A stretch of DNA of 64,000 bases. Source: a virus. Its lineage: Duplodnaviria > Caudoviricetes. The stretch lies in the IMG/VR virus record IMGVR_UViG_3300032030_002018, one strand, 5' to 3'. The notes under the pieces are model-generated. The model did not search any database. It had not been told where the DNA came from and was given only the letters and a program-made list of their open reading frames with translations. Below, piece after piece: positions 1 to 64,000 of this stretch. The position numbers and the translations under genes were made by a program. Each line of letters opens with the position of its first letter. The stretch's first letter is position 1.

Positions 1-65
1 AATCTGTTTCTGTTAATCGGAACCCTCTGTATCTTATTTATGTTAAATTCAGGTGTTGATGCCAT
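1..65 (-). CDS. Partial CDS (N-terminus only), MASTPEFNINKIQRVPINRNR...; possibly a virion/neck protein
   Basis: ATG at 65-63, open to the window edge; TATTTATA motif just upstream (82-89). Confidence 0.55.
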   Translation of the reverse strand, partial: MASTPEFNINKIQRVPINRNR

Positions 66-105
66 TAATCAAAATTTTTAATATAAATATATCGAAAATC
101 CAATA

Positions 106-211
106 TTTTTTCGTTTAGTTTAATAATTATTATTAAACTAATGAAAATTATGAGAAAAAATAGAATAAGATTAACTGAATCAGACTTACGAAGGATAGTA
201 AATAAGTCTGT
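106..211 (+). repeat. Dispersed repeat copy 1 (upstream region plus leader-coding DNA)
   Basis: Near-identical to 25437-25542; the coding part also resembles 7659-7739 on the minus strand. Confidence 0.85.
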
Positions 212-884
212 GAAAAAAATATTGAGAGAGTCAAAATTACTTAACGAACTTGATTGGAAAACATATAGAAATGCGCAAGAAAAGGCATTAGAAAGAGATG
301 AAGAATATAAAAATAAATATTGGGAACTTGAACGCAAAATACAAAAGGCTTATGATAATGGAGATACAGATACTGCTAACAGATTAAAGAAAAAACAAGA
401 AGCTATTGTTGGCAAAGGCTCTTTACGTGCAATGGATTTCGGCTTTTCTTCGAATAGAGCATTTAATGACAAATTTTTCAATAAGTCTTACAAGCGATTT
501 AATGATGCAGATGGTAAAACATATGCACCACTTAAAAGTACAGATGACGGGTCATATAGTACACACGAACCCTGGATTGATGGCACTGGAAACATACACG
601 GAGGACGTTTTTTTCCTGGACACGGAAAAGTTGATGGAAAATTTTATGACGATATAATTGGATACGGCACACTTGATGACCACGGAGAATTTGGTTATAA
701 CGAAATGAACGGAAATGACAGAACGTCTTTTGATGATGACGAGTTAGAAAAACTTGGTTTCCCACCTGAAGAGATTAATGATATTGAAAAAGCAAGAAGA
801 GAAATAAGGAGATACAGAAATGGTGATTATTATTACAAAAAAGGTGAAGGGTGGGAACTAAACCCAGTAGGGTACAACGGATAA
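141..884 (+). CDS. Hypothetical protein with N-terminal putative capsid-targeting leader
   Basis: 247-aa ORF starting MKIMRKNRIRLTESDLRRIVNKSVKKILRES; followed by a terminator hairpin. Confidence 0.8.
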   Translation: MKIMRKNRIRLTESDLRRIVNKSVKKILRESKLLNELDWKTYRNAQEKALERDEEYKNKYWELERKIQKAYDNGDTDTANRLKKKQEAIVGKGSLRAMDFGFSSNRAFNDKFFNKSYKRFNDADGKTYAPLKSTDDGSYSTHEPWIDGTGNIHGGRFFPGHGKVDGKFYDDIIGYGTLDDHGEFGYNEMNGNDRTSFDDDELEKLGFPPEEINDIEKARREIRRYRNGDYYYKKGEGWELNPVGYNG

Positions 885-890
885 TACAAT

Positions 891-927
891 AAAAAGCGTG
901 ACATTGTAATTTTGCCACGCTTTTTTT
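891..927. terminator. Bidirectional intrinsic terminator
   Basis: AAAAAGCGTG...CACGCTTTTTTT between convergent genes. Confidence 0.75.
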
Positions 928-943
928 ATTTTAGATATACATA

Positions 944-2164
944 TCAGGTTATAGGCAATATATCACTTGCATAGCCACTCCAATATTCTGATGATTTATA
1001 TGTGTTTACACTTTCTGACGGCACATAAAACTTTCTACCAGAAGCGTTATTGTCAAACGTACCAGTTCCTAATGATGGAGGTGCTATCGCATAAATTGTT
1101 ACACTTGTAAGACCGCTACAATCTTCGAATGCATAACTACTAATACTTGTAACACCACTTGGTATCGTTATACTTGTAAGACCTGCGCACCGATAGAATG
1201 CATAATTGGCAATACTTGTAACACCAGTTGGTATGTTTACACTTGTCAAACCGATACAATTATAGAATGCATTTGCACCAATACTTGTAACACTATCTGG
1301 TATGCTTATACTTGACAAACTACTGCGACCATTGAATGCACTTTCTCCAATCCTTGTAACACTATTAGGTATTATAGAATTATTGCATCCTTGTATAAGT
1401 GTATTTGTCGAAGTTTCAATAATTGCATTACAGTTATTACGTGAATCATATACAGTATTGTTTGAATCAACCTTTATACTTGTAAGACTTTTACAACCAT
1501 TGAATGCACTTGTACCAATACTTGTAACACCACTTCCTAATGTTATACTTGTAAGGCTACTACAATTTGAGAATGCATTAGTTTCAATACTTGTAACACC
1601 ACTTGGTATCGTTATACTTGTAAGGTTACGACAATTTAAGAATGCATAATTGGCAATACTTGTAACACCAGTTGGTATGTTTACACTTGTCAAACCAATA
1701 CAATTACTGAATGCATAATTGCCAATACTTGTAACACCAGTTGGTATGTTTATACTTGTCGAACCGCTACAATATTCGAACGCATTTGCACCAATACTTG
1801 TAACACTATTTGGAATTTCGACTTTAGTTACGGTGCTTGCAGAATAAAAAGCATATGACCCGACAGTTGTAACATCATCTGCAAACGTTATTGTTCCAAC
1901 ACCATCCTCAAAGTCGTGCGAAGATATTGTTGTATTGAATGCATTAGTGTGCAATCCAGCTGTTTTCTGCGATGTGGTTTCTGTTAGTTTAGATGGAGCA
2001 TAGTACATTATAACATTTGTTGGTATGACAGGCTCATCACCCTTTTTATTATAGTGTACTTCGTTTTCCGAGTCGCAAAGACTTACGTTAGGTAACACCG
2101 CTGTACTACCAGTTATATAGGATTCGTAATCCTGATGGTTTAAGAACAATTTAATATACTTCAT
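944..2164 (-). CDS. BspA-type leucine-rich-repeat (LRR_5/TpLRR) protein
   Basis: About ten 23-aa repeats of the form LTSVxIPxGVTSIGxYAFxxC, several near-identical at DNA level. Confidence 0.9.
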   Translation of the reverse strand: MKYIKLFLNHQDYESYITGSTAVLPNVSLCDSENEVHYNKKGDEPVIPTNVIMYYAPSKLTETTSQKTAGLHTNAFNTTISSHDFEDGVGTITFADDVTTVGSYAFYSASTVTKVEIPNSVTSIGANAFEYCSGSTSINIPTGVTSIGNYAFSNCIGLTSVNIPTGVTSIANYAFLNCRNLTSITIPSGVTSIETNAFSNCSSLTSITLGSGVTSIGTSAFNGCKSLTSIKVDSNNTVYDSRNNCNAIIETSTNTLIQGCNNSIIPNSVTRIGESAFNGRSSLSSISIPDSVTSIGANAFYNCIGLTSVNIPTGVTSIANYAFYRCAGLTSITIPSGVTSISSYAFEDCSGLTSVTIYAIAPPSLGTGTFDNNASGRKFYVPSESVNTYKSSEYWSGYASDILPIT

Positions 2165-2194
2165 AATTTATTATATTATTTATTATTATAAATA

Positions 2195-2872
2195 TCACGT
2201 TTTTTTCATTTCATATATTGTAAGGTCTGGACACATATCAATATATTGTTCGTTATATTTCCTGATTTCATTGTTACTTTCAACGATAATTTGCTTTTTG
2301 AAATCAATTCCTTTATTCACAATCAATTTTTCAAATTCGTACAATGTATTTTTACTTTCATTTCTTTCAGAATCGTGAAATAACACTACAGCGTCATCTG
2401 TTAGTTTATCAAGTTTAACAAAATCAAGCATTTGTACTCTTGAATACTTAACATTATGATAATTAGAAGGAATAACATCATTCGGTCCGTCAATTAACAC
2501 AAAATCAAACTTGTCTTGTTTTTCCAACCATTTATCGAAACCGACATATCTTGAACAGTTTCCGTATTCGTCATCGAAGTCATAGTTATTAAGTTCCAAC
2601 ATAACACAGTCTTTCCTCTTATTGTAGCATATATCGTGTTCAATTGGAAATATATCACATTCATTTTCCTCTGCGTATTTTCTGAATATCAGAGTTGACT
2701 GACCGCTACCAAGTTCACATATACGTTTCGGGTGCTTACATTCAAGAATTTCTATCATCTTGATATATTGGTCAGGAGTCATTGTTCCTATATCGCAGGA
2801 AAAACTGTATTGATTGTAATCGAAGTTAAAAACCATATCAATGTTCTGTCCAGTATTTAACACAGAAATCAA
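2195..2872 (-). CDS. Class I SAM-dependent methyltransferase
   Basis: Motif I ICELGSGQST and FDFVLIDGP. Confidence 0.75.
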   Translation of the reverse strand: MISVLNTGQNIDMVFNFDYNQYSFSCDIGTMTPDQYIKMIEILECKHPKRICELGSGQSTLIFRKYAEENECDIFPIEHDICYNKRKDCVMLELNNYDFDDEYGNCSRYVGFDKWLEKQDKFDFVLIDGPNDVIPSNYHNVKYSRVQMLDFVKLDKLTDDAVVLFHDSERNESKNTLYEFEKLIVNKGIDFKKQIIVESNNEIRKYNEQYIDMCPDLTIYEMKKT

Positions 2873-3413
2873 CTATTTCCTGTGTTGTTATTCCATATTT
2901 ATCAAGTGCTATCGGAACTTTTACCATAGGTTTCGTACAAACTTTTTTAATCGTCTCAATGTCCTGATATATTGATATCTGAAAGCCTAGATATTGCAAT
3001 CCGTTAGGCATAGTTATTTCGGCAGCTGACGCAACCTTAAAGCCATCAACAAGAATGTCATTGTTATCACATCGTGCGGAAGACAATCCTCTTGACGACA
3101 AATAATCCCTAACAGCCTTTGAGAAACTATCAGACAGGCATTCTCCACCGTTAAGTTTCCTTGACACATTAAGCAATACATTCCCTTTAACACCAATTAT
3201 ACACCCAGCATTCTTGAATGTTGGCGGCTTTGAGTATGGTATTCCGTGTTCCTTACAATATTCAACATCACAGCATCCGTCAAATCCATAAACGGCTTCA
3301 GTCCTACTAAGAACTGTTATATCTGTTTGCTCATTATCATTTGACATCCAATCCTGTAATGTCTTGTGAAACTCTATTAGAGAATCATTAAATCTTATTT
3401 CTTCTCTTTCCAT
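2838..3413 (-). CDS. Lipoate/biotin protein ligase-like (LplA/BPL fold) protein, short
   Basis: NNDILVDGFKVAS resembles the NDxxxxGxK catalytic motif. Confidence 0.6.
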   Translation of the reverse strand: MEREEIRFNDSLIEFHKTLQDWMSNDNEQTDITVLSRTEAVYGFDGCCDVEYCKEHGIPYSKPPTFKNAGCIIGVKGNVLLNVSRKLNGGECLSDSFSKAVRDYLSSRGLSSARCDNNDILVDGFKVASAAEITMPNGLQYLGFQISIYQDIETIKKVCTKPMVKVPIALDKYGITTQEIVDFCVKYWTEH

Positions 3414-3439
3414 TTGTTAATATGTTTTGACGATAAATA

Positions 3440-3470
3440 GTTGTTTTTTAGAAAAAAAACGTTATTTTTT
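3440..3470 (+). promoter_or_regulatory. Putative host-sigma (Bacteroidota -33/-7-like) promoter of the helicase operon
   Basis: GTTG-N19-TATTTTTT; the same architecture occurs on the minus strand at 11502-11472. Confidence 0.45.
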
Positions 3471-3482
3471 ATAAAAAACATA

Positions 3483-5444
3483 ATGAGTACAAGCATAAAG
3501 GATACTGAAAAGGCTTATGAAATACTTAAGTCGTATACAGGAAATAATCCATATATCATATACCTTAAAAATGAGATACTTGTGAAGAATTCAATGCAAA
3601 TGAGACCTCTTCACATTGATTTCATATTGGATAACTATACAAAAGAGCCGATACCAATCAACAAGATACTCAAAATGGCTGATTATTGGGCAGAAAGGAA
3701 GAAAGAAGAATGGGAACTTGACTTTTTGCCAGATAAGTTATATGCAACTTGGTATATTGGAGAAACACAGGGTATGTATATACTTTACGCAAAATATAGA
3801 CAATCAATGGAGCCGAAAATGATGTTTTTATCTAAAAAAGCGGTTCTTACAGACCTTTTTGTCGAGAGTTATAAGGATTTGCCAATAGATTTCAATAAAT
3901 ATGAGAAGATAAGCGGCAGAAAACTAAGGGATTATCAAGAAGAAGGTGTTAGATTCCTTGTAGCGAGGAAAAAATGCATACTTGCTGACCAAATGGGCGC
4001 CGGAAAGACCACACAAACCATAATAGCGGCACTTGAAGGTGGATATGAGCATATTTTGGTTGTGTGCCCGGCGTCTGTAAAGACAACTTGGCAAAAAGAG
4101 TTGCAATTATATGTTGATGATAAAGACATAACAATTGTTAATGGTTCAAAATGGGATGATGCGAAATTTACGATAATAAATTATGATATTTTGGACAATT
4201 TCTATGAAATTCCAACAGAAACAGTAAAAAAACGGGAGATAAATGTCAATAACAATGGTAATGTGTATTATGAAACCAAAGAAAAAGAGGTTGTTTCACG
4301 AAAAAAGGCTATAATTGAGGAATCAATGAGCAAAAGTCAGATTTTTCAGTCAAAATTTGACCTTATAATCATTGACGAGGCACATAGGCTGTCAAATACA
4401 ACATCGGGAAGGTATAAAATTATGTCAGACCTTGTTAGCAGGTCAAAACCAAGGGGGATTTTCGAACTTACAGCCACTCCGATAACAAACAAGCCGATAA
4501 ATTTCTTCAATTTGCTTAAAATAATAGGTTCTCCACTGGCAAAGGATTGGAAGGAGTATGTAATGCGATACTGTGATGGAAAATCATTCTTCAAAAAGAA
4601 TGAAAGAAACGCTTATACGGCAATTTTTCTCAAAAAAAAGGAAAAAAGCAAGTGGGAAGAACTAACATACAATGAAAAACAGGAACTTGATGACTATTTA
4701 AATTGGAAATGTAAGAAAATATGGGTAACTGACGGTGCTTCAAACCTTGAAGAACTACAAGAGAAAGTAAAAAGTTGTTATTTGAGGAGACTTACAAGTG
4801 ATTTTGGCAATATGGTAGAGAAAACCGTTAAATTACTCACCTATGAGCTTACAAACGAAGAAAAAAAGAGTTATGACAATGTTTGGAATGAATATTCAGA
4901 AGCAAAAAGCAAGGAAGGAAACGATGACGTTGACAAATTCAAGAAAATAACAGAGGGTGTTATACTTAGACAATGGCTTGCTGACAATATGATTCAAAGA
5001 ACAATATCATTAGCAAGAAAATGTATTGAAAAAGGTCATAAAGTATTGATTTTCTGCTCATTTGATAATGAAATAGAACAATTAAGAGAAGAATTCAAGG
5101 ATATATGTGTAGTTCATAATGGAAAAATGACAAACAAAAAGAAGGATGAATCTGTAAATAAGTTCCAAAACGATGACAATATCAAAATTTTCATTGGGAA
5201 TATTGTTTCAAGTTCTGTCGGACTTACATTAACAGAGGGAACAGTGGAGATTTTCAACAGTTTTTCCTGGGTTAGTGGTGAGAATGAGCAAGCTGAAGGC
5301 AGAATACATAGATTAAATCAAACAAAACCAGTTACAATATACTATCAGATTTTCAAAGACACTTTTTATGAGAAAATGTTTGATGAAGTAAGCAGAAAAC
5401 AATCAGTTATTGACAAAATAATAGTTAGCGAAAAAGAAAAGTAA
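3483..5444 (+). CDS. SNF2-family (SMARCAL1/HARP-like) helicase
   Basis: LADQMGAGKT, IIDEAH, LTATP and QAEGRIHRLNQ motifs; ATG 3483 preferred over TTG 3441. Confidence 0.9.
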   Translation: MSTSIKDTEKAYEILKSYTGNNPYIIYLKNEILVKNSMQMRPLHIDFILDNYTKEPIPINKILKMADYWAERKKEEWELDFLPDKLYATWYIGETQGMYILYAKYRQSMEPKMMFLSKKAVLTDLFVESYKDLPIDFNKYEKISGRKLRDYQEEGVRFLVARKKCILADQMGAGKTTQTIIAALEGGYEHILVVCPASVKTTWQKELQLYVDDKDITIVNGSKWDDAKFTIINYDILDNFYEIPTETVKKREINVNNNGNVYYETKEKEVVSRKKAIIEESMSKSQIFQSKFDLIIIDEAHRLSNTTSGRYKIMSDLVSRSKPRGIFELTATPITNKPINFFNLLKIIGSPLAKDWKEYVMRYCDGKSFFKKNERNAYTAIFLKKKEKSKWEELTYNEKQELDDYLNWKCKKIWVTDGASNLEELQEKVKSCYLRRLTSDFGNMVEKTVKLLTYELTNEEKKSYDNVWNEYSEAKSKEGNDDVDKFKKITEGVILRQWLADNMIQRTISLARKCIEKGHKVLIFCSFDNEIEQLREEFKDICVVHNGKMTNKKKDESVNKFQNDDNIKIFIGNIVSSSVGLTLTEGTVEIFNSFSWVSGENEQAEGRIHRLNQTKPVTIYYQIFKDTFYEKMFDEVSRKQSVIDKIIVSEKEK

Positions 5445-5450
5445 TATTAA

Positions 5451-5849
5451 ATGGATGAAAATCAGTTATATATAGCAATGGTTAGGCGTGTTGGCAAGAA
5501 CATAGACGGTCAATACAGATATGAATTTATATTTACTGACAATAAAGAGGAATGTTGGGGTGATAACTTTGAGATAAAACCGGCTGGATTATGCAGAGAC
5601 CTTGAATTGGATGATAAATATGTCACAAAAGTCATAACAGTAAATACTGATATAAAGCTTGACCTTGTTACAGAATGCAATTGTTTCTCAATACAGGACG
5701 CAATGGATGGCGTAGTTGCTGTTGCTTATGAGAATATAGACGACTATGAGGAGTTTCCTGACAACGGAAGACTTGTAATACATTTCGGAGAGAAAATAGA
5801 GGAGGTTGCAAGGAAAATGGCGATAAAAAACATACTTTTAGAAGAATAG
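5451..5849 (+). CDS. Hypothetical protein
   Basis: 132-aa ORF in an operon with the helicase. Confidence 0.75.
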   Translation: MDENQLYIAMVRRVGKNIDGQYRYEFIFTDNKEECWGDNFEIKPAGLCRDLELDDKYVTKVITVNTDIKLDLVTECNCFSIQDAMDGVVAVAYENIDDYEEFPDNGRLVIHFGEKIEEVARKMAIKNILLEE

Positions 5850-6599
5850 ATGGATAATCTTAATATTTTTATTGGTGCTTACAGACCGTTCAAACAAGTG
5901 GTTACAAATGACTCTTACAAGATAATAGTTGGAAAGCACGACATCGAGAACAATACATCGCTGACAATGTATAAATGTTCAATAACAGAGGAACTTGACG
6001 ACAGGTTTTATTCTGAAATATATATGCTGAAATGTCTTGTTGATAAAATTGAACTTGCGGAATATGATGGATTTTGTCACTATAGGAAATATTTCTCATT
6101 CCTTGACAACATACCTGATATGGATGAGATATTCAAGGAATACGACGTCATTTGCGCCAAGAAATTAATGTTGAGAAACAGCGTTAGGGAACAATATGGG
6201 AGATGCCATTGCAATAAAGACCTTGATATTGTTGAAGGTATAATAAAAGATAAATTTCCAGAATATTATGAGTCATTTGAAACAGTGATGAATAGAAAAT
6301 GGATGTATCCATACAATATGGTTATAATGAAACGTGATGATTTCAAGGAATGCATTAATTTCATATACAGCGTATTAAAAGAATTGATAAGCATTATAGG
6401 CACTGATATAGAGAAAAGAATCAATGACAACAAGGAATGTTATCTTAAAAGACGAGGTCCTAACAGCACTGTTGAATATCAATACAGAATAGGAGGATAT
6501 ATAGCTGAAAGACTTACAAATGTATACATACAAAAGAAATTTTCAAATATAAAGGAATATCAAGTTAAGATTACAGAATCCAAATATAAAAAATCCTGA
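5850..6599 (+). CDS. DUF4422-like glycosyltransferase
   Basis: GFCHYRKYF, YPYNMVIMKR and RIGGYIAERL motifs. Confidence 0.75.
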   Translation: MDNLNIFIGAYRPFKQVVTNDSYKIIVGKHDIENNTSLTMYKCSITEELDDRFYSEIYMLKCLVDKIELAEYDGFCHYRKYFSFLDNIPDMDEIFKEYDVICAKKLMLRNSVREQYGRCHCNKDLDIVEGIIKDKFPEYYESFETVMNRKWMYPYNMVIMKRDDFKECINFIYSVLKELISIIGTDIEKRINDNKECYLKRRGPNSTVEYQYRIGGYIAERLTNVYIQKKFSNIKEYQVKITESKYKKS

Positions 6600-6626
6600 T
6601 ATTTATATTGAAAAAGACGAAACAAA

Positions 6627-7004
6627 ATGCAAGAATTCTACATAAGAAAAAACAGTGTCCTCCCAATTCTGAGAATGGACTTGATAAATGATGGAAGACA
6701 CGACTATATGAAATTCCACGAAGCGATTCAGAACTCAACCATAACATTCACAATGGTAAACGCCGAAACCAATCTAACAAAGATTGCAAAGGCACCAGCA
6801 TACATCAAAAGACGTGAGACAGGCGGTTGTTCTGAACAATATGTCATATGCTACGATTGGAAAGAACGCGACACAAAAGAAGAAGGCTCATATATAGGAA
6901 CATTTGAGATAACATTCGGTAGCATAAAAGCTGATGATTATACATTCCCAACCGGTAAACTTATTATGCCAATAAGAGAAGAACTGTTGATAACCATTAA
7001 ATGA
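6627..7004 (+). CDS. Putative virion Ig-like/BppU-like protein
   Basis: 125-aa beta-rich ORF behind TATTTATA (6600-6607). Confidence 0.55.
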   Translation: MQEFYIRKNSVLPILRMDLINDGRHDYMKFHEAIQNSTITFTMVNAETNLTKIAKAPAYIKRRETGGCSEQYVICYDWKERDTKEEGSYIGTFEITFGSIKADDYTFPTGKLIMPIREELLITIK

Positions 7005-7159
7005 AAACACATACGATGAAAATCAAAGATAAACAAATAAACGAAGCAGTTAAGGAAACGATACTTGAATTCGTACAGGACGTTCAAGATGAGAACAATA
7101 TTGTTAATAATGTTAAATTTACTGATGAAGACCTTGATGTAGAAGGTTTCGATTACTAA
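7001..7159 (+). CDS. Small acidic protein (52 aa), not in the ORF track
   Basis: ATGA overlap with the previous stop; MKTHTMKIKDKQINEAVKETILE...GFDY*; ends at a terminator. Confidence 0.6.
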   Translation: MKTHTMKIKDKQINEAVKETILEFVQDVQDENNIVNNVKFTDEDLDVEGFDY

Positions 7160-7191
7160 AAAAAATGGATGACTCTGATTGTCATCCATTT
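7160..7191. terminator. Bidirectional terminator
   Basis: AAATGGATGAC...GTCATCCATTT hairpin between convergent genes. Confidence 0.7.
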
Positions 7192-7739
7192 CTTTGTATT
7201 GTATTGTCTAATGCTTTTTCACCACGTCTTACAGCGTTTGCCCATTGTGGGTTCATTATTTTGTTTTTCAATGAAACGTCAATATTACGCTCATTATACC
7301 CATTAGGATTATTTCCCCAATAAGATGTTGTTCTTCCGTTTGTTTGTTCATTTCCTCCTTGACCTGCTATACTTGAAAAATAATTACCGTATGGGGCATA
7401 TAAATTTGAGCCGCCATAATATGGCTTTCGTGGGTCGGCAAAAGTCATATTTTCATTATCACCGCTACCATAAGGTACATTTTTTAAATTATATCCATAA
7501 TCTCTGTTAAAAGAATTGGTTGCACCGTTTTTCAGTGCATTTTGCTGCTGTGCGTACGCCATACTATTTTTCCCCATTCTGCGTTGCATAGCAGGCGACA
7601 TTTGCCTATTAGTGTCTTGTGATTTTTGATACGCCGATTGAGCCGTTTCGAACGAAATTTCATTCAGCACTCTTCTTACAGATTCATTTACTATTCTTCG
7701 TAAACCCGATTCATTTAATCTAATTCTATTTTTTCTCAT
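7182..7739 (-). CDS. Hypothetical protein with putative capsid-targeting leader
   Basis: Starts MRKNRIRLNESGLRRIVNESVRRVLNE. Confidence 0.8.
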   Translation of the reverse strand: MRKNRIRLNESGLRRIVNESVRRVLNEISFETAQSAYQKSQDTNRQMSPAMQRRMGKNSMAYAQQQNALKNGATNSFNRDYGYNLKNVPYGSGDNENMTFADPRKPYYGGSNLYAPYGNYFSSIAGQGGNEQTNGRTTSYWGNNPNGYNERNIDVSLKNKIMNPQWANAVRRGEKALDNTIQRNG

Positions 7740-8201
7740 TTAAGGTACAAATTTTATTGTTACATTATTCTTGTCAGTTAACAATTTATCCATCAGTTGT
7801 TTCCAAGTTGCCTGACTGTTCATAACCTTCCCTACAACAGTATTCTTTCCTACAAGAAGACAACCAAGAGTATCATTTGCGGTGTTTCCTGGATGTATCA
7901 ATACTCCATCATATCCCTTAACATTCAATATCCTTGGCATCTTATGACCATAAGGACGTGTGTATTGAGCATTCCTTGCCGCATATTTTGGAGAAACAGT
8001 ATTCATATCAACCTTATATGTTCCATAAGGTATTGCGGTAACGCCATACTGTTTCTTCTTCATAATGTCAGATAAAGACATATCATTGGATAAACCCCTG
8101 TCCTTATCCTCTAAAGTATCACAAAAATATTTCCCATTGATATACAATTGACCAATTGTATATTTGTCCTTTTTCCATTTTCTTTTTACTATTAATTCCA
8201 T
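7740..8201 (-). CDS. DUF5675 family L,D-transpeptidase-like protein (possible endolysin)
   Basis: CDTLED, TAIPYGTY and VLIHPGNTANDTLGCLLVG (His/Cys pair). Confidence 0.8.
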   Translation of the reverse strand: MELIVKRKWKKDKYTIGQLYINGKYFCDTLEDKDRGLSNDMSLSDIMKKKQYGVTAIPYGTYKVDMNTVSPKYAARNAQYTRPYGHKMPRILNVKGYDGVLIHPGNTANDTLGCLLVGKNTVVGKVMNSQATWKQLMDKLLTDKNNVTIKFVP

Positions 8202-8255
8202 AACCTATGTATTTTTTTATCAATAAATAGTATTTATAAACAAAAAAAGGATATA

Positions 8256-9371
8256 ATGGAAAACAATAATAATTTCACACCTTCGACAAGTTGGATGACT
8301 GCCAAATATGCTGAAATGAACAGTCAGTTATTCAATGATGAATTGGGTGAATGTGATTTTGGTATATTCACAAAAGGTAGAGGTTCACAAGGTGGTGTGT
8401 TAGGATGGTTTAGGATTACTGGAAGAGTAAAGGCTGCACAATTCAACAGAAGAATGTTCAAAGTAAACCCATATGGTGAAAGAATATGGGTTGATTCAAA
8501 GAATTTTGTTGATATATGCCGTCCACGTATTGAACTTAATGGAAATTACAGAGGTACCGAAGAGGCATTCCTGGCTACTTTAGTACACGAAATGTGCCAT
8601 TATCACAACTATAAGGACGGATACATACCAAAACAAGGTCACGGCACAGAATTCAGGCATATTGCGGCAATAGTTTCAAGTCGTTCAAACGGAAGATTCA
8701 CAGTACAAAGGGTTGCAACAGCAGAACAAATGTCAGGATTGGAACTCAATGATGAGATGAAACAGAAAAAGGAGAAAAGAGCGGAAAACAAGAAACACGC
8801 GGTAACAGCTGTATTCAGATTTATGAATGACGGAAGCGTACAACTGACAACAACAAGCAACCAGGAACTTATAGACGCTCTTATGGCAACATACAAGAAT
8901 TGTAAAAAGGTTGTTACAAGTAATGACTATGACCTTATAACCATATTATTCCAACAAGGATACAAGCGAAATTTCAGGACTTGGAGATATTGGAATGTTG
9001 AAGGTAAGGATTTTGTAAACAATCTCAACCAATACCAAACATCGACACTTGAAGACGTTGTTAAGAAAGAGAAGAAGATATTCCTATTGAGAACCAGTAA
9101 TGGAATAAAGGAAATAGATTACGGAGGGTCAAAATTTAAACTATATTCAATTATAAAATCTATGATACCAAAGATAAACGACGACAGTCTATGGAATTTA
9201 ATAGACAATAAAGCGAATTATAAAACCGTTACAGAAAGCAAAATAAATACAAGCAGAATAATACGAGAAGTAATCGAAGACTTTATTAAAGAAGATGAGA
9301 AAGACGGAGTTATAGATATATTGCCAAATATGAATCTTGGATTATATTCACCAATGGAAATTGAGAACTAA
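8256..9371 (+). CDS. SprT-like zinc metalloprotease
   Basis: TLVHEMCH...QGHGTEF; C-terminal tag-like segment VTESKINTSRIIREVIE. Confidence 0.85.
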   Translation: MENNNNFTPSTSWMTAKYAEMNSQLFNDELGECDFGIFTKGRGSQGGVLGWFRITGRVKAAQFNRRMFKVNPYGERIWVDSKNFVDICRPRIELNGNYRGTEEAFLATLVHEMCHYHNYKDGYIPKQGHGTEFRHIAAIVSSRSNGRFTVQRVATAEQMSGLELNDEMKQKKEKRAENKKHAVTAVFRFMNDGSVQLTTTSNQELIDALMATYKNCKKVVTSNDYDLITILFQQGYKRNFRTWRYWNVEGKDFVNNLNQYQTSTLEDVVKKEKKIFLLRTSNGIKEIDYGGSKFKLYSIIKSMIPKINDDSLWNLIDNKANYKTVTESKINTSRIIREVIEDFIKEDEKDGVIDILPNMNLGLYSPMEIEN

Positions 9372-9378
9372 TCAATAC

Positions 9379-9416
9379 AAAAAAAATGAGCAATCAATTC
9401 AACGGTTGCTCATTTC
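9379..9416. terminator. Bidirectional terminator, ATGAGCARTC family copy 1
   Basis: ATGAGCAATC-N8-GGTTGCTCAT with flanking A/T runs. Confidence 0.8.
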
Positions 9417-9422
9417 CTTTAA

Positions 9423-10175
9423 TTATATCATTTTCTCTCTTAATACTCTCCTAATGCTTTCTCTGATTATCCTATTGAAGTTTTCTGTTACAGGTGCGTC
9501 ATCGTTATTATTCTTACTAAACCTTCCCTTTCTTAAAACATACCTTAAGTTGTCAACTCTGTTATTGTGGTAATCACCGTCAATGTGTTCAACATCGTAA
9601 TCTTCTATATTACCTTCCGGCTCGTCCAACCAAGCGTCTGCCACAATTGTGTGAATTGGCGGTGTGGTCTTTTGAGATAAACCAGAGTCATCAAATGTAT
9701 CAAGATGATATTGCATTGCCTTTCTTGTTGGAGCATCATAACCATAAGATATGAAACTCTTATTCGGGTTTTTAAAATCAATCCTACGTATTCTTCCCAT
9801 ATTAGATGCCGCGTGAGAGTTTGTATAGTCACTTGCGCCTCCAAAGAATCTACCAGTATTCTTTACAGGCCTCCACTCTTCTCCTGATATTTCATTTTCA
9901 GCATCAGCGAATTTCTTATTTAATTTACGAACTCTATCCAAATAAGCGTCTTCCGTTTCATTTTTCTTCCTTCCGACCGGCTTGTTTTTCTTATTTGCTT
10001 TCTTATAAAATTTTCTCGCATTTCTGTCGTATTTCCATTCTTTCGGGTCAAGATGCATTTTTTCTCTGGCATAACCCTCATCTCCATCCCAATAAAACCA
10101 ACTATCGCCAGCCGTTTCTTTTAAGACATTCTTGACAGCGTTGTTTACTATTGTCTTTATTATATTTCTATCCAT
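9423..10175 (-). CDS. NUMOD4-HNH endonuclease-like protein with tag-like termini
   Basis: EEWRPVKN...SNMGRIR (NUMOD4); IHTIVADAW...VEHIDGDYHNNRVDNL (HNH). Confidence 0.8.
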   Translation of the reverse strand: MDRNIIKTIVNNAVKNVLKETAGDSWFYWDGDEGYAREKMHLDPKEWKYDRNARKFYKKANKKNKPVGRKKNETEDAYLDRVRKLNKKFADAENEISGEEWRPVKNTGRFFGGASDYTNSHAASNMGRIRRIDFKNPNKSFISYGYDAPTRKAMQYHLDTFDDSGLSQKTTPPIHTIVADAWLDEPEGNIEDYDVEHIDGDYHNNRVDNLRYVLRKGRFSKNNNDDAPVTENFNRIIRESIRRVLREKMI

Positions 10176-10213
10176 TGTATTTTTATTTTTTTTTATAAAT
10201 ATCAGACCATTAC

Positions 10214-10250
10214 AAAAAAAACGCAGGAATTATTCAGTTCCTGCGTTTTT
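10214..10250. terminator. Intrinsic terminator
   Basis: AAAACGCAGGAAT...GTTCCTGCGTTTT at the end of the glycosyltransferase gene. Confidence 0.7.
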
Positions 10251-11456
10251 CTTTACAATGTTTCTGTAAAATTCAACCCTTTGTTTACAAACAGTGTCAA
10301 GAGAGTACTTGTCTTTCACAAAGTTGTACAAATTATCTTGAAGTTTTTTAACCATATCGGGATTTTCTGCAAGTTTCTTGATATATTTACCCCACTGTTT
10401 ATGATTCTTACTTGTTTCGACCAACAACGCTGTACCTTCATCATTGATTACTCCGCCTTTCTCAATCATTGACTTCAAGTTGATTGTATAAGCACCGAAC
10501 TCCTGCGCAATCAAAGCAGTATGTGTGAAACCGGCTTCAATTTCCTTAAGTTCACTCTTCATCTTGTTGAAATCCGTTTCCTTAAGCGGCGCAAGTAATA
10601 CGTCAACATTCTCATAATGAGTAGCATATTGCGATATATCCCTTGTCCACATTCTCCTATACGGTTCATTTACAAATGGGTCGTCAACACCTTTTGCATA
10701 CTTCATAAGAAAATCCTTATGTTCTGGACTAATAATTCTATAATTATCAGTTATAATCCTCTCGTAATCACACCATACACTCTCCTCAGGGTATATAGGT
10801 CTTCTTGTAACCTCACCTGTATCCTTATTGTATATTGTTCTCGTTCCATTAGTATCAAAACCACACAACACAAGTTGCACCTTGTCAAGTGGTATTTGAA
10901 ATGTCAGACCCTTCAAAGGTTCTATATCCTTTAGGTGCGAAGAACCGCATATCAATCCAACCCTAAGTCTGTCAGATTTTGTTTTTGGATGTGTATATTG
11001 CTCTTCCTCAGGATTTATCGCATTAGGAAATACAAATACATTCTTATTGTACTTTTTCAGCTCATTTGCGTAAATCTTTGTAGTTGTTGTAACATAATCA
11101 GCAGCCTTAAGGTGGTTTATTATTGGGATGTGCCATTTTTCCTGTTTTGCACTTAACGACATAGGATGATGGTCTCCAAGGAAGAAATAATCGTCAACAT
11201 CCACAACAACAGGTATTCCAAGGAACTTAATCGTGTTCATTAAATTCATTTGCCCATCCAATTGTTTGTGTATGTGTATGATATCATATTTTGAGAAGAA
11301 ATCAGAAGGATTATCCTTTGGGATTTCATACACAATGTCAACTTGGAACTCATCACCATAATGCTCCTGTATATAAACGTGCGGGTCAACAGACCTGAAT
11401 TTTCCACAACCGTGCTTGTCCGACGGTATGACAAGAATCTTTATTTTATCACTCAT
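10230..11456 (-). CDS. Glycosyltransferase (GT-B/GT4-like)
   Basis: GCGKFRSVDP, VVVDVDD, VFPNAI and DVLLAPL...KSELKEIEAG; start taken at MSDKIK. Confidence 0.8.
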   Translation of the reverse strand: MSDKIKILVIPSDKHGCGKFRSVDPHVYIQEHYGDEFQVDIVYEIPKDNPSDFFSKYDIIHIHKQLDGQMNLMNTIKFLGIPVVVDVDDYFFLGDHHPMSLSAKQEKWHIPIINHLKAADYVTTTTKIYANELKKYNKNVFVFPNAINPEEEQYTHPKTKSDRLRVGLICGSSHLKDIEPLKGLTFQIPLDKVQLVLCGFDTNGTRTIYNKDTGEVTRRPIYPEESVWCDYERIITDNYRIISPEHKDFLMKYAKGVDDPFVNEPYRRMWTRDISQYATHYENVDVLLAPLKETDFNKMKSELKEIEAGFTHTALIAQEFGAYTINLKSMIEKGGVINDEGTALLVETSKNHKQWGKYIKKLAENPDMVKKLQDNLYNFVKDKYSLDTVCKQRVEFYRNIVKKNAGTE

Positions 11457-11512
11457 AAAATACCTTTTCTTAAAAAATATGAAAAAAATATAAAAAAACA
11501 ACCATAATTCGT

Positions 11513-11543
11513 TTTGTTTTTTAAAAATTTTAACGTACATTTA
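11513..11543 (+). promoter_or_regulatory. Bacteroidota-type promoter for the polB N-terminal half
   Basis: TTTG(11513-16)-N19-TACATTTA(11536-43). Confidence 0.55.
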
Positions 11544-11569
11544 CAAAAAATAGTTAAAATATATATCAT

Positions 11570-14002
11570 ATGGTCGAGAAAATAACGCAACAAACTGTAA
11601 ATGACTTCCTTTTCGGACGAGACCCTATGGAACGGATAATAACAATCGAATGTGATTACACTGACGACGAGGTAAGCATAATCTATGTTGACGACAAAGG
11701 CGTAAAAAGGGTTAAAAGAGAACCTTTCAAACCATTTGCCTGGGTGAAGCATAGTGCCGCTATACGTATGTATCAAGGTAACAAGGGGACAATAAAGAGG
11801 AAGTTAATGGAGTACGGCATATGGGTGAAGTCTTTACAATCAAAGAAAACTGGAATTGATAGACTTGACAACGGATATGTGTATATGTTCTACGCGACAA
11901 GAAAGATGTCATTCACACAGTTCCTTTCATTCTTCACAGACGCTGGTACTCCAATATACGAAAGAAAGAAAAAGGGAAACGAACAAAATCAGGGTAGTAA
12001 AGAGTTTATGGTTGTCTCACCCGTTGAACAATATATGATTTCAACAGGTAAAAGATTGTTTAAAGGCTATGAAAACTATAACGAACTTAAAAGAATGTCA
12101 TTCGACATTGAAACACAAGGTCTTAACCCTTTAATTCATAGAATTGAACAAATTGGTATACGGACAAATAAAGGATTTGAAACCATAATAAGTGTAGAGG
12201 GTGAAACAGAAGAAGAAAAAAACCAAAATGAATTAAATGCCATAGAACAAACAGTACAAATAATAGCAGAAGAAAAACCTGATACAATATACGGTCATAA
12301 TTCAGAGAATTTCGACTGGGATTTCTTCATTGTTAGATGTGTTGTACTTGGAAGCAGTTTTGAGAAAATAACATCAAAATACCTTAAATTTCCGATATAT
12401 AAAAGGAAAAAGGAAACAATATTGAAACTTGGCGGTGAAATGGAATATTTCAAGCCAACAATAGCCTGGGGTTTTATAATATTGGATTCATTGCACGCTG
12501 TTAGAAGGGCGCAGGCACTCGATTCAAATATGAAATCCGCCAATCTTAAATATGTCACAAATTATCTTGACTTGAAAAAAGAAAACCGCGTATATGTACC
12601 AGGAAATATAATCAGCCAAGTGTGGAATGTAAAAGAAGAAAAATATGCTTTTAACGACAATAACGGAGATTGGTATGAAATCACAGACAAACATAAATTA
12701 CTTGACGGATATGAAAGAAAATCAGGTAAATATATAGTTGAAAGGTATCTATTGGATGATATATGGGAAGCGGAACAAGTCGAATTAAGATTAAATGAAT
12801 CAAACTTCCTTGTCGGTAAAATGCTCCCTACAACATTCCAACGTGCTTGCACAATGGGTACGGCTGGCATTTGGAAACTTATTATGCTTGCTTGGTGTTA
12901 TGAACAAGGAATATCAGTACCTTCAACAGGAGACAATAAACGATTCACTGGAGGTCTTTCAAGACTGCTTAAAACAGGATGGGTGGACAGGATTGTCAAA
13001 CTTGACTACAATTCATTGTACCCTTCAATCACTCTAACTTGGAACATATCAACAGAACTTGACCAAACGCATATTATGCTCCACCTTCTTGAATATGTGC
13101 TTACACAACGAGAGAAATACAAGGAACTCAAAGCAGAGGCCGGCAATGAAGTTGACAGATGGAAAAATATGCTTCAAGACGCGAGAACGGAAGAAGAGAA
13201 GAAACATATCAAGTCAGAGATACATAGATGGAAAGCTGAGAAAATGGCAAACGACAAGAAACAATTGCCTCTTAAAATTCTTGCAAACTCATTCTTCGGG
13301 TCATTCGGTGCAGCATACATATTCCCATTCGGAGACTCAAACTGTGCGGAGAAAATTACCTGTATAGGAAGAATGTGCCTGAGACTTATGATTTCACATT
13401 TCACAAAACTTGGATATATGCCAATAGTAGGAGATTCGTTCACAGCAGACACACCTTTATTTATAAAATATAACGATACTGGTTTGATTGACATAAAACC
13501 AATATGTGAATTGATAAATGAAAATAATATAAAAATAGATGGATTGAATAGGGAATACGATTACTCAAAAAAATCATTTAAGGTACTTTGTAGAAGTGGA
13601 TGGGTAGAACCTGAATACATATACCGTCATAAGACAGAAAAGCCTTTATATGAGGTTTCAGAAGGCGATATGAGTGTTACTGTAACAGAAGACCACAGTT
13701 TATTTAATAATAAACAAGAAAAAATTAAACCAAGTGAAATAAACGATGATACGAAACTTGAATATTACGATGGAAAAATTGAACATTCATATCTTAACAC
13801 CAACATTAAGAGAGTAATTCAAATTGGAAAAATGCTTAAAAATGGTACAATTGACAGAATTCCTGTTGAAATATTGAATCTAAATGAAAAACAAGGAATA
13901 CAAGCATTCTTGGATGTTGTAAAAGACTTGGACACTGAAAATATGTCTAAAACATTACAAGCAGGAATACAATTTATCAAAAATAAAATGGTATCGAGAT
14001 AG
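11570..14002 (+). CDS. polB: Family B DNA polymerase N-terminal part (622 aa) fused to the N-half of a split intein (188 aa)
   Basis: Exonuclease motifs FDIET, HNSENFD and YLLDD; motif A DYNSLYPS; motif B KILANSFFG; motif C broken after VGD. Confidence 0.93.
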   Translation: MVEKITQQTVNDFLFGRDPMERIITIECDYTDDEVSIIYVDDKGVKRVKREPFKPFAWVKHSAAIRMYQGNKGTIKRKLMEYGIWVKSLQSKKTGIDRLDNGYVYMFYATRKMSFTQFLSFFTDAGTPIYERKKKGNEQNQGSKEFMVVSPVEQYMISTGKRLFKGYENYNELKRMSFDIETQGLNPLIHRIEQIGIRTNKGFETIISVEGETEEEKNQNELNAIEQTVQIIAEEKPDTIYGHNSENFDWDFFIVRCVVLGSSFEKITSKYLKFPIYKRKKETILKLGGEMEYFKPTIAWGFIILDSLHAVRRAQALDSNMKSANLKYVTNYLDLKKENRVYVPGNIISQVWNVKEEKYAFNDNNGDWYEITDKHKLLDGYERKSGKYIVERYLLDDIWEAEQVELRLNESNFLVGKMLPTTFQRACTMGTAGIWKLIMLAWCYEQGISVPSTGDNKRFTGGLSRLLKTGWVDRIVKLDYNSLYPSITLTWNISTELDQTHIMLHLLEYVLTQREKYKELKAEAGNEVDRWKNMLQDARTEEEKKHIKSEIHRWKAEKMANDKKQLPLKILANSFFGSFGAAYIFPFGDSNCAEKITCIGRMCLRLMISHFTKLGYMPIVGDSFTADTPLFIKYNDTGLIDIKPICELINENNIKIDGLNREYDYSKKSFKVLCRSGWVEPEYIYRHKTEKPLYEVSEGDMSVTVTEDHSLFNNKQEKIKPSEINDDTKLEYYDGKIEHSYLNTNIKRVIQIGKMLKNGTIDRIPVEILNLNEKQGIQAFLDVVKDLDTENMSKTLQAGIQFIKNKMVSR
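13436..13999 (+). mobile_element. Split intein, N-terminal half
   Basis: Block A SFTADTPLFI starting with Ser; block B TVTEDHSLF (TxxH); no block F/G before the stop. Confidence 0.88.
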
Positions 14003-14023
14003 ACGAATTTGTAAATCATATGA

Positions 14024-14098
14024 TATTATTACAGCAATCTTGGGATAGATTATCCGTATGAAGTTTTTGAAGATAAAGAAAAAATTTTGGATAATTGA
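14024..14098 (+). pseudogene. Remnant C-terminus of a free-standing endonuclease gene (probably Vsr/DUF559-like homing endonuclease)
   Basis: Start-less frame YYYSNLGIDYPYEVFEDKEKILDN*, resembling from memory the C-termini of such phage endonucleases; lies between the intein halves. Confidence 0.5.
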
Positions 14099-14116
14099 AA
14101 TATTTTTATATCTTTA
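14086..14116 (+). promoter_or_regulatory. Bacteroidota-type promoter for the polB C-terminal half
   Basis: TTTG(14086-89)-N19-TATCTTTA(14109-16). Confidence 0.55.
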
Positions 14117-14157
14117 ATAGTATTAAAACAAATGTTTAATTAAAAAAATATAAAATT

Positions 14158-14277
14158 ATGTTAAATATCAAAAAAATGGAGGATAGCCAAAACATCGGTG
14201 TTGTGTACGACATTTCTCTTGATGGCACGGTAGTGAATGCCCTTGGGATGAATGTTATTAGCAACACCGATGGCTGA
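14158..14277 (+). CDS. polB: Split intein C-half (36 aa) plus the first C-extein residues TDG; not in the ORF track
   Basis: MLNIKKMEDSQNIGVVYDISLDGTVVNALGMNVISN|TDG*: block F VYDI, terminal SN, +1 Thr; restores GDTDG. Confidence 0.88.
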   Translation: MLNIKKMEDSQNIGVVYDISLDGTVVNALGMNVISNTDG

Positions 14278-14279
14278 AT

Positions 14280-14493
14280 GGTTTCAACTTTCAAATGCCG
14301 AAAAGCGAAGATTTTAGATACACAGAAGAACATCCATACATAAGTGATGGTGGAGGAAGAAATAGCATTAAAGGAAAGAAATATACTGGAATAGAAGCTG
14401 ACGTTGCTGAATTTGAAGATATATTCTTCAATCACCCATTTAACGGTGGAGTTAACAAATTTGGTTTAGGAATAGATGAATTTTGTGATGCCT
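14280..14493 (+). CDS. polB: PolB palm segment (exon between the frame discontinuity and the group I intron)
   Basis: GFNFQMPKSEDF...GLGIDEFCDA continues motif C in a shifted frame. Confidence 0.8.
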
Positions 14494-14750
14494 TAACAGA
14501 ATATGGGCACGTTAAATCCCTTTTAATTGACTTGGAACTCCAATTTGGACAACAGGGCGCAAGCAAGAATTTATATATGTTCTGTGCAGCGTGAACGACT
14601 AAATAAAGGGACGATTAATCAAAAACGATTAATTGATGCGATAGTCTGAACTCTATGGTAACATAGAGAGGGAAACCCGAAGAGATTTCCCCGTTCAATC
14701 AAAATGATTGAATCACGCTATATAAACCACGATAGCGGCGTAACAGATTG
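14494..14750 (+). ncRNA. Group I self-splicing intron (257 nt, no ORF)
   Basis: P1: exon UGCCU with IGS GGGCA (U-G at the splice site); P10 GAAUAU/GUAUUC; P3 UCCCUUU/AAAGGGA; P7 GACUA/UAGUC; P8; P9 with GUAA tetraloop; terminal G. Splicing gives in-frame DA-C-IQFSRKNYA. Confidence 0.92.
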
Positions 14751-15979
14751 GTATTCAGTTCTCACGCAAAAATTATGCCGACTTAATGCCTGACGGAAAA
14801 ACAAAGAAAGTCGGTAATACTATAAAATCAAGGAAAATGTCTGGATATTTGGAGAAATTCATTGACAGTGGTGTTGACTTGTTGTTAAGAGGAAACGGTC
14901 ATCAATTCTTGGAGAATTATTATTCTTACATTGATGATATATACAATTATCGTATTCCGATAAAGGATATAGCCTCAAAGGGTAATATAAAGAAAACGAT
15001 TGATGAATACAAAAATGACTGTAAGCAAGTAACAAAGGCTGGCAGCAAAAAGCCAAGACAAGCCTGGTACGAATTGGTAATTCAGAATAATATCAATGTA
15101 AATGTAAGTGATACAATATATTACATAAACACAGGTACAAAAAAGAATCATTCAGATGTAAAACGTATTACTCATCAATTTACTCAATATTATGGTGAAG
15201 AACAAGAATTGACAACAAAATTAAAAACATCAATATTAAAGGAATTATGCGAGAAAAACAACCTTATTTATAAGGATGTCAAACAGAAGGAAAGAAATGA
15301 GATGATAAAACCATATATTTCAAGGGAAGAAGACGAAATTGTATTGAATTGCAAAATGGTTCCGAATGAGATAATAAACAGTGACGATGTTGTTCTTTGC
15401 AGTGACGTTGAGGATATGGAATACAATGTTGAGAAATACATTGAGCAATTCAACAAGAGAATAAAAGGCTTGCTTGTTTGTTTCTCACCAGACATAAGGG
15501 ATTCAATATTAGTTAAAAAACCTTCTGAAAGAAAATACTTTACTGATGAAGAATCACAGCTAGTCTGTGGATATCCAAACAAAGAAACTGACCAAGACAC
15601 CTATGAGGCATTGATGACACCTGAAAAGAAGGAAATAAGTTTCTGGCTGTCAATAGGGGAAGTTCCACCATTTGTAAAGGAATGTGATATCGATTGGGAT
15701 AAATTAGTAGAAGAGTATAAAGAGAATAAAAAGAAAGAGGAAACTGAACTATTCCAACACGAAAATGAACAATATCTGAAAGCCTTGGATGAACTGACAG
15801 ATGAAGATATTGATGAATTTGAAAATGAAGGAACAATACCTAAATCATTGACAGATATTGTATATATGGATTCAGATATGCATTTCTATTTCAAAAACAT
15901 ATCAGAAAAAACAACACCTTCAACAGGAGGATATATATTTGATGACATCAAGAAAATTGAATACGATGTTTCTTATTAA
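14751..15979 (+). CDS. polB: PolB C-terminal exon (end of palm and thumb)
   Basis: The frame of the 14786 ORF extends upstream to IQFSRKNYADL (conserved KxY motif), then KVGNTIKSR. Confidence 0.88.
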
Positions 15980-16018
15980 AAAAAAATGAGCAGTCATTGG
16001 TTTGGCTGCTCATTTTTT
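15978..16018. terminator. Bidirectional terminator, ATGAGCARTC family copy 2
   Basis: ATGAGCAGTC-N8-GGCTGCTCAT. Confidence 0.85.
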
Positions 16019-16028
16019 ATATTTGCAA

Positions 16029-18194
16029 TTAAACGCCTTGATTTGATAATAATCTGAAATTCAAATCATTAAGTGCTTCTGCTACTACCCTGTTAGCATT
16101 ATCTAATGCTGTTTCAAGTTCTGTTATTCTTGTTTCCAATGCTGCAATTCTTGTTTCAAAGGATTGAGCAGTTGAATCCAACAAGACATCTGCGTCATTC
16201 AACGATGTGGCTGCGCTGATATATGGAGAGCCAGTGTTTGCTGAATAATCGGTTTCAACTGTGACACCTGTTAGAACACCGTTAGATTCGCCCACAGTTA
16301 CAGTAACAGTTCCGTCGGTAGATACACCTGATGCTGTTGAATTAAGTGTACTTACCTTATAATCAATTGCATTCTGTATGTTTGAAATCTTTGTTCCACC
16401 AGAACTTACAGTGAGAACATCACCTGACACACCGTTCCCCGTAACGACCTTTTCAGAGTTTGTGTCAATTTTAACATAAACCTTATGGTCATCTACATAT
16501 AATCCATCCTTAAATTCGTTTTCGTCAAGTAATGTTTCAATATCCACGTTAACCAAATCATAAGTTCCATCGTATAACAAGTAAATAAAGCACAATGCTG
16601 TGTCACCAGTACCAGGAATAACAGTTGGCGTGCCTCCTGAAAGTTCATCATCTGTATGCCCTAAGTATGCTTGATACAAAGAACTGTCCTTCTTTATCTG
16701 TATTGCATCTCCAATTTGTGTTTTGGATGTATCTCCACTGTATATCAATCTATATTCCTCACTTACGTTCGCGTCAAGGTTGTCAGTTATCTTGGCGATT
16801 TGTAGACCAGATGAAAGAACGCCGTTATTGTCTTTTACGATAGTTGTCCCATCTATATTTGCTTCAACATTAGTTCCGCTAGTACCTGTTGTAACAACAA
16901 CAGTTTTGCCTGATGATGACAATGTGCTTGCCTTTGACGCTATTTCTGACAAAGCAGATTGTACAGTCGTGCCGGTAAATCCTGATGGAGTCACAATAAC
17001 ATCTGACGCATTGACATTTCCAAGAGTTGCATTAACTTTACCATCAGTTTCTGATACAGAAACAACTACTTTACCGTTTCCTGATACGGTTGCCAAATCC
17101 ATATCAAGTATGCGCGAATTAAGGTCATTTAAAGCACTTGAAACAACAAGTTCGTTATCCAATATAGTCTCGCTTACTATGCTGATTGCATCGCAAACTC
17201 CACTAGCACCACTCAATAACTCATCAGTGAAAGGACGGAAACTACCATCTCCAAGAACAAGACCAACACCTGATATTATTCTGGCAACCATCATCTCGGT
17301 ATTGTATAAGTTGTCTTGCAGACCATTTACCCTCAAGATAATATTATTATCATTAGTTTCCCTTATTCTAGTTTCTTGTGACAAATCACTTGATAGTGAA
17401 GATACTTCACCTGAAATAGTGTCAACATTACCTGATACAACATCAACCCTCTCATTCAAATCATTCAATGCAGACGATACATCTTCTTCATTTTGGATTA
17501 TAACGTCACTGATAGTTTCAATTGCCCCTATCACACTGTTACTACCACTTACAATAGTACCGCCATCAAAACCATTGAATGTTCCGTCACTTTCAAGACC
17601 AACAGACTCTATTATATTGTCAACAACTCCACTCAAAGCATTGTCACCATCAATTCTGTCCTGTATCTCAGTGTCAATCTTACCGCTAAGTACATCGTCA
17701 GCATCAATCCTGTATTGTATCTCAGCGTCAATCTTATCATTTAATGAATTATCAGATTCAATCCTTGCGGTTTCCTCATCCTCCAATGCATCAGACAAAG
17801 TATTAACAGCACATTCCATTGTTGTACAACCACTTATATACTTGTTGTCAACATAAGGAGCATATCCTATATTAGATTTCCCATCCTCGCCACCGGTAGT
17901 TGAGCCTGAAAGACCAACAGATGCGATTATGTCGCTGAATGACTTTTCGATATTGTCAACATCAAGTTCTCCTACATCAACAAGAGAAAGGTCAAGATTT
18001 CCGTTCTTATTGATTACGCAGCCGATTATAGCCTCAATTGAACCTGTTTTGGATGTGTATCTAAACAGCACAATCTCACCGTCTGACATACCAGATAATT
18101 GTGTGGCTTTAAATGCCTCTACATTAGCCAAAGCAGTGTCACGGTTAGCATAAATTGTGCTACTTCTGAAAAATTGTAATTTTCTTCTTTCCAT
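16029..18194 (-). CDS. Putative virion fibre protein (paralogous family)
   Basis: N-terminal LQFFR; EIQxRIxAD coiled-coil repeats; modules shared with the 37476, 40427 and 43216 genes. Confidence 0.7.
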   Translation of the reverse strand: MERRKLQFFRSSTIYANRDTALANVEAFKATQLSGMSDGEIVLFRYTSKTGSIEAIIGCVINKNGNLDLSLVDVGELDVDNIEKSFSDIIASVGLSGSTTGGEDGKSNIGYAPYVDNKYISGCTTMECAVNTLSDALEDEETARIESDNSLNDKIDAEIQYRIDADDVLSGKIDTEIQDRIDGDNALSGVVDNIIESVGLESDGTFNGFDGGTIVSGSNSVIGAIETISDVIIQNEEDVSSALNDLNERVDVVSGNVDTISGEVSSLSSDLSQETRIRETNDNNIILRVNGLQDNLYNTEMMVARIISGVGLVLGDGSFRPFTDELLSGASGVCDAISIVSETILDNELVVSSALNDLNSRILDMDLATVSGNGKVVVSVSETDGKVNATLGNVNASDVIVTPSGFTGTTVQSALSEIASKASTLSSSGKTVVVTTGTSGTNVEANIDGTTIVKDNNGVLSSGLQIAKITDNLDANVSEEYRLIYSGDTSKTQIGDAIQIKKDSSLYQAYLGHTDDELSGGTPTVIPGTGDTALCFIYLLYDGTYDLVNVDIETLLDENEFKDGLYVDDHKVYVKIDTNSEKVVTGNGVSGDVLTVSSGGTKISNIQNAIDYKVSTLNSTASGVSTDGTVTVTVGESNGVLTGVTVETDYSANTGSPYISAATSLNDADVLLDSTAQSFETRIAALETRITELETALDNANRVVAEALNDLNFRLLSNQGV

Positions 18195-18224
18195 TGTATA
18201 AGTTCTTTTTTTTAATTAAATATC

Positions 18225-18252
18225 GGTTGGTCAGAAATAAACCTGACCAACC
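18225..18252 (-). terminator. Hairpin between fibre genes (terminator or processing site)
   Basis: GGTTGGTCAG...CTGACCAACC. Confidence 0.5.
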
Positions 18253-18266
18253 AACACATTTGTTAT

Positions 18267-21200
18267 TTAAAATTCTCCGTAATCAACAGACCCGTCAAAA
18301 TAAAGACCATTTGTCTTCGCTTCCTTAATGGAGTCTTTTACGTGGATTATCTTCAATAAGTTGTTTATACTTATGTCACTTGCATTGTCAACCTCAACAT
18401 TCTCAATGTCCTCTGTCTGACTGTAAGCGTGCGAAAGTTTTACATCAACCTTCATACTACCATCATTATCAATTGAGGTTGTTGTGCTGTATGTGCTGTT
18501 ACCTTGTGACAGTTTGTCAAGTTTGTCGTTGACATTCTTAATCTCCCCATCCAACAACTCATCAGCATTCTTCAATGATGTCGCACCACTTATATAGTTA
18601 GCCAATAAGTTAGGTTCATAAACGCCATCCGAATTCAAACCAGCACCAACCTGCGTCCTGTCGAGTTCCTCTTGGAGTGAATCAGACTTTCCTGACAATG
18701 AAGCAACGTCAGCGACAACTCCGTCAACCCTTGCATTTGTAGCGGCAACAGCAGCGTCAAGCAGAGCGTCAGCATTGTTCAATGATGTTGCACTGTTGAT
18801 ATAAGTTGAAGCCACATTAGGAGCATAAGTTCCGTCAGGATTCAATCCAGCACCGACCTGCGTCCTGTCAAGCTCCTCTTGCAAAGAACCAGTTGAAGAT
18901 GTTATTGCGGATATCTCACGCTCAATCTCATTGTCCTTATTCTCCCTTTCAGTTGTTTCCTGTGAAATCAAACTGTATAATTCAGTAAGGGAATCACCAA
19001 CTGTTGATGAATTGTACTTGATATTATCAGCAGTTCCAATAACCTTCAAGACACCATTGTCGTTTACAAGGATGTTGTTTACATCTGTTGATATAACAGT
19101 ACCAGCAGATATTATGGTAGAACCGTCAACATCAGTGTATGAAGTCAACTGTATACCTCCAAGATGATTACCTGACTGAACATCAACAGGATTGAACAAT
19201 TCTGTAACGTCAACATCAGTAGAAGCCGTTGTCGTACCAGTTGAGGTCTCTATGTTATAAGTTATGATGAGTTTCTTATTAGGAGCATCATAATATATAC
19301 CAGTTATGATTGAACCAGCATTCAAAGGTATATCAACACTTCCATTTGTAGAAGACCAAGTAAGAGTGTTTGTTGCTGGGTTATAAGTCAAGTTAGCACT
19401 TGCATATATACCATCAGTATGTTCTGAAATGATATTACCGACCGTATTTCCATCAATCTTAACAACACTGCTTATCACATTTGAAGCATCCTTTACCATT
19501 GAAACAGTATTTGTGTCAGAAACAGTTATCACAGCACCACTGGCAGCTTCTTCTATTTCTTGCTCCACTCTTGATATATCAGCAATCCTAGCCGCTTCCT
19601 CTGCATCGATTTTGTCTTGTAATGTTGAGGAAACATCAGATATGTCACTTCTAACCTCTGTTATGAGAGTTGACAATGTTGTTTCAGCACCACGGGCTCT
19701 TTCAGATTCTGTTGATATTGCTGTTGTGTTTGCGGCTATCAAGTCAGACAGTCTTGAATCCTCTGCTGTTCTTGATGCTGTTTCAGTTGTAATCTGATTT
19801 CTCAACAAAGCGTCCTCTGAAGTCCTGTTTGCTGTTTCTGTTGTGATATTATTAGCCAATGTAGTATCAGCACTTTCCCTTGCAGACTGTTCAGAAGCAA
19901 TGTCGTTTTCAAGTTCCGTGTCCTTATTAACCCTTGCTGCGGTTTCTGCTGACACAGCCTCACGAACATTGGCTATCTCACTTGCACGAAGTGTTGATTC
20001 TGTTGTTATTGCAGTATTTAATGCTGTTTCAGCACTAATTGCCCTTGTAACCTCATTGTTCAAAGCTGTTGATATTGTGCTTTCGCTTCCCATAGCCCTC
20101 TCAACCTCTGAACTAATAGAAGTCTGTAATGCTGTTTCAGCACCAACAGCTCTTTCTGCTTCTTCTCTTATTGCTGTTTCAAGAGTTTCAACAGCACTGT
20201 CAACATTTCCGCTCAATTCAGCAATCTTCGAAGCATTTTCATCTATCTTCGCACCTGACACATACAATGCCTTGCCTGTAACAAGTTCAGCCTCCTGTAA
20301 TATGTTATCGGCATATTGAGGGTTTGAAGTTGGGGCGATATTTACATCAGATGATAAAATTGTACGCTCACCACGTTCAATTCCCATAGTAACATTATGA
20401 TTGTTGTTGTCAACATCTATTTCATTTGACAAATCACTCAACGTTACTGAAGTTGGAACACCGTTTGAAGTTGTAAGTGTGAGTTTATGCTGATTATCAT
20501 CATAATCAAGGTTTACTGTAGCATATATACCGTCAGCATCATCATTGTTTATCTTGATAACATTTCCATCTTTTGCGGAAACCTTAACATTACCCCTTAT
20601 GACATTGATACCGTCGTTATCAAGACCCATAGTGAGTTTTATTGTATTGGTACTGTCAACACCAACCTTGCTTGCTTCAACCTCCTCTGCAAGTTCATCA
20701 ATTGAATCAGCATTAGCCTTTATCTGAGCATCAAGTTTGTCATCAGCGTCAGTAAGAGAAGTTGCAAGTTTTATATAATTGGACTCTGTGTTTGCTGAAT
20801 ACTCTCCGTTTTCCTTCAAACCGTCAGATTCAATTACTTTCTCAATAAGTGTCTTGTTATCCTCAATACCCTGATTTGAAACATAAGCTCTACCGGTGTC
20901 GTCAATCTCAAATATGTTGTCTGACTTTCTTGAAACATTGATTGCTGCTGTAAGAACATCAGTTCCCTCAATTGACCTGCTCTTAACAAGTGTCATACCG
21001 CTAGCGAACGCATTTCCGTCTGTATTGACAGGGTTGGTTTCCCATTCCGTAATCAAGTCACCCATATTAATCTCAACAGTTTTCTCACCACCACCAGTTA
21101 CAATATAAGTAATTGTGAGAATTTCTGTGTTCTTATCATATGTAATACTCTTGATTCCACTTACAGTTTCAAGTTGTATTGCTGTCTCACCGTTTGTATT

Positions 21201-23018
21201 GGTGAATGTAAGCACATTCGTAGTACTGTCGTAAGAAAGTTCAGCCTTTGCATAGATTCCCTTCTTACTTGCTGAATCATCAAGGATTATTATATTACCA
21301 TCCTCAGTTGATATATTGATATCGGCTTTCAAGATATTAGGATTTCCCTCAACAGTTGTAAGTGTAAGGTCAATACTGTCAGTATCCTCTGTTACAAAAG
21401 TATTAGTTGCAATCGCACCGCTCAGTTCCTGTATCTGACCTTCAATCTCATCATCCTTAGTTGTTGAGCGTTCAATCTCATTGTCAACCTTTTCAGCCAA
21501 AGTATCAACAGCACCTGATATCGCATTCTCTGCCACAATAGCCCTTTCAGCCTCTTCCTCTATCTGTCTTTCCAAGTCACTTTCACTTTCACCAAGTCTG
21601 TTGATTGCTTCTTCAACAGTTTCGTTCTGAGTGTACTTGATATTCCAAGCAAAACCCCTTACTACAAGCTCGTGCGAAATCTCTTCAAGTATGTTGTTGT
21701 TGACTGTATCCTTTGCGAATATCTTAACATCCGCTGTAAGTATATCTTTACCTGGAACTTGTCTTTGTTTCACAAGCTTAACAGAGTGAGAATCATTGTT
21801 GACAATCCATTCGTCAATAATCTCACCCATATCGATATCAACTCTTTGGATATTGCCATTACTGTCCTTATATCTTATAGTAAGGACTTCTGTAACAGGA
21901 TTGAATGTGATATCCTCAATGAATGAAACAGAGTTAAGTTGATAAGTATATGCCGTTGAACCACCATTTGAAAGACTTGTCGAGAATGTCAGCTTATTGC
22001 TGTCCTTATCATAGTTAAGTGATACGTTTGAGGCGATACCCTTATATGTTCCGTCGATATCATACTGATTATATATAATATTGTCATCACTGTCAGAAAC
22101 CTTCGACTTACCGTCAAAAGAATCCAACACATCCTTAACGGTTGTTTTCTGACCGTTCTTCCAGTATGATATGTTACTTGCCTTTCCATCAACATACAGA
22201 TACTGTCCATCCTGAGTCTTTGAAAGAATGTTATCAGGTGTTGATAATATGTTTATATCACCGAATAACATATCCTTTTCATCTGACAATTTCCTGTCTC
22301 TGTAAAGAAGAACAGGAGTTGATGAGAATCCCCTTTCATCAAGGTATTCCTGATAAGACTTATTACCGTCAGATGTTTCCCACTCTTCTATCAAATCCTT
22401 CATTGAGGCAGAAAGAACAATTCCGTCTGTATATGTGAATTTAAGAGTCTCGTCATTTTTGTCATACTTGACGTTCTCTATTACTGGAATAGTGAAAGAA
22501 GTAACCTCACTATTAACTTGAAAAGTAAACGTATTTGTTTCATCATCAAAAGTTAAGTTAACATAAGCATATAACCCATTATCATTCTTCTTGATTATGC
22601 TGTCAACCTCTTGACGGTTTATGACAACTGTATCATTGAGTTTAACATCACCAGAAAGAAGACTTCCACCTTCATTCTGCTCAACATAAAGAGAAAGTGT
22701 TTCACTCTCCTTTGTGACAATCTTAACAATGTCAATCAATTCCTCAATCTCAGCCTCGATTTCCTCAATGTCAGTTGTTATGCCATTGATGTCAATGAAG
22801 AATGTCCTGTTATTATTGCTTCCCTGTGTAACACCATCACCGAGAGAGCCAATAGCCAATATTATGTTAGGGTCATTAGAATCACCATATTTAAGAACCA
22901 TCGGTTCAGCATACAATGACGGACGATTATACCCCTGGTTTTCGACAACATAGTTTATGGCTTCTTCCTTTGTCTGAAATATCTCGTCGTGATGTACAAA
23001 TTGTAATCTTTTTTCCAT
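18267..23018 (-). CDS. Large putative virion fibre protein (1583 aa)
   Basis: Repeated beta modules, long ExxRA coiled coil, duplicated SLQEELDRTQVGAGLN, C-terminal DYGEF. Confidence 0.75.
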   Translation of the reverse strand: MEKRLQFVHHDEIFQTKEEAINYVVENQGYNRPSLYAEPMVLKYGDSNDPNIILAIGSLGDGVTQGSNNNRTFFIDINGITTDIEEIEAEIEELIDIVKIVTKESETLSLYVEQNEGGSLLSGDVKLNDTVVINRQEVDSIIKKNDNGLYAYVNLTFDDETNTFTFQVNSEVTSFTIPVIENVKYDKNDETLKFTYTDGIVLSASMKDLIEEWETSDGNKSYQEYLDERGFSSTPVLLYRDRKLSDEKDMLFGDINILSTPDNILSKTQDGQYLYVDGKASNISYWKNGQKTTVKDVLDSFDGKSKVSDSDDNIIYNQYDIDGTYKGIASNVSLNYDKDSNKLTFSTSLSNGGSTAYTYQLNSVSFIEDITFNPVTEVLTIRYKDSNGNIQRVDIDMGEIIDEWIVNNDSHSVKLVKQRQVPGKDILTADVKIFAKDTVNNNILEEISHELVVRGFAWNIKYTQNETVEEAINRLGESESDLERQIEEEAERAIVAENAISGAVDTLAEKVDNEIERSTTKDDEIEGQIQELSGAIATNTFVTEDTDSIDLTLTTVEGNPNILKADINISTEDGNIIILDDSASKKGIYAKAELSYDSTTNVLTFTNTNGETAIQLETVSGIKSITYDKNTEILTITYIVTGGGEKTVEINMGDLITEWETNPVNTDGNAFASGMTLVKSRSIEGTDVLTAAINVSRKSDNIFEIDDTGRAYVSNQGIEDNKTLIEKVIESDGLKENGEYSANTESNYIKLATSLTDADDKLDAQIKANADSIDELAEEVEASKVGVDSTNTIKLTMGLDNDGINVIRGNVKVSAKDGNVIKINNDDADGIYATVNLDYDDNQHKLTLTTSNGVPTSVTLSDLSNEIDVDNNNHNVTMGIERGERTILSSDVNIAPTSNPQYADNILQEAELVTGKALYVSGAKIDENASKIAELSGNVDSAVETLETAIREEAERAVGAETALQTSISSEVERAMGSESTISTALNNEVTRAISAETALNTAITTESTLRASEIANVREAVSAETAARVNKDTELENDIASEQSARESADTTLANNITTETANRTSEDALLRNQITTETASRTAEDSRLSDLIAANTTAISTESERARGAETTLSTLITEVRSDISDVSSTLQDKIDAEEAARIADISRVEQEIEEAASGAVITVSDTNTVSMVKDASNVISSVVKIDGNTVGNIISEHTDGIYASANLTYNPATNTLTWSSTNGSVDIPLNAGSIITGIYYDAPNKKLIITYNIETSTGTTTASTDVDVTELFNPVDVQSGNHLGGIQLTSYTDVDGSTIISAGTVISTDVNNILVNDNGVLKVIGTADNIKYNSSTVGDSLTELYSLISQETTERENKDNEIEREISAITSSTGSLQEELDRTQVGAGLNPDGTYAPNVASTYINSATSLNNADALLDAAVAATNARVDGVVADVASLSGKSDSLQEELDRTQVGAGLNSDGVYEPNLLANYISGATSLKNADELLDGEIKNVNDKLDKLSQGNSTYSTTTSIDNDGSMKVDVKLSHAYSQTEDIENVEVDNASDISINNLLKIIHVKDSIKEAKTNGLYFDGSVDYGEF

Positions 23019-23044
23019 CTTATTATTAGTTGTTTAATTTTTTA

Positions 23045-24970
23045 TCAGAATTTGCCGTAATCGCTGTCAACCACAATTATTACGTTATTATTTCCACTGA
23101 AAGAAGGTATTTCAACACCCGTATCAGCAGAAACACTTAGACTGTATGTTCCACCTGATAAAACATTACCATAAACATCGTCTATTCTGTCAGAAAGTTC
23201 CTCATCAGCAGCAATCCTTTCCTGTATCTCCGTTTCTACCTTGGCACTAAGTTCCTCTATCTTCTCTTCTGTACCGCCAGAAATCTCCTCAATAGCTGAC
23301 CATATCTCATCATCAGCTTCAGTCCTAGCAGAAACCTCATCTTCAAGTTCTGAACGCAAAGTTTCAATATCACCGCTCAATACTTCATCAGCATCGGTTC
23401 TTGCTGAAATCTCCTCTTCAAGCCTCTCACTCAACGATTCAATTTCGCCGCTCAAAGCCTCGTCACCGCTAATTCTTTCCTCAATTTCAGTATCTATTGC
23501 AGCACTAAGTTCAGCAATCTTCTCGTCAAATGGATTGCCTACAAGCCTCTGAATTATTTCGTCAACAGAATTGATTGTAAGTTCACCGTCAACGTTTAGA
23601 ATCTTGTACTCACAAGTGCTGTCAGGGTCCCCAGAGAAACTCTTCACTATTGAGAATGTATCTCCTTCAGAAAGAATCTTCTTCTCCCACTGATTGCCAT
23701 TCCAATAGTTCATCACATAAACCTTTCTCCTTATTGTAGGATAAAGTGGCTCTGGAACGTCATAATCCTCAAATCTAATGAAGTTCTCAGGACTAACACC
23801 CTCATTTCTTCCGAAATCAACATTAACAGAAGTCCAAATCTGATATCCGTGTTCACAATCCTCATTCAATGTAGGCATAAGAACACAAGGATAGAGTTTT
23901 CCATTTATGTACTCTGTTTCCCTGAAATTCGAACCGTCATAATCCTTTACAAGCCTCAATGAATAGAAATTGTAAGGACATTCAGCTGCTTGGAACACTC
24001 CTGAAGCATCATATTTGAACACCTTTACATAGTAATCACCAATTGGGGATGTCTTTGTCTTTGTCCAAAATACAGCCTCTTCGCCAAAATACAGAAGATT
24101 CTTGTTCTTGTCTATTCCATATCCAGCAGGATAAACAGAAAAACCATACTCATTAACACCCTCAGAAGGACATTCTTTCTCTTCTGGTTCATCTTCATCC
24201 TCTACATAATAACCAGATGTACCTGTTACATCGTGCCTCCATTTATCAGCGGTTTTCAATTTCTGACCGGCGTACTTTCCAAGTTCAATGTGACAATCAT
24301 ACCTATTGTGTGTGCGATATTCATCACACGGTTCGATTGCATTAAGTATGCCATCCCAATCCATCTTGGTTGGTATCCTCCATTCACCAGTAAGACCACT
24401 CTCAATCTGCTCAACACCGAAATAGTTATACAACTTTCCATAGTCGTCTATTTCCTCGATGGTGATATATCTATCACCAAGTTCCTTGCAAATCGGCATT
24501 TCCTCACCGGTCGTGATATCAATAATGCCTTTAGCTGGTTTATAGAAACCTGTTTCCATTGCACGGTTTATGCCAAGCGGAGAACCATCTATTCCCTTTC
24601 CAATCAAGGTACCGTCAGTTATCACCTCTGTCATTGCAGAAGCCTTGAAGTTCTTCTCTGTCAAGAATTTACCAACAACGTGAGTGTCACCATTATACTT
24701 GAATATAAGGTCTCCCTCACAGTCATCGAAAGACACTGAAAAATCCCTTGTGACACCTGAAAGGTATTCACTAAGGTCAACATCAATCATCTTCCCATCA
24801 TTCCTGACAAGATGCAAAGTCAACGTATCACCGTCAAAAGTTGCCTCCTTGATATCAGCACTCTTCAAATTGAAGAAGTTGGAATCAATTTCGTTAATTG
24901 TTAATTTACAATTCTTTGTGACGTCATCGGGATACGGACTCACCAATTTATAATAATAAATCCCTGTCAT
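23045..24970 (-). CDS. Fibre-like protein with a Fibrobacter succinogenes major paralogous (FISUMA) domain
   Basis: YGKLYN, WRIPT, AGQKLK, YGFSVYPAGY and YSLRLVKD; coiled coil; C-terminal DYGKF. Confidence 0.75.
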   Translation of the reverse strand: MTGIYYYKLVSPYPDDVTKNCKLTINEIDSNFFNLKSADIKEATFDGDTLTLHLVRNDGKMIDVDLSEYLSGVTRDFSVSFDDCEGDLIFKYNGDTHVVGKFLTEKNFKASAMTEVITDGTLIGKGIDGSPLGINRAMETGFYKPAKGIIDITTGEEMPICKELGDRYITIEEIDDYGKLYNYFGVEQIESGLTGEWRIPTKMDWDGILNAIEPCDEYRTHNRYDCHIELGKYAGQKLKTADKWRHDVTGTSGYYVEDEDEPEEKECPSEGVNEYGFSVYPAGYGIDKNKNLLYFGEEAVFWTKTKTSPIGDYYVKVFKYDASGVFQAAECPYNFYSLRLVKDYDGSNFRETEYINGKLYPCVLMPTLNEDCEHGYQIWTSVNVDFGRNEGVSPENFIRFEDYDVPEPLYPTIRRKVYVMNYWNGNQWEKKILSEGDTFSIVKSFSGDPDSTCEYKILNVDGELTINSVDEIIQRLVGNPFDEKIAELSAAIDTEIEERISGDEALSGEIESLSERLEEEISARTDADEVLSGDIETLRSELEDEVSARTEADDEIWSAIEEISGGTEEKIEELSAKVETEIQERIAADEELSDRIDDVYGNVLSGGTYSLSVSADTGVEIPSFSGNNNVIIVVDSDYGKF

Positions 24971-25103
24971 AATAATTTGTTTTGCCTTATTAAATTATTT
25001 TTTTAAATAAATATTTTAAATATTCTGTTTATCCCAATTTCATAGCCATATTAAGCAAAATATAAGTATTTATTGTGTATAAACCTTACAATTTTTATCA
25101 AAA

Positions 25104-25433
25104 ATGGCAAAAAAACACCCAAAAGGATATTGGAAAAATGAAAAAAACATTATGAACGAAGCCAAAAAATATTCTAGTAAAGAAGAATTTAAGAAAGGAA
25201 ATCTAACGGCTTTTCTCGCCTCATATAAATACGGTTTTAATGAAGATATGCCGTGGTTAGTTACTCAAAAACAGCACAAAAAAGGATATTGGACATATAA
25301 GCATATAGAAGAGGAGGCATTGAAATATAACACAAAAACAGATTTTTTCAAAGGAAATCAAACAGCATATAGAAAAGCACTGCAATTAGGAATAATTGAT
25401 GATTTTTTTATCAACAATTATATCGAATATTAG
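25104..25433 (+). CDS. Two-repeat putative DNA-binding protein (homing-endonuclease-type repeats, no nuclease domain)
   Basis: Two copies of KGYW...EAxKY...F.K....AY/F. Confidence 0.65.
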   Translation: MAKKHPKGYWKNEKNIMNEAKKYSSKEEFKKGNLTAFLASYKYGFNEDMPWLVTQKQHKKGYWTYKHIEEEALKYNTKTDFFKGNQTAYRKALQLGIIDDFFINNYIEY

Positions 25434-25436
25434 GTG

Positions 25437-25542
25437 TTTTTTCGTTTATTTTAATAGTTATTATTAAACTGATGAAAATTATGAGAAAAAATAGAGTTAG
25501 ATTAACTGAATCAGGCTTACGAAGGATAGTAAATAAGTCTGT
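25437..25542 (+). repeat. Dispersed repeat copy 2 (upstream region plus leader-coding DNA)
   Basis: Near-identical to 106-211. Confidence 0.85.
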
Positions 25543-25771
25543 TAGAAATACACTTAATGAGGCAAGTTTTGTTTCTAAAAATGATAGTGTAAATTACATA
25601 TTGAGTTCTATATTAAGAGAACTTGAAGATATAACAAATAGCGGATATATCCCATTTGCAAGTCCTTCTCCATCTTCAACTGAACAGAAGGTTAAGGATT
25701 ATATATATCAGGCTATGTCTTGCATTGAGGCAGCGATAAAATACGACAGACAGTTATATAATCGTTGGTAG
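25472..25771 (+). CDS. Small protein with putative capsid-targeting leader
   Basis: Starts MKIMRKNRVRLTESGLRRIVNKSVRNTLNE. Confidence 0.8.
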   Translation: MKIMRKNRVRLTESGLRRIVNKSVRNTLNEASFVSKNDSVNYILSSILRELEDITNSGYIPFASPSPSSTEQKVKDYIYQAMSCIEAAIKYDRQLYNRW

Positions 25772-25778
25772 ATAATAA

Positions 25779-25816
25779 TAATGAGCAATCAAATCAATCA
25801 GTGATTGCTCATTTTT
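25779..25816. terminator. Bidirectional terminator, ATGAGCARTC family copy 3
   Basis: ATGAGCAATC-N12-GATTGCTCAT. Confidence 0.8.
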
Positions 25817-25864
25817 ATATTATATTCGTGTCAAATCATCTATAATTGTCAAAATAATCGAATA

Positions 25865-27820
25865 TTATAAATATCTTCTTCTTTCGAAATTATAATTTCC
25901 AAATATATTCAGATATTCCATTCCGCAATTGTAGAACTTGAACGACTTGAAATATCCTATGAATGACCCTGCGAAATATTTCTCCAATGGATACATCCTA
26001 TCGTTGTCCATCATATAGTTAGGCAATACAGTTTCCGCAAGTCCTTGTGTTCCTCCACCTATTGAAATGTTATATGGAACACCCTCTTGTTTCTCATACG
26101 CTTCCTTCAATGCGTGAAGGTTCAATTTCGGCATACTTCTTGTAATATACACCAGTTTTCCGTCAACATAGAAAAACAGTCTCATTTCAGACATCTGTGG
26201 CATAACCCTTACGTGTATTGTATGCCACTCGCAATCGCTTATCACATTCTTGAATGAATATCCCTCTATAATATCTGTCTTGTCTTCTCCTTCCTTATCG
26301 CAATCATATGAAAGATATCTATATCCTATCTCTCCGTCGTCAGTTATTCTGAAAGCCAATGCATTGTTATATATATCATCGTAGAAATAATCGTAAGTGT
26401 TGTTATTATTGTCTATATACTCATTTATATTATTGACAGTATATCCTGTGCAGGTTCTGTTCATCAATATGAACAAGTTCTCCTTGAAATTGCTTTTCTT
26501 TCCAATATAAGTGACCTTATCACCTTCGTTCCAATTGTTAACTGTAAACCCTGTACAAGTCCTATTGAAGAATATGAACTTATTATCAGTGTCGAAACTG
26601 AATTCATTTGACACTCTTATATTCAATCCACCTTCTGTCAAGAACTCAAAATCGCTTATGTCAAGTTCCGGTTCAAGATATTGTGTTCCATCATCCATAC
26701 CCTCAAAATCCCCTATATAATCATCTCCGAATATATCACATTCTGTAAGACAACCATTTTTTGATGTGCTTGACTTTGATGGTCTTACACATCCGCAACC
26801 GCACGAACAACACTGACAATATCTATGGAATCTGTAACTTTGAAGTGTGTGTGATTCTTTCTGACAGCAATTGCAAGACACTGTTGTATGCGGTAGTGTC
26901 TCGTCTATTATCTTTGGTTTTTGTGGTATGTCAGCGTAATCGAACAATCCGTCAATTATATCGTCACAATTATATCTGTAATATTCTTCTTTATAGTAGT
27001 TATAATCAGTGTAATCATCAAGATTGAAATCATCAACAAACTCAACGTCAAGGTCTTCAAAATTGCTTATAAGATATGTTTTAGGGTCTATTTCTCCACC
27101 TTCAACATAATCATCCGGTGATAATGTGAAACATTCCTCTCCGTCGTAATGATTATCATAAAGATATATCCATTTATTTTCTGCCCTTGTTCCAATATAG
27201 AAGAAAATACCCTTATTGTCAGGATGCGAGTCATTCAATGTCGATTCTGTTTCCATATCGCATTTATTAAGTACAAACTCAAACTCCCACGGTGTATCAT
27301 ATTCCATACTTGAAGGAAGTATCCAATACTTGTCACATTCTGTCTTGAAGAAACCTTGAACAAATCCCCCGTTAAGTTTCATAACACCGTCATTTATTTC
27401 CAACGGATAACCGTACTTCAATGTGCTTCCACTTACTGGATGCAATACAAATGATTCTGTGTTAGGAGAATACTGACTGTTTTGATATAGGTCAGAGAAC
27501 TCCTTGTTGCTTACACGGTCTCTACGGAAGCGTATAAGACCGTTATCAACACCTGTATAGCCAATGTTATACAAAGTGTAATTCTCTTCCGTATACGCGC
27601 TTTCCCATTTATAATCAGGAGAACTGTAAACATTGTTCTCATTATCATACGAACCAGGCAACGACAAATCAATGTATGATATCAAACATCTATCATACAT
27701 ATTGTTCATAGAATATGAATATGGCGAGAAATTGTCCTTATTGACAAAAAAATCCCAATATTCGTCCCTGTTTACCTTAATTTTAAGGTTATGATAATTA
27801 TTTTCTTGTAAATTACCCAT
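25865..27820 (-). CDS. Putative virion structural protein (LamG/ConA-like C-terminal region, Cys-rich insert)
   Basis: GIFFYIGTRAENK; WHTIHV...FYVDGKL; ISIGGGTQGL; FIGYFKSFKFY. Confidence 0.65.
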   Translation of the reverse strand: MGNLQENNYHNLKIKVNRDEYWDFFVNKDNFSPYSYSMNNMYDRCLISYIDLSLPGSYDNENNVYSSPDYKWESAYTEENYTLYNIGYTGVDNGLIRFRRDRVSNKEFSDLYQNSQYSPNTESFVLHPVSGSTLKYGYPLEINDGVMKLNGGFVQGFFKTECDKYWILPSSMEYDTPWEFEFVLNKCDMETESTLNDSHPDNKGIFFYIGTRAENKWIYLYDNHYDGEECFTLSPDDYVEGGEIDPKTYLISNFEDLDVEFVDDFNLDDYTDYNYYKEEYYRYNCDDIIDGLFDYADIPQKPKIIDETLPHTTVSCNCCQKESHTLQSYRFHRYCQCCSCGCGCVRPSKSSTSKNGCLTECDIFGDDYIGDFEGMDDGTQYLEPELDISDFEFLTEGGLNIRVSNEFSFDTDNKFIFFNRTCTGFTVNNWNEGDKVTYIGKKSNFKENLFILMNRTCTGYTVNNINEYIDNNNNTYDYFYDDIYNNALAFRITDDGEIGYRYLSYDCDKEGEDKTDIIEGYSFKNVISDCEWHTIHVRVMPQMSEMRLFFYVDGKLVYITRSMPKLNLHALKEAYEKQEGVPYNISIGGGTQGLAETVLPNYMMDNDRMYPLEKYFAGSFIGYFKSFKFYNCGMEYLNIFGNYNFERRRYL

Positions 27821-27842
27821 AAAAGCACATATTTTTTCACAT

Positions 27843-27860
27843 TATAAATATTTATAAATA
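27843..27860. promoter_or_regulatory. Divergent putative late promoter pair (TATTTATA on both strands)
   Basis: Palindrome TATAAATATTTATA between divergent genes; the motif recurs upstream of about 18 gene starts. Confidence 0.65.
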
Positions 27861-27876
27861 GTTATTTTACGCACTT

Positions 27877-28119
27877 ATGAAAAGAATAAAAATCAACGAA
27901 TCGCAATATCGTATGCTCATTGAGTCTGGTGCATTATTAGATGGCAGTGAGACAAAGAAGGAATTCAACGACACGAATGAAATAGGGGTTACAAACGACA
28001 CACACGATGTATCAGGTGACTTAAAGAGAGGTAAGCCTGCTTCTTCTGACAGAATTGGCAAGTCTCTTACACCTCAGTCCTGGCCTTACGGCGCAAGACG
28101 TGGTGGTGTTGTATATTGA
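27877..28119 (+). CDS. Small protein with tag-like leader
   Basis: Starts MKRIKINESQYRMLIE. Confidence 0.7.
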   Translation: MKRIKINESQYRMLIESGALLDGSETKKEFNDTNEIGVTNDTHDVSGDLKRGKPASSDRIGKSLTPQSWPYGARRGGVVY

Positions 28120-28145
28120 TAATTCATTAAAAAACTATTTTAAAC

Positions 28146-28661
28146 GTGGTAATAAACAGAGAATGGGCGATGCCCAATGGAAAGACATTCTCAATAAAAC
28201 CAATAAAGGAGATTATTGAGAGGTACATTAAGGAGAGTGGTGCGAAGGTTATTGTTGACCCTTTTGCAAATGGAAGCAAAATTGGAACCATAACTAATGA
28301 TTTAGACCCAGAGTATGATACAGACTTCCATATGGATGCAAATGAGTTTTTAAGGACATTGGAAGACAATTCTGCCGATATGGTATTATATGACCCACCT
28401 TATACTCCTAACCAAGTAAAGACGTTATATAATAAACTTGACAAGACTGTTGATTTTGAGTCGACCAGTTGTGGATATTGGGCGAAAACCAAGACGGAGA
28501 TTGCGAGAATATTAAAACCTGGTGGAATATGCATAACTTGTTGTTTTAATTCAGGTGGTATTGGAAAGAAAAACAACTTTGAGATAATTGAGATATTACT
28601 TGTCAATCACGGAAGTATGCATAATGACACAATAGTAACAGTAGAAAGAAAAAAGGAATAA
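28146..28661 (+). CDS. DNA adenine (N6) methyltransferase, short
   Basis: IVDPFA and MVLYDPPY motifs. Confidence 0.8.
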   Translation: MVINREWAMPNGKTFSIKPIKEIIERYIKESGAKVIVDPFANGSKIGTITNDLDPEYDTDFHMDANEFLRTLEDNSADMVLYDPPYTPNQVKTLYNKLDKTVDFESTSCGYWAKTKTEIARILKPGGICITCCFNSGGIGKKNNFEIIEILLVNHGSMHNDTIVTVERKKE

Positions 28662-28663
28662 TT

Positions 28664-29869
28664 ATGTTGATATTATACGAAGCTGAAAATGATAAGTTGT
28701 CAAAACAGACGATTGCCGTTCCAACATACATTAGGAAAACAGCGATTGCCTTAAAAGCTTCGTATCCAAACAAAAAGTCTGATGGCTACAAAAGGCTTTC
28801 TCACATTATTGACCCTGAATACAACAAGTTCAAGAAGAACAAATACAACAAAAAACAGGAGAACATAACAAACAGTGATGATAATAACCCTGACAAGGTT
28901 GTTAAAATACCGGCAACAACGGTCAAACAGATTGGAAGGGAATTGAAAACACCTTATTCACTTGCAAACAACAAAACCCAGAATATGATTAGGTCTTGGG
29001 CTAATAACGCAGTGCAAAAGGAACGGTCAAAAAACAAACCTGTCATACCTGTTAAGAAGACATCAAAGGCGAGTAAGTTAAAGCCGATGGAAACTCCAAA
29101 ACCCGATACGGTTAAATATGGCGGTGGAAAACTCACATTGGACCATAAGTCTCCAATTACAGTAAATATATCTGAATCACAAGTAATTATGTTATCAGAA
29201 AATGTTGGCAATACAATTGACCTTACTGATGATATCAAAAGATATATGTCACTATGCCAAAATGCAGATATATTAAATCCAAATATGTCAATAGAAGCAA
29301 GCAATTTACATAAAAAACTTATGTACCTTCTTACCGGTGATGAAGAAGCGCACGAAGATGAAGAATACAGAACTGGTTTTGGAATGTTATTGTCAAGAAT
29401 AAGACCCTGGATAAAACGTGGCGCAAAATTTATTTTAGACCGTTCAGAATGGGAGTGGAAATGTATTATTGGCGATGATGAGATAAAAGGTGATTGTTGG
29501 CTAGCTGGATACGACGTGCTATATAATGATAGAATAATAAACAAGAACTGTCGTTTTACATTTAATAACCAAGAATGGGTGATACCTTTTGAGATAAAGA
29601 ACGGTATTATACTTGGAGAACTTGATTACAGACCCAGTTCACGTTTTTCAAGTACAGGATATTATCACGACCCGGAAACAACAAAAATATCAAAAGAAGC
29701 AGCCTCAATAATAAGGGGAAAAGGTTTGATACCAATAATAATTGATTTCGGAACATACCACGAAAACATATACAAATTATTTGGAGTATTCCCTGAGAAA
29801 TTTGAGGAATTCAAAAAATCACTTGAAGAGGAAGGTGAAAATGATTTTGTGACAACTGTCGAAAATTGA
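28664..29869 (+). CDS. Hypothetical two-module protein with an internal tag-like segment
   Basis: 401-aa ORF; ITVNISESQVIMLSE separates a basic N-terminal part from a globular C-terminal part. Confidence 0.7.
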   Translation: MLILYEAENDKLSKQTIAVPTYIRKTAIALKASYPNKKSDGYKRLSHIIDPEYNKFKKNKYNKKQENITNSDDNNPDKVVKIPATTVKQIGRELKTPYSLANNKTQNMIRSWANNAVQKERSKNKPVIPVKKTSKASKLKPMETPKPDTVKYGGGKLTLDHKSPITVNISESQVIMLSENVGNTIDLTDDIKRYMSLCQNADILNPNMSIEASNLHKKLMYLLTGDEEAHEDEEYRTGFGMLLSRIRPWIKRGAKFILDRSEWEWKCIIGDDEIKGDCWLAGYDVLYNDRIINKNCRFTFNNQEWVIPFEIKNGIILGELDYRPSSRFSSTGYYHDPETTKISKEAASIIRGKGLIPIIIDFGTYHENIYKLFGVFPEKFEEFKKSLEEEGENDFVTTVEN

Positions 29870-29928
29870 CAGTTTTTAAAATGAAAACTATTTATTATAA
29901 ATAAATAATATTTAAATTTTATACAAAT

Positions 29929-30333
29929 ATGGCAACATATGCTAATGGACAGACCTGTCTTGAAAGGAGAGGTATAGAAGAAAGAAATAATGAAATAGTC
30001 AGAAGTGACTATAACATCGAAAACCAATACGGTCCAACCCATCCTGATGCAATAAGCGATGGCGACCCACAAGGTAAAGGTACTGGTCACGGTGGTCATA
30101 CTGCTTGGTTACCAGACTGTACTCTTCCAACTAATATGATTCGTTATTCCAACTTTGACACAGAACACGGTGGCGGTTCTTATGACATTGAGGGTAGAAA
30201 CGGTCATAGCGGAAGAAACAAAGCTCTTGCAACATCTATGTACAACAAGGAAAGACCTTATGGAGCAGACCTTGTTAACACAGAGGAAAACATTCGTCAG
30301 GGACAGTACTTCGTTTCTTTGAACTATAAATAA
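29929..30333 (+). CDS. Hypothetical (probable virion) protein
   Basis: 134-aa ORF behind TATTTATT (29889-96). Confidence 0.75.
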   Translation: MATYANGQTCLERRGIEERNNEIVRSDYNIENQYGPTHPDAISDGDPQGKGTGHGGHTAWLPDCTLPTNMIRYSNFDTEHGGGSYDIEGRNGHSGRNKALATSMYNKERPYGADLVNTEENIRQGQYFVSLNYK

Positions 30334-30351
30334 TCAAAACGATATTGTCTA

Positions 30352-31089
30352 ATGAGTCTGAATCTGTATGACATCCTAAAACAGACATTGACTGAATCTG
30401 TTGACCAATCAAGTGTCATAGATGCAATTGATAATAAATACCAGGTGTGGGTTTACTACAGTGATGAGGAGAACCACGCACCTGGTAGACGTCTTGTTGA
30501 ACCATATGTCTACGGAATATCAAAAGCTGGTAACCCAATAATAAGGGCTTTCGTTTGGAAAGGTGATTCATACAGAGGCGCGCCAAGGTGGGAAACTATG
30601 AGACTTGACAGGGTTACATCTTGGAAACCAAGAAAGAATAATCATTTCCAAACAGACCCAAGAAGTCTTGGAGCATTAGTTCCTGGATATAATCCAAATG
30701 GTGACAAGTCAATGACATCTGTCATCAAACAAGTCAAATTTGACGGTAGCGACAACCAAACAAGTCTTGACACTGTAAGACAGCAATCTATTGCCACAAA
30801 GAATCTTGGAAAGGTTAATCTCAATAAGGCGAAGACAGACCTATACGGAAACCTTCCTTTCAACCAGTACAAGAAGAATGTGTATTCAAGAAACACAAAG
30901 AAGAATGATATGGTCGCAAAGAACATATCAGATACACAGAAATCAAGAGAGGAATGGGAGAAGATTTGGCAACAAGTGGAACAAGAACGCAACAATGGTG
31001 ATAATGAAGGCTATATGGATTACAGGAACGGGCCAATTAATACTGACGAAACTGAAACATTAAACACAGATAAAAATGGCAAGCAATGA
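30352..31089 (+). CDS. WYL-domain protein
   Basis: VWVYY...RRLVEPYVYG...WETMRLDRVTSW. Confidence 0.75.
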   Translation: MSLNLYDILKQTLTESVDQSSVIDAIDNKYQVWVYYSDEENHAPGRRLVEPYVYGISKAGNPIIRAFVWKGDSYRGAPRWETMRLDRVTSWKPRKNNHFQTDPRSLGALVPGYNPNGDKSMTSVIKQVKFDGSDNQTSLDTVRQQSIATKNLGKVNLNKAKTDLYGNLPFNQYKKNVYSRNTKKNDMVAKNISDTQKSREEWEKIWQQVEQERNNGDNEGYMDYRNGPINTDETETLNTDKNGKQ

Positions 31090-31789
31090 ACTTATGTCTT
31101 CTGCGATGGAAAGAGCAAGAAGGATTATACAAAATGACGCGAAGAAAGATGCAAAAGTAATAATGGAGCGTGCAGCTGACAGGAATAAGATGTTAAACCA
31201 AACAGTAAAAGCAAGTGAGTTTGACAATCTTATGCCTTCGTATTCATCGAACCAACCACAAATAATTAACGAAGACCACGGAACACACGGTGAATATCTT
31301 GACAATCAGATTGAAAGCAGAATGCAAGCACTCAGGGAATCTGTTAAAAGCCAAGGTCAAAGAAGAATAGAGACACCTAAAAATGTTATGCCAAACAGTA
31401 AATCCAAACTTCCAAAGGAGATATTGGAATCATTCGCAACAAATCAGATTGATTACAGCAAACTAAGTAATGATTCTGTACTTGATTTTGTTGACATACA
31501 ACCTATGGAACAACGTGAGGTAATACAGGAAGAATATGAAGGAGCATCACAACCATCAATCAATACAGGAGTTGATTATTCTTTGATTAAGGATATTGTT
31601 GAAAGTACCGTCAAGAAATATATGGGTGCTTATACAAAGAAAATCATAAGCGAAAGCAAGAATAATAACAGTCTTTCAGATTTGAAAGCCATAAAAATGG
31701 GAGATACATTCAGTTTCATCACAGAGAACGGAGATGTGTTTGAGGCAAAACTCACATTTAAGAGAAACATACACGAAGGAAAAAAATGA
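31076..31789 (+). CDS. Hypothetical protein (probable head-associated)
   Basis: 237-aa ORF with repeated I/L-x-E sites (IINE, LRES, IQEE, IISES). Confidence 0.7.
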   Translation: MASNELMSSAMERARRIIQNDAKKDAKVIMERAADRNKMLNQTVKASEFDNLMPSYSSNQPQIINEDHGTHGEYLDNQIESRMQALRESVKSQGQRRIETPKNVMPNSKSKLPKEILESFATNQIDYSKLSNDSVLDFVDIQPMEQREVIQEEYEGASQPSINTGVDYSLIKDIVESTVKKYMGAYTKKIISESKNNNSLSDLKAIKMGDTFSFITENGDVFEAKLTFKRNIHEGKK

Positions 31790-32229
31790 CAAAGGAAGTT
31801 TTAAAATTCGTAAACAGGCTTGAAGGATTTAAGACAGCAATAAAAAACCTTCACTGGAACGCAAAGAATATGTCACAACATAAACTGTGCGACGATATTG
31901 CTGACAGAATAGCAGATTTCCAAGACCAAGTGTCAGAGGTTGAGCAATCAATAACCGGAAATCTGAAATTCAACCGTCTGTCACCAATAAAATACAGGAT
32001 ATCATCACTTAAGAAATTTGTAAAGGACGTTATATCATACACAAATTCATTCTATAAGGAACTTCATAAAAAAGGCGATGATTATATAGGTATGAGAAGT
32101 GATGTAGAATCATTTCTAAGCGATATGCAAAGAAATCTTTATCTTGTGAATTTCACATTGAAAGAATCAAAAGTAAATCGAATAGTCTCACAAGTTATCA
32201 AAGAAGAAACAAATAGGATTTTGCATTAA
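31786..32229 (+). CDS. Ferritin/Dps-like protein
   Basis: IKNLHWNA...HKLCDD...DQVSE; C-terminal tag-like LKESKVNRIVSQVIKE. Confidence 0.7.
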   Translation: MTKEVLKFVNRLEGFKTAIKNLHWNAKNMSQHKLCDDIADRIADFQDQVSEVEQSITGNLKFNRLSPIKYRISSLKKFVKDVISYTNSFYKELHKKGDDYIGMRSDVESFLSDMQRNLYLVNFTLKESKVNRIVSQVIKEETNRILH

Positions 32230-32285
32230 TATGATACTCACACAAACTTTATGGTGAGGTGGTAATAACCTCTTATTTTCATTTT

Positions 32286-32321
32286 AAAAAAATGAGCAGT
32301 CAGTATAATGGCTGCTCATTT
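32286..32321. terminator. Bidirectional terminator, ATGAGCARTC family copy 4
   Basis: ATGAGCAGTC-N8-GGCTGCTCAT; contains the stop codon of the 32316 gene. Confidence 0.8.
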
Positions 32322-32987
32322 GAAATTATTATCAATATATCTACTTAAATCATTGCAATTCAATTCTATAAGAACATCTGTAAATGCAATATTATTCCAT
32401 TTGTCAGATAAAAGTATATTGTTTCTATTGTCAATATACCATATTTCCTTGAAATAGCAGCTTAAGACACCAATATCAGGTATCATTTGACTATCTCCAC
32501 TTATGAACAATATCCTGTTATTATTCAATGTTTTATTAATAAGTCGTGAACTTTTATGAGGATATTTATAAAGTCTATGATAACCAGTTATGTTACTATA
32601 ATTATCATTGCTTGATGTTATATCATTAAACGACAAATCTTTAAGTTCTTCTTTATCATTAAAACAAGAAATATTGTACTTATATTCTGTTTTTGGGATT
32701 AATACAGGTATTTCAAATCCATCTATTATCCTGGTAGATTTAATGAAATCATTCTCATTATATCCAAAATTCAACAAACTATCAAATAAAGGCAACGAGT
32801 ACTTCATATGGTACTCATTTCTGAAATGATTATGGTTCAATTTATACCCATCATACATCATACCTTTTTCAGGTAATGGTAATTTGTTAATCCCTTCAAT
32901 CCCATATTCCTTATATACATTATAATTTAGAGGGTATTGAACATATACAGCCTTATTTAAAAGTTCATCTTTTGTCATAATTCCCAA
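32316..32987 (-). CDS. Hypothetical protein (possible SGNH/AlgJ-like fragment)
   Basis: RILFISGDSQ...FKEIWYIDNR; low GC. Confidence 0.6.
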   Translation of the reverse strand: MGIMTKDELLNKAVYVQYPLNYNVYKEYGIEGINKLPLPEKGMMYDGYKLNHNHFRNEYHMKYSLPLFDSLLNFGYNENDFIKSTRIIDGFEIPVLIPKTEYKYNISCFNDKEELKDLSFNDITSSNDNYSNITGYHRLYKYPHKSSRLINKTLNNNRILFISGDSQMIPDIGVLSCYFKEIWYIDNRNNILLSDKWNNIAFTDVLIELNCNDLSRYIDNNFK

Positions 32988-33274
32988 CCGTTATAACCTG
33001 TCTGTTTCTTTCCTTTATACGCAGCGTCGTAATCCTTTTTAGCAATATCGTACTTTGAATGTGCATCGTTATACTCAGCCTCATCTTCTTTGCTCCAAGT
33101 ACTGTAGTGCCTTCCACCTATGTTCTTATCTGCGTCATCCCTTCTTTTCCTTGCCTTTATAAATTTGTCCATAGGTGTGTTTGCATTTATTGTTTCACCT
33201 TCATACAATGAGCGCAATGCGTTCTCAACCATACGAATTATATGTCCTTCAGTTAATCTTATTCTTCTTTTCAT
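32975..33274 (-). CDS. Small protein with putative capsid-targeting leader
   Basis: Starts MKRRIRLTEGHIIRMVENALRSLYE. Confidence 0.75.
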   Translation of the reverse strand: MKRRIRLTEGHIIRMVENALRSLYEGETINANTPMDKFIKARKRRDDADKNIGGRHYSTWSKEDEAEYNDAHSKYDIAKKDYDAAYKGKKQTGYNGWEL

Positions 33275-33280
33275 AATATT

Positions 33281-34765
33281 CTAAGCATATTTATTATTTA
33301 AATCGCCAATTATTTTGAAATGCAGCATATCGTGATGTATTATGCTTTGCATACCGTAGTTTATCTTAACATCAACATAATATTTCTGTGGTAACAACAT
33401 ATTTGTGTCAAGAACTGTGAATGTCTCATTCATCGTCTTGTTCATCCTGTCAAAAGGTATTACATCAAGTTCCCTTGTGCCATCTCTGACATACAGCCTC
33501 AATTCTATTGAATCAACAGAAGCAGCCATTGTTTTTGTGTAGTTAACCCTTGTTATAACACCAAGTTTCCTTATATCACCCCTCTTTATTTCCTCGTCAC
33601 TCTTTATTCCGAAAACAGAAGGTGTGAAATCAGGTTCATCCTCAATTGAATTTCCTATGTTGAAATATACAGAAGGTCTCTTCACGGTGAAATCAAGTTC
33701 AACGTCGTCAAGTTTAACCCCACCATATGATATGTTTCCCCAAGTATCAAACAACATAGTATCTGGTTCAAACTCTCCGTGAGGTAGTGTTATGTCTATA
33801 TAATACACACCTCTTGACTGATGTTTAACATCGTACTCTCTCTTAAAACCATAATCATTCCTTACTATACAAGTAGGAACATTGTCCAAATCAGTCAGTT
33901 TATCACCAATTGTACTATATAAGTATAATTTATTATTTTTATCCAATACAAAATTAGACCTGTCATCACTTATATAATCATCATAATATGTTTCTACAAA
34001 CGGTGCGAAGAATGTATTTGTTTTATCAGTAAGAAAACCACAATAATTCTCTATATATGACTCTTTATCGGTTTTATCATACTTAACCCTCTCAAATTGA
34101 GGGGAATATGCTATTCCAATACCATAATTTTCAAGTTCCCCTGTAATAAACTTATTAACGACATTTGTTATATCTAAATTAATATTCTCATTTCCAATAT
34201 CAAAATGCTGTCTTCCAATTATTACAACGCTTCCTTCTTCTGACGAGAAATTATCATATTCCCTTGACAAAGTGTCATTTGAATATATTCCTGGTTCATC
34301 CCAATCATAGCCATTACGCGCCTTATACCAGTTACTTCCGTCTGTTGATACAAGTCTTGAAGCATAATGTTTGCTCTTTGTATCATAGAAATCACGGTTA
34401 AAGGCTGTTCTGGAATAATCAAATCCCTTACCTCTATCCCAAAACTTTGGTATAAGGAAAAATATTATGTCGAATGACGTTGCTCTTCTTTTACGATTTG
34501 AGCCTATGCTACTGAATTCATTACAGTGAAGCTCTGTGAAATCTATTGAACCGGCATTTGTTATCCTCAATGTGTGATGAAGTTTTGACATATCAGGGAA
34601 TATATTGCTATCAACCATTTCCTTTAATTTTGAATGGTCGAAATAGCATATAATCCTAGACACGTTAGCACCGTACACCAACTCAGCTACTGGGTTGATG
34701 CCGGTGTTTAAACTTGAATCCTCAATCAAGGTATTGAACTTATTTATGTATGTTCTATAAATCAT
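33281..34765 (-). CDS. Putative virion structural protein
   Basis: 494-aa beta-rich ORF at the end of the fibre operon. Confidence 0.65.
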   Translation of the reverse strand: MIYRTYINKFNTLIEDSSLNTGINPVAELVYGANVSRIICYFDHSKLKEMVDSNIFPDMSKLHHTLRITNAGSIDFTELHCNEFSSIGSNRKRRATSFDIIFFLIPKFWDRGKGFDYSRTAFNRDFYDTKSKHYASRLVSTDGSNWYKARNGYDWDEPGIYSNDTLSREYDNFSSEEGSVVIIGRQHFDIGNENINLDITNVVNKFITGELENYGIGIAYSPQFERVKYDKTDKESYIENYCGFLTDKTNTFFAPFVETYYDDYISDDRSNFVLDKNNKLYLYSTIGDKLTDLDNVPTCIVRNDYGFKREYDVKHQSRGVYYIDITLPHGEFEPDTMLFDTWGNISYGGVKLDDVELDFTVKRPSVYFNIGNSIEDEPDFTPSVFGIKSDEEIKRGDIRKLGVITRVNYTKTMAASVDSIELRLYVRDGTRELDVIPFDRMNKTMNETFTVLDTNMLLPQKYYVDVKINYGMQSIIHHDMLHFKIIGDLNNKYA

Positions 34766-35094
34766 TTGTTCTCAAAACTTGCTTCTAATTCACGGTATTC
34801 ATTTCTCAATGCTCTTCTCTCTCCTTGCCAGTCACCATATTGTGTCATATCCTCGCCATCAATGTATTTTGATGTGAGATAATCCATTTGCTTTAATTCA
34901 TCCTCTATTTCTGACATCCTCTGTCTGATTAAGTCTTCTTCAGTTTCAACATAAGCCTCAGGTTCTGATTCCTTAATCCAACCATTCTCAATAAGCATTT
35001 CATCTGAAGGATTGATGACCTGTGTGTTTCCAACGATTATATAACCATTATACAACACCTTTTCATTGTTAATTATCTTATAGAAATTTTTCAT
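34762..35094 (-). CDS. Putative tail-fibre assembly chaperone
   Basis: Follows a fibre gene; ELKQMDY...WQGERRALR motif. Confidence 0.55.
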   Translation of the reverse strand: MKNFYKIINNEKVLYNGYIIVGNTQVINPSDEMLIENGWIKESEPEAYVETEEDLIRQRMSEIEDELKQMDYLTSKYIDGEDMTQYGDWQGERRALRNEYRELEASFENK

Positions 35095-35112
35095 TTGAAA
35101 AAATATTTTTTA

Positions 35113-37455
35113 TTAATTATAAACAAAATTCCAATTTATTGTCAATATTGTGGCGTTTGAAGGTGCAGCACTTGTACCGTCAACGTTAAACCATCCAATC
35201 TTGATATATGGTGCTTCTTTCCACATAGCGTTTGTAATCTCAAATGTGTCAGTTGATGATACGTGTATTGTCTTGTTATATTTTCTTACACCACTGTCAT
35301 TACATAAATATAAGCAACATTCATAAGTTGACGATGGGTTATTGAATGTTATTGTTCCTGGAGATAACAGCAACAATGGAAGTGAAGTTGTAACTAACCC
35401 AGAACTACTTGCTCCGTGACACTTATTTTGTTGAACGTCGTGTCCAGCCCAATAAACGCCTCCGTTACCCCACATTGGTAAATTCTGATATGTTATAGTG
35501 TCACCAGCGTGAACACCGCTTGCATACCTAAATGTGCCTCCGTTTTCAGGAACGAAAAACCTCTTCCTTACCTCATCGTATAATCCTGGTGTTGAATCTG
35601 ATTTCCTTATTACTGGATATATTCTAGATACATATATGTTTTCTTTTTTAGGTATTGACTTGTTTATACCGTAAAACTCCAGTTCATATATGTGAAATGT
35701 TGTGTTCGCATTAGAGTTTCCAATATATCTGTTACACAGGATTCTAAACTTATAATCACTATCGTGATAAGCGTCATTATTGGTAGATGTACGCTCGGTT
35801 ACATTGTATGTATATAACAATTGAGTTGCGCTGTTAACACTTATACTAATTCTTTCGTCTGCATAACTGTTTTTAGCGTCGGCTGTCTTACCGCTAAACC
35901 ATCTAATAGTATGTGTTCCTGCTGTGTTACCACTATAAGAAACAAGATAATGTCTGTCACTATCAGCATATGCCGCAATTAACGCATTTTGTCCATTAAC
36001 ACCATAATTATACTCGTTTGAGTAATATATGCTGTATCCACCGATTTCACCGATTGTAATATCAAGGTCAACAGGTCTTTCCTCACGCATAGTGTAAACA
36101 CAAGTAACCCTCTCATATTCTTTCTGCCAATCATATGGTTCTTCCATTATTAGGTCTCGTCTGTAATAAGGTGGAACAAGAAGATTCTTGTATTCGTGAT
36201 ACTTTCTGAAATTATTACCGTAAAACAATCTAAAATCAGACAATGTTCCCTTTGGAACGTACATTGTGTTACCACTTATATTACAAGTAATTGGAACTGG
36301 TTTATGGAAAATAACAGTGTCCAATGTCGAACCGTTAAATGCTCCGTTCTCTATTGTTGATATTGACATAGGTATTGTAACGGCCTTTCTATCTGGTAAT
36401 GAATTAGCTTTCAAAACATTCACAGAATCTGGCATCGTTAAAACAGTATTTGCAAAAATAAGTTCTGTTCCGTTTGAATTCAGCAACCCATTTTTATCTT
36501 CTGTTACAGTAAGTGACTGATGTCCTTCTGCGACCTCAAACTTTGAAGTGATTATCTTTGTCAGATGCGTATTTTGCCAAGTTGAACCTGAGTCTATTAC
36601 TATTTTTTCAACATTAGTACAATCTACTGATATATTAGTACACCCATTAAAAGCCGTAGAATTAACAACCGCGCCATTATCCAATGTTATTGAAGTCAAT
36701 GATGTACAATTGTTAAAACAATAGGCTGGTATTGTCAACCCTGTACAGTACTGTAATTCGTCAAGATGAGTTACAGAAGAGAATGGTGACACATCTCCGC
36801 TACTCAATGCCCTAAGGACAACATCGTCAGTGTACACCTCATCAACAGTTGAGTGAATCCACCCCTCGTTATGCGCCAACTCTATAAGTTCAGGGTTTGT
36901 TTCAGTATCAGCAAGGAACACACCAAATAGTTCTCCTCTTGTTATCGCCCAATCAATATAGTTATCGTCAGAAACTGCTAAATTAACCCTTACTGGGTTT
37001 ACAAATGTTGAGCCAGACTTAACAACACCACAATATTCTGTTCTTGATGTGTGCGTACTTATGTTAAGTTTGAAAGTATCATTCCCATTGTCAAGGATTG
37101 TGAATGTAGGGTTCGTTCTGTTTTTGTCGTCACTGTTCAATGCAGATGGAACAGAACCGTGTATCTTTGGTTTATCCCATACATTAAGTACATTATATCC
37201 CCTAAGTATAACCGTTTTCTCATCCCATACCCCACTCTTAATTACTTTCTCAAAGTATATGTCCATACCACTTTCCTGACAGCTGACATTGGTGTTATAT
37301 GTTAGATATATAACACCGTCAGCCCAGTATCGTTCAGCACCCATATTGTAAAGTTTGAACGGAGTGTTTATAGAATAACAAGAATCGTCTTTAAAGTTTA
37401 TCGGGATAATCGGTTTTTTATATATTTGACCTGGTATCTTATTTGACCTACTCAC
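35113..37455 (-). CDS. Putative receptor-binding/tail protein with BspA-like LRR segments
   Basis: IPAYCFNNCTSLTSITL; PVIRKSDSTPGLYDEVRKRFF module. Confidence 0.65.
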   Translation of the reverse strand: MSRSNKIPGQIYKKPIIPINFKDDSCYSINTPFKLYNMGAERYWADGVIYLTYNTNVSCQESGMDIYFEKVIKSGVWDEKTVILRGYNVLNVWDKPKIHGSVPSALNSDDKNRTNPTFTILDNGNDTFKLNISTHTSRTEYCGVVKSGSTFVNPVRVNLAVSDDNYIDWAITRGELFGVFLADTETNPELIELAHNEGWIHSTVDEVYTDDVVLRALSSGDVSPFSSVTHLDELQYCTGLTIPAYCFNNCTSLTSITLDNGAVVNSTAFNGCTNISVDCTNVEKIVIDSGSTWQNTHLTKIITSKFEVAEGHQSLTVTEDKNGLLNSNGTELIFANTVLTMPDSVNVLKANSLPDRKAVTIPMSISTIENGAFNGSTLDTVIFHKPVPITCNISGNTMYVPKGTLSDFRLFYGNNFRKYHEYKNLLVPPYYRRDLIMEEPYDWQKEYERVTCVYTMREERPVDLDITIGEIGGYSIYYSNEYNYGVNGQNALIAAYADSDRHYLVSYSGNTAGTHTIRWFSGKTADAKNSYADERISISVNSATQLLYTYNVTERTSTNNDAYHDSDYKFRILCNRYIGNSNANTTFHIYELEFYGINKSIPKKENIYVSRIYPVIRKSDSTPGLYDEVRKRFFVPENGGTFRYASGVHAGDTITYQNLPMWGNGGVYWAGHDVQQNKCHGASSSGLVTTSLPLLLLSPGTITFNNPSSTYECCLYLCNDSGVRKYNKTIHVSSTDTFEITNAMWKEAPYIKIGWFNVDGTSAAPSNATILTINWNFVYN

Positions 37456-37475
37456 TTTTCAACTACTTTAATATA

Positions 37476-40232
37476 TTATTCATAACGTATCATAACACCA
37501 TAATAATTAGTGCTGCAACGCAATATACTTATCTCATATCTATCTCCAAGTACCAATTGTGGAATTTCCTTCCATTTAATAGTAACACCATTGAATGTTA
37601 TTGACATCGCATTGGCACCACAAGTGAAGAAACACCTGTATTCACCAATATCATAATCGCCAACAATCAGCGTGAAATCAGGATTAGTAACAGTACCACA
37701 CTCAACAATCTCCATTTCTGCAAGGGAAATTGAATTTCCTGTACTAACACGATACTTAACATTGAATGTTTCATCAAGATATTCAGCAATACTTAATGCT
37801 ACAAGCGTATAGTTTCCATTGCTTACCTGATATATAAAACATAAAGCCTCATCGCCAGTACCTTGGGTTATATCTGTATCAGGAGATTCGCCAGAAGCAT
37901 CAGCGTGTGTCAGATAATCATCAACGTGACCGGCATAAGCCCTTACAAGCGAAGCACCAGATGTTGCGAAATTACAGTCATTTGCGAAATCAGACAGTTT
38001 TGTTGGTTTGTCATTCAAATCATCAAATGACAAATTGTTGAAAGCGTTTGATACCGCAGCATTTGATATTGGGTTAGTTGAACCACTATCAAGAACTTGG
38101 TCAACAGGAACATCATTTGTCCAAACCCTTATGCCGCCATTTTTATAATAATAAACTGGATGATATATATCTAATTCAATATAAGTATTATTGTAAGTAG
38201 TAGCAGTTGAAGCAATACCAATTCCCAAATAAATATATATTTTTCCATCTTCTGTACTTGGCAATTGTTGAACGATAGGCGCGTCTACATCTATTATTGC
38301 ACTTCCATCAGGCTGTGGCGCACATTTCAAATATGTTGGTAATTTGACAGTTAAATTAGTTGCTAATGGACCAAATGAAAATCCTGGATTAAATGAATCT
38401 TGCCTCCATATTACTGTTGCTGGCAAATCACTTCCAGATGCAATAGAACTATTTGAGGTAGTATAAACAATAGTTCCAAAAGGATTGATTGGTCGTTGGT
38501 TTGGCGTTCTTGCAGTAGATATATTATTTGATGAATTTACGCTTGCTGGTATCCATTGTGTGTCGTCAGCACTACTAAAATATAATTTATAATATCGTGC
38601 AGTATCTGTAACTGTTCTTAATGTTTTATTTGTCCGTAACTCATAGCCTACTGTATCTGTATTTGAATTGTATCCGTAATAATATATCCAACAACCTCCA
38701 TCAACAAGAGTCGTACTATAAACAAACAAAATAGTGTAATTTATGTTAAATAATGTAGTTACCCTTGATGGGCTACTTCCGGTTCCCATACTTGAATATG
38801 CAGGTTTTGCTCCAAGACCGTTAATGTCTATTGTAAACCCTGTTGTAGACGTAACCTTTCCATTCCTCAGTAATACACAAACACCGTCTTCAAGTCTGTC
38901 AATTCCAGGAACAGTTGCTGTAAAAGCAGTTGCAGTTGAAGATGTATCAACCTGTCCGTATGGTATACCTATTGTACTTATGTTATTACCACTTATAGCG
39001 ATACCAGTACTTGCTGATAATTCATCCTGTTTTGCATTCCAAGCACTTCTTTCACTACTTGTTACGTGTACAGAAGAATCTTCTGTATGAGCAGACAAAT
39101 CATCCGTAACCTCTATTACTCTTGCATCCAAATCAACCAATGCAGAAGCAACAATCTCCTCATTCTCCTCAATAGCAATTGTAATAGCAGAGTTTGCAAC
39201 AGCATTTGGAGAATCAGGGTCAAGGTCAGGGTCAACAACAGCACTTGCTGTACAACTGATTACATTGTCAGTTATATCTATACCTGTACCAGCAGACAAT
39301 TCATCCTGTTTTCCATTCCAAACTGTTTTTTCAGCAGATGTTACGTGTACAGAGGTATCTTCTGTATGAGCAGACAAATCATCGTTAACCCCTATCACTC
39401 TTGAATCCAAATCTGACAATGCAGAAGCGATTGCCTTTTCATCGTCGAAAATCGCCTTTGTAATAGCAGAGTTTGCAACAGCATTTGGAGAATCAGGGTC
39501 AAGGTCAGGGTCAACAACAGCACTTGCTGTACAACTGATTACATTGTCAGTTATATCTATACCTGTGCCTGCCGTTAATTCATCCTGTTTTGCATTCCAC
39601 GCACTCTTTTCGCTGCTTGTCACGTGTACTGTCGTATTTGACGTATGTGCAGACAAATCATCCGTAACCTCTATTACTCTTGAATCCAAATCTGACAATG
39701 AAGAAGCAACAATCTCCTCATTTTCTACTATTATTTCAGATACAATACTCAAAGCACTTGCAACAGAAGAAGCACCGCTTAATAATCTATCACCTGATAA
39801 TGGCTTGTATGTACCGTCAGAATTCAAGTCAACTGACTCAATTATATTATCAACCTTTCCGCTTAATGGTTCAATGTCTTGAGAACCCTCATCCCATCTC
39901 TCCTTATCTTCAGCTGTAACGTGAATGTCTGCGTCAGAAATATGCGTATCAACTTCTCCGCTTAATTCATCAATGTCGCTGTTAAGTTTATTCAATGCAG
40001 CAGCGACAATTTGCTCATTTTCTGTGACTATATTTTCCCAATACTTGTCATTTGAAAATGTAATAATCTCATCATTATTGTTCCTTATTGCCATAGTCTC
40101 ATATCCTTTTGCAAAATTTACAGCAATCTCACCATACTCAATTTGTTCACTGGTTGGTAATTTTGGAGAAGTAGTTCCCCCAGTTGTATTTACAGCACTA
40201 CTCCTGATGTTAAGTAATTTCTTCCTAGCCAT
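37476..40232 (-). CDS. Putative tail fibre protein with 93-aa internal repeats
   Basis: N-terminal KLPTSEQIEYGEIAVNF (Mtd/hyaluronidase-N-like); HVTxxEKxxWNxKQD repeats; TIDINGLGAKP. Confidence 0.75.
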   Translation of the reverse strand: MARKKLLNIRSSAVNTTGGTTSPKLPTSEQIEYGEIAVNFAKGYETMAIRNNNDEIITFSNDKYWENIVTENEQIVAAALNKLNSDIDELSGEVDTHISDADIHVTAEDKERWDEGSQDIEPLSGKVDNIIESVDLNSDGTYKPLSGDRLLSGASSVASALSIVSEIIVENEEIVASSLSDLDSRVIEVTDDLSAHTSNTTVHVTSSEKSAWNAKQDELTAGTGIDITDNVISCTASAVVDPDLDPDSPNAVANSAITKAIFDDEKAIASALSDLDSRVIGVNDDLSAHTEDTSVHVTSAEKTVWNGKQDELSAGTGIDITDNVISCTASAVVDPDLDPDSPNAVANSAITIAIEENEEIVASALVDLDARVIEVTDDLSAHTEDSSVHVTSSERSAWNAKQDELSASTGIAISGNNISTIGIPYGQVDTSSTATAFTATVPGIDRLEDGVCVLLRNGKVTSTTGFTIDINGLGAKPAYSSMGTGSSPSRVTTLFNINYTILFVYSTTLVDGGCWIYYYGYNSNTDTVGYELRTNKTLRTVTDTARYYKLYFSSADDTQWIPASVNSSNNISTARTPNQRPINPFGTIVYTTSNSSIASGSDLPATVIWRQDSFNPGFSFGPLATNLTVKLPTYLKCAPQPDGSAIIDVDAPIVQQLPSTEDGKIYIYLGIGIASTATTYNNTYIELDIYHPVYYYKNGGIRVWTNDVPVDQVLDSGSTNPISNAAVSNAFNNLSFDDLNDKPTKLSDFANDCNFATSGASLVRAYAGHVDDYLTHADASGESPDTDITQGTGDEALCFIYQVSNGNYTLVALSIAEYLDETFNVKYRVSTGNSISLAEMEIVECGTVTNPDFTLIVGDYDIGEYRCFFTCGANAMSITFNGVTIKWKEIPQLVLGDRYEISILRCSTNYYGVMIRYE
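38990..39730 (-). repeat. Tandem 279-nt duplication, about 2.6 copies
   Basis: Identical stretches at 39251-39287 and 39530-39566 (offset 279). Confidence 0.85.
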
Positions 40233-40366
40233 TATCTAATGATTTTTTTAATTTAAAATAGTTATTTAACTTTTTTTCAAAAATAATGAAACATATAACA
40301 AATAAATTGCGATATATTTCTCAAAAATAAATAGTATGTAATACAGAAAAATAGCATAAATAGCAC

Positions 40367-40400
40367 AAAAAAATGGGTTGATTTTTTTCAACCCATTCTT
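40367..40400 (-). terminator. Intrinsic terminator after the 40427 gene
   Basis: AATGGGTTGA...TCAACCCATT with a T-run on the minus strand. Confidence 0.65.
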
Positions 40401-40426
40401 CATTATATTAATTGTTTGGAAATCAA

Positions 40427-43129
40427 TTATTCATAGAAGCCACAATCCCAAGTGCTATCCAAATAAAGACCACCGTTTTCACCAGTTGTAATCTGCAATG
40501 CATTACCAGTGGCACTTGCGTATTGAGCAGTAGTTTCTGTTGTATTTGTAACTGTGTCAAGTTTCAACGCAACAGTAATTGTCTTACCAGATGTTTCGTT
40601 GCCTGCACTAGTTTCAACAGTAACACCATTGTTGCCTGTTACACCACTACCAACATAAGTATTGGAAACAGCACTCAACTGAGTATCAAGAGCAACAATC
40701 TCACCCTCAATTGTTGCAGCACCAGAAGTGTAGTGTCCTGTAGATGATGCGTGAGTACCATCAGCGTTCAAACCAACAGCAGTCTCAATAGCGTCTACCT
40801 CTGCTTGTAAACCAGAAGATGCAGCGTCAACCTTATATTCCAACTTACCAATAGCTGAATTAACAGTATCGTCACTTGTAACAGCAGATGAACCACTAGC
40901 CTTCACATAATCGTCAAGATAAATTTGTCCACCATCAGTGTCAATGTTTATCTGAAGTGTACCATCAGCATTAGCAGCAGTTGAGGCACTACCGCCAGTC
41001 ATTGCAACGGTAGTCACAGCCTTACCACTCAAGCCGTACAAAGCAGCGTCAAGTTTATCAACTGAATCAGTTACACTTGTAGCAGCACTTACATAATGGT
41101 CATTTGTATTAGCTGAATAACCACCGTCAGCCTTCAAACCAACACCAGCCTCAATCTTGTCATCCTGTGCTGTTCTTGCTGTTTCTTCAGCCTTCAATGC
41201 TGCATCAAGTTTAACATCAGCATCATTCAAAGATGTGGCACCAGTTATGTAGTTAGAACCAGTATTTGCGGAATATTCATCACCGTTTATTCCATCAACA
41301 GCCTTGCGTGCAGCAATCTCTGCTGTCAATGCGCTTGCAGAAGCAAGGTCACTTGTAGTAACAGTAACAGCAGTTACCTTACCATCAGTCTCAACAACCT
41401 TAACTGTAACGTGTTCGTCTGCTGACTGACCACTTACATCTGCGTCAAGGGTTGAAACCTTATAATCAATTGCATTCTGAATGTTAGATACCTTAACACC
41501 ATTTGCACTTACAGAAAGAACAGCACCAGACGCACTGTCGCCAGTTACAACACTTTCAGATGCAGAATCAACCTTTACTGAAACCTCACCATTGTTAACC
41601 TGTAAACCATCCTTGAATTCGCTCTCTCTCAAGAAGTCACCAAGTGGAATCTCAACAATCATATATTGACCTTGGTTGTTCAGGTATTCAAGAATCAATA
41701 CATCCTGACCTGAGCCATCAGTAATTTCACCAGTTGAAGAATCAACGGTAGCACCACTATGACCAAGTTGACCAGTTACAAATGCGCTGTCCTTTGGAAT
41801 TGTGATAACATCACTTCCAGTGATTGCGTTACCACTTACATCAGTCAAAGTGTAAGTTTCCTTTGTAGTGCCAGTACCTGCGGACTGAACAAGTTTAAGA
41901 CCAGTTGAAAGAACACCAGTTGAACCGTCTTTAACAACGGTAAGACCGTCAATATTTACATCAATATTAGTACCGGTAGCAGCAGTTGTAACAGTAATTG
42001 TTTTAGCTGAAGATGATATTTCGTTAGCCTCAACCTTTGATGCAATTTCCTCTAATGCGGCTTGTACTGTTGTGCCTGTAAATTGAGTACCGGCAGTTAC
42101 GGTTGTAACGTGTGCAGCAGCGATATCGCCAGCAGTAGCACTAACCTTACCATCTTCTTCACTTACTGCTATAATAGCCTGACCTTCACCTGACACAACT
42201 GGCAAATCCATTGCGTTAATCTGACCTTGCAATTTGCCGAGTGCTTCACCAAGTGTATCAGTAGCAGCAACATCTGCATCAGAACCGACTGTATAACCAC
42301 CAATCTTAACAGAAGTGATTGCTGTACTTGTAGCTGTTATAGTACCGTCAGTTTGAACAACATCAATAACAACGTTATTCTCACCACTTACAGAAGGAGC
42401 ATCCATACCGATAATAGCATCATCTAACTTCTTGAATGCACCGTGAATTGTGTCAGTACTTGCAAGAATATTACCAGTACCTGCTGTATAGTCAACAATC
42501 TGTGCGGAGTCAACATTTGCGACTGTTGTTTGAGAACCAGTCTCACCTGTGCCAACTAATTTACCATCCTTCAACTCGATACCAGTGAAATATTGGTTAG
42601 CACCTGCTGTAACATTGCTGTCGAGAGCTGCCATCTTATCATCAATGGCTTTCTCCAACTTTGCGAATGCATCAGCGATAGTGTCGCCAGTTGCAAGAAC
42701 GCCTGTGCCTGAAGTAGTCTTTGAATAATTTGCAAGGGTACCAAGGTCAACACTTGTAATAGAAACGTCAGTCAATTTACCATCTGTTTCTACAACCTGA
42801 ACAGTAACACCATTAGTTGTAGCACTTACGGTAGCATCAAGAGCTTTGATTGCATCTTCAATTCCGTTAATGTTATCAAATACAGTAACCTTCGTTACAT
42901 TACCTTCAGTATGACCGATACCTAATACAGAATAAATCTTACCATCTGTTGCGTAAGTATCACCTTTATACCTTGCCACAATTGGCATACCATCCTTCAA
43001 CACATTAGGGTCAATGTCTGTGCCAGTTAATTTAGCAATTGCAGCGGCTTTATCTGCAAATAAACCAGTTGTTGTAGCCTGATTTCTAAAAAACTGAATA
43101 AATTTACGATTTGCGTTTTCGTTTGCCAT
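40427..43129 (-). CDS. Putative virion fibre protein (paralogous family)
   Basis: IQFFR N-terminus, shared modules, C-terminal DCGFYE. Confidence 0.75.
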   Translation of the reverse strand: MANENANRKFIQFFRNQATTTGLFADKAAAIAKLTGTDIDPNVLKDGMPIVARYKGDTYATDGKIYSVLGIGHTEGNVTKVTVFDNINGIEDAIKALDATVSATTNGVTVQVVETDGKLTDVSITSVDLGTLANYSKTTSGTGVLATGDTIADAFAKLEKAIDDKMAALDSNVTAGANQYFTGIELKDGKLVGTGETGSQTTVANVDSAQIVDYTAGTGNILASTDTIHGAFKKLDDAIIGMDAPSVSGENNVVIDVVQTDGTITATSTAITSVKIGGYTVGSDADVAATDTLGEALGKLQGQINAMDLPVVSGEGQAIIAVSEEDGKVSATAGDIAAAHVTTVTAGTQFTGTTVQAALEEIASKVEANEISSSAKTITVTTAATGTNIDVNIDGLTVVKDGSTGVLSTGLKLVQSAGTGTTKETYTLTDVSGNAITGSDVITIPKDSAFVTGQLGHSGATVDSSTGEITDGSGQDVLILEYLNNQGQYMIVEIPLGDFLRESEFKDGLQVNNGEVSVKVDSASESVVTGDSASGAVLSVSANGVKVSNIQNAIDYKVSTLDADVSGQSADEHVTVKVVETDGKVTAVTVTTSDLASASALTAEIAARKAVDGINGDEYSANTGSNYITGATSLNDADVKLDAALKAEETARTAQDDKIEAGVGLKADGGYSANTNDHYVSAATSVTDSVDKLDAALYGLSGKAVTTVAMTGGSASTAANADGTLQINIDTDGGQIYLDDYVKASGSSAVTSDDTVNSAIGKLEYKVDAASSGLQAEVDAIETAVGLNADGTHASSTGHYTSGAATIEGEIVALDTQLSAVSNTYVGSGVTGNNGVTVETSAGNETSGKTITVALKLDTVTNTTETTAQYASATGNALQITTGENGGLYLDSTWDCGFYE

Positions 43130-43215
43130 TTTTTCTAAAAATTATATATAATTTTATTTTAATATTTTTTTCAATCTTGTTGGCTTGCTTGAAGCCAACA
43201 AGACATTATTATTTT

Positions 43216-44673
43216 TTATTCCACTGAATAAACTCCGAAGTCAAAAACTCCGCTTACTTTTGTAGGGTCGAAACCGAGTTTAACAACAGAACCGTCTTTC
43301 TGCACAACAATACCGTTACCAAGTGTTGGGTAAACAGGAATTGTCTCATCGCCTTCAGCGAGTATCACATTTGTAACACCGCTGACACCAATCTCGTCAA
43401 GTTGTTCCTGAAGGTCAATCAAAGCCTCTGCTGTAACTTTCTCATTGTTGTTGACAGCAGCCTCAATCTTTGCGATAGCGTCATTGACGGTATCTGTTGG
43501 GAGAACCTTCAGTTCTTCACCTGTTCCAAGTTCAATTGGTTGGTAATCTGTAAGTTTGATTACATTACCACCCTGTTCGATATTTATCGAAACACCAGAG
43601 CCATCTTCTGCTCTTGTTATAACGCCTTCAGTATCAACATCCTGTGAAGACAATGTTACAGATGTAACAGCCTTTGAGTCAATTGCTTTCTGAATGTTGT
43701 CAACCTTAACACCGTCAAGACTTACAGTAAGTACAGGTACATCCTCTGCGCCTTCTGCAATTGAAACAGCCTCAGATGTAGCGTCAATCTTTACCTTTAC
43801 TACCTTTCCTGTGTGTCCAGGTTCTGAAACGGTCTCAAGACCGTCCTTGAATTCAGACTCTTTGAGATATTCCTCAATATCAATTGCTGTCAAAGTGTAA
43901 TTACCATCGGAAATTTGATAGATGAAACAAAGAGCGGTTTCACCAGAACCCTCTGTAACAGCAGTTGTAGGAGATTCGTGTGTCTCTGGGTCTTCATCAG
44001 TGAGGTAGTCATCAACGTGACCGATATACACCTTTTCAAGAGCTGAGTCCTTATAAATCTTGATTGTTTCACCAAGTTTTGTACCGTCAGTTGCTGTAAG
44101 CTTAAATGCTTCCTTTACATTTTCTGACTGTTCAGCATCCGTATCGTGTTCAATCTTGATGTCAGTATAGATGCCAGTTCCACTGTTAGCAAGAACGGTT
44201 TCACCATCCTGAATTGCAAGACTTACAACAGTTCCTGCTGATGTTTCCTCAACGTCGATTGAACTGTCAAGATTAACAACCTTGTTGTTCTTGATTGTGT
44301 CAATGATATCTTGGAGAACTTCCTCAACAGTTTCGCTACCGTCCTTGATTACGCCTGTCTTACCTGACAGTTCGTCCGCAATGGTGTTAAGTCTCTCGAT
44401 TATTGCTTCAATCTGTTCGTCAGTTCCATCAACGTCGATTATTGTGATGTAACTACTCCCAGAAGCACCTGAGATTTCACCCTGAATTGCTTGAATACCA
44501 AGAAGAGTCTTAATAACGGGATTTCCATCTTTGTCCTCTCCCTCATATCTGGCAAGAATAGGAGTACCGTCAGATGTTAGTGCTGCCTGAGATAGGTATG
44601 TTGTAGCCGCCTCTTTGGTAGCAAAGACCTTGGTATTTCTTAAAAGTTGTAATGATTTTATATTAGTTGCCAT
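43216..44673 (-). CDS. Putative virion fibre protein (paralogous family)
   Basis: LQLLR N-terminus, GHVDD...ALCFIY module, C-terminal DFGVY. Confidence 0.75.
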   Translation of the reverse strand: MATNIKSLQLLRNTKVFATKEAATTYLSQAALTSDGTPILARYEGEDKDGNPVIKTLLGIQAIQGEISGASGSSYITIIDVDGTDEQIEAIIERLNTIADELSGKTGVIKDGSETVEEVLQDIIDTIKNNKVVNLDSSIDVEETSAGTVVSLAIQDGETVLANSGTGIYTDIKIEHDTDAEQSENVKEAFKLTATDGTKLGETIKIYKDSALEKVYIGHVDDYLTDEDPETHESPTTAVTEGSGETALCFIYQISDGNYTLTAIDIEEYLKESEFKDGLETVSEPGHTGKVVKVKIDATSEAVSIAEGAEDVPVLTVSLDGVKVDNIQKAIDSKAVTSVTLSSQDVDTEGVITRAEDGSGVSINIEQGGNVIKLTDYQPIELGTGEELKVLPTDTVNDAIAKIEAAVNNNEKVTAEALIDLQEQLDEIGVSGVTNVILAEGDETIPVYPTLGNGIVVQKDGSVVKLGFDPTKVSGVFDFGVYSVE

Positions 44674-44698
44674 TTTTAATTAAGATTTTTCCAATTAT

Positions 44699-45580
44699 TT
44701 ATTCAATGTTAATTACAGGATATCTTGAACCATCACCGTAAGGTACAGTTTGTCCGTAATCATTCCATACATAGAACACCTGTGTGCTTGCATCCTTAGT
44801 TCCACATATGTCTGCGATATTCTCCGGTTTTTCAAGTTTCTTACCACCGACAGTGAAGTTCTTTACATTGATAGTGATTTTCTCTGGTGCGAAAAGGTTG
44901 TTTTCTTCTTCTTTCTCTACGCTTTTTGATGTGTAGTCCTCAAAGATAATCATACCAGCCCAAACTGGGTCTGTATCCCAAGCTGTACACTCACAGTCAA
45001 TGATGTTAACAGTAACACCTGTTGCATTTGTCTTGTTTGAGATTCTTATACAGTTAGAGACCGTTCCAAATTTCACATTCTTGATGTTGATAACAGCGTC
45101 ATTCTGAGTGCCGAATATCAGGATTGCGTTATTTGAGATTGCCTGTTCTGTAAGGTCAACATTGTCGATTGTAACACTCTTTGGAGCGTCAGTACCTGCA
45201 AGTCCAATCTCCAAGCAGTTATAGCCGCCGTTAGTTGATGTAACCTTGAAATTCTCAACAGTAACATCTCCACCGTTAGAGCAGTTCAAACTCATCATAG
45301 CGTTTCCGTTAATACTCTTGTTCCAAACACCAACATTGTTTACTCCCTCAACTGTGATGTTCTTGCCCTTCAATGAGAACGCTGTTGTTTCATTGTTTTC
45401 CAAAGCAACAACGAGGTCCTTAGAAAGGGTCCCGTAATTAGTCTTGTTTCCTGTTGGAACGATACCGCTGCTCTCTCCAAAAGAAACAGAAGCACCATCA
45501 AAGGAAACATTCTTGTAAGTTGTCAGGTCATACTGACCAGCGACACTACTGTCTTTGAAATTTTTTAAGTACTTGTTCAT
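44699..45580 (-). CDS. Putative beta-helix virion protein
   Basis: Repeating V-T-[VI]-x-N strands typical of parallel beta-helices. Confidence 0.55.
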   Translation of the reverse strand: MNKYLKNFKDSSVAGQYDLTTYKNVSFDGASVSFGESSGIVPTGNKTNYGTLSKDLVVALENNETTAFSLKGKNITVEGVNNVGVWNKSINGNAMMSLNCSNGGDVTVENFKVTSTNGGYNCLEIGLAGTDAPKSVTIDNVDLTEQAISNNAILIFGTQNDAVINIKNVKFGTVSNCIRISNKTNATGVTVNIIDCECTAWDTDPVWAGMIIFEDYTSKSVEKEEENNLFAPEKITINVKNFTVGGKKLEKPENIADICGTKDASTQVFYVWNDYGQTVPYGDGSRYPVINIE

Positions 45581-45623
45581 AATTTTTATTATAAATTAGT
45601 CATTTATCACTTTTTATTTTTTT

Positions 45624-46385
45624 CTAACCTGTAAATCCATAATCGTCTTCACCTGTTGAACCTGTATAGCCTGTATTTGAATGTGACGCAGAATTTGGCT
45701 GATAAGTTTCGTGTGCAAGTTGTGCAATGAGGTCATTTATGTTCATCATTTCTCCCTCAATATTAAGGTATAAAACACCATCATCGCCTACCTTTACAAT
45801 AGCTTGTCCATCCTTTTTTATTTCTCCGATAATTCCTGGTTCATCACTCTCAACCATAACAAGTTCTGACTTGTCAGCCTTTTCGTTTATCACATTTGAG
45901 AATTCTTCTGTAAGTTTCTCTTGTGATATGCTTCCGTCCTTAACATCTGCTGTAACATTTGTTTCTGTTTCAGATGTTGTTTCATTGAAGTCGATTGTAT
46001 CCGTATCGTTGAACACAATATTCTCACGTATGTCGTCAAGACTGATATCGCAATACTGTCCAGTTTCTTCAGCCTCCTGTTCGTCTGCAATGAAATATAT
46101 TCTGAGGTATTTTTTTTCCTCGCCAGTATCAGGGTCAACAATGGTAACAACCTTTGCGTGGTCAATGACACTTACAGTATCAATCTCACCTACATCGTTT
46201 CCACCCTGAACGATTGTATATTTGTTTTTCTCCCTTTCCTCAACAGATACAGTCTTTCCGCTTATGTCAACGTCCTGACGTTCGTTGTCTTCTTTAACCT
46301 TGCTGATTTCAGCTTGCATTGAAGTTGGGTTGATACCATAGAACTCATATTGTTCCATATATCCATAATATTCCAAGTGTCTCAT
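45624..46385 (-). CDS. Putative virion protein
   Basis: N-terminal YYGY...RQD shared with the next gene. Confidence 0.7.
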   Translation of the reverse strand: MRHLEYYGYMEQYEFYGINPTSMQAEISKVKEDNERQDVDISGKTVSVEEREKNKYTIVQGGNDVGEIDTVSVIDHAKVVTIVDPDTGEEKKYLRIYFIADEQEAEETGQYCDISLDDIRENIVFNDTDTIDFNETTSETETNVTADVKDGSISQEKLTEEFSNVINEKADKSELVMVESDEPGIIGEIKKDGQAIVKVGDDGVLYLNIEGEMMNINDLIAQLAHETYQPNSASHSNTGYTGSTGEDDYGFTG

Positions 46386-46390
46386 AATAA

Positions 46391-47995
46391 TTATAATCTA
46401 TTTTCTAAATCTTTTATCCTATTCTCAAGGGATACTATATAATTAATCAAACCAGATATTGATGCTTCTCCATACGTATCGCTAACCAATGTATGATATT
46501 CCCTGTGCAAAGCATCCAATATGCCGTTTCCAGTATCATCATATCCAGATATATCACTTCCATTAACGCCTTTCAATTCAGATATGCATCCAATCTTTGT
46601 TGAATTGTCACTTACTGTCTGTGATAATGAAGATACCCTGTTTGATATTTCAGATGTAATATTTTGCAAAGAATCTTCAGCCGCATAGGCTCTATATGAT
46701 TCAGCACTTATGCTTTGTTCCAACAATGAATCCGCTGATGCTCTAGTATTTCTTTCAGCAAGTATTTGTCCTTCAAGGTTTCGCCTTGTTGCTTCCTCCA
46801 AACTTTCAAACATCTGAACAGCGTCTTCAAGTTCAGTCTTAGTTGCGGATTCACTCTTTAATGGGTATCTTGCGTCCCCTTCTTCCTTTGTCAGATAGTC
46901 GTTCTCAATATCTTCCTTCAATGCATCTACAACGCCGCTTATTGAATCTACATCTTCTATACAGTCACTTAAATCTTCCTGAATACCTGAAATAGTATCA
47001 TTTATACCATTAACAAGACCTTCGACAACTTCTGTATCAGCCTTTTCCCCAAGTTCCTCATAAATATCATTAACCAAATGAGAAAGACTTTCAAAATCCT
47101 CGTTGTCAACTTTTTCTGACAGTTTTTCGTCTACATAATTCTTATCAGCCTTGCTTGGCAATTCCTCTATAATGTCAGAAACAGCATATCTCAAAGCGTC
47201 AATCTCCTCAGGCAAACCTTCTATCTCACTCTCAATACCGTCTATTCTCTCATTGATTGCCGTATCAGCGGAAATCCTTTCATTTGTCTCAACAGTAATC
47301 ATATCAACAAGAGCGACGTATCCTGCTTCAGTATCGGCAGACAACTCGATTACCATACCTCTAATCAAATTATCCTCTTCCTCTCTTGTGGATGCCTCAT
47401 CTGAAATCAACGATTGGAGATTATCGTCACCTTCTATTCTTGCCTCGATTTCAGCTGTTATATCACCTGCCATACCTGACACACCACTTATAATTTCTAT
47501 AAGTTCCTCAATGTCAGCCTTATCTGCCTTGTTTTCTTCAAGTAGTTCTACTCTGTGTATTAAATCTTCAATATCATATGAGAATGATTCAACTTCTCCT
47601 GACAAAGACCGTATCTTATCATTAATGCCACCATCTCCATTGATTATATCGTACAAGTCATTTATTCGGCTTGTGGTAATACTTTCAACCTGGCTTATTG
47701 CTGTTGACAATTCGCCTGATACATTCATCAGTTCTGCTTTTGTAACGAAATGCTCAATCCTTTGTCTTATTTCTGTTATGCTGGAATTTATTGAATCTAT
47801 ATCGTCAGACATATCATCAATACTCCCTGACAATATATCAAGTATATCATCTATTTCAGAGACCACTGATTCAACAATCGCTGAAACAACAGATAAATCA
47901 GCCTTTTCCGCAATTTCTGCGTCCTGTCTGTCGTCAACAGCTGTGTTTGGTCTCATTAAATTCTCTTCCCTATATCCGTAAAAATTAAGTGCCAT
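46391..47995 (-). CDS. Long acidic coiled-coil (fibre-like) protein
   Basis: Heptad repeats and KAD motifs; TATTTATA upstream (48021-28). Confidence 0.75.
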   Translation of the reverse strand: MALNFYGYREENLMRPNTAVDDRQDAEIAEKADLSVVSAIVESVVSEIDDILDILSGSIDDMSDDIDSINSSITEIRQRIEHFVTKAELMNVSGELSTAISQVESITTSRINDLYDIINGDGGINDKIRSLSGEVESFSYDIEDLIHRVELLEENKADKADIEELIEIISGVSGMAGDITAEIEARIEGDDNLQSLISDEASTREEEDNLIRGMVIELSADTEAGYVALVDMITVETNERISADTAINERIDGIESEIEGLPEEIDALRYAVSDIIEELPSKADKNYVDEKLSEKVDNEDFESLSHLVNDIYEELGEKADTEVVEGLVNGINDTISGIQEDLSDCIEDVDSISGVVDALKEDIENDYLTKEEGDARYPLKSESATKTELEDAVQMFESLEEATRRNLEGQILAERNTRASADSLLEQSISAESYRAYAAEDSLQNITSEISNRVSSLSQTVSDNSTKIGCISELKGVNGSDISGYDDTGNGILDALHREYHTLVSDTYGEASISGLINYIVSLENRIKDLENRL

Positions 47996-48091
47996 ACGCT
48001 AAATTAATGCCATTTTTTAATATAAATATTGGCAACATTCACGTTTTAACTATTTATAACAAAATTATTTTCAATTATTTTTTAACTAAAA

Positions 48092-48337
48092 ATGAAACCG
48101 AAATTCAAGAGTGGGGATTATATAAAAAATATATATGGCAGGGCGATGGCAGTTGTGTCAAATATAGATAAAAAGGGATATTATCATTTCAAACATTTTT
48201 ACGGTGTAATGTTTGAAGATTTCAAAGATACAAACACTTTCACATTACAGGTAAATTATGATAAGTTCTATGAATTGATGGATGAAAATGAAATAAATGA
48301 ATTTAATAAAATAATACAAAAAAAAGCGGTCTTATAG
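48092..48337 (+). CDS. Hypothetical protein
   Basis: 81-aa ORF MKPKFKSGDYI...; ends in a terminator hairpin (about 48321-48353). Confidence 0.7.
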   Translation: MKPKFKSGDYIKNIYGRAMAVVSNIDKKGYYHFKHFYGVMFEDFKDTNTFTLQVNYDKFYELMDENEINEFNKIIQKKAVL

Positions 48338-48360
48338 TCTAAAACCGCTTTTCTTTTTTC

Positions 48361-48591
48361 TCAATACATTTGACCAAATTGTTCTGGGTCAGCATAATAT
48401 TCTTCCTTTCCCCAATCCGGGTCAATTAAACTGTCTCTCATTGCCTCATCCTCTTCATCGTAATAATCAGAGAATTGTGACATCAAATCGTCGTATTCGT
48501 CGTCATTAAGACCATCGCCGTAAATAGCATCGTCTATTGCATTATCAACTTCCTCTTTGATAATTCTGTTTATTCTAAAATTATTCATCAT
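48361..48591 (-). CDS. Small acidic protein with tag-like leader
   Basis: Starts MNNFRINRIIKEEV. Confidence 0.65.
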   Translation of the reverse strand: MMNNFRINRIIKEEVDNAIDDAIYGDGLNDDEYDDLMSQFSDYYDEEDEAMRDSLIDPDWGKEEYYADPEQFGQMY

Positions 48592-51500
48592 ACTCTTTCA
48601 AAATCTGGCAATTTTATATAACGATATATTTTCCCATTAGCGTCCTTATAATCAACCCTGTCACCGTACAGATTGACTTCTTGACAACCTTTTGGTAAAA
48701 GAACATCTCCATACTTTGTAATTACATTGTATCCTTGTTGGTCTTTCATAACAGCTAGACCATAGTCATTAAATTTACTTTCCAAATCAAACCATACAGG
48801 ATATAGGAGTCTTCCTTTTTCTGTTATTAAATTATATAATCCGTCTTTTCTACGTATAATTTCAGGTTCACTAAAATACTCTGAATAGCCATAGTTTAAG
48901 AAAAGAAACCAATCTTTTGATGCCAGTAGACCTTCCGTATTAATCATATTAGACGAAAATGCGCCTGAATCTGAGTGTACAATAGCCCACCCATAGCAAT
49001 TAAACGCGGTATGCGCTGTAAGCCATTTATTCAAAAGTAATTTTCCATTACGAACCAATAAATACTCACTAGCATTCTTATTATTTTTAACTTCATATTC
49101 TCCGTCTCCGAAGATATAACGTTCCGTGAATGGAACAATATAATCTCCATTTCGATTCATAATGCTAAATCCACGGTTTTGAACGTTTACGACTGCTAAT
49201 CCATAATTATCTATATTCAAAATACTTCTAATCCAGTCATTATTAATTTCATTGAAATTTCTGTCTAAAACCTTCATTAGTCCGTTTTTATACCTTACGA
49301 AGCACCAACCATTTTCATATATAACCTTATGAACACCATAATTGTCTTCAATCATATAATTCCCATTTGTGTCTATGATATTAGACACACCGTTAATTGT
49401 AACCTTGGCGTATCCTTGATAAAATGGATGGGCAATATCAAATGGTTCGCTATTTAATATTCTACCATTTTCGTCAACATAATACCATTTTTTGTCCATT
49501 GCTTGAAAATTGCAGAATCCATCAGAAAACTTGCCAACTTTTATACAAAAATGCTTCAACAAAATATCTCCGTTACTATTCACTATATTTTTCAAATTTT
49601 GATTTACCCGTATTAAACAACAACCATTACCTATTTCTTGTACGTAGTTAATTTTTGAATTCATAGCCATATTGAAATCGTTGTCCAACCACAATATATC
49701 GCCTTCGAAATACTTCCCATATTCATCGTCATCACTATCATAATCATCATTGTATCCACTATAATAATTATAGGTGTATTTGAAAATATACATTTTAGAA
49801 CCGTCTTCGAATGAATACATTTCGTCCATATTGTCGTTAACAATTTTCATTCTTTCTTTAACGTCAGAAGCATTGTATATGTTATCTACCAAATCATATA
49901 TGTTGAGAATATCTGATTTGTTAAATACACTGTCAAAACTCTCACCCATAATCTTACTAATATCAGATTCTTTCAAGGCATAATCAACAGAAGCATTACT
50001 TGGATAATCGACCTGATGATTCCATCTAACGTTGCAAGTTGTCATAATACCTTTTTCATTGACGAAAAACCATACAACACTTAATCCGTAATCATCATAA
50101 GGATTATTGTCATCTATGTAATCCTCTCCATTTAGTTTATCCCAGTCATCTCTTATTAAAACATAAGATTTATTCTTTCCATTTTTATTTATATAATCGT
50201 TATACCAAGTATCCTCATATTGAGTATAACATAACGCTCCGCTTCCATTAAGTCCTGTCTTATCACCAATCTTCCATATGTACGGATTGTGGTAACTATC
50301 GCCTAAACTTATCAGTTGATAACGACTACTGTCTATATCTATATTAGTTAATTGCCCTGACGTGTCACTACAACGTTCTTTTGCAATATTACCAATAATA
50401 CTATATAATTCATTGAAAGATTTACCACTTAAATCATAATTTCCATCTATGAAATTGATGCTGAGTTTATCTTTACCATCACCAATTCCTTGAACATTAT
50501 CATATATTACACCCAACATTGACTTCAATAAACGGAGTCGCGTACTGTTTTCGTAAGACTTACCATCATCCAATAACATAGCCAAATTCAATTCTCCGTA
50601 AGCAATACGAGCTATGGCTGGCTCCAACCTTATTACAGATGAATCATCGATTTTGTTTGATAGCGTTAAGAAAAAATGTTCGTATATATACCTCTCGTAA
50701 AAATCCAACCAAGTAAGGTCTCCTTGTGTTCTGTGTAGTAATCTGCGAGCATCTCCTTGAACATACTCGCCCTCCAAATCCTCATCAGGGAATAAATTCT
50801 TAATCACAATCCTTGTATCCCTCTTTGCCGCGTGAGACTTGCTACTTTCCGTCAAAAAAAAACGTCCACTAAGTTTGTTGTTAAGTTCTAATATCCTATT
50901 TATGTCAGAATTGTATTTCGATTTTGATTCTGAAACATCACTGTATATGTTACCATCAGTGTCTATCTTATACCTTACTCCGTCTAGAATGCCAGTAGCA
51001 TAGTCATCTCTAAACCAATAAAGAATGTCAAACCATCTATCACACAGTATATTACCGTTCTTATTTAAAAAGTTATACTTACCGTCTTGTTTAACAATTG
51101 AAAAATCGTATTCTTCGTCATAAAAAGGGCTTGCATAATCATACCACTGATTAGACAAAAGAGTATTATTATCCGTAACAAAATTATACTTATCGTGCAG
51201 TTTTACTCTTGTCAACCCATCTAAAGCGTCATTAGCACTATCGAATATATGTTCCAATCCATACCCTTGCTGCAACATCATTTCAGCATCATTGAATGTA
51301 ACATACCCTCTTGAATGAAGTTCATCTTCACTATAAGGCTTGAATACACTGCTAAACGGCATTCCAACAGTTTGTGCCAACATAGTTTTCGTGAAAGCGT
51401 GGTCAGTACCTCCAACATATTCACCAGTGTTTCCGTGATTCCATCTACAATTACTCGTTGCTATACTACCATCTGGGGCAATGAAAACAAATATCATACT

Positions 51501-52211
51501 AGTGCCATAAGCGTCATAAGGATTACCCTCAGTTACTACTTCAGGTATATTCTCCCAACCGTGACGCAAACATAAGTAACACTTATTTTGGTCTTCATTT
51601 CCTTTATATCCATCCCAAACTCCTTCATCCTGTGTATAACACAATTTGCTTGAACTACAAGAGAAATCACCATAATATTGGGCAGTATTAAAGTCTTCAA
51701 CAACTATTATATCATAATCACTGTTGCCAACCTCAACATTATCAGCCGATTCAGCATCGGCGTCATCTTCAGCCTTGAATTCATTCCTTAATCTATCATA
51801 CAATTCAGTGTAAGTTGTATCGGGGTTTGATTTAATCTGTTGGAACAAAGCATCATCTTTCTTCATTCTCTGAACTATCCTTCTCAATATACCAACCTCA
51901 GTTCCATTGTCGTTCCTGCGGTCAAAACCAACCTCATTAGAATACGCCAACCTAGCGACGGGTAACAAATACTTCACATCACTGTTACCCATCAACCCAA
52001 ATGTATGCCTCAAATTGAAAAGTATGTATTCCTTCCAGGTTGTATTTGGATTTCCGTTGACATAATAATCAGAACTGCTTACAACACTATTCAAAGGCAA
52101 ATCAGAAAACTTCTCATCAATCAGTCTGTTCACTGCATTGATTCTACTGTCACCTTCTGTCAGTAGTATCTGTTCGTTGATAACTTGCCGTATGATTCTT
52201 CTTATGTTCAT
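48588..52211 (-). CDS. Large tagged protein: two LCYTQ...RWNH domains, each followed by WG-like repeats
   Basis: Leader MNIRRIIRQVINEQILLTE; duplicated domain; paralogue of the 52368 gene. Confidence 0.8.
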   Translation of the reverse strand: MNIRRIIRQVINEQILLTEGDSRINAVNRLIDEKFSDLPLNSVVSSSDYYVNGNPNTTWKEYILFNLRHTFGLMGNSDVKYLLPVARLAYSNEVGFDRRNDNGTEVGILRRIVQRMKKDDALFQQIKSNPDTTYTELYDRLRNEFKAEDDADAESADNVEVGNSDYDIIVVEDFNTAQYYGDFSCSSSKLCYTQDEGVWDGYKGNEDQNKCYLCLRHGWENIPEVVTEGNPYDAYGTSMIFVFIAPDGSIATSNCRWNHGNTGEYVGGTDHAFTKTMLAQTVGMPFSSVFKPYSEDELHSRGYVTFNDAEMMLQQGYGLEHIFDSANDALDGLTRVKLHDKYNFVTDNNTLLSNQWYDYASPFYDEEYDFSIVKQDGKYNFLNKNGNILCDRWFDILYWFRDDYATGILDGVRYKIDTDGNIYSDVSESKSKYNSDINRILELNNKLSGRFFLTESSKSHAAKRDTRIVIKNLFPDEDLEGEYVQGDARRLLHRTQGDLTWLDFYERYIYEHFFLTLSNKIDDSSVIRLEPAIARIAYGELNLAMLLDDGKSYENSTRLRLLKSMLGVIYDNVQGIGDGKDKLSINFIDGNYDLSGKSFNELYSIIGNIAKERCSDTSGQLTNIDIDSSRYQLISLGDSYHNPYIWKIGDKTGLNGSGALCYTQYEDTWYNDYINKNGKNKSYVLIRDDWDKLNGEDYIDDNNPYDDYGLSVVWFFVNEKGIMTTCNVRWNHQVDYPSNASVDYALKESDISKIMGESFDSVFNKSDILNIYDLVDNIYNASDVKERMKIVNDNMDEMYSFEDGSKMYIFKYTYNYYSGYNDDYDSDDDEYGKYFEGDILWLDNDFNMAMNSKINYVQEIGNGCCLIRVNQNLKNIVNSNGDILLKHFCIKVGKFSDGFCNFQAMDKKWYYVDENGRILNSEPFDIAHPFYQGYAKVTINGVSNIIDTNGNYMIEDNYGVHKVIYENGWCFVRYKNGLMKVLDRNFNEINNDWIRSILNIDNYGLAVVNVQNRGFSIMNRNGDYIVPFTERYIFGDGEYEVKNNKNASEYLLVRNGKLLLNKWLTAHTAFNCYGWAIVHSDSGAFSSNMINTEGLLASKDWFLFLNYGYSEYFSEPEIIRRKDGLYNLITEKGRLLYPVWFDLESKFNDYGLAVMKDQQGYNVITKYGDVLLPKGCQEVNLYGDRVDYKDANGKIYRYIKLPDFERV

Positions 52212-52367
52212 TTTTTCGTTAAGATGTATTTACCAAATAAATATCGTTAAAAACAAAAAAAGTGTCTAGAAAAAAAATTGGATACTTTTAATATAATATA
52301 AAGGAACTACCTTCTTCTATGTAATGGTATTGAATCTGCTTGTTTAATATATTGTCAACATCTTTTT

Positions 52368-53927
52368 TTAAAGAGGGCGATTATGTAATTCATTACCATT
52401 TTTATCAATGTAAAAATATTTCATTCTTCCATTCTTATCTTTTAAACCAACTATAGCATAACCATTTTCAAAATTACGCACAGCATCATACCAACGATTA
52501 CATAATTCATTACCATTTTCATCAATTAAATTATATTTATAATTTCTATCTTCACCCCTTAAAGCAACTCTAGCATAACCATCATAAAAATCAGCAATCC
52601 AATCATACCAACGATTACATAATTCATTACCATTTTCATCTATGAAATTACATTTATAATTTCCATTCTCATCTTTTAAAGCAACGATAGCATAACCATT
52701 ACTAAAATTAAACGAACCATCGTACCAACGATGGCATAATTCATTACCACTCCTATCTACGAAATTCCATTTTGTATTCCCACTCTCATCAATTAAACAA
52801 ACCCTAGCATAACCATTTTCAAAATCATAAAACGCATCATACCAACGATGACATAACAAACGATTCTCTTTAAAACTAAATAAATTAGATTTACCATTCA
52901 AATAAACGCGAGACAAACCATTTTTCCCCTTTTCAATATAATCAAATATATTACCAGGAGAATAACCACGCTCCAATAAACCATCAACAGCATCAAATCT
53001 AATATAACCCATCAACAATAGCTCATTTTCACTATACGGCTTGAACACACTATTAAACGGTACGCCAACAGTTCTTGCTAACAAAGACTTAGTGAACGCG
53101 TTGTCAACACCACCAATATATTTACCAGTGTTTTTGTGATTCCAACGGCAATTACTGGTAGAGATATTTCCCTCAGGATTAATGAACACAAATATCATAC
53201 TAGTACCATATTCATCATATGGATTACCTTCAGTGGCTACCTCAGGGATATCCTCCCAACCACGACGCAAACATAAGTAACATCTATTCTCGCCTTTCTC
53301 ACCTTTATAATCCCCCCAAGTACGGTCACTTTGCGTATAGCATAGTTTGCTACTACTACAAGAATAGTTACCATAATAATGTGCCGTCTCATAATCTCTA
53401 ACTTCGATGATGTCATAGTCAGAATTGGAAGGGTCAACGCTATTGGCTTGTTCATCATCAGCATCATCCTCCTTCTTGAATTCATCTTTGAACATAACAT
53501 ACAAGTCACTGTATGTTATGTTTTTGTCTGCTTTCACTTTTTGGAAGAGATTATCATCTTGTTTTAGTTTTTGCAGTATTCGTCTGAGTCTTTCAATTTC
53601 CACACCGTTATCGTTGCTTCTGTCGAATCTCACTTCGTTTGAGTATGCGAGTCTTGCAGCTAATGGAAGGTATTTCATCGATTGATTATCCATCAATCCG
53701 AATGTATGCCTTAGGTTGAAAAGTAGATATTCTTTCCAAGTTGTATTTGGATTTCCGTTTACGTAGTGTTCTGGACTGGATACAGTATCATCCAATGGTA
53801 AGTCTTTAAACTTATCTTCGATGATTCTGTATACAGCATTGATTCTACTGTCGCCTTCTGTCAGTAGTATCTGTTCGTTGATAACTTGTCTAATAATCCT
53901 ATCTATATATGTTTGCTCAAAACGCAT
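52368..53927 (-). CDS. Tagged protein: LCYTQ...RWNH domain plus 39-aa WG-like repeats
   Basis: Start at MRFEQ; 117-nt repeats of FxNGYAxVxL...NFIDENGNELCNRWYD. Confidence 0.8.
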   Translation of the reverse strand: MRFEQTYIDRIIRQVINEQILLTEGDSRINAVYRIIEDKFKDLPLDDTVSSPEHYVNGNPNTTWKEYLLFNLRHTFGLMDNQSMKYLPLAARLAYSNEVRFDRSNDNGVEIERLRRILQKLKQDDNLFQKVKADKNITYSDLYVMFKDEFKKEDDADDEQANSVDPSNSDYDIIEVRDYETAHYYGNYSCSSSKLCYTQSDRTWGDYKGEKGENRCYLCLRRGWEDIPEVATEGNPYDEYGTSMIFVFINPEGNISTSNCRWNHKNTGKYIGGVDNAFTKSLLARTVGVPFNSVFKPYSENELLLMGYIRFDAVDGLLERGYSPGNIFDYIEKGKNGLSRVYLNGKSNLFSFKENRLLCHRWYDAFYDFENGYARVCLIDESGNTKWNFVDRSGNELCHRWYDGSFNFSNGYAIVALKDENGNYKCNFIDENGNELCNRWYDWIADFYDGYARVALRGEDRNYKYNLIDENGNELCNRWYDAVRNFENGYAIVGLKDKNGRMKYFYIDKNGNELHNRPL

Positions 53928-54020
53928 AATATTAATAAAACATTTTTTATAAATATTAAAAATAGGCAAAAACGCATAAAAAAATGAAGTGAAAAATCAA
54001 TTTCCACTTCATTATACAAT

Positions 54021-56021
54021 TCACAGTTTTATGTCATCAAGACCTTTTATCATTTCATTTATCTCCTCATTTATGATGAAAGCCTTATCAATAATACCAA
54101 CCCTTTCATTCACAGGCTCATTATTTTTTGAAACCTTTTTCAAATATTTGTCCAACATCTCATTTATCAACGGCTTATTGAACCTGTATGACTCCATTGG
54201 TGAACCACCAGCGCCTTCAGGTCCACCTGGCGACTCCATTCCAGGTTCACCCATTTCACCTGTTGGTTCTTCTCCCTCAGCACCAGGAATGTCTCCCATA
54301 TCACCCATACCAGGCGCACCGAGGTCATCAAGTCCGCCTCCGAAGTCTCCTCCACCCATTGGACCACCTCCCATTGGTCCGCCAGGTCCGCCTTCTTCAC
54401 CTTGACCACCGCCTTGACCGTCCTGATATTCAGCACCGGGTTCTCCATATATCCTGTCAACAGTATCGAAGATACCTGTCCTGTTTATAATCTGAGTGGT
54501 CTTCTCCAATTCAGCAGACAATGCCTTTTCAAGCCTAATCTCTTCAAGATTATCCTTAATCTCTTTCTCTGACCATTTCATTATCTCCTTCAACGCCCTT
54601 GTCTGAGACATTATAGGAATACCATTACCTGGGTCTGAAACAGCGTCACGGGCTGTGGAAACTTTCTTCTGTATATTCTCAATCTCAATCTGTTCTGCAA
54701 GAGTTGAAGGATTATTCATTGTCAATGTGAAATTAGTCAGGTCATCAGTGAAACCAAGAATGTATAAGTGTATCGTGGCAATCTTTGTCAGTTCCATCAA
54801 AAATGCCTGTTGTATGCGATTAACAGTCCTTGTAAACCTTATATCCAACAATGACAAATTCTTACCTTCACCTGCTGATTCCTCAAAATTCAAAAATGGT
54901 TTTGGTATTCTCAAAGCAGTCAATACCTTGTTCTGAACATACTTTATATCATCCATAGCCGTCAAATTCTGAGCAGCAGACAACGTGTCAATAGGTGTAG
55001 GAGCATTCGGGTCACGAACAGGAATAAAGATATCATCAGATACTGACAATATATTTTTCCTTAAATCAACCTGTCCTGTCATAGGGTCAATAATCGGTGT
55101 CCTCTTGAAATTGTTTGCGATGTTCTCAACATAAGCCTGCACATCAGCGTCATCTATTGCGCCAACATATATCTTATATACCCTTCTTTCAATAGACCTT
55201 TCAAGCCTGTAAATCAACATCATATCTTCCATCAATGACAGCATTCTCCAGTGACGTCTGGCAGAGTTTAAAGCAGATACTCCATACGGCAAATACATTG
55301 AATTATTAAGAAGCCTGAAGTGTGCTACTTGCCAGTCTCTGAAAGGAACTTGTGAGTTGCTTTCGTCAAGCCATACGAATTTTGTTGTAAGGTCTTCTTG
55401 TCCTACATTATTGACAGCAAGTGACAAACCGCTTCCGTATGGATTTGTTATACCGTTTTCAAGTCTTTCAACATTGAATACCGGTAATTGTTTCCATCCT
55501 TTAACACCAAGTTTATTGTCAATGTCAAGAAGCATAAACTGATTACCATACTTGCACATCGCCCTGATGACCATTTGCGCCATTATCTGCATATTAAGCC
55601 TGTTGACGAAAAGGTCTTCAAGTATGCTTTTTATTCTGTTTGAATCGGAAGCCACATTTACAACCATACCGTTAGAACCAGCAAGAACACTCTCCTCTGA
55701 CAGTATATCCAATGCAGCACCTATCTCAGGGAATGAGTCCATAAGGTCCGCGTCCCTATACATAAGCTTAAGGTTATTAAGACCAGAGAACGCACTTACT
55801 GATAGGTCAACATTTGCCTTTATCCACCTTTCCTTAAGATATTCATTCTGTTGTAGTTCAAGTTTTGTCCTTTCGTAATCTTCCTTGTTTTTCGTCTTGT
55901 ATATCACGTTGGAAGCATTTGACATATCATATGAATTGATATGCGACCTTCCGTCATCAGCGTTCCAATTTCCGCTTAATGCTTTATCAAGACTTTGGAA
56001 AATAGTATATTTCTTAGCCAT
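54021..56021 (-). CDS. Portal protein (T4 gp20-like)
   Basis: LMEDMMLIYRLERSIERRVYKIYVG, DDIFIPVR, DIKY...ALRIPK, DIRFTRTVNRIQ. Confidence 0.93.
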   Translation of the reverse strand: MAKKYTIFQSLDKALSGNWNADDGRSHINSYDMSNASNVIYKTKNKEDYERTKLELQQNEYLKERWIKANVDLSVSAFSGLNNLKLMYRDADLMDSFPEIGAALDILSEESVLAGSNGMVVNVASDSNRIKSILEDLFVNRLNMQIMAQMVIRAMCKYGNQFMLLDIDNKLGVKGWKQLPVFNVERLENGITNPYGSGLSLAVNNVGQEDLTTKFVWLDESNSQVPFRDWQVAHFRLLNNSMYLPYGVSALNSARRHWRMLSLMEDMMLIYRLERSIERRVYKIYVGAIDDADVQAYVENIANNFKRTPIIDPMTGQVDLRKNILSVSDDIFIPVRDPNAPTPIDTLSAAQNLTAMDDIKYVQNKVLTALRIPKPFLNFEESAGEGKNLSLLDIRFTRTVNRIQQAFLMELTKIATIHLYILGFTDDLTNFTLTMNNPSTLAEQIEIENIQKKVSTARDAVSDPGNGIPIMSQTRALKEIMKWSEKEIKDNLEEIRLEKALSAELEKTTQIINRTGIFDTVDRIYGEPGAEYQDGQGGGQGEEGGPGGPMGGGPMGGGDFGGGLDDLGAPGMGDMGDIPGAEGEEPTGEMGEPGMESPGGPEGAGGSPMESYRFNKPLINEMLDKYLKKVSKNNEPVNERVGIIDKAFIINEEINEMIKGLDDIKL

Positions 56022-56038
56022 TATTAGATGATAGTTTT

Positions 56039-57916
56039 TTATCTTGTATGTCCAAAAAGCCACAAATAGTTTCCTTGGACAGCTTTATTTCCGTATTTGT
56101 TCAACACACTTTCAGTATAAAAAGGAAGACCGTTTGACGGTAATATTCCTGTACTGTTCTTCCTCGTTGACACACTCATCGCCCCAGCCATCAAATATGA
56201 ATTTAGAATTGCCTTGTCTTTCTCTTTGGCTGCAAGTATCTTGTTTACAGAGAACTGCATAACAAACATAGCCATCGCCAATGCGCAAATCAAATCATCC
56301 CAAGCACCGGCTTGATGGTCAATCTTTCCTGTATTTTCCTTGAATATCCAAGTATTCAATTCATTTATAACTCTTGACGAGCGTATTTTAATTTCATTGT
56401 TTCTAACCATATTGGCAAAATTGCTCAATACTGGATATCTATTTCCTTGGAAGTGAAATCCTGGTAAAGAATCTGTCAAATCGCCACTATACTGCTTCGA
56501 AGGGTGCATAAGCATATACGTTTTCTGTACAGCGTCCTCATAGTAGAAATTCTTATATCCAAGACTTATCATTGTCAATATGGCTGCGTCAGCCTGTCCT
56601 CCAGTTGCATCGAATATCACATAAGCCTCATTGTACATTTTTGCATAATTGTACACTATAGCACCAACATCGTCTCCAAGTTTTTTACCATTATATTCAC
56701 AAACCTGTTCAATAATTGGTTTGCCATCTTCGTCAACACCATCAATATCAATTACTTCTATGGCAGTCTTATCGTGAGCAGTTCCACGCGCTGGGTCACA
56801 TCCGATTAGATACCTATGTCCGTCAATTGGCGGCTTCCAAAACCAGGTTTCTTTAACCATTGGGTCAATCAATGTTTCAAGAGGTTCTCTGACATTTAGT
56901 TTTTCCTGCATTTCTATGAACTGTGGTGCGACAACGTTATCAGCAGAACCTTGGAAACTTACATCAAGTTCCTGTGCGATTTTCATTGAGTCGTTGTTGA
57001 AAGACAGACACATTTCCTCATACCATCCTGATGTCGGTATCCATCCATTCCTTTCAAGGCTCTTCCATCTTTCCTCATTGTATTCTACTGATTGGTCTTC
57101 CTCGTTTACAATTTTGTCAGCATCCCAAATCTTATCACCCTTTTCATCAAACTTATACCACCTTAATCCTTTGTTATATCTTGGGTCTTGATACCATCTG
57201 AACTGTACCGCGATAAAGTTATTCTCGTGTGCAACAGCTTGTCTATATGTCTCATAGTAAAGTTCGTCGTGACCATTAGGAGTACTTACCATTATAATCT
57301 TCGCATTTGGATTTGAAGATGTTGTCGCAACGGCTGATGCATATACTGACTTACCGTTCTCAATGAACGCTGCCTCGTCGAATATAAGTATTGATGCTGC
57401 TGATATACCTCTGGCTGCATTTGCGCCTGATGAACGCGCAACTATTCTGCATCCGTTAAACAATTCAAGTTCATTCTTACTGTTCTTTACAAATATATCC
57501 TTTTTGTTCTTCGGGTCTTTTGGGTTTTCAGAGAAATATTCTTCACCCCAATACCATCTTGGAACTTGTAAGAGGAAATCCCTTATCTTGTCCACAAGCT
57601 GCTGTGATATGTCAAGTTTGTTTCCAATACAAAGAATCGTCTCTGGCGAGTCAGGAGACGCAAATACACATTGTCCGCATATCCATCCTGATGATAAAGT
57701 GGTAATACCACACTGTCTTGGCTTGATGCTCACCACATTCTTATTTTCAGACAGTGTTTGAAGAAAAATCTTCTGCCTTGGGAACAATTTAAACTGTACC
57801 TTTTTTCCTGATGTAGCATCAAGTGTGCTTAAGTATTTCTCTATGAAATATATCCTTGATTTATCCTTATATCCAATGGCATATTCTTTTGCCATTTCAT
57901 TATAATCATATATCAT
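56039..57916 (-). CDS. terL: Terminase large subunit (T4 gp17-like)
   Basis: KPRQCGITT, IFDEAAF, STPNG; nuclease motifs GCDPARG and WDDL. Confidence 0.95.
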   Translation of the reverse strand: MIYDYNEMAKEYAIGYKDKSRIYFIEKYLSTLDATSGKKVQFKLFPRQKIFLQTLSENKNVVSIKPRQCGITTLSSGWICGQCVFASPDSPETILCIGNKLDISQQLVDKIRDFLLQVPRWYWGEEYFSENPKDPKNKKDIFVKNSKNELELFNGCRIVARSSGANAARGISAASILIFDEAAFIENGKSVYASAVATTSSNPNAKIIMVSTPNGHDELYYETYRQAVAHENNFIAVQFRWYQDPRYNKGLRWYKFDEKGDKIWDADKIVNEEDQSVEYNEERWKSLERNGWIPTSGWYEEMCLSFNNDSMKIAQELDVSFQGSADNVVAPQFIEMQEKLNVREPLETLIDPMVKETWFWKPPIDGHRYLIGCDPARGTAHDKTAIEVIDIDGVDEDGKPIIEQVCEYNGKKLGDDVGAIVYNYAKMYNEAYVIFDATGGQADAAILTMISLGYKNFYYEDAVQKTYMLMHPSKQYSGDLTDSLPGFHFQGNRYPVLSNFANMVRNNEIKIRSSRVINELNTWIFKENTGKIDHQAGAWDDLICALAMAMFVMQFSVNKILAAKEKDKAILNSYLMAGAMSVSTRKNSTGILPSNGLPFYTESVLNKYGNKAVQGNYLWLFGHTR

Positions 57917-59070
57917 CAGACTTTTCTTTTAAAATTTAACGAATTATCGTCATTAATCAAGGAAAGATTCACGTTTTTCTGTTTCATTCTATCCTTGAAC
58001 ATTTGATATTCGTTATTATCCTCGACCTTTTGTATTTCCTTATATATAAATGCTTTTCCCCTTTTTGTCCCAGCAAGCATATTTTGCATTGCATTATTGA
58101 ATTCGTCATATTCCATTGAACACATATCAGAGAAAAGATATGGCAAAACGTTTGTTTTTATCGTATCAACATTTGACATAATCTTTTTCCACATTGGTAT
58201 TCCAATCCTTATATCCCAAGGTTCAGCCATAACAAAATCAGCCTTTTTTATTACATACATTGCGCTTTTATTATCCTTTGGCAATCCGTGTGAAGAGAAT
58301 AATTCAAAGAATCCTCTTAATGTTTCCTGTATGAGATATGGAAACAATATGGCTGACGACTTTATTGTAGTTTTCTGTTCCCCGTGCCCAAGCCTAACTT
58401 CAACAAAACCATTTTGAGGTGCGAAATCATTTGTCATTTTAACCTTTGAGTTGAATAAAAGAAAATCTTCCAATACTGATATCTCACGATATATCTCAAT
58501 CAGTTCCGAACAATCACCAATATTATTTGATAACTCTAATTCTATTGCGTGCCAATATCTTGACAAATCTATTGAAGCACCCATAATAAGGGCATTTATA
58601 ACCCTTCTTTTCTTTACTTCCTTATTTAATGACTTAATCTCATCTATATCGTTGAAATCAAAACCTCCTGATGATATGATATTTTCAGGAGTTATTCTCA
58701 TCATCATATCTTTGTTGATTTTGTCAACTATATGGCATTCCAACAAAACAGTATCAGGTGGAACACCAAGCATTTTGTTGCATATATTGAAGCATATTGT
58801 TTCAAGTCTTTCTGATATAGGGGCTTCAAACTCCTTTGCTCTTAATATCAACTCACTTAATCTATTAAGAGCAAATTCGTTGTTTACTGATGAAGTATAA
58901 TCATATTCGTCCATATGGTCAATCACAGACTTATATCTGTTTTTGATTATTGTATATAAATATCCAAACTCATCATCTGGTGGAAAAGCATCGCAATCAC
59001 CAAGTGATGTGTTATTGTCTTTTATGGCTTGATATATGAATTTAGGTAATATGTACTTCTTGTCTTTCAT
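57916..59070 (-). CDS. Hypothetical protein of the head module
   Basis: 384-aa ORF translationally coupled to terL. Confidence 0.75.
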   Translation of the reverse strand: MKDKKYILPKFIYQAIKDNNTSLGDCDAFPPDDEFGYLYTIIKNRYKSVIDHMDEYDYTSSVNNEFALNRLSELILRAKEFEAPISERLETICFNICNKMLGVPPDTVLLECHIVDKINKDMMMRITPENIISSGGFDFNDIDEIKSLNKEVKKRRVINALIMGASIDLSRYWHAIELELSNNIGDCSELIEIYREISVLEDFLLFNSKVKMTNDFAPQNGFVEVRLGHGEQKTTIKSSAILFPYLIQETLRGFFELFSSHGLPKDNKSAMYVIKKADFVMAEPWDIRIGIPMWKKIMSNVDTIKTNVLPYLFSDMCSMEYDEFNNAMQNMLAGTKRGKAFIYKEIQKVEDNNEYQMFKDRMKQKNVNLSLINDDNSLNFKRKV

Positions 59071-59074
59071 TTAT

Positions 59075-59485
59075 TTACTTCAATGATTTTAAAAACCTGT
59101 CAAATTGTTTCTTTGTGAATATCCTGTTTTCGTTTGTGTTTTCCTTATATCCGTGTATCCTGAGTTTTCCATTCATATATGCCCTTTTGTATGGATTGTT
59201 TCCAGAAGAATTAACTTCATCCTTCACCTTGTCAACCATTTGTTTTGCATTCTGTCCTGTTACGGTCAAATCAAGCTGTCCGTCATTATCGTTTGTGTTA
59301 TTGTTATAGTTCTCAGAATCAGCACCAAAGTTGTGCTTGCCAGGATTCTTTGACATAGCGTTGTTCAAATCACTTTGAAGTGTGTTTAAGTTACCTGATT
59401 TATTATCGCTGCCAACAGTTATTTCAGTACTTGTGTTGTCTTCCATCAACAAGTCAAGTTGTCTTTTCGTGAATACGTATTCCAT
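59075..59485 (-). CDS. Hypothetical protein with similar N- and C-terminal FTKxQ motifs
   Basis: MEYVFTKRQLDLLME ... RIFTKKQFDRFLKSL. Confidence 0.7.
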   Translation of the reverse strand: MEYVFTKRQLDLLMEDNTSTEITVGSDNKSGNLNTLQSDLNNAMSKNPGKHNFGADSENYNNNTNDNDGQLDLTVTGQNAKQMVDKVKDEVNSSGNNPYKRAYMNGKLRIHGYKENTNENRIFTKKQFDRFLKSLK

Positions 59486-59572
59486 AATATTAATATTGTT
59501 TTACCACAATAAATATTCATAAAAACAAAAAAAAAGAAGGGATTTTGCATTTCCCTTCTTTCTTCTTTCTCT

Positions 59573-60155
59573 TTATCTGTGTGATACGAATGGATTGTCA
59601 ACTGACACACTGTCATTCTCAATATGTTTGTTGTGCCTCTTGGTTCCTCTCTCTTCCCTCGGCTTGTTATTGATTATTGAATCAACAATCTCATTCACAA
59701 CTCTGTTTATATTTCTCCTCCTTGACTCCATTTGAGGCTTTGGCTGATTTGGTTCTTCAGGTGGCATATCACCTTCAGGTTCTTCCATACCACCGTCATC
59801 AGGCATATCCTCATCGTCACCGTCAATCGCAGATTCAATCATACCGTCAATCCAATCCATAAACTCTTCGTCATATTTACCGGATTTATTGTATTTTCTG
59901 ATTTTATCCGTTAATTTGCCAACATCCTTCTGTATCCTGTTCTTTTCAGCATCGCCGTTATCGTTTGGCATATCCATACCCATATCAGGATTTCCCATAT
60001 CATCAGGTTCTCCCATATCAGGTCCTATTCCATCATCAGGTGGAGGCATCATACCAGGGTCTCCCATAGCATCCGGTCCTTCAGGCATACCACCTGGCGC
60101 TGGACCTAAATCATCCATTGGGGATGGTTTTCTTGGTACTTTCAATACCTTATGC
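59573..60155 (-). CDS. Pro/Gly/Asp/Met-rich ORF, probably a frameshifted extension of the 60150 gene
   Basis: No ATG at its 5' end; the frame is open from the A10 run (KHKVLKVPRKPSP...). Confidence 0.65.
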
Positions 60156-61652
60156 TTTTTTTTTTAAGTTCCTGTTGATTGATTCAGCAATAGCATTAAC
60201 GATTGACTCTGGCTCAACTTCAAATGGTGCGCTACTTCCAATGTACTCACCGTAAGGCTTGTTGTTCCTTACGGAATCGTCGTTCATATCATAGTAACCA
60301 TCAAACTCCTCGTGTTCGTGAGAAGGAAGTGTCATAACCTTTTTCTGATATGCAGGATGCTTTCCGAACATATTGAGTGGGTTCATATTACCAGATGGTA
60401 CTCTTCCCTTATCAGAAAATCTCTTCATACCACCCTCTTTAAGCATCATATTGCGATAATTCCTTGATTCATAAACCTCTTCTTCTTCATCGTCGTCAAA
60501 GTCCTCATCATAAAGGTCGTCATCCTCATAGGTGTCATAATCAGCATAATCAGCGTCACCGCCAACAGCTGCAAGAATATCATCAATCTTATCTTCAAGA
60601 GCATCAAGTCTTGAATTTACAGAATCATCATACTCTTCCTCATCGTCTTCGAAATCCTCTAAATCATCGTCAAAGTCTTCTACATCATCATCAAGTCCTT
60701 CAACGTCAGCGTCAATGTCGTCGTCTGTTTCAAGTTCATATTCTGTATCTCCATCGCCTTCCTCGACGTCTTCGCCATCTTCAATATCCTCGATAGATTC
60801 CTTTACCCACTTGATGTTCTTTCCATTCTTGTTTGTTCCTGGTGTTGGAGTATTCTGGTCATCTTCATCGTGCATTGAAACACCTTCTACCATACTTTCC
60901 TTCTGGTTTGAATCAGGGTCGTCGATTGTGAATGGGTCATCCTTTCCAACGTGTGTTCCGTGTGTTGTGTCAAGATAATCCTCATCATCATTCCAACCCA
61001 ATACATCCTCATTTACAGAAAGAGATTTCTTACTTGGTTTCTTGGTGAACACAGAATCCTTAGGTTTTCCGAATGGATGTCCTTCGTCCTTTATATTGGT
61101 CTTCTGTGTGTCTTTTGCTGCCTTATCAACCTTTGTTGTCTTGCATCCTTCGCCAGAACACTCTGAGAAGCCATTTCCACATTCTGCAACACCACACTCG
61201 CTTACGCCTTTCTTCTCCATAATGAGTGAGGCGTTTTTCATAATCTGCCTTTCGCGTTGTATCTCCTTCTTCATTTTGTTAGTTGCCTCAACAGTGAGGA
61301 ACTCCTTTGCGTCAGGATTCCAGGAATCGATGTTAATCTTGTTCCTGCTTGCCTCATTGATTGACATCATCTTAAGGTCGAACTGCTTCTGTGCATTTGC
61401 AAAACTTGAAAACTCATTTCTCTTTCTGTTTGCAAAACCACCGATGTAATCGAAATTCTCAGCCAATTGGGATTTTGTTGTCGGTGAAACCTTTATGTAG
61501 TACTTAGTACCTTCACGGATTATACCATACAACTTTCCATCAGCTGCAACCTTGGAATACTCAACACTGTTGTAAGAACTGTTCTTACCCTCATCAAGAC
61601 CATACTTCATAAGGGATTTCATTCTATTTAACTGGTTTTTTACGTTGCTCAT
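60150..61652 (-). CDS. Highly acidic putative prohead core/scaffold protein
   Basis: Long D/E tract, many I/L/V-x-E sites, located in the head gene cluster. Confidence 0.65.
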   Translation of the reverse strand: MSNVKNQLNRMKSLMKYGLDEGKNSSYNSVEYSKVAADGKLYGIIREGTKYYIKVSPTTKSQLAENFDYIGGFANRKRNEFSSFANAQKQFDLKMMSINEASRNKINIDSWNPDAKEFLTVEATNKMKKEIQRERQIMKNASLIMEKKGVSECGVAECGNGFSECSGEGCKTTKVDKAAKDTQKTNIKDEGHPFGKPKDSVFTKKPSKKSLSVNEDVLGWNDDEDYLDTTHGTHVGKDDPFTIDDPDSNQKESMVEGVSMHDEDDQNTPTPGTNKNGKNIKWVKESIEDIEDGEDVEEGDGDTEYELETDDDIDADVEGLDDDVEDFDDDLEDFEDDEEEYDDSVNSRLDALEDKIDDILAAVGGDADYADYDTYEDDDLYDEDFDDDEEEEVYESRNYRNMMLKEGGMKRFSDKGRVPSGNMNPLNMFGKHPAYQKKVMTLPSHEHEEFDGYYDMNDDSVRNNKPYGEYIGSSAPFEVEPESIVNAIAESINRNLKKKA

Positions 61653-61800
61653 AATCTAACACTTTGACTTATTATGCAAAATATATTAAATATCAACACA
61701 ATAAAGCCGTTTTTTTAATACATTATTTTTTAATATAAATATAGTTTTAATAAGAAAAAATTTCTTTTTTATAAAAAAAATTATTTTTCTTTGAAAAAAA

Positions 61801-63057
61801 TCAATAACTTGTCTGACTATTATTATCGTGACCACCAGTATCAAACTGTGGTTGGAACATACGTTTGGTGAATTTATCATACGCCCTGATATAAATAGTC
61901 CTTCCTATTTTCTCAGGGTATTGTGAGTATTCAAGACATATACAGTATATATTTCCCATAAGTCTTGTAAGTTCGTTTATCACATAAACCTTGTATGTCT
62001 TTCCGTTCTCCATACTTGTCATAAACTCACCGTAAGTCAATATGAAATTCTTTAATTTTTCTCTTTCTTGTTTCCATCGTTTAGCATATGGATTATGTTT
62101 TGCGTTACCATCGGCAACCACCTCCTCAAAAAGGGGAATATTAATATCATAACCCTCCTCAATAGAGTTAACCTTATCATAAGCATCATTTATCAAATTC
62201 CATACTTTATCGAAATATCCAGACCTTCTTATGACTTTGTATATCACATTCCAAACACCACTTTCACCATACTTCTCCAAAGACTTGGTTCTCTCTTTTT
62301 TAAGTTTATCTATTATACCCTGTGCTGTGTCCATAATCTCCTCTGATATATGACTGTCATCATTTGATTTTAATTCATCAATCATATCGTCAATATCAGT
62401 CATTATGTCAGCAGCTTTCTTTTTGATATAATATTTTGAAAGGGAAATCTCCATCACATCATCAGAATCTGGTTCCTTGACCCATTCATTTTTTTCAAGG
62501 TCATATACACCGTTTGATTGTACTGAATCATTTATGTCCTCAACATAAATCTCAACAGGAAAACCAAATATCTTAAGGTTATCGTGGTCATTATTCCAAT
62601 CGTTTTTCTTTGAATTGTAATACTTCCTTACAAAATCCTCTCGTTCATCAACCTCGCTGAAATCAACAACTATATGCAAATCAATATCAGACTTATCAGA
62701 CCAATTGAAATTGCATATTGAACCAGTTAATAAAACTCCATCCATATCAACCCAATTAGTGTCCGCATATTTCCAAAAATCATCAGCAATATCCAATAAT
62801 TTCAACCTAACCCTTGAATTCAAATCCATACCATCCCAAATCTTGTCAACAAGTCCGCTTTTCTTAGAAAACGATGAAAGACTTATATCAGCAGGACTGA
62901 CTTCAAGTTCGGCATTCTCATTGGTTATGTGCATATAGTCGTTAGCTGAGCCTTCAGTTCCTATCTCATACTCATCAAGCTCAGCGAAACAAGTGTTTTT
63001 GTCCTTAAGTTTACGTACATTCTCCTCGCTAAAAATAACGACCTTCCTATTCATCAA
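61801..63057 (-). CDS. Pol-beta-superfamily nucleotidyltransferase with tag-like leader
   Basis: LLTGSICNFNWSDKSDIDLHIVVD (GS...DxD) and VEIYVED. Confidence 0.8.
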   Translation of the reverse strand: MMNRKVVIFSEENVRKLKDKNTCFAELDEYEIGTEGSANDYMHITNENAELEVSPADISLSSFSKKSGLVDKIWDGMDLNSRVRLKLLDIADDFWKYADTNWVDMDGVLLTGSICNFNWSDKSDIDLHIVVDFSEVDEREDFVRKYYNSKKNDWNNDHDNLKIFGFPVEIYVEDINDSVQSNGVYDLEKNEWVKEPDSDDVMEISLSKYYIKKKAADIMTDIDDMIDELKSNDDSHISEEIMDTAQGIIDKLKKERTKSLEKYGESGVWNVIYKVIRRSGYFDKVWNLINDAYDKVNSIEEGYDINIPLFEEVVADGNAKHNPYAKRWKQEREKLKNFILTYGEFMTSMENGKTYKVYVINELTRLMGNIYCICLEYSQYPEKIGRTIYIRAYDKFTKRMFQPQFDTGGHDNNSQTSY

Positions 63058-63063
63058 TCTTAA

Positions 63064-63324
63064 TTAGTTTTCAGTTTTCTCACTATTAACATCGTCATCA
63101 TCAATAATATCACCGCTTACCCTTTCCTTATCGCATACAGGAATAAGCAAATCATCAGTCTTAGGATAATCCTCAGATACGAATGATTCAAAAGGATAAT
63201 TAGTGTATGTTATACCAGATTTGGCTGTCTTTTCTCCATCAAACTGTGTGTTGCACTGAATTGCAGTGGATACAAACTGCTCACAAGTATCGTATCCGTA
63301 ACCCTCATAATTAATATCAATCAT
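63064..63324 (-). CDS. Hypothetical protein
   Basis: 86-aa ORF behind TATTTATA motifs (63345-63363). Confidence 0.65.
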   Translation of the reverse strand: MIDINYEGYGYDTCEQFVSTAIQCNTQFDGEKTAKSGITYTNYPFESFVSEDYPKTDDLLIPVCDKERVSGDIIDDDDVNSEKTEN

Positions 63325-63391
63325 AATTTTTTAAGTTTTTTTAATATAAATAGTCTATAAATACTATTTATATGAAAACTTTTGAAAAATT

Positions 63392-64000
63392 ATGAAATCA
63401 CGAAAGAAAATATTTATCACAGAAGGTCAATTAAATAAATTACTTCTCATTAAAGAAGGTATTAACAATCAAGATAAATATAGATGGAACTACAATCGTT
63501 GGAGAGTTTCAGGCAGTGGAAATTTTATAACATTAAAGGACAATCGTCAATCAAATGCAACGAATGTGCTTAATGGAAAACCATATGGCTCATTTATGGA
63601 AGCAAAATATGAATTCGAACAAAACGAGAATTCAGAGACCTTCCATAATTATGTATCATCGGCAAAGATATTGTTGAATAGCTGGAAGGGCATAATAAAC
63701 GCTGTAACAGTGAAGGCTGAAGATAGAAAAATCACATCAATACTTGAACCTAGCGCAGAATTTGGATACGCAGACGATTACTTCGGTATGATGTGCAGGT
63801 TTTATTATTGTCCGGAAGTTTTGGAAATGGCGTATTATTACGATGAATTTAAGGCAGAAAAACAGCTAATTGTAAATATGAATGCTGCGATAACACGATG
63901 CACACTAAACCATCCAGAATTCAAAGAATTATATCCAGAAGAACGACCAAAAGTAATGCAAATGATTAGAAACTTAAATTCAGGCGGTGAACCAACAACA
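63392..64000 (+). CDS. Partial CDS with tag-like leader (runs off the window)
   Basis: MKSRKKIFITEGQLNKLLLIKEG... open for 203 codons; TATTTATA at 63365-72. Confidence 0.75.
   Translation, partial: MKSRKKIFITEGQLNKLLLIKEGINNQDKYRWNYNRWRVSGSGNFITLKDNRQSNATNVLNGKPYGSFMEAKYEFEQNENSETFHNYVSSAKILLNSWKGIINAVTVKAEDRKITSILEPSAEFGYADDYFGMMCRFYYCPEVLEMAYYYDEFKAEKQLIVNMNAAITRCTLNHPEFKELYPEERPKVMQMIRNLNSGGEPTT

Follow-up and report, generated by a model that had tools for sequence, protein, structure and literature searches.

A phage family B DNA polymerase gene that appears to require RNA splicing, a short ribosome hop and protein trans-splicing

INTRODUCTION

To our knowledge, programmed translational bypassing outside yeast mitochondria is so far represented by a single homologous family, that of bacteriophage T4 gene 60. 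According to the account given in a 2022 preprint, the gene 60 bypass sits within a MobA homing-endonuclease cassette (bioRxiv 10.1101/2022.08.31.505936; Bonocora et al. 2011, cited there); the preprint still terms this cassette unique, and describes one metagenomic case, MGS5, in which the same gene also holds an intein. In Escherichia coli, tRNAs are on record as hopping over stop codons at a low level (Weiss et al. 1987 and O'Connor et al. 1989, both cited in that preprint). Fractured genes, by comparison, carry a split intein whose halves flank a free-standing homing endonuclease (Dassa et al. 2009; PMC2677866), and a naturally split PolB intein is credited in that article to Nanoarchaeum equitans (Choi et al. 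2006, cited in PMC2677866).

Here, we analyse polB in a 64,000-nt stretch of DNA (the window) from an uncultured phage with a genome of ~335 kb (IMGVR_UViG_3300032030_002018). To assemble its one active site, the RNA would have to be spliced, a decoding trick performed and the protein trans-spliced. The locus shares with T4 gene 60 a Gly take-off codon, a stop directly after it and a matched Gly landing codon; one protein drawn from two frames (for polB, as deduced from the sequence); and a setting in an essential phage DNA-metabolism gene split by a linked homing-endonuclease cassette. With PolB of N. equitans, an archaeal system known to us through its citation in PMC2677866, it shares a naturally split intein with separately encoded halves. 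Family B polymerases are not among the eight enzyme types of Dassa et al. (2009; PMC2677866).

RESULTS AND DISCUSSION

The sole family B polymerase gene of the phage

The phage has one gene for a replicative family B DNA polymerase, and two selfish elements have colonised it; the gene's three interruptions lie within 1.3 kb (Table 1). The five pieces, when joined, yield 1104 aa, with 72.8% identity end to end to an uninterrupted 1104-aa homologue (P0001), and the nearest alignment gap is more than ~80 residues from every junction. The N-extein matches Pfam DNA_pol_B_exo1 and DNA_pol_B and a PHROG DNA polymerase family (2.8e-59), and shows 74% identity to P0001 and P0002, both homologues of 1104 aa; 55 of the 73 residues from TDG to DA, and 284 of the 408 in the last exon (where relatives read [AS]RKNYAD), are identical to P0001. 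An initial annotation of the window had divided the gene into these same pieces (N-extein, TDG, FNFQ...DA, split Cys codon and IQF exon), all of which lie where it placed them, and had predicted an enzyme of about 1104 aa; colinearity with uninterrupted homologues, fixed beforehand as the point on which the reconstruction could fail, is seen with P0001. Another intact polB, together with pseudogene decay, was its second such point; the locus is the sole PolB in the 334,687-bp virus record (96% complete). Gene callers cut polB into four ORFs, and such genes are therefore mis-annotated in phage catalogues.

Table 1. Features of the polB locus (positions in the window)
Feature	Position	Strand	Description
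polB N-extein	11570-13435	+	622 aa; exonuclease domain, palm motifs A and B, first half of motif C; ends PIVGD
N-intein	13436-14002	+	188 aa (13436-13999), stop 14000-02; Ser1; block A SFTADTP, block B TEDH; starts SFTADTPLF
Spacer between intein halves	14003-14157	+	stops in all three frames
Homing-endonuclease gene remnant	14024-14098	+	75 nt, last 24 codons and stop; free-standing gene otherwise deleted
C-intein	14158-14265	+	36 aa; blocks F and G, VYDISLDG...VNALGMNVISN
First C-extein codons, T-D-G	14266-14274	+	second half of motif C; homologues read GD-TDG-FNFQ
Proposed take-off codon GGC	14272-74	+	GGY in 45/45 distinct gap-bearing contexts
Coding gap	14275-14282	+	stop TGA 14275-77, AT 14278-79, landing Gly codon GGT 14280-82; gap proper TGAAT 14275-79
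Exon FNFQMPK...GIDEFCDA	14283-14493	+	70 aa and first base (T14493) of Cys codon; frame differs from TDG
Intron P1	UGCCU 14489-93 with GGGCA 14505-09 (IGS)	+	U-G pair at 5' splice site
Probable group I intron, ORF-less	14494-14750	+	257 nt; terminal G at 14750
Intron P10	GAAUAU 14499-504 with GUAUUC 14751-56	+	readable in sequence
Intron P7	14597-601 with 14642-46	+	motif reading
Last exon	14751-15979	+	GT (14751-52) of Cys codon, IQFSRKNYAD..., 408 aa and stop; coding to 15976; KxY motif, thumb

A split intein from a homing-endonuclease cassette

The intein divides motif C (GD|TDG), and its exteins are colinear with intein-less homologues. Contiguous LAGLIDADG inteins of 332-356 aa, homologous to the split intein and with homologous ends, occupy exactly the same insertion site in P0014, P0026, P0030, P0041, P0045, P0054 and P0073; the N-intein is 44% identical to that of P0041 over 117 aa (E 2e-26). 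Residues S1, T3, D5, T6, P7, T84, D86 and H87 of the N-intein are invariant (21 sequences), block B being T84-E-D-H87, and its tail, SKTLQAGIQFIK, is conserved; in the C-intein, V16, Y17, D18, I19 and V26-N-A-L29 are invariant (16 sequences), as is the SN|T junction. The terminal Asn and Thr+1 are present; as penultimate residue, the split forms have Ser and the contiguous relatives His, the usual residue at this position in inteins.

The intein halves lie on separate ORFs and are predicted to associate: a model of their complex gave an ipSAE of 0.93, against 0.00 for the best control, with a partner pLDDT of at least 78 and at least 92% of contacts common to the runs. Among 80 solved complexes, 58 pass the mark applied to such models, and among 110 mismatched pairs, 2 do; a pass may reflect likeness to solved split-intein structures, and it is support for association rather than proof. 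In distant relatives (L002-L009), 4.5 kb that include opposite-strand genes separate the two halves, which could thus be joined by trans-splicing only.

The split intein and the gap described below descend from a mobile cassette composed of a split intein and a free-standing homing endonuclease. The relatives L014-L046 show exactly the fractured-gene layout of Dassa et al. (2009; PMC2677866), the window corresponds to their stage III (endonuclease lost), and L002-L009 to stage IV (halves dispersed). In contrast to the fractured genes of that study, the junctions are cysteine-free (Ser1, Thr+1) and there is an extra coding gap past the junction. The sister phage L025 (93-96% nucleotide identity) shares TGAATGGT and the intron, and between its intein halves lies an endonuclease gene of 1.4 kb; the protein matches phrog_559 (HNH endonuclease; 1e-84), and its C-terminus, ...YYSNLGIDYPYEVFEDKEKIL..DN, matches the remnant in the window. 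Since the gene is found in L025 and many other relatives, and the window has no free-standing endonuclease gene between the halves beyond this 75-nt 3' remnant, the window is a derived, endonuclease-less form. A search of the + strand of the spacer for a terminator-like site found none.

A probable group I intron at a conserved active-site position

Group I introns occur in phage DNA-metabolism genes (Rfam RF00028), and the polB element resembles them in the U-G pair at its 5' splice site, its terminal G, its insertion at a conserved active-site position and a candidate P3-P9 core; it differs in being ORF-less, in scoring below the Rfam gathering cut-off, and in residing in a gene that holds two other kinds of interruption. 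The RF00028 model aligned the P3-P9 core within 451 nt at 42.1 bits (E 1.6e-9) against a gathering score of 50, the region having no match to RF00028 at the gathering threshold. Removal of the element restores the polB frame exactly: the intron-less relatives L031, L018, L021 and L041 read DEYCDA-C-IQF, with TGT or TGC as the Cys codon, which is exactly the spliced product, and L023 aligns precisely across the junction. A 98% identical copy is present in L025, and the element partly resembles sequences found in Prevotella Lak phages, in a Desulfovibrio phage and in Staphylococcus phages. We conclude that this element is most probably a group I intron that, judging from these features, would self-splice.

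A conserved coding gap and a proposed ribosome hop

Three codons past the protein-splicing junction, the C-half is interrupted by a stop codon and a change of frame; the polymerase frame is itself shut upstream by TAG 14259-61, with no start codon before 14295. The exact 39-aa ORF comprising C-intein and TDG recurs on 23 independently assembled contigs, and the same layout is seen in L025; hence, the arrangement is not an assembly artefact. Moreover, small C-intein ORFs form 141 clusters, 102 of which end in ...SNTDG-stop.

We tabulated 57 distinct DNA contexts from 76 loci, 45 of them with a stop-containing gap. All 45 read GGY, then a gap that opens with a stop, then GGN-TTY. The gaps are of 3 nt (TAA), 5 nt (TGAAT, TGAAC, TGAAA or TAACT), 6 nt (TAGCTA, TAGTTA, TAACTA, TGAATA or TAGATA) or 7 nt (TAGCTGA); these lengths cover all three reading-frame relations, and the classes are interspersed on the C-extein tree. 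Among the marks of gene 60-type bypass found here are take-off and landing codons that match, the former followed directly by a stop, and independence of frame. In several relatives, a GGC take-off is paired with a GGA landing, a third-position mismatch. The codons 3' of the landing site are under purifying selection, as judged from pN/pS values of 0.05 for the four post-landing codons (FNFQ) of 41 hop-bearing relatives, and of 0.30 over 36 codons in interrupted sequences without a nearby ATG.

We favour, with a probability of about 0.65, a reading in which RNA splicing, a ribosome hop and protein trans-splicing would give one 1104-aa enzyme. The 257-nt intron would splice itself from the mRNA, joining ...GAU GCC U to GU AUU CAG... 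to complete a Cys codon. Translation of the C-half would start at 14158 and produce the C-intein and Thr-Asp-Gly, whereupon UGA would enter the A site; the peptidyl-tRNA-Gly would then quit GGC, the mRNA slide by 8 nt, and pairing be re-established at GGU. Decoding would restart at UUC in the new frame, with Gly inserted once and no residue added by the 8 nt, so that the chain would read TDG-FNFQ and contain a peptide spanning GDTDGFNFQMPK. Finally, the 188-aa N-intein of the N-half and the 36-aa C-intein of the C-half would associate and trans-splice, with Ser1, the terminal Asn and Thr+1 as nucleophiles, ligating ...PIVGD to TDGFNFQ... and thereby rebuilding motif C. Splicing and hopping, their efficiency and the single resulting 1104-aa chain are what we infer from the sequence comparisons. 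All three layers had been put forward in the initial annotation, and each has gained ground: the split intein from its conserved blocks, the homologous contiguous inteins at the same site and the separated halves in other phages; the intron from the agreement of its boundaries and junction Cys codon with intron-less relatives (DEYCDACIQF); and the translational jump from the family-wide GGY-stop-gap-GGN pattern, with gaps of 3, 5, 6 and 7 nt.

Ribosomes most likely hop over the gap, which would make this a rare natural case of translational bypassing. Several observations count against the overall reading, namely the GGC-GGA mismatches, the penultimate Ser of the split intein, the sub-cut-off score of the intron, the in-frame 3- and 6-nt gaps of some relatives and the lack of a conserved RNA structure around the gap. 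Further, termination at UGA would free a 39-aa C-intein-TDG peptide that could use up N-halves in dead-end splicing, a cost that is unexplained unless hopping is efficient, and unstimulated stop hops in E. coli are, as summarised in the 2022 preprint, of low efficiency (bioRxiv 10.1101/2022.08.31.505936). As far as those hops are summarised there, the polB gaps are like them in being short, between matched codons, across a stop and frame-independent, and in the 3-nt class nine nucleotides would specify one amino acid, as in the E. coli cases; by the same summary, the E. coli hops are synthetic or adventitious and inefficient, whereas many diverged wild phages preserve the polB design in what is their only polymerase gene.

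Without a hop, TGA would end a 625-aa N-extein-TDG product after trans-splicing, and a C-terminal fragment re-initiated at ATG 14295 (MPKSEDF...) would assemble with it non-covalently. This is the alternative that fares best: the ATG is 18 nt past the stop, and split, non-covalently assembled PolBs are known, by the citations in PMC2677866, from some T4-like phages and Methanothermobacter. It is nevertheless unlikely. The Met is the ancestral FNFQM residue, found also in uninterrupted homologues; 21 of the 52 distinct interrupted sequences lack an in-frame ATG for 38 codons or more, yet the intervening codons are under purifying selection; the FNFQ strand beside the catalytic DTD would go missing; and neither the constant Gly codon that precedes TTY after the gap, nor the constant stop after the first Gly codon, would be accounted for.

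Conventional recoding is a distinctly unlikely account of the gap. It would invoke a -1 (or +2) frameshift for the 5-nt class, readthrough for the 3- and 6-nt classes and a +1 frameshift for the 7-nt class, adding one to three residues to the motif C hairpin (here, TDG-LNG-FNFQ). As the 3- and 6-nt gaps preserve the frame, readthrough may operate in those relatives, and the middle codon in the 6-nt class, always CTA, TTA or ATA (Leu or Ile), could reflect translation. Against this, there is no slippery heptamer; a tRNA-Gly on GGC could not re-pair at -1 (UGG) or +2 (CUG); a search among the 16 tRNAs of the phage genome found no suppressor; three separate mechanisms would be required, although the lineages concerned intermingle on the tree; and extra residues never occur at this site in uninterrupted or contiguous-intein homologues. 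That the locus is a decaying pseudogene or an assembly error, its polymerase being dead and the phage relying on another enzyme, is most improbable: three interruptions in 1.3 kb and an endonuclease gene reduced to a remnant might suggest it, but this is the sole PolB of a 96%-complete genome, the arrangement recurs in independent assemblies and the sister phage, every exon is intact and colinear, the post-gap codons are under purifying selection, and the design is kept across deep divergence. Neither readthrough nor standard frameshifting nor separate initiation accounts for every class of gap, as the proposed peptidyl-tRNA-Gly hop does.

Relationship to gene 60 and wider implications

The polB gap is not homologous to gene 60, and the resemblance lies in the proposed mode of action only. 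The gap is of 3-7 nt, compared with 50 in T4 gene 60; the host genes (polB and a topoisomerase gene) are unrelated, as are the cassettes (a split intein with a zinc-finger endonuclease, and MobA); and the proximity to a protein-splicing junction has no counterpart in T4 gene 60. T4 gene 60 has a take-off hairpin, whereas none is conserved at the polB gap: RNAalifold on 40 sequences found no conserved RNA structure flanking the gap (-1.8 kcal/mol, no covarying pair). The polB gap therefore falls outside the gene 60 family, even if the two may act alike.

By analogy with T4 mobA/gene 60, we speculate that the gap may shield the site from the cassette endonuclease. A broader proposal, which we offer tentatively and regard as doubtful, is that the 5-nt gap belongs to a large family of natural, programmed hops of very short range (gaps of 3-7 nt and a 1-nt UUU-C slip variant), carried by the split intein/homing endonuclease cassette in jumbo-phage polB and kept because it disrupts the endonuclease target where the active-site coding sequence could not otherwise change; the T4 mobA/gene 60 solution would then have been invented a second time, independently. 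The dozens of diverged variants, differing in gap length, stop and landing codon, constitute a natural mutational series for what a ribosome requires in a short hop, and the locus illustrates the extent of colonisation by selfish elements that an essential gene can bear and still work. Additionally, the split intein, with Ser1 and Thr+1, is free of cysteine, and with its C-half of 36 aa it may serve as a protein-ligation tool.

Organization and reconstruction of the interrupted polB gene

The virus record (334,687 bp, with an estimated completeness of 96%) contains a single family B polymerase locus, and the pieces of its interrupted gene lie exactly where the initial annotation had placed them, as both the ORF list and a translation in three frames show.

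Features of the polB locus
Feature	Position	Strand	Basis or remark
N-extein	11570-13435	+	ORF list and three-frame translation
N-intein	13436-13999	+	ORF list and three-frame translation
Spacer, 155 nt	between N-intein and C-intein	+	all frames closed
C-intein	14158-14265	+	ORF list and three-frame translation
TDG, then TGA	14266-74	+	three-frame translation
FNFQ...DA	14283-14492	+	frame other than that of TDG
Intervening 257 nt (putative intron)	14494-14750	+	ORF list and three-frame translation
IQFSRKNYA...	from 14753	+	three-frame translation

Joined together, the pieces comprise 1104 residues that share 72.8% identity with the uninterrupted homologue P0001 (1104 aa), without alignment gaps near the junctions; across the three sites, the homologues read PIVGDTDGFNFQMP...GIDEFCDATINFARKNYAD. 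The proposed polymerase is thus colinear with P0001, and the genome, having only the one PolB locus, holds no second intact copy. The threefold interruption itself is confirmed, and sequence comparison supports an interpretation in which intron splicing, a ribosome hop over a short stop-containing gap and protein trans-splicing would together yield one polymerase: we place the probability of this full model at roughly 65%. Protein splicing plus the hop would generate the junction peptide PIVGDTDGFNFQMPK, and excision of the intron the exon-junction peptide DEFCDACIQFSR.

The window has no close cultured relative. Searches of the phage collection with the locus (megablast) and with the C-extein (tblastn) gave zero matches, and the best matches there to the N-extein are polymerases of Salinibacter and Nostoc phages (~24% identity). 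Metagenomic homologues are close, the N-extein being 74% identical to the uninterrupted P0001 and P0002 (both 1104 aa).

A putative group I intron

The most downstream interruption aligns with the P3-P9 core of the Rfam group I model at 42.1 bits (gathering score 50; E 1.6e-9 in a 451-nt search); it is seen only with an E-value threshold, the window giving zero Rfam matches at the gathering threshold. Group I introns are known from phage replication genes. Both exons offer the expected pairings: for P1, UGCCU at the end of the 5' exon (14489-93) pairs with GGGCA (14505-09), placing U14493 opposite G at the splice site, and for P10, GAAUAU (14499-504) pairs with GUAUUC at the start of the 3' exon (14751-56); moreover, the terminal base of the intron is G14750. 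Four intron-less relatives (L031, L018, L021 and L041) read DEYCDA-C-IQF[AS]RKNYAD, with Cys as TGT or TGC, which is the predicted ligated product, and a further relative, L023, aligns to the window through 14491 and resumes at 14751. The sister phage (L025) has a copy that is 98% identical; there is no second copy in the genome. Sequences resembling parts of its core occur in Prevotella Lak phages, a Desulfovibrio phage and Staphylococcus phages.

At this site, intron-less relatives present two exon variants, DA-CIQ-F and DA-TIN-F, of which the intron occupies the former; this difference may be a co-conversion tract dating from homing or loss of the intron. Additionally, positions 31-99 of L082, near the end of that locus and on the opposite strand of the stored sequence, show an 83% match to the initial 69 nt of the intron; as L082 lacks the gap, presence of the intron does not depend on the hop.

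The split intein and its homing endonuclease

Split inteins are already known from fractured phage genes (PMC2677866), and the same source mentions one in the PolB of Nanoarchaeum. In seven homologues (1439-1469 aa), an unsplit, contiguous intein of 332-356 aa occupies exactly the GD/TDG site; it begins SVTYDTPI and finishes YVYDISADGTFVNALG..CHN, and for one of the seven homologues the precomputed Pfam domains are Intein_splicing and LAGLIDADG_3. The N-intein of the window is 44% identical to the contiguous intein over 117 residues, and the C-intein has VYDIS.DGT.VNALG in common with it. Ser1, T3, D5, T6, P7 and T84-x-D86-H87 are invariant across 21 N-halves, as are VYDI and VNAL across 16 C-halves, and SN/TDG terminates every split form. 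The N-intein alone retrieves no intein family from Pfam or PHROGs, and its intein matches among PDB sequences are weak (9hth at E 0.012).

That the split is genuine and ancient is seen from four viral contigs with a 54% identical N-intein: three opposite-strand genes lie 3' of the N-half ORF, and the C-half is a clean 516-aa ORF reading ...NVISNTDGFNFKLP, ~4.5 kb away. In this more distant clade (L002:4573-8561 and L009), the ~4.5 kb separator holds opposite-strand genes of 627, 392 and 265 aa; no endonuclease adjoins the polB halves, and there is no gap.

A complex model of the two intein halves reaches an ipSAE of 0.93 (best control, 0.00), with a partner pLDDT of at least 78 and at least 92% of contacts common to the runs; among solved complexes, 58 of 80 attain this mark, and among mismatched pairs, 2 of 110, although, because split inteins have solved structures, the score measures likeness and is not proof of binding. 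In the model, residues 172-180, the N-half's conserved tail, pack against the C-intein. This placement points to the central part of the N-half (approximately residues 118-170), weakly similar to the LAGLIDADG region (E 0.099), as the leftover of a former endonuclease insert.

Most relatives have a free-standing gene between the intein halves, encoding repeated DUF723, DUF4379 or CapR zinc-finger modules; modules of this type have been described as DNA-binding elements of homing endonucleases in phages (bioRxiv 10.1101/2023.03.23.533998). The sister phage's copy matches the PHROG endonuclease families phrog_559 (1e-84) and phrog_9084, the latter a homing endonuclease. That phage and the window are 93-96% identical on either side of a point where the former has 1.4 kb and the latter 52 nt, and window positions 14024-14098 are the last 24 codons and stop of the deleted gene, which is complete in the sister phage (L025:2011-3441, 476 aa). 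The layout is that of the 'fractured gene' of Dassa et al. 2009 (PMC2677866), the window corresponding to a stage after endonuclease loss.

The stop-containing gap and a probable ribosome hop

What lies between the Gly codon of TDG and the Phe codon of FNFQ was tabulated for 57 distinct contexts, which came from DNA of 76 loci in independent assemblies, viral contigs and metagenomes.

Classes of gap between TDG and FNFQ
Class	Gap sequence	Distinct contexts
No gap	none; C-half clean and continuous	8
1-nt	single T (GGN-T-TTC)	4
3-nt	TAA	2
5-nt	TGAAT, TGAAC, TGAAA, TAACT	14, including the window
6-nt	TAGCTA, TAGTTA, TAACTA, TGAATA, TAGATA	28
7-nt	TAGCTGA	1
Unclassified	continuous reading; no class assigned by the script	2

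Every stop-containing gap opens with its stop, with GGC or GGT just before it and GGN-TTY just after it; on a quick C-extein tree, the classes are interspersed. Clustering at 90% identity places the 39-aa C-intein-TDG ORF in a group of 26 members, with an SNTDG-stop end in every listed member; when the search was widened, 141 clusters of small C-intein ORFs emerged, 102 of which end in TDG. The exact 26-nt hop pattern did not occur in viral contigs.

In the window, the polymerase frame is closed upstream by TAG (14259-61) and its first start is ATG 14295; of 52 distinct interrupted sequences, 21 have their first in-frame ATG at least 38 codons downstream. Nevertheless, pN/pS is 0.05 for the first four codons beyond the landing site, and 0.30 over the first 36 codons in sequences without a nearby ATG, a purifying signal which argues that these codons are translated, by ribosomes coming from the C-intein frame. 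Re-pairing of peptidyl-tRNA-Gly from the first to the second Gly codon is the sole move that yields the homologues' sequence in every class.

Stop-codon readthrough is unable to account for the 5-nt and 7-nt classes, and the genome's 16 tRNAs include no suppressor. These tRNA genes lie beyond the window (C1:252126-313943), mostly in one cluster, with tRNA-Gly(UCC) among them. Frameshifting by tRNA-Gly would require re-pairing that is impossible at -1 (UGG) and +2 (CUG). Internal starts fare no better: ATG 14278 opens a 21-aa dead end in the C-intein frame and is not conserved, and CTG 14274 is not conserved in relatives.

Several observations temper the ribosome hop, which we nonetheless regard as likely, and slightly more so than the full model. 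No conserved RNA structure was found at the site; known unstimulated hops are, as summarised in one preprint, inefficient (bioRxiv 10.1101/2022.08.31.505936); C-intein-TDG peptides released at termination would compete for N-halves; and the landing codon in some relatives is GGA, all four points counting against an efficient device like that of gene 60. Synonymous sites are almost invariant in the 14 nt that precede the stop (AGCAACACCGATGG; window 14260-14273 and 40 relatives), whereas wobble positions farther upstream in the C-intein are free to vary; a recoding signal, a constraint linked to the endonuclease or a co-conversion tract could each account for this.

Among known systems, T4 gene 60 and its homologues show bypassing, within a MobA endonuclease cassette, and in one metagenomic case in that group the gene contains an intein as well (bioRxiv 10.1101/2022.08.31.505936). 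Full-text literature on bypassing with inteins, homing endonucleases or polymerases yielded no report of an interrupted polB family or of conserved short stop-hops. The intein and intron add new members to kinds already known; the predicted hop would be a new natural variant of translational bypassing. As far as we have found, the occurrence of all three in one gene is undescribed.

In three small ORFs on short contigs (P0176, P0202 and P0225), a Trp or Leu codon replaces the stop after TDG and out-of-frame reading goes on; either the stop is less than fully fixed or the three variants are low-coverage-contig errors. At the site equivalent to window 14272-14285, L038-L046 and L078 have an extra T after the Gly codon (GGN-T-TTC-AAY), giving a small ORF that ends TDGFQLPNA-stop; in this 1-nt class, TDGFNFQ would be regained if tRNA-Phe slipped by +1, from UUU to UUC. 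L065, nearly identical to the insertion-bearing L041 and L043, is without the T.

Follow-up and report, generated by a model that had tools for sequence, protein, structure and literature searches.

The only DNA polymerase gene of this phage, a family B polymerase (PolB), is interrupted in motif C by what is very probably a functional, naturally split class-1 intein, and the locus represents a late stage of a 'fractured gene'. The window, a 64,000-nt stretch of IMG/VR record IMGVR_UViG_3300032030_002018, carries the two intein halves in separate open reading frames (Table 1). Trans-splicing alone would leave the polymerase incomplete, as an 8-nt stop-containing gap and a group I intron remain in the part that follows the C-half. 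We computed the anatomy, conservation, homology, predicted fold and covariation of the locus, and from these we infer protein splicing, ribosome hopping and intron excision.

Table 1 Features of the split PolB locus, in window coordinates (an arrow marks a splice junction or insertion point)
Feature	Position	Strand	Description
PolB N-extein	11570-13435	+	622 aa; exonuclease and palm up to motif C (...PIVGD)
ORF for N-fragment	11570-14002	+	810 aa; reads ...MPIVGD↓SFTADTPL...
Intein N-half (IntN)	13436-13999	+	188 aa; contains YIYRHK and VTVTEDHSLF
IntN Hint N-lobe	13436-13786	+	Residues ~1-117; Ser1, D5-T6-P7, R64-H65, T84-x-D86-H87
IntN tail	13787-13999	+	Residues ~118-188; conserved stump, predicted helical
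TAG stop closing N-fragment	14000-14002	+	End position conserved in relatives
Spacer between intein halves	14003-14157	+	155 nt
Endonuclease relic in spacer	14027-14089	+	Encodes YYSNLGIDYPYEVFEDKEKIL; 21 codons, C-terminal
Promoter-like motif	14086-14116	+	TTTG-N19-TATCTTTA, upstream of C-half
C-half ORF	14158-14277	+	39 aa; reads MLNIKKMEDSQNIGVVYDISLDGTVVNALGMNVISN↓TDG, then TGA
Intein C-half (IntC)	14158-14265	+	36 aa; blocks F and G, Ser-Asn end
RNA hairpin inside IntC (predicted)	14193-14272	+	80 nt; 12-bp basal stem, 14193-14204 with 14261-14272
First C-extein codons, Thr+1-Asp-Gly	14266-14274	+	GGC 14272-14274 is the proposed take-off codon
Coding gap TGAAT	14275-14279	+	Stop plus 2 nt; missing from gapless relatives
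C-extein exon 1	14280-14493	+	Proposed landing codon GGT; G-FNFQMPK...GLGIDEFCDA plus first base of Cys codon
ORF-less group I intron (predicted)	14494-14750	+	257 nt
C-extein exon 2	14751-15979	+	KxY motif, thumb; stop codon included

The phage genome is 335 kb long and 96% complete. Within it, no PolA, no DnaE and no other PolB was found, making this gene the only DNA polymerase of families A, B or C, and the C-extein is present in a single copy. The N-extein is matched by the Pfam families DNA_pol_B and DNA_pol_B_exo1, and its residues 1-622 align to uninterrupted relatives. Exon 1 of the C-extein matches the relatives' TDG-FNFQMP... exactly, in frame from GGT 14280. Against 50,697 phage records, megablast gave no match and tblastn retrieved only distant PolBs (23-24% identity).

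The break in the gene is shared with many other sequences. At E≤1e-3, 1,756 proteins match the IntN region; the best 120 of these are all 798-865 aa long, end where the window ORF ends and have 60-69% identity. The break point is kept in hundreds of diverged relatives, and the position of the IntC start Met is common to two of them (L052 and L180, MLNSKKMEDSQ...). Judged from this distribution, the split is evolutionarily conserved and old and is no one-off mutation. The same PolB site occurs in four states among the relatives: without an intein (51 distinct sequences, reading ...VGDTDGFNF...), with a contiguous LAGLIDADG intein, with a split intein, and with a split intein followed by a gap. 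In the split relatives the distance between the halves ranges from 49 nt to 4.6 kb and the interval holds a Vsr-like endonuclease gene; in many the intervening ORFs match DUF4379, DUF559 or MTES_1575 (Vsr-like). In L047 and L017 the genes between the halves are on the opposite strand and the C-fragment is one clean 516-aa ORF. In the window itself this endonuclease is reduced to its C-terminal relic in the spacer, which by tblastn shares 71-81% identity with the final residues of the ORFs that intervene in L079, L082, L107, L114, L115 and L020. We regard the locus as a late-stage fractured gene because only these 21 codons of the intervening gene are retained. The possibility that the spacer is itself an intron was rejected, as the spacer matches no RNA family and the spacers of relatives hold protein genes, some of them on the opposite strand.

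Comparison with the relatives suggests the following history. The ancestor would have carried a contiguous LAGLIDADG intein in motif C of PolB, inserted at GD↓TDG. The intein's own nuclease would next have decayed, and a free-standing Vsr-like endonuclease gene within the intein would have cut the gene in two. Last, in this phage, the endonuclease gene was presumably deleted, leaving 21 codons behind.

The residues of the splicing chemistry are strongly conserved. Ser1 stands directly after VGD and is invariant in 28 relatives, as are D5-T6-P7, R64-H65 (the NX motif of Ser1 inteins) and, in block B (T84-E-D86-H87), the Thr, Asp and His. Blocks F and G read VYDIS...NVISN↓T, with Ser as the penultimate residue in the absence of the usual His. 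The terminal Asn and Thr+1 are also invariant, and N↓TDG is present in every split and contiguous relative aligned. IntN itself contains Cys24 and also Cys52, which all of 28 split relatives keep and which the contiguous relatives replace by Thr; neither cysteine was mentioned in the initial annotation. The intein as a whole is not cysteine-free, but its junctions (Ser1/Thr+1) are. Ser1 and Thr+1 are weaker nucleophiles than Cys, which, like the penultimate Ser, counts against a functional intein.

The initial annotation had proposed a naturally split intein in PolB motif C, with an N-half that runs from Ser (SFTADTPL) through a TEDH block B to a stop at 14002 and a separate ORF at 14158 encoding VYDIS...ISN↓T. 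Both halves are seen as described, the first at 13436-13999 with TAG at 14000-14002 and the second as a 36-aa C-half with Thr+1 at 14266. The conserved break, the invariant catalytic residues and the halves that lie kilobases apart in some relatives bear out a natural split, and the invariance of Ser1 and Thr+1 agrees with the cysteine-free junctions that had also been claimed.

Over residues 1-117, IntN shares 40% identity (E 8e-25) with the contiguous intein of relative L003, which occupies the same PolB site, and IntC is 75% identical to it over 24 aa. Profiles of the split family and of the contiguous inteins align with 99.9% probability in hhalign (E 1e-33). Given these values, the likeness to the L003 intein is far beyond chance. 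In the same type of comparison, tail residues 132-187 map onto positions 214-284 of the contiguous inteins, and the tail of a relative is helical in its model (pLDDT above 93). By this alignment, the IntN tail appears to be a relic of the second half of a LAGLIDADG endonuclease domain that no longer has its GDG catalytic block. Detection with Hint/intein profiles, as proposed in the initial annotation, succeeded in part. Pfam gave no intein/Hint family for either half or for the C-extein pieces at E≤1, whereas the IntN family profile matched PDB 9HTH (E 4e-5) and TFIIB inteins. A family profile was required since phmmer with IntN alone against the PDB gave no more than weak matches.

Structure prediction, also proposed there, was carried out on relative L018, because its halves share one frame and those of the window lie in different frames (TAG at 14000, ATG at 14158). 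We fused the L018 halves, 61% and 59% identical to the window's, by reading through the spacer. In the AF2 model of the fusion, IntN has a pLDDT above 93 and IntC one of about 90, and every match of the model to the PDB at E≤1e-3 in Foldseek is an intein. IntN and IntC are thus predicted to form a Hint fold together, as had been anticipated.

In the mechanism that we propose, two polypeptides would be translated separately, an N-fragment in which the 188-aa IntN follows the N-extein and a C-fragment in which the C-extein follows the 36-aa IntC. The promoter-like architecture TTTG-N19-TATCTTTA found upstream of the C-half also precedes the N-fragment, at 11513-11543. Of 57 distinct related loci, 17 have it no more than 120 nt ahead of the IntC ORF, compared with a background of 2%. 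This Bacteroidetes-type motif, although enriched in front of IntC ORFs across the loci, is not enriched window-wide (6 matches, 4.2 expected), and a sigma-70 promoter scan of the spacer scored no better than shuffles. Because no terminator-like site was found in the spacer, this pattern suggests, rather than establishes, that the C-half is transcribed independently. The halves would associate into the Hint fold and splice by oxyester chemistry, that is, an N-O shift at Ser1, attack by Thr+1 and cyclisation of the terminal Asn, rebuilding motif C as ...VGD-TDGFNF... (GDTDG). A full-length C-fragment would need two more steps, the crossing of the gap and the removal of the group I intron.

As to the second of these steps, the predicted 257-nt group I intron is very probably spliced out. 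The 5' exon ends at U14493 and the intron at G14750. A U-G pair in P1 at the 5' splice site, P10, a terminal G and a P7 core can be read from the sequence, and the internal guide GAAUAU-GGGCA pairs with both the 3' exon (P10) and the 5' exon (P1). Joining the exons gives CDA-C-IQFSRKNYADL, which equals the relatives' CDACIQF[AS]RKNYADL exactly and in frame; at the nucleotide level the join would run from ...GATGCCT to GTATTCAG... across 14493/14751. Rfam model RF00028 scored 38.1 bits (E 1.8e-8) in a 311-nt search, below the gathering cut-off of 50, and an Rfam search over the 5.5 kb of 11000-16500 gave no match. Relative L068 has an RF00028 intron nearby that scores 70.6 bits.

The first step concerns a frame break right after TDG that had been missed in the initial annotation. 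The C-half ORF stops after three extein residues, the sequence reads GGC-TGA-AT-GGT, and the polymerase resumes at GGT 14280. Gaps of the form GGY-stop-N2-4-GGN, 8, 9 or 10 nt long, are carried by 18 distinct, diverged intein alleles. The take-off codon is GGY and the stop comes right after it in all 18 (TAG in 10, TGA in 6, TAA in 2), while the landing codon is GGT in 10, GGC in 7 and GGA in 1; 12 of the 18 gaps are in frame. When viral contigs were scanned, the exact pattern of the window's own gap sequence had no match and a degenerate gap pattern had four. The ORFs downstream of the gaps are intact (472-516 aa). Substitutions in this part of the extein (pS 0.42-0.97, pN 0.03-0.36, Ka/Ks 0.06-0.27) indicate that it is under purifying selection in the gap alleles. 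The codons for G-F-N/D-F right after the gap vary synonymously only; thus, translation enters the extein frame at the Gly codon.

The IntC hairpin has a minimum free energy of -36.6 kcal/mol (z -5.9), and the last pair of its stem is the first G of the take-off codon. The 12-bp stem is present in 18 of 18 gap alleles, where it is 99.4% paired and includes 2 compensatory pairs; gapless alleles do not have it, except for 3 close kin. Stop-codon reassignment was considered and rejected: the TAG at 14000 has a TAA four codons later, all three stop codons occur in the gaps, and none of the 16 tRNAs of the genome is a suppressor tRNA. Classical -1 frameshifting was also rejected, as there is no slippery site.

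We consider it rather probable that the ribosome hops over the gap from one Gly codon to the other, with the drive coming from the 80-nt IntC hairpin as it refolds. The ribosome would cross from GGC 14272 over TGA-AT to GGT 14280. As the hairpin re-forms behind the ribosome, the mRNA would be pulled along by 8-10 nt, and the peptidyl-tRNA-Gly could land in any frame. The role of the hairpin in bypass is one that we infer, and a frame-independent hop is likely the only economical explanation for the hairpin and the stop-containing gap. The putative cassette would consist of IntC, the 80-nt hairpin with a 12-bp stem that ends at the Gly take-off, a stop, 2-4 nt and a Gly landing codon. On balance, we lean towards the view that programmed translational bypass has a second natural family, carried by the split intein as a mobile cassette that homes among phage polB genes.

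If ribosomes only terminated at the TGA after TDG, splicing would give a truncated enzyme. One way around this would be a three-residue donor: IntC-TDG, ending at TGA 14275, trans-splices to give N-extein-TDG, in which motif C is complete, and the remainder of the enzyme is made by a restart near GGT 14280 and joins non-covalently. The genuine stop right after TDG in 18 of 18 gap alleles agrees with this, and non-covalently assembled split PolBs are known from M. thermautotrophicus and T4-like phages (cited in PMC2677866). However, in most alleles no ATG, GTG or TTG of the extein frame coincides with the landing codon or closely precedes it, and the synonymous-only variation at G-F-N/D-F places entry into the frame at Gly. 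The matched GGY take-off and GGN landing codons and the stem that ends at the take-off codon would also be left unexplained, and we consider this alternative unlikely.

Mixed recoding, in which 8-nt gaps are crossed by a -1 shift, 10-nt gaps by a +1 shift and 9-nt gaps by readthrough, adding 2-3 residues after TDG, seems improbable. Stops beside shift sites can stimulate frameshifting, and the in-frame majority (12 of 18 gaps) would suit readthrough, but three mechanisms would be demanded at one homologous site. No slippery heptamer is present and tRNA-Gly on GGC would have to re-pair with UGG; all three stop codons are used in a genome without a suppressor tRNA; and the added residues would sit inside the catalytic beta-hairpin.

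Turning from the hop to the locus as a whole, it is very unlikely that the intein halves serve for dimerisation only, holding the polymerase fragments together without splicing. Split-intein halves do bind tightly and the conserved IntN stump could add to the interface, but Ser1, the NX His, TxDH, the terminal Asn and Thr+1 are all invariant, and an unspliced 224-residue domain would separate the two catalytic aspartates of motif C. A decaying pseudogene, with a broken intein, a dead polymerase gene and another polymerase in use, could also be read into a locus that is interrupted three times within 800 bp and bears a degenerate endonuclease stump as well as a relic gene between the halves. 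We judge this highly improbable, given that the gene is the sole family A/B/C polymerase in a 96%-complete genome, that the break point, catalytic residues and both exteins are conserved although the relatives' synonymous sites are saturated, and that each interruption has a matching repair signature. Errors of assembly or sequencing could in principle have put a false stop and indels into a metagenome-assembled record such as this one, but such an origin is scarcely credible, as the same architecture recurs in hundreds of independent contigs from many projects and more than 12 different assemblies contribute gap alleles.

As an intein, it adds a new member to a known class, the cysteine-free split PolB inteins. 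The case for its novelty, made in the initial annotation with a view to protein ligation, was overstated, since cysteine-less natural split PolB inteins have already been described and engineered, namely Aes123 PolB1 (CL/CLm), CP21 PolB1, LCGC14 PolB2, PolB16 OarG and Neq Pol (PMC11923092, PMC12707363, PMC10189870). What stands is that the insertion point, Thr+1 and the structured IntN stump set it apart from this group. Cysteine-independent split inteins are actively mined by protein chemists, and a very large family, with hundreds of variants at 45-70% identity, here joins the few that are known. In addition, one site holds nearly every stage of gene fracturing (empty, contiguous LAGLIDADG intein, split invaded by a Vsr-like gene, nuclease relic, unlinked halves), so that the pathway becomes directly comparable stage by stage. 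If the proposed hop is real, it would be the first natural example shown of an efficient short-range hop that selection maintains, and it would be physically coupled to protein splicing and, in this phage, to RNA splicing. Bypassing would then be no curiosity of T4 gene 60 but a recurrent companion of homing elements, and one essential gene would require protein splicing, RNA splicing and ribosome hopping for its expression.

Among known systems, the closest is Aes123 PolB1 from T4-like Aeromonas phages (PDB 9HTH; PMC11923092), with its kin CP21 PolB1, LCGC14 PolB2 and GOM-OPS-1 PolB2 (PMC12707363). It too is a natural split intein in motif C of a phage PolB, split at the endonuclease position, with Ser1, a hydroxyl +1 residue, a K/R-His NX motif and an IntC of similar length (~39 aa in the Aes type, 36 here). 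9HTH is the best PDB sequence match of the IntN profile and also a structural match. The insertion points differ, DTD↓SVY in Aes123 PolB1 (PMC11923092) and GD↓TDG, two residues upstream, here, which makes them different alleles. Aes123 PolB1 has Ser+1 and a 120-aa IntN, in contrast to Thr+1 and a 188-aa IntN that retains a LAGLIDADG stump. Similarity between the two is detectable by profile only, and Aes123 PolB1 has no reported hop cassette or intron.

The archaeal pol-c inteins (Psp-GBD Pol, Tli Pol-2) are inserted at D↓TDG of motif C and use Ser1/Thr+1. Their hosts, like that of Neq Pol, are thermophilic archaea, and the apparently shared insertion point is a lead. The C-half had been likened to cyanobacterial DnaE inteins (Npu/Ssp). 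These are indeed split at the same canonical position, have an IntC of 36 aa with (A/I)SN at its end, and have their halves encoded separately. They differ in having Cys1/Cys+1, DnaE as host and an IntN of about 102-123 aa without a nuclease stump, and are distant structural matches only (2keq, 4kl5). Neq Pol is a split, cysteine-independent PolB intein (PMC10189870; PMC2677866). PolB16 OarG, from a sheep gut metagenome, in which the NX-motif histidine was defined (PMC10189870; PDB 8CPN), is likewise a cysteine-independent split intein in a metagenomic PolB and a structural match; its split is atypical (15 + 168 aa), it has Ser+1, and it is a different allele.

Fractured genes, in which split inteins flank a free-standing (including Vsr-like) homing endonuclease gene, were described by Dassa et al. 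2009 (PMC2677866). The relatives show this arrangement of N-fragment, DUF4379/DUF559 Vsr-like ORF and C-fragment, and the window would be a later stage in which the endonuclease has been lost. Compared with the accessible part of that paper, the host here is PolB at a site without a listing there, only 21 relic endonuclease codons remain, and a hairpin and a stop-containing gap are added.

For the hop, the comparison is with the translational bypass of T4 gene 60, which sits within a MobA homing-endonuclease cassette (bioRxiv 10.1101/2022.08.31.505936; PMC5462505). The two share no sequence similarity. The gene 60 gap is 50 nt long, against 5-7 nt here (8-10 nt codon to codon), with no take-off stem-loop within the gap here, and the cassette proposed here, with its putative hop, is attached to an intein half. 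In both, a Gly take-off codon is directly followed by a stop, the landing codon downstream is Gly, and upstream mRNA structure is implicated. In both, too, the second ORF of a gene that a homing endonuclease has split is read for about 40-46 codons before take-off, and the element belongs to a mobile cassette, a proposed one in the present case.

In the 334,687-bp virus record of which the window is part (96% complete by CheckV), PolB is the sole family A, B or C polymerase, and its C-extein, the polymerase part after the intein, is single-copy. Residues 1-622 of the PolB N-fragment are family B DNA polymerase (Pfam DNA_pol_B and exonuclease domains), and this N-extein terminates in the initial half of motif C (...MPIVGD). 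The N-half of an intein (IntN) occupies residues 623-810, starts with SFTADTPL and includes YIYRHK and VTVTEDHSLF; 155 nt separate this ORF from the one that begins with the C-half (IntC). Close upstream of polB, a minus-strand ORF of 250 aa (9423-10175) carries an HNH-type motif (...EHIDGDYHNNRVDNLRYV...) and likely specifies another homing-type nuclease. Fifteen of the 16 phage tRNA genes, including tRNA-Gly(UCC), are clustered at genome-level coordinates G000:C1:305327-313943, and the sixteenth is at 252126-252209.

Features of the split polymerase locus (window coordinates)
Feature	Position	Size	Details
Promoter-like TTTG-N19-TAnnTTT(A) architecture	11513-11543		Upstream of N-fragment
PolB N-fragment ORF	11570-14002	810 aa	Stop TAG 14000
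Nuclease relic	14027-14089	21 codons	Start-less; 71-81% identity to C-terminus of relatives' Vsr/DUF559-like nucleases
Promoter-like TTTG-N19-TAnnTTT(A)	14086-14116		42 nt upstream of IntC start
C-half ORF	14158-14277	36-residue peptide	Peptide ends ...VVYDISLDGTVVNALGMNVISN, then TDG, then TGA
Hairpin	14193-14272	12-bp basal stem	14193-14204 with 14261-14272
Predicted group I intron	14494-14750	257 nt	ORF-less; KxY-motif region of PolB

Relatives of the PolB site were taken from viral and metagenome contigs. The site is uninterrupted (...VGDTDGFNF...) in 51 distinct sequences, holds a contiguous 355-aa intein with two LAGLIDADG motifs in 11, and is split as in the window in 54. Against the contiguous intein of one relative (L003), window IntN residues 1-117 are 40% identical (E 8e-25) and IntC 75% identical over 24 aa; in a profile-profile comparison, 28 split IntN matched the contiguous inteins with probability 99.9 (E 1e-33). 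When the IntN region was searched against 5.8 billion proteins, 1,756 matched, and the best 120 of these all are 798-865 aa long, are 60-69% identical to the window and consist of N-extein plus IntN with the same end point as the window ORF. Because this position is conserved across such diverged sequences, the stop that ends the N-fragment is not a pseudogene lesion. The halves lie 49 nt to 4.6 kb apart in relatives. In one phage (L047/L017) opposite-strand genes sit between them, and its C-fragment is one clean 516-aa ORF (IntC-TDGFNF...). Invariant in the aligned IntN family are S1, D5-T6-P7, R64-H65, T84, D86 and H87; an R/K-His pair is the 'NX' motif, which PMC10189870 describes as the signature of Ser1 inteins. 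In two related alleles the last intein residue is Gln, not Asn: L053 at about 7878 (...VVAQ|TDGFNF) and L054 at about 9362 (...VLKQ|TDGFNF).

The IntN profile matched PDB entries for TFIIB mini-inteins and for 9HTH (E 4e-5), whose identity as the Aes123 PolB1 split intein was confirmed. Since the window halves lie in different frames, we folded a 61%-identical relative (L018) read through its same-frame spacer, using an alignment that combined split and contiguous relatives. The pLDDT was >93 for IntN and about 90 for IntC, with the junk linker disordered. All 15 Foldseek matches to PDB at E<=1e-3 are inteins, among them 9HTH, PolB16 OarG, TFIIB, VMA and PI-PfuI; gp41-1 is just past the cut-off (E 1.9e-3). 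The coordinates and residues of both halves in the initial annotation are correct as confirmed in the sequence, and its interpretation as a natural split intein is supported by the conserved break, the invariant residues, the profiles and the predicted fold. We consider it very likely that the window carries a functional natural split intein. What the annotation overlooked is a break of the C-extein frame after TDG.

As written, the two ORFs once spliced would yield N-extein-TDG and nothing further. Relatives encode TDG-FNFQMP, whereas the window reads ACC GAT GGC TGA AT GGT TTC AAC..., and the polymerase resumes in the -1 frame at GGT 14280. A gap occurs at precisely this point in 18 of 65 distinct intein-bearing C-fragments, all of them split alleles (0 of 11 contiguous and 0 of 51 intein-less alleles). 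From take-off to landing codon it measures 8 nt (n=5), 9 nt (n=12) or 10 nt (n=1), and it always consists of GGY, a stop (TAG 10, TGA 6, TAA 2), 2-4 nt and GGN (third base T 10, C 7, A 1). In gapless alleles all four Gly codons occur at the take-off position. The gap alleles keep an intact ORF of 472-516 aa from the landing codon onward. Among gap carriers synonymous sites are saturated (pS 0.42-0.97) and pN is 0.03-0.36; the five carriers of 8-nt gaps share only 46-60% protein identity, and the F-N/D-F codons directly 3' of the gap differ only synonymously. The saturated synonymous sites, the low pN and the synonymous-only F-N/D-F codons therefore indicate that the shifted frame has long been translated from the landing Gly codon. 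There is no start codon able to open the shifted frame, no slippery site at the gap and no suppressor tRNA among the 16 tRNA genes of the phage. Of single mechanisms, only frame-independent hopping from Gly to Gly past the stop accommodates gap lengths of 8, 9 and 10 nt. On balance we favor a ribosomal hop at GGC-TGA-AT-GGT (14272-14282), coupled to the split intein.

The gap is linked to an RNA hairpin. From 90 nt upstream through the take-off codon, gap alleles fold with a mean of -35.3 kcal/mol (z -4.5), compared with -16.3 kcal/mol (z -0.2) in gapless split alleles and -15.4 in contiguous alleles; window 14190-14275 reaches -36.6 kcal/mol (z -5.9). The 5' arm of the stem comprises the I-G-V-V codons of IntC; the 3' arm spans the S-N-T-D codons and reaches the take-off codon's first G. 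Stem pairing amounts to 99.4% over 15 distinct sequences. At two pairs both bases have changed, from A-U to G-C in 3 sequences and from G-C to C-G in 2, and these substitutions alter IntC residues (IG to VR) to match synonymous 3'-arm changes. Of the 12 stem pairs, 17 gap alleles can form all 12 and one can form 11, compared with 4-8 in most gapless split alleles and 4-5 in contiguous ones. Among gapless alleles, only the gap clade's three nearest relatives (L098/L079, L029 and L173), all split, reach 10-12 pairs; these are either recent gap losses or a precursor state of the hop cassette. The intein tree, which has a single supported clade of 22 gapless inteins, requires only 4 changes for the gap, versus 13-15 on the host-gene tree; gap and hairpin thus move together with the intein. 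If the analogy with current T4 gene 60 models (bioRxiv 10.1101/2024.12.09.627546) applies, the stem could, as it zips up in the ribosome's wake, draw the mRNA along by the needed 8-10 nt.

The final ~70 IntN residues are conserved and helical, align by hhalign to positions 214-284 of contiguous inteins (the second LAGLIDADG half) and lack the GDG catalytic block. In relatives, the space between the halves is usually occupied by one or two ORFs bearing signatures of a treble-clef zinc finger (DUF4379) and of a Vsr-like nuclease (DUF559/MTES_1575), a layout corresponding to the 'fractured gene' arrangement described by Dassa et al. (PMC2677866). The window spacer has a nuclease relic and no intervening nuclease gene, so the window probably represents a late stage of gene fracturing. 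In such a history the intein's own nuclease would have decayed, an invading nuclease would have split polB, and the invader would later have been deleted from the window lineage. On the C-extein tree the four states of the PolB site are thoroughly interleaved (45 changes needed), and thus the element moves among polB alleles.

Among 57 distinct loci, 17 have the promoter-like motif no more than 120 nt upstream of their IntC ORF, versus 2% of random windows; its -7 element in relatives is often TAnnTTTG. The motif resembles the -33/-7 promoter consensus of Bacteroides, a hint that the host may belong to the Bacteroidota. The spacer between the halves yielded no terminator-like site.

Beyond the probable hop, the gene is interrupted again. 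Relatives' C-exteins read ...GLGIDE.CDACIQF[AS]RKNYADLMPDG..., and the window departs after CDA, with IQFSRKNYADL resuming 257 nt on. The 5' exon ends at U14493 and the insert at G14750. GGGCA (14505-14509) pairs with 5' exon UGCCU as P1, which places a U-G pair at the splice site, and the adjacent GAAUAU (14499-14504) pairs with 3' exon GUAUUC as P10. Exon joining makes TGT, the Cys of CDACIQF. The group I model RF00028 scored 38.1 bits (E 1.8e-8), below the gathering score of 50, when the region was searched alone, and gave no match at the intron in a wider-region Rfam search. Two relatives are interrupted within about 12 codons of this site: L068 by an RF00028 group I intron (8830-9134, 70.6 bits) and L097 at about 11300-11800 by a sequence with no Rfam identification. 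The window, L068 and L097 have three different insertion points in one conserved stretch. We predict with high confidence that the window insert is a group I intron.

Published precedents exist for natural inteins split at the endonuclease position, for fractured genes containing Vsr-like nucleases, and for split inteins of phage PolB that do not depend on cysteine (PMC2677866, PMC11923092, PMC12707363, PMC10189870). The intein itself therefore belongs to an already known type, and the uniqueness first claimed for it was overstated; the size and diversity of the family give it some practical value. It is not the Aes123 allele, since it is inserted at GD|TDG rather than DTD|SVY, and with its invariant Cys52 it is not fully cysteine-less. 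The most interesting property of the locus is the combination, in one essential gene, of a split intein coupled to a probable ribosomal hop and then a predicted group I intron. Our literature search found no published description of an intein-borne hairpin with a Gly-stop-Gly gap; in the gene 60 homologue survey and other literature, bypassing is described as an isolated phenomenon, and short hops as inefficient or synthetic.

Follow-up and report, generated by a model that had tools for sequence, protein, structure and literature searches.

The window, a stretch of 64,000 nucleotides from the IMG/VR record IMGVR_UViG_3300032030_002018, belongs to a 334,687-bp phage genome with an estimated completeness of 96% (IMG/VR). 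In this 96%-complete genome, a family-B DNA polymerase (PolB) is encoded in a single copy, and no PolA was found in the 334,687 bp. The polymerase gene is broken three times, namely by a split intein, a coding gap and a probable group I intron, and comprises the following features:

11570..13435, + strand: PolB N-extein with the exonuclease, motif A (DYNSLYPS) and motif B (KILANSFFG); PF00136, E 3.7e-13, and PF03104, E 2.8e-8
13436..14002, + strand: N-intein half with stop codon; 188 aa, starting with SFTADTPLF, block B TEDH
14003..14157, + strand: spacer between the intein halves, 155 nt
14158..14265, + strand: C-intein half, 36 aa, ending ...NVISN
14266..14274, + strand: first three codons of the C-extein, ACC GAT GGC, encoding the TDG that makes up the second half of motif C
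14272..14274, + strand: proposed take-off codon GGC
14275..14279, + strand: coding gap TGAAT (stop codon TGA plus AT)
14280..14282, + strand: proposed landing codon GGT, after which decoding would resume at TTC 14283
14283..14493, + strand: C-extein exon 1, encoding FNFQMPK...EFCDA and ending with the first base of a Cys codon
14494..14750, + strand: predicted group I intron without ORF (41.7 bits, E 4.7e-9 with Rfam RF00028, whose gathering score of 50 is not reached)
14751..15979, + strand: C-extein exon 2 with stop codon, ..IQFSRKNYA... to the end of the polymerase

The N-extein ends in ...PIVGD, the first half of motif C, and its ORF (11570-14002) runs on into the N-intein half. The C-intein half lies in an ORF of 39 aa (14158-14277), which ends ...NVISNTDG-stop, and the last polymerase ORF as called spans 14786-15979. 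Joining 11570-13435, 14266-14274, 14283-14493 and 14751-15979 results in a protein of 1104 aa that is colinear with the uninterrupted polymerases of L002 and L005 (62% and 53.5% identity, respectively), without an indel at GDTDGF; at this site, the two homologues read ...IVGDTDGFD(F/L).... Likewise, the intron boundaries 14493|14494 and 14750|14751 lead to a product that is colinear with intron-less homologues and shows no indel at the junction. The gene model, the split intein and the intron boundaries of a preliminary description, which had been prepared from the sequence alone, hold up in this comparison with homologues and in the colinear join. The intron core (~14547-14693) is 74-75% identical to DNA of Prevotella Lak megaphages and a Desulfovibrio phage, and when the whole polymerase gene was compared with the phage collection, DNA matches were confined to this core.

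The distribution of N-extein plus IntN and IntC plus C-extein over separate ORFs at a conserved site corresponds to the fractured-gene layout of split inteins. The predicted intein marks are Ser1, the TxxH of block B, a terminal Asn and Thr+1, and removal of the intein restores the host motif. The N-intein half is absent from the uninterrupted homologues L002 and L005. Its block B weakly matches the intein-like PDB chain 9hth_A (E 0.012); a Pfam search of the intein halves returned no intein match, and a PDB sequence search with the C-half no match. With its 188 aa, the N-half is ~70-85 aa longer than typical N-halves, and we take the extra C-terminal part (window 13750-13999, ...RIPVEILNLNEKQGIQAFLD...) to resemble the remnant of a LAGLIDADG endonuclease domain, for which Pfam gave no support in the N-half.

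At the gap itself, the sequence reads GAT (14269-71), GGC (14272-74), TGA (14275-77), AT (14278-79), GGT (14280-82) and TTC (14283-85), exactly where the preliminary description had placed these codons, and the duplication of ATGG that it had pointed out is present at the break. The polymerase frame resumes at GGT/TTC, as had also been proposed: the frame from 14280 encodes GFNFQMPK..., and skipping 14275-14282 leaves no indel relative to the homologues. The genome uses the standard code (code 11), with ORFs of at least 150 aa covering 81% of it, and no suppressor tRNA was found among its 16 tRNAs. Reading TGA as a sense codon was rejected, since TGA ends 75 of the 240 long ORFs and a suppressor tRNA is lacking.

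Gap alleles and the downstream polymerase frame

Gene calls on 17 contigs of JGI, Logan and ENA assemblies include the exact 39-aa ORF of the window. A protein search with the C-intein returned 142 clusters (36-70 aa), and in more than 100 the sequence ends ...SNTDG before a stop. Relatives do carry the same stop-containing insert: another viral contig, L007, reads GGC TGA AT GGC with a polymerase C-part that shares only ~50% identity with that of the window, and TGAAT was found in six further metagenome contigs. As for cultured phages, the element was found in none of 50,697 GenBank phage records.

Degenerate-pattern scans for the C-intein in viral contigs and in metagenome contigs yielded 72 distinct loci. 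A gap at exactly the same position is present in 31 of these, and 39 loci are gap-free and read ...N|TDG F N F without interruption. Eight gap sequences were identified: TAGCTA (12 loci), TGAAT (8, including the window), TAGTTA (4), TAA (3), and TGAATA, TGAAA, TAACT and TAGCTGA (1 each). With lengths of 3, 5, 6 or 7 nt, they include both in-frame forms and out-of-frame forms, as illustrated by GGU UAA GGU (L027, L033), GGC TGA ATA GGC (L003, L004) and GGC TGA AA GGT (L018). All 31 gaps start with a stop codon (TAG 17, TGA 10, TAA 4), and all 31 sit between two Gly codons. The take-off codon is GGC in 26 gap alleles and GGT in 5; the landing codon is GGT in 20, GGC in 7 and GGA in 4 (GGY in 27 of 31) and, as judged from the gap sequences, it is the first GGN triplet in any frame after take-off. 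Skipping from Gly to Gly always restores the DTDGF(N/D)F of the 39 gap-free and 2 intein-free alleles.

At the take-off position, GGY is used by 31 of 31 gap alleles compared to 20 of 39 gap-free alleles (GGT 14, GGA 10, GGG 9, GGC 6), a difference with a Fisher p of 1.2e-6 in which kinship is ignored; few ancestral events lie behind the gap alleles, so that p-values given here overstate independence. Indeed, gap alleles are confined to two C-intein clades, and their counts do not represent independent events. In the genome of the window, GGC makes up only 11.6% of Gly codons.

As gaps of both in-frame and out-of-frame length occur, one mechanism serving all of them has to be a frame-independent event. 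The gap might instead be retained as coding sequence, with 5-nt gaps undergoing a -1 (or +2) shift (TDG-LNG-F in the window), 3- and 6-nt gaps being read through and the 7-nt gap requiring a +1 shift, resulting in 2-3 residues added after motif C. While the in-frame GGC TGA ATA GGC could in principle be read through, three mechanisms would be needed at one site among close relatives, and an extra residue between G and F occurs in no gap-free allele. Moreover, TGA is a normal stop in this genome without a suppressor tRNA, all three stop codons are used, and the matched Gly codons would be left unexplained. The -1 frameshift to TDGLNGF, listed as an alternative in the preliminary description, finds no slippery heptamer at C GAU GGC U and cannot serve the 3-, 6- and 7-nt gaps of the relatives. 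We therefore regard translation of the gap as hardly probable.

From the landing codon onwards, the polymerase-frame ORF up to the first downstream stop comprises 473-499 aa in 19 of the 20 gap loci that extend to such a stop, with the exception of L033, whose downstream frame stops after 72 aa. Between gap alleles, dN/dS is 0.05-0.13 at a dS of 0.6 to saturation, and the downstream frame is under purifying selection. The three codons after landing (TTY AAY TTY) show exclusively synonymous variation in 26 of the 27 clade-1 gap alleles, the remaining one having GAT (Asp) for AAY (Asn) at the second codon. As in hop-type recoding, two ORF parts around nucleotides that would stay untranslated would together encode one colinear protein.

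These findings bear on whether the break is genuine. In isolation, a lone 8-nt insertion with a 4-nt duplication resembles a slip, and an assembly or mutational insertion had been put forward as one possible origin. This fits poorly with the break being shared by many independent assemblies, the window's own ORF recurring on 17 contigs, with 31 distinct gap alleles, and with downstream ORFs that are intact and under purifying selection (dN/dS of at most 0.13 at saturated dS) in what is the sole DNA polymerase of the genome. The break in the window is not an assembly error, and an artefact or a decaying pseudogene is scarcely credible as an explanation of the gaps.

Termination at UGA could also be real, such that the C-intein would supply the N-part with TDG only and the thumb would be made separately from an internal start (ATG 14295), like in the split PolB of Methanothermobacter. 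Split PolB enzymes exist, the 39-aa ORF is complete, and in the window, as in some relatives, the landing codon is followed by an in-frame ATG at a distance of five codons. Across the gap alleles, however, the first ATG/GTG/TTG in the polymerase frame lacks conservation, its position varying between codons 5 and 58; in many of them it is found at codon 22, 35, 39, 47 or 58, past the conserved FNF..P..FRYT.EHPYI, and the codons right after landing vary almost only synonymously. Furthermore, 14295 is not preceded by a purine-rich ribosome-binding sequence, and separate subunits would not explain the matched Gly codons around every gap. Because the start position is scattered and the post-landing codons are conserved, a separate thumb subunit, for which ATG 14295 had initially been suggested as the start, is distinctly unlikely.

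Variants of the break were also observed. Four protein clusters (P0017, P0039, P0095 and P0098) read ...NTDGWM... or ...NTDGLM..., which corresponds to TGG or TTA in place of the stop with the 8-nt shift kept. These variants are known from rare protein clusters only; the stop may perhaps not be strictly required, or else the variants may represent sequencing errors or dying alleles.

A conserved 12-bp helix at the take-off codon

The C-intein sequence of the window contains the two arms of a 12-bp helix, the second of which reaches into the take-off codon:

14193..14204, + strand: 5' arm of the helix, CAUCGGUGUUGU
14261..14272, + strand: 3' arm of the helix, GCAACACCGAUG, ending on the first base of the take-off codon

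In the main gap clade, the entropy of third positions is 1.0-1.7 bits for the majority of loop codons between -20 and -5, and synonymous variation is absent from two blocks, ATC GGT GTT GTG and AGC AAC ACC (and nearly so from GAT GGC). The frozen blocks are complementary to each other, and gap-free alleles vary freely at the same positions. Within gap clade 1, degenerate third positions are variable at 1 of 8 sites in the arms versus 16 of 17 in the loop (Fisher p 1.3e-4). For 24 distinct gap alleles, pairing was found in 99.3% of 288 cells, compared to 25-73% in controls with a slid partner, and compensatory double changes occur at two pairs (A-U to G-C in 4 rows, G-C to C-G in 3 rows). The helix is therefore both conserved and supported by covariation.

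In all 31 gap alleles, register-free duplex energies lie between -14.3 and -19.9 kcal/mol, compared to no stronger than -9.0 kcal/mol in 31 of 36 alleles without a gap (Mann-Whitney p 4e-12, kinship ignored). Since the five other gap-free alleles also carry the helix, its presence does not suffice to produce a gap, and it may serve a different function. In a second gap lineage, comprising the TAA and TAACT types, the helix is built from different letters, with GUCCGUGU pairing with ACACGGAC; it cannot form in L026, the gap-free sister of this lineage.

The region 14170-14285 of the window folds with -39.6 kcal/mol (z -3.95). The inner helices of this fold were discarded as candidates, as they contain many unpaired cells across alleles and the outer 12 bp alone are conserved. 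The preliminary description had noted a weak UGAA/UUCA hairpin at the site. It does occur in the window, but it is lost in the other gap types and hence is not a conserved signal; the conserved structure is the 12-bp helix upstream.

In several folds, the invariant, Shine-Dalgarno-like UGGAGG (14177-14183) pairs with CUU(U/C)CA of the FNFQ codons (14290-14295) and AGCC (14181-14184) with the landing GGYU (14280-14283), making the C-intein mRNA one long hairpin with the gap as a bulge. Across alleles, these outer pairings (AGCC/GGUU and UGGAGG/CUUCCA) are seen in several folds and are not consistently conserved.

Such structures raise the question of whether the 8 nt could be cut from the RNA before translation, by a helix-guided cut-and-rejoin reaction or by editing. 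Minimum-energy folds place the gap as an internal loop between the 12-bp helix and the weaker outer pairings, and a conserved helix would suit a structure-specific nuclease. On the other hand, we know of no micro-splicing of this sort in phages or bacteria, the outer pairings lack conservation, and neither the in-frame stop at the start of every gap nor the Gly flanks readable by one tRNA would be explained, which makes removal from the RNA very improbable.

A different form of break was observed in two loci, L083 (11715-11735) and L086 (6800-6820), which have a single extra T and no stop gap (GGN T TTC AAC...). Their zero frame reads TDGFQLPNA... and stops within 6-10 codons, and the polymerase frame is intact in +1, with 347 aa running off the locus in L083 and 490 aa in L086. 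The helix is fairly strong in both (-11.7 and -13.4 kcal/mol, respectively). About 20 protein clusters represent this extra-T form, one of them on 302 contigs. In both loci, TDGFNF would be regained if tRNA-Phe slipped by +1 from UUU to UUC.

The C-intein as a mobile cassette

In the polymerase tree, gap alleles are scattered among gap-free ones, and well-supported branches force at least 8 changes; in the C-intein DNA tree, the same alleles form two clades. Gap and helix are found together in two separate C-intein lineages. Between the window and its six closest other TGAAT alleles, identity amounts to 90-100% over the 120 nt up to the gap; it drops to 63-67% over the 30 nt that follow the resume codon, and the N-intein DNA is only ~69% identical. 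The TGAAT allele L032 is more diverged (53-93%). Because identity is high up to the gap and low after it, with the N-intein at ~69%, a segment of ~135 nt (~14145-14282), comprising C-intein and gap, has recently been exchanged between diverged polymerase genes. The gap represents the 3' edge of this mobile C-intein cassette.

In relatives, the spacers between the intein halves comprise 0.3-4.4 kb and contain ORFs whose zinc-ribbon domains belong to DUF723 and DUF4379 and which show weak Vsr-like matches. In L003 (3858-5540), L048 (5569-6756) and L023 (9685-10623, minus strand), these ORFs consist of repeated DUF723/DUF4379 treble-clef zinc-finger modules and show weak matches to Vsr, DUF2726 and REase, with an additional GNAT-like region in the ORF of L003. 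They are candidates for free-standing homing endonucleases on the basis of these domains. In the window, the nuclease-like spacer ORF has been lost. The presence of a gap is not related to the size or content of the spacer, which measures 71-3588 nt in loci with a gap and 243-4422 nt in loci without.

In L009-L014 (records G001 and G002), the C-intein gene is located ~5 kb downstream of the N-intein gene. These loci read ...NVISN|TDGFNFKLP (AAT ACT GAC GGA TTT) and represent a gap-free split-intein state in another phage lineage.

The cassette layout is shared with fractured genes that combine split inteins and free-standing endonucleases (Dassa et al. 2009, PMC2677866), the PolB relatives having a zinc-ribbon/Vsr-like ORF between the halves. 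The N-half of the window (188 aa) differs in size from that of the Aes123 PolB1 split intein (120 aa; PMC11923092), and the descriptions of both Dassa et al. (PMC2677866) and Aes123 PolB1 (PMC11923092) contain no coding gap after the C-intein. The 50-nt insert of T4 gene 60 protects against the homing endonuclease MobA (10.1101/2022.08.31.505936; 10.1101/2024.12.09.627546), and by analogy the gap or the cassette may protect its allele from a homing endonuclease.

Proposed programmed bypassing of the stop codon

The best explanation for the gaps is, in our view, a programmed stop-hop by peptidyl-tRNA-Gly that is driven by the helix and encoded on a mobile cassette, and we consider this explanation probable. 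A hop from GGC to GGT over the stop, resembling that of T4 gene 60, had already been the leading suggestion of the preliminary description, and the comparative evidence favors it over each of the alternatives listed there. From this evidence, we infer the hop itself to proceed as follows. The ribosome would translate the C-intein ORF, decode GGC 14272-74, meet UGA in the A site and stall. At this point GGC occupies the P site, so that the E site and the mRNA exit path would contain the 3' arm in unpaired form, and the 5' arm would already have left the ribosome. Instead of termination, peptidyl-tRNA-Gly would then release GGC, and re-pairing of the helix would pull the mRNA out by approximately the hop distance (6-10 nt in the family, 8 nt here). 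The same tRNA would re-pair on GGU 14280-82, the first GGN met, and decoding would resume at UUC. The hopped product would be C-intein-TDGFNFQMPK... with no extra residue, and trans-splicing with the N-half would create ...IVGD-TDGF..., a normal PolB motif C. The spliced and hopped product would contain ...IVGDTDGFNFQMPK.

Against a hop, the landing codon in four alleles is GGA, which lies outside the standard wobble of tRNA-Gly(GCC). Furthermore, an essential polymerase needs a workable yield, and unstimulated stop-hops are low-level events. The role of the helix as a stimulator or driver of the hop is suggested by analogy with T4 gene 60, where a 5' stem-loop formed by the exiting mRNA has been proposed as the driver. 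The nascent chain in this case would be the C-intein, the conservation of which is already explained by splicing.

The PolB gap is best read as a miniature of the programmed bypassing known from T4 gene 60 (10.1101/2022.08.31.505936; 10.1101/2024.12.09.627546; PMC5009743). Both have matched Gly codons with a stop directly 3' of the take-off codon, a 5' stem-loop able to form only as the mRNA exits the ribosome, and a joined product that is colinear with uninterrupted homologues. Moreover, both gaps represent the 3' end of a mobile cassette beside a homing-endonuclease gene, MobA in the case of gene 60, as far as can be judged from the candidate nucleases of the PolB relatives. This likeness between the PolB and MobA cassettes is an analogy and not a shared membership, since the spacer ORFs found here encode DUF723/DUF4379 zinc-ribbon proteins that are weakly Vsr-like. 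There are further differences. The PolB gap measures 3-7 nt versus 50 nt in gene 60 (20 nt in the shortest gene 60 clade), leaving no room for the stem-loop in the A site at take-off that is central in gene 60, and the 3' arm of the PolB helix abuts the take-off codon, as opposed to a position 9 nt upstream in gene 60. In addition, the host gene is a topoisomerase for gene 60 and a polymerase interrupted in PolB motif C here, where the cassette includes the C-half of a split intein.

Stop-hopping has also been described for synthetic constructs in Escherichia coli, in which nine nucleotides were decoded as one amino acid (Weiss et al. 1987, as reported in PMC5009743 and 10.1101/2022.08.31.505936), and unstimulated stop-hops in E. 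coli are characterized in the literature on bypassing as low-level or of low efficiency. The GGU UAA GGU of L027 and L033 is exactly of this form, and re-pairing is independent of frame in either case. While the Weiss-type hop is artificial, unstimulated and low-level, the PolB gap is natural and widespread and occurs, together with a conserved helix, within an essential gene. According to a review from 2016, no occurrences of natural in-frame stop hopping were known (PMC5009743). [quoted passage not shown] Its inserts, in contrast, measure 10 nt and are bypassed at UUA, a rare sense codon tied to host development, without an intein or homing context and in a handful of cases (PMC10732093). 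We found no report of a stop-gap hop in PolB in the literature searched.

More tentatively, and with somewhat less than even confidence, the element may be viewed as a general, evolvable recoding device: a helix that pulls the mRNA whenever the ribosome stalls would allow base insertions of 1, 3, 5, 6 or 7 nt to be skipped in any frame, and it would travel with the C-intein cassette and may shield the allele from a homing endonuclease.

Natural bypassing is known from few systems, i.e., T4 gene 60 and its homologues, yeast mitochondria, and the candidate in Streptomyces phage. If the view of a general recoding device is true, the PolB gaps would be the first natural family of stop-hops, and bypass elements would arise repeatedly in phage polymerase genes, such that T4 gene 60 would no longer be a near-unique oddity. 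The natural "mutants" of this family, which differ in gap length and landing codon, use all three stop codons and show compensatory changes in the helix, would sketch which features matter, and the element of ~120 nt would offer a compact model for how mRNA structure behind the ribosome may drive sliding. For annotation, the gaps are a warning that gene calls falsely split the polymerase genes of giant phages from gut and rumen into fragments. Finally, with the gap as the edge of a mobile intein cassette, recoding in these phages would be tied to the biology of selfish elements.
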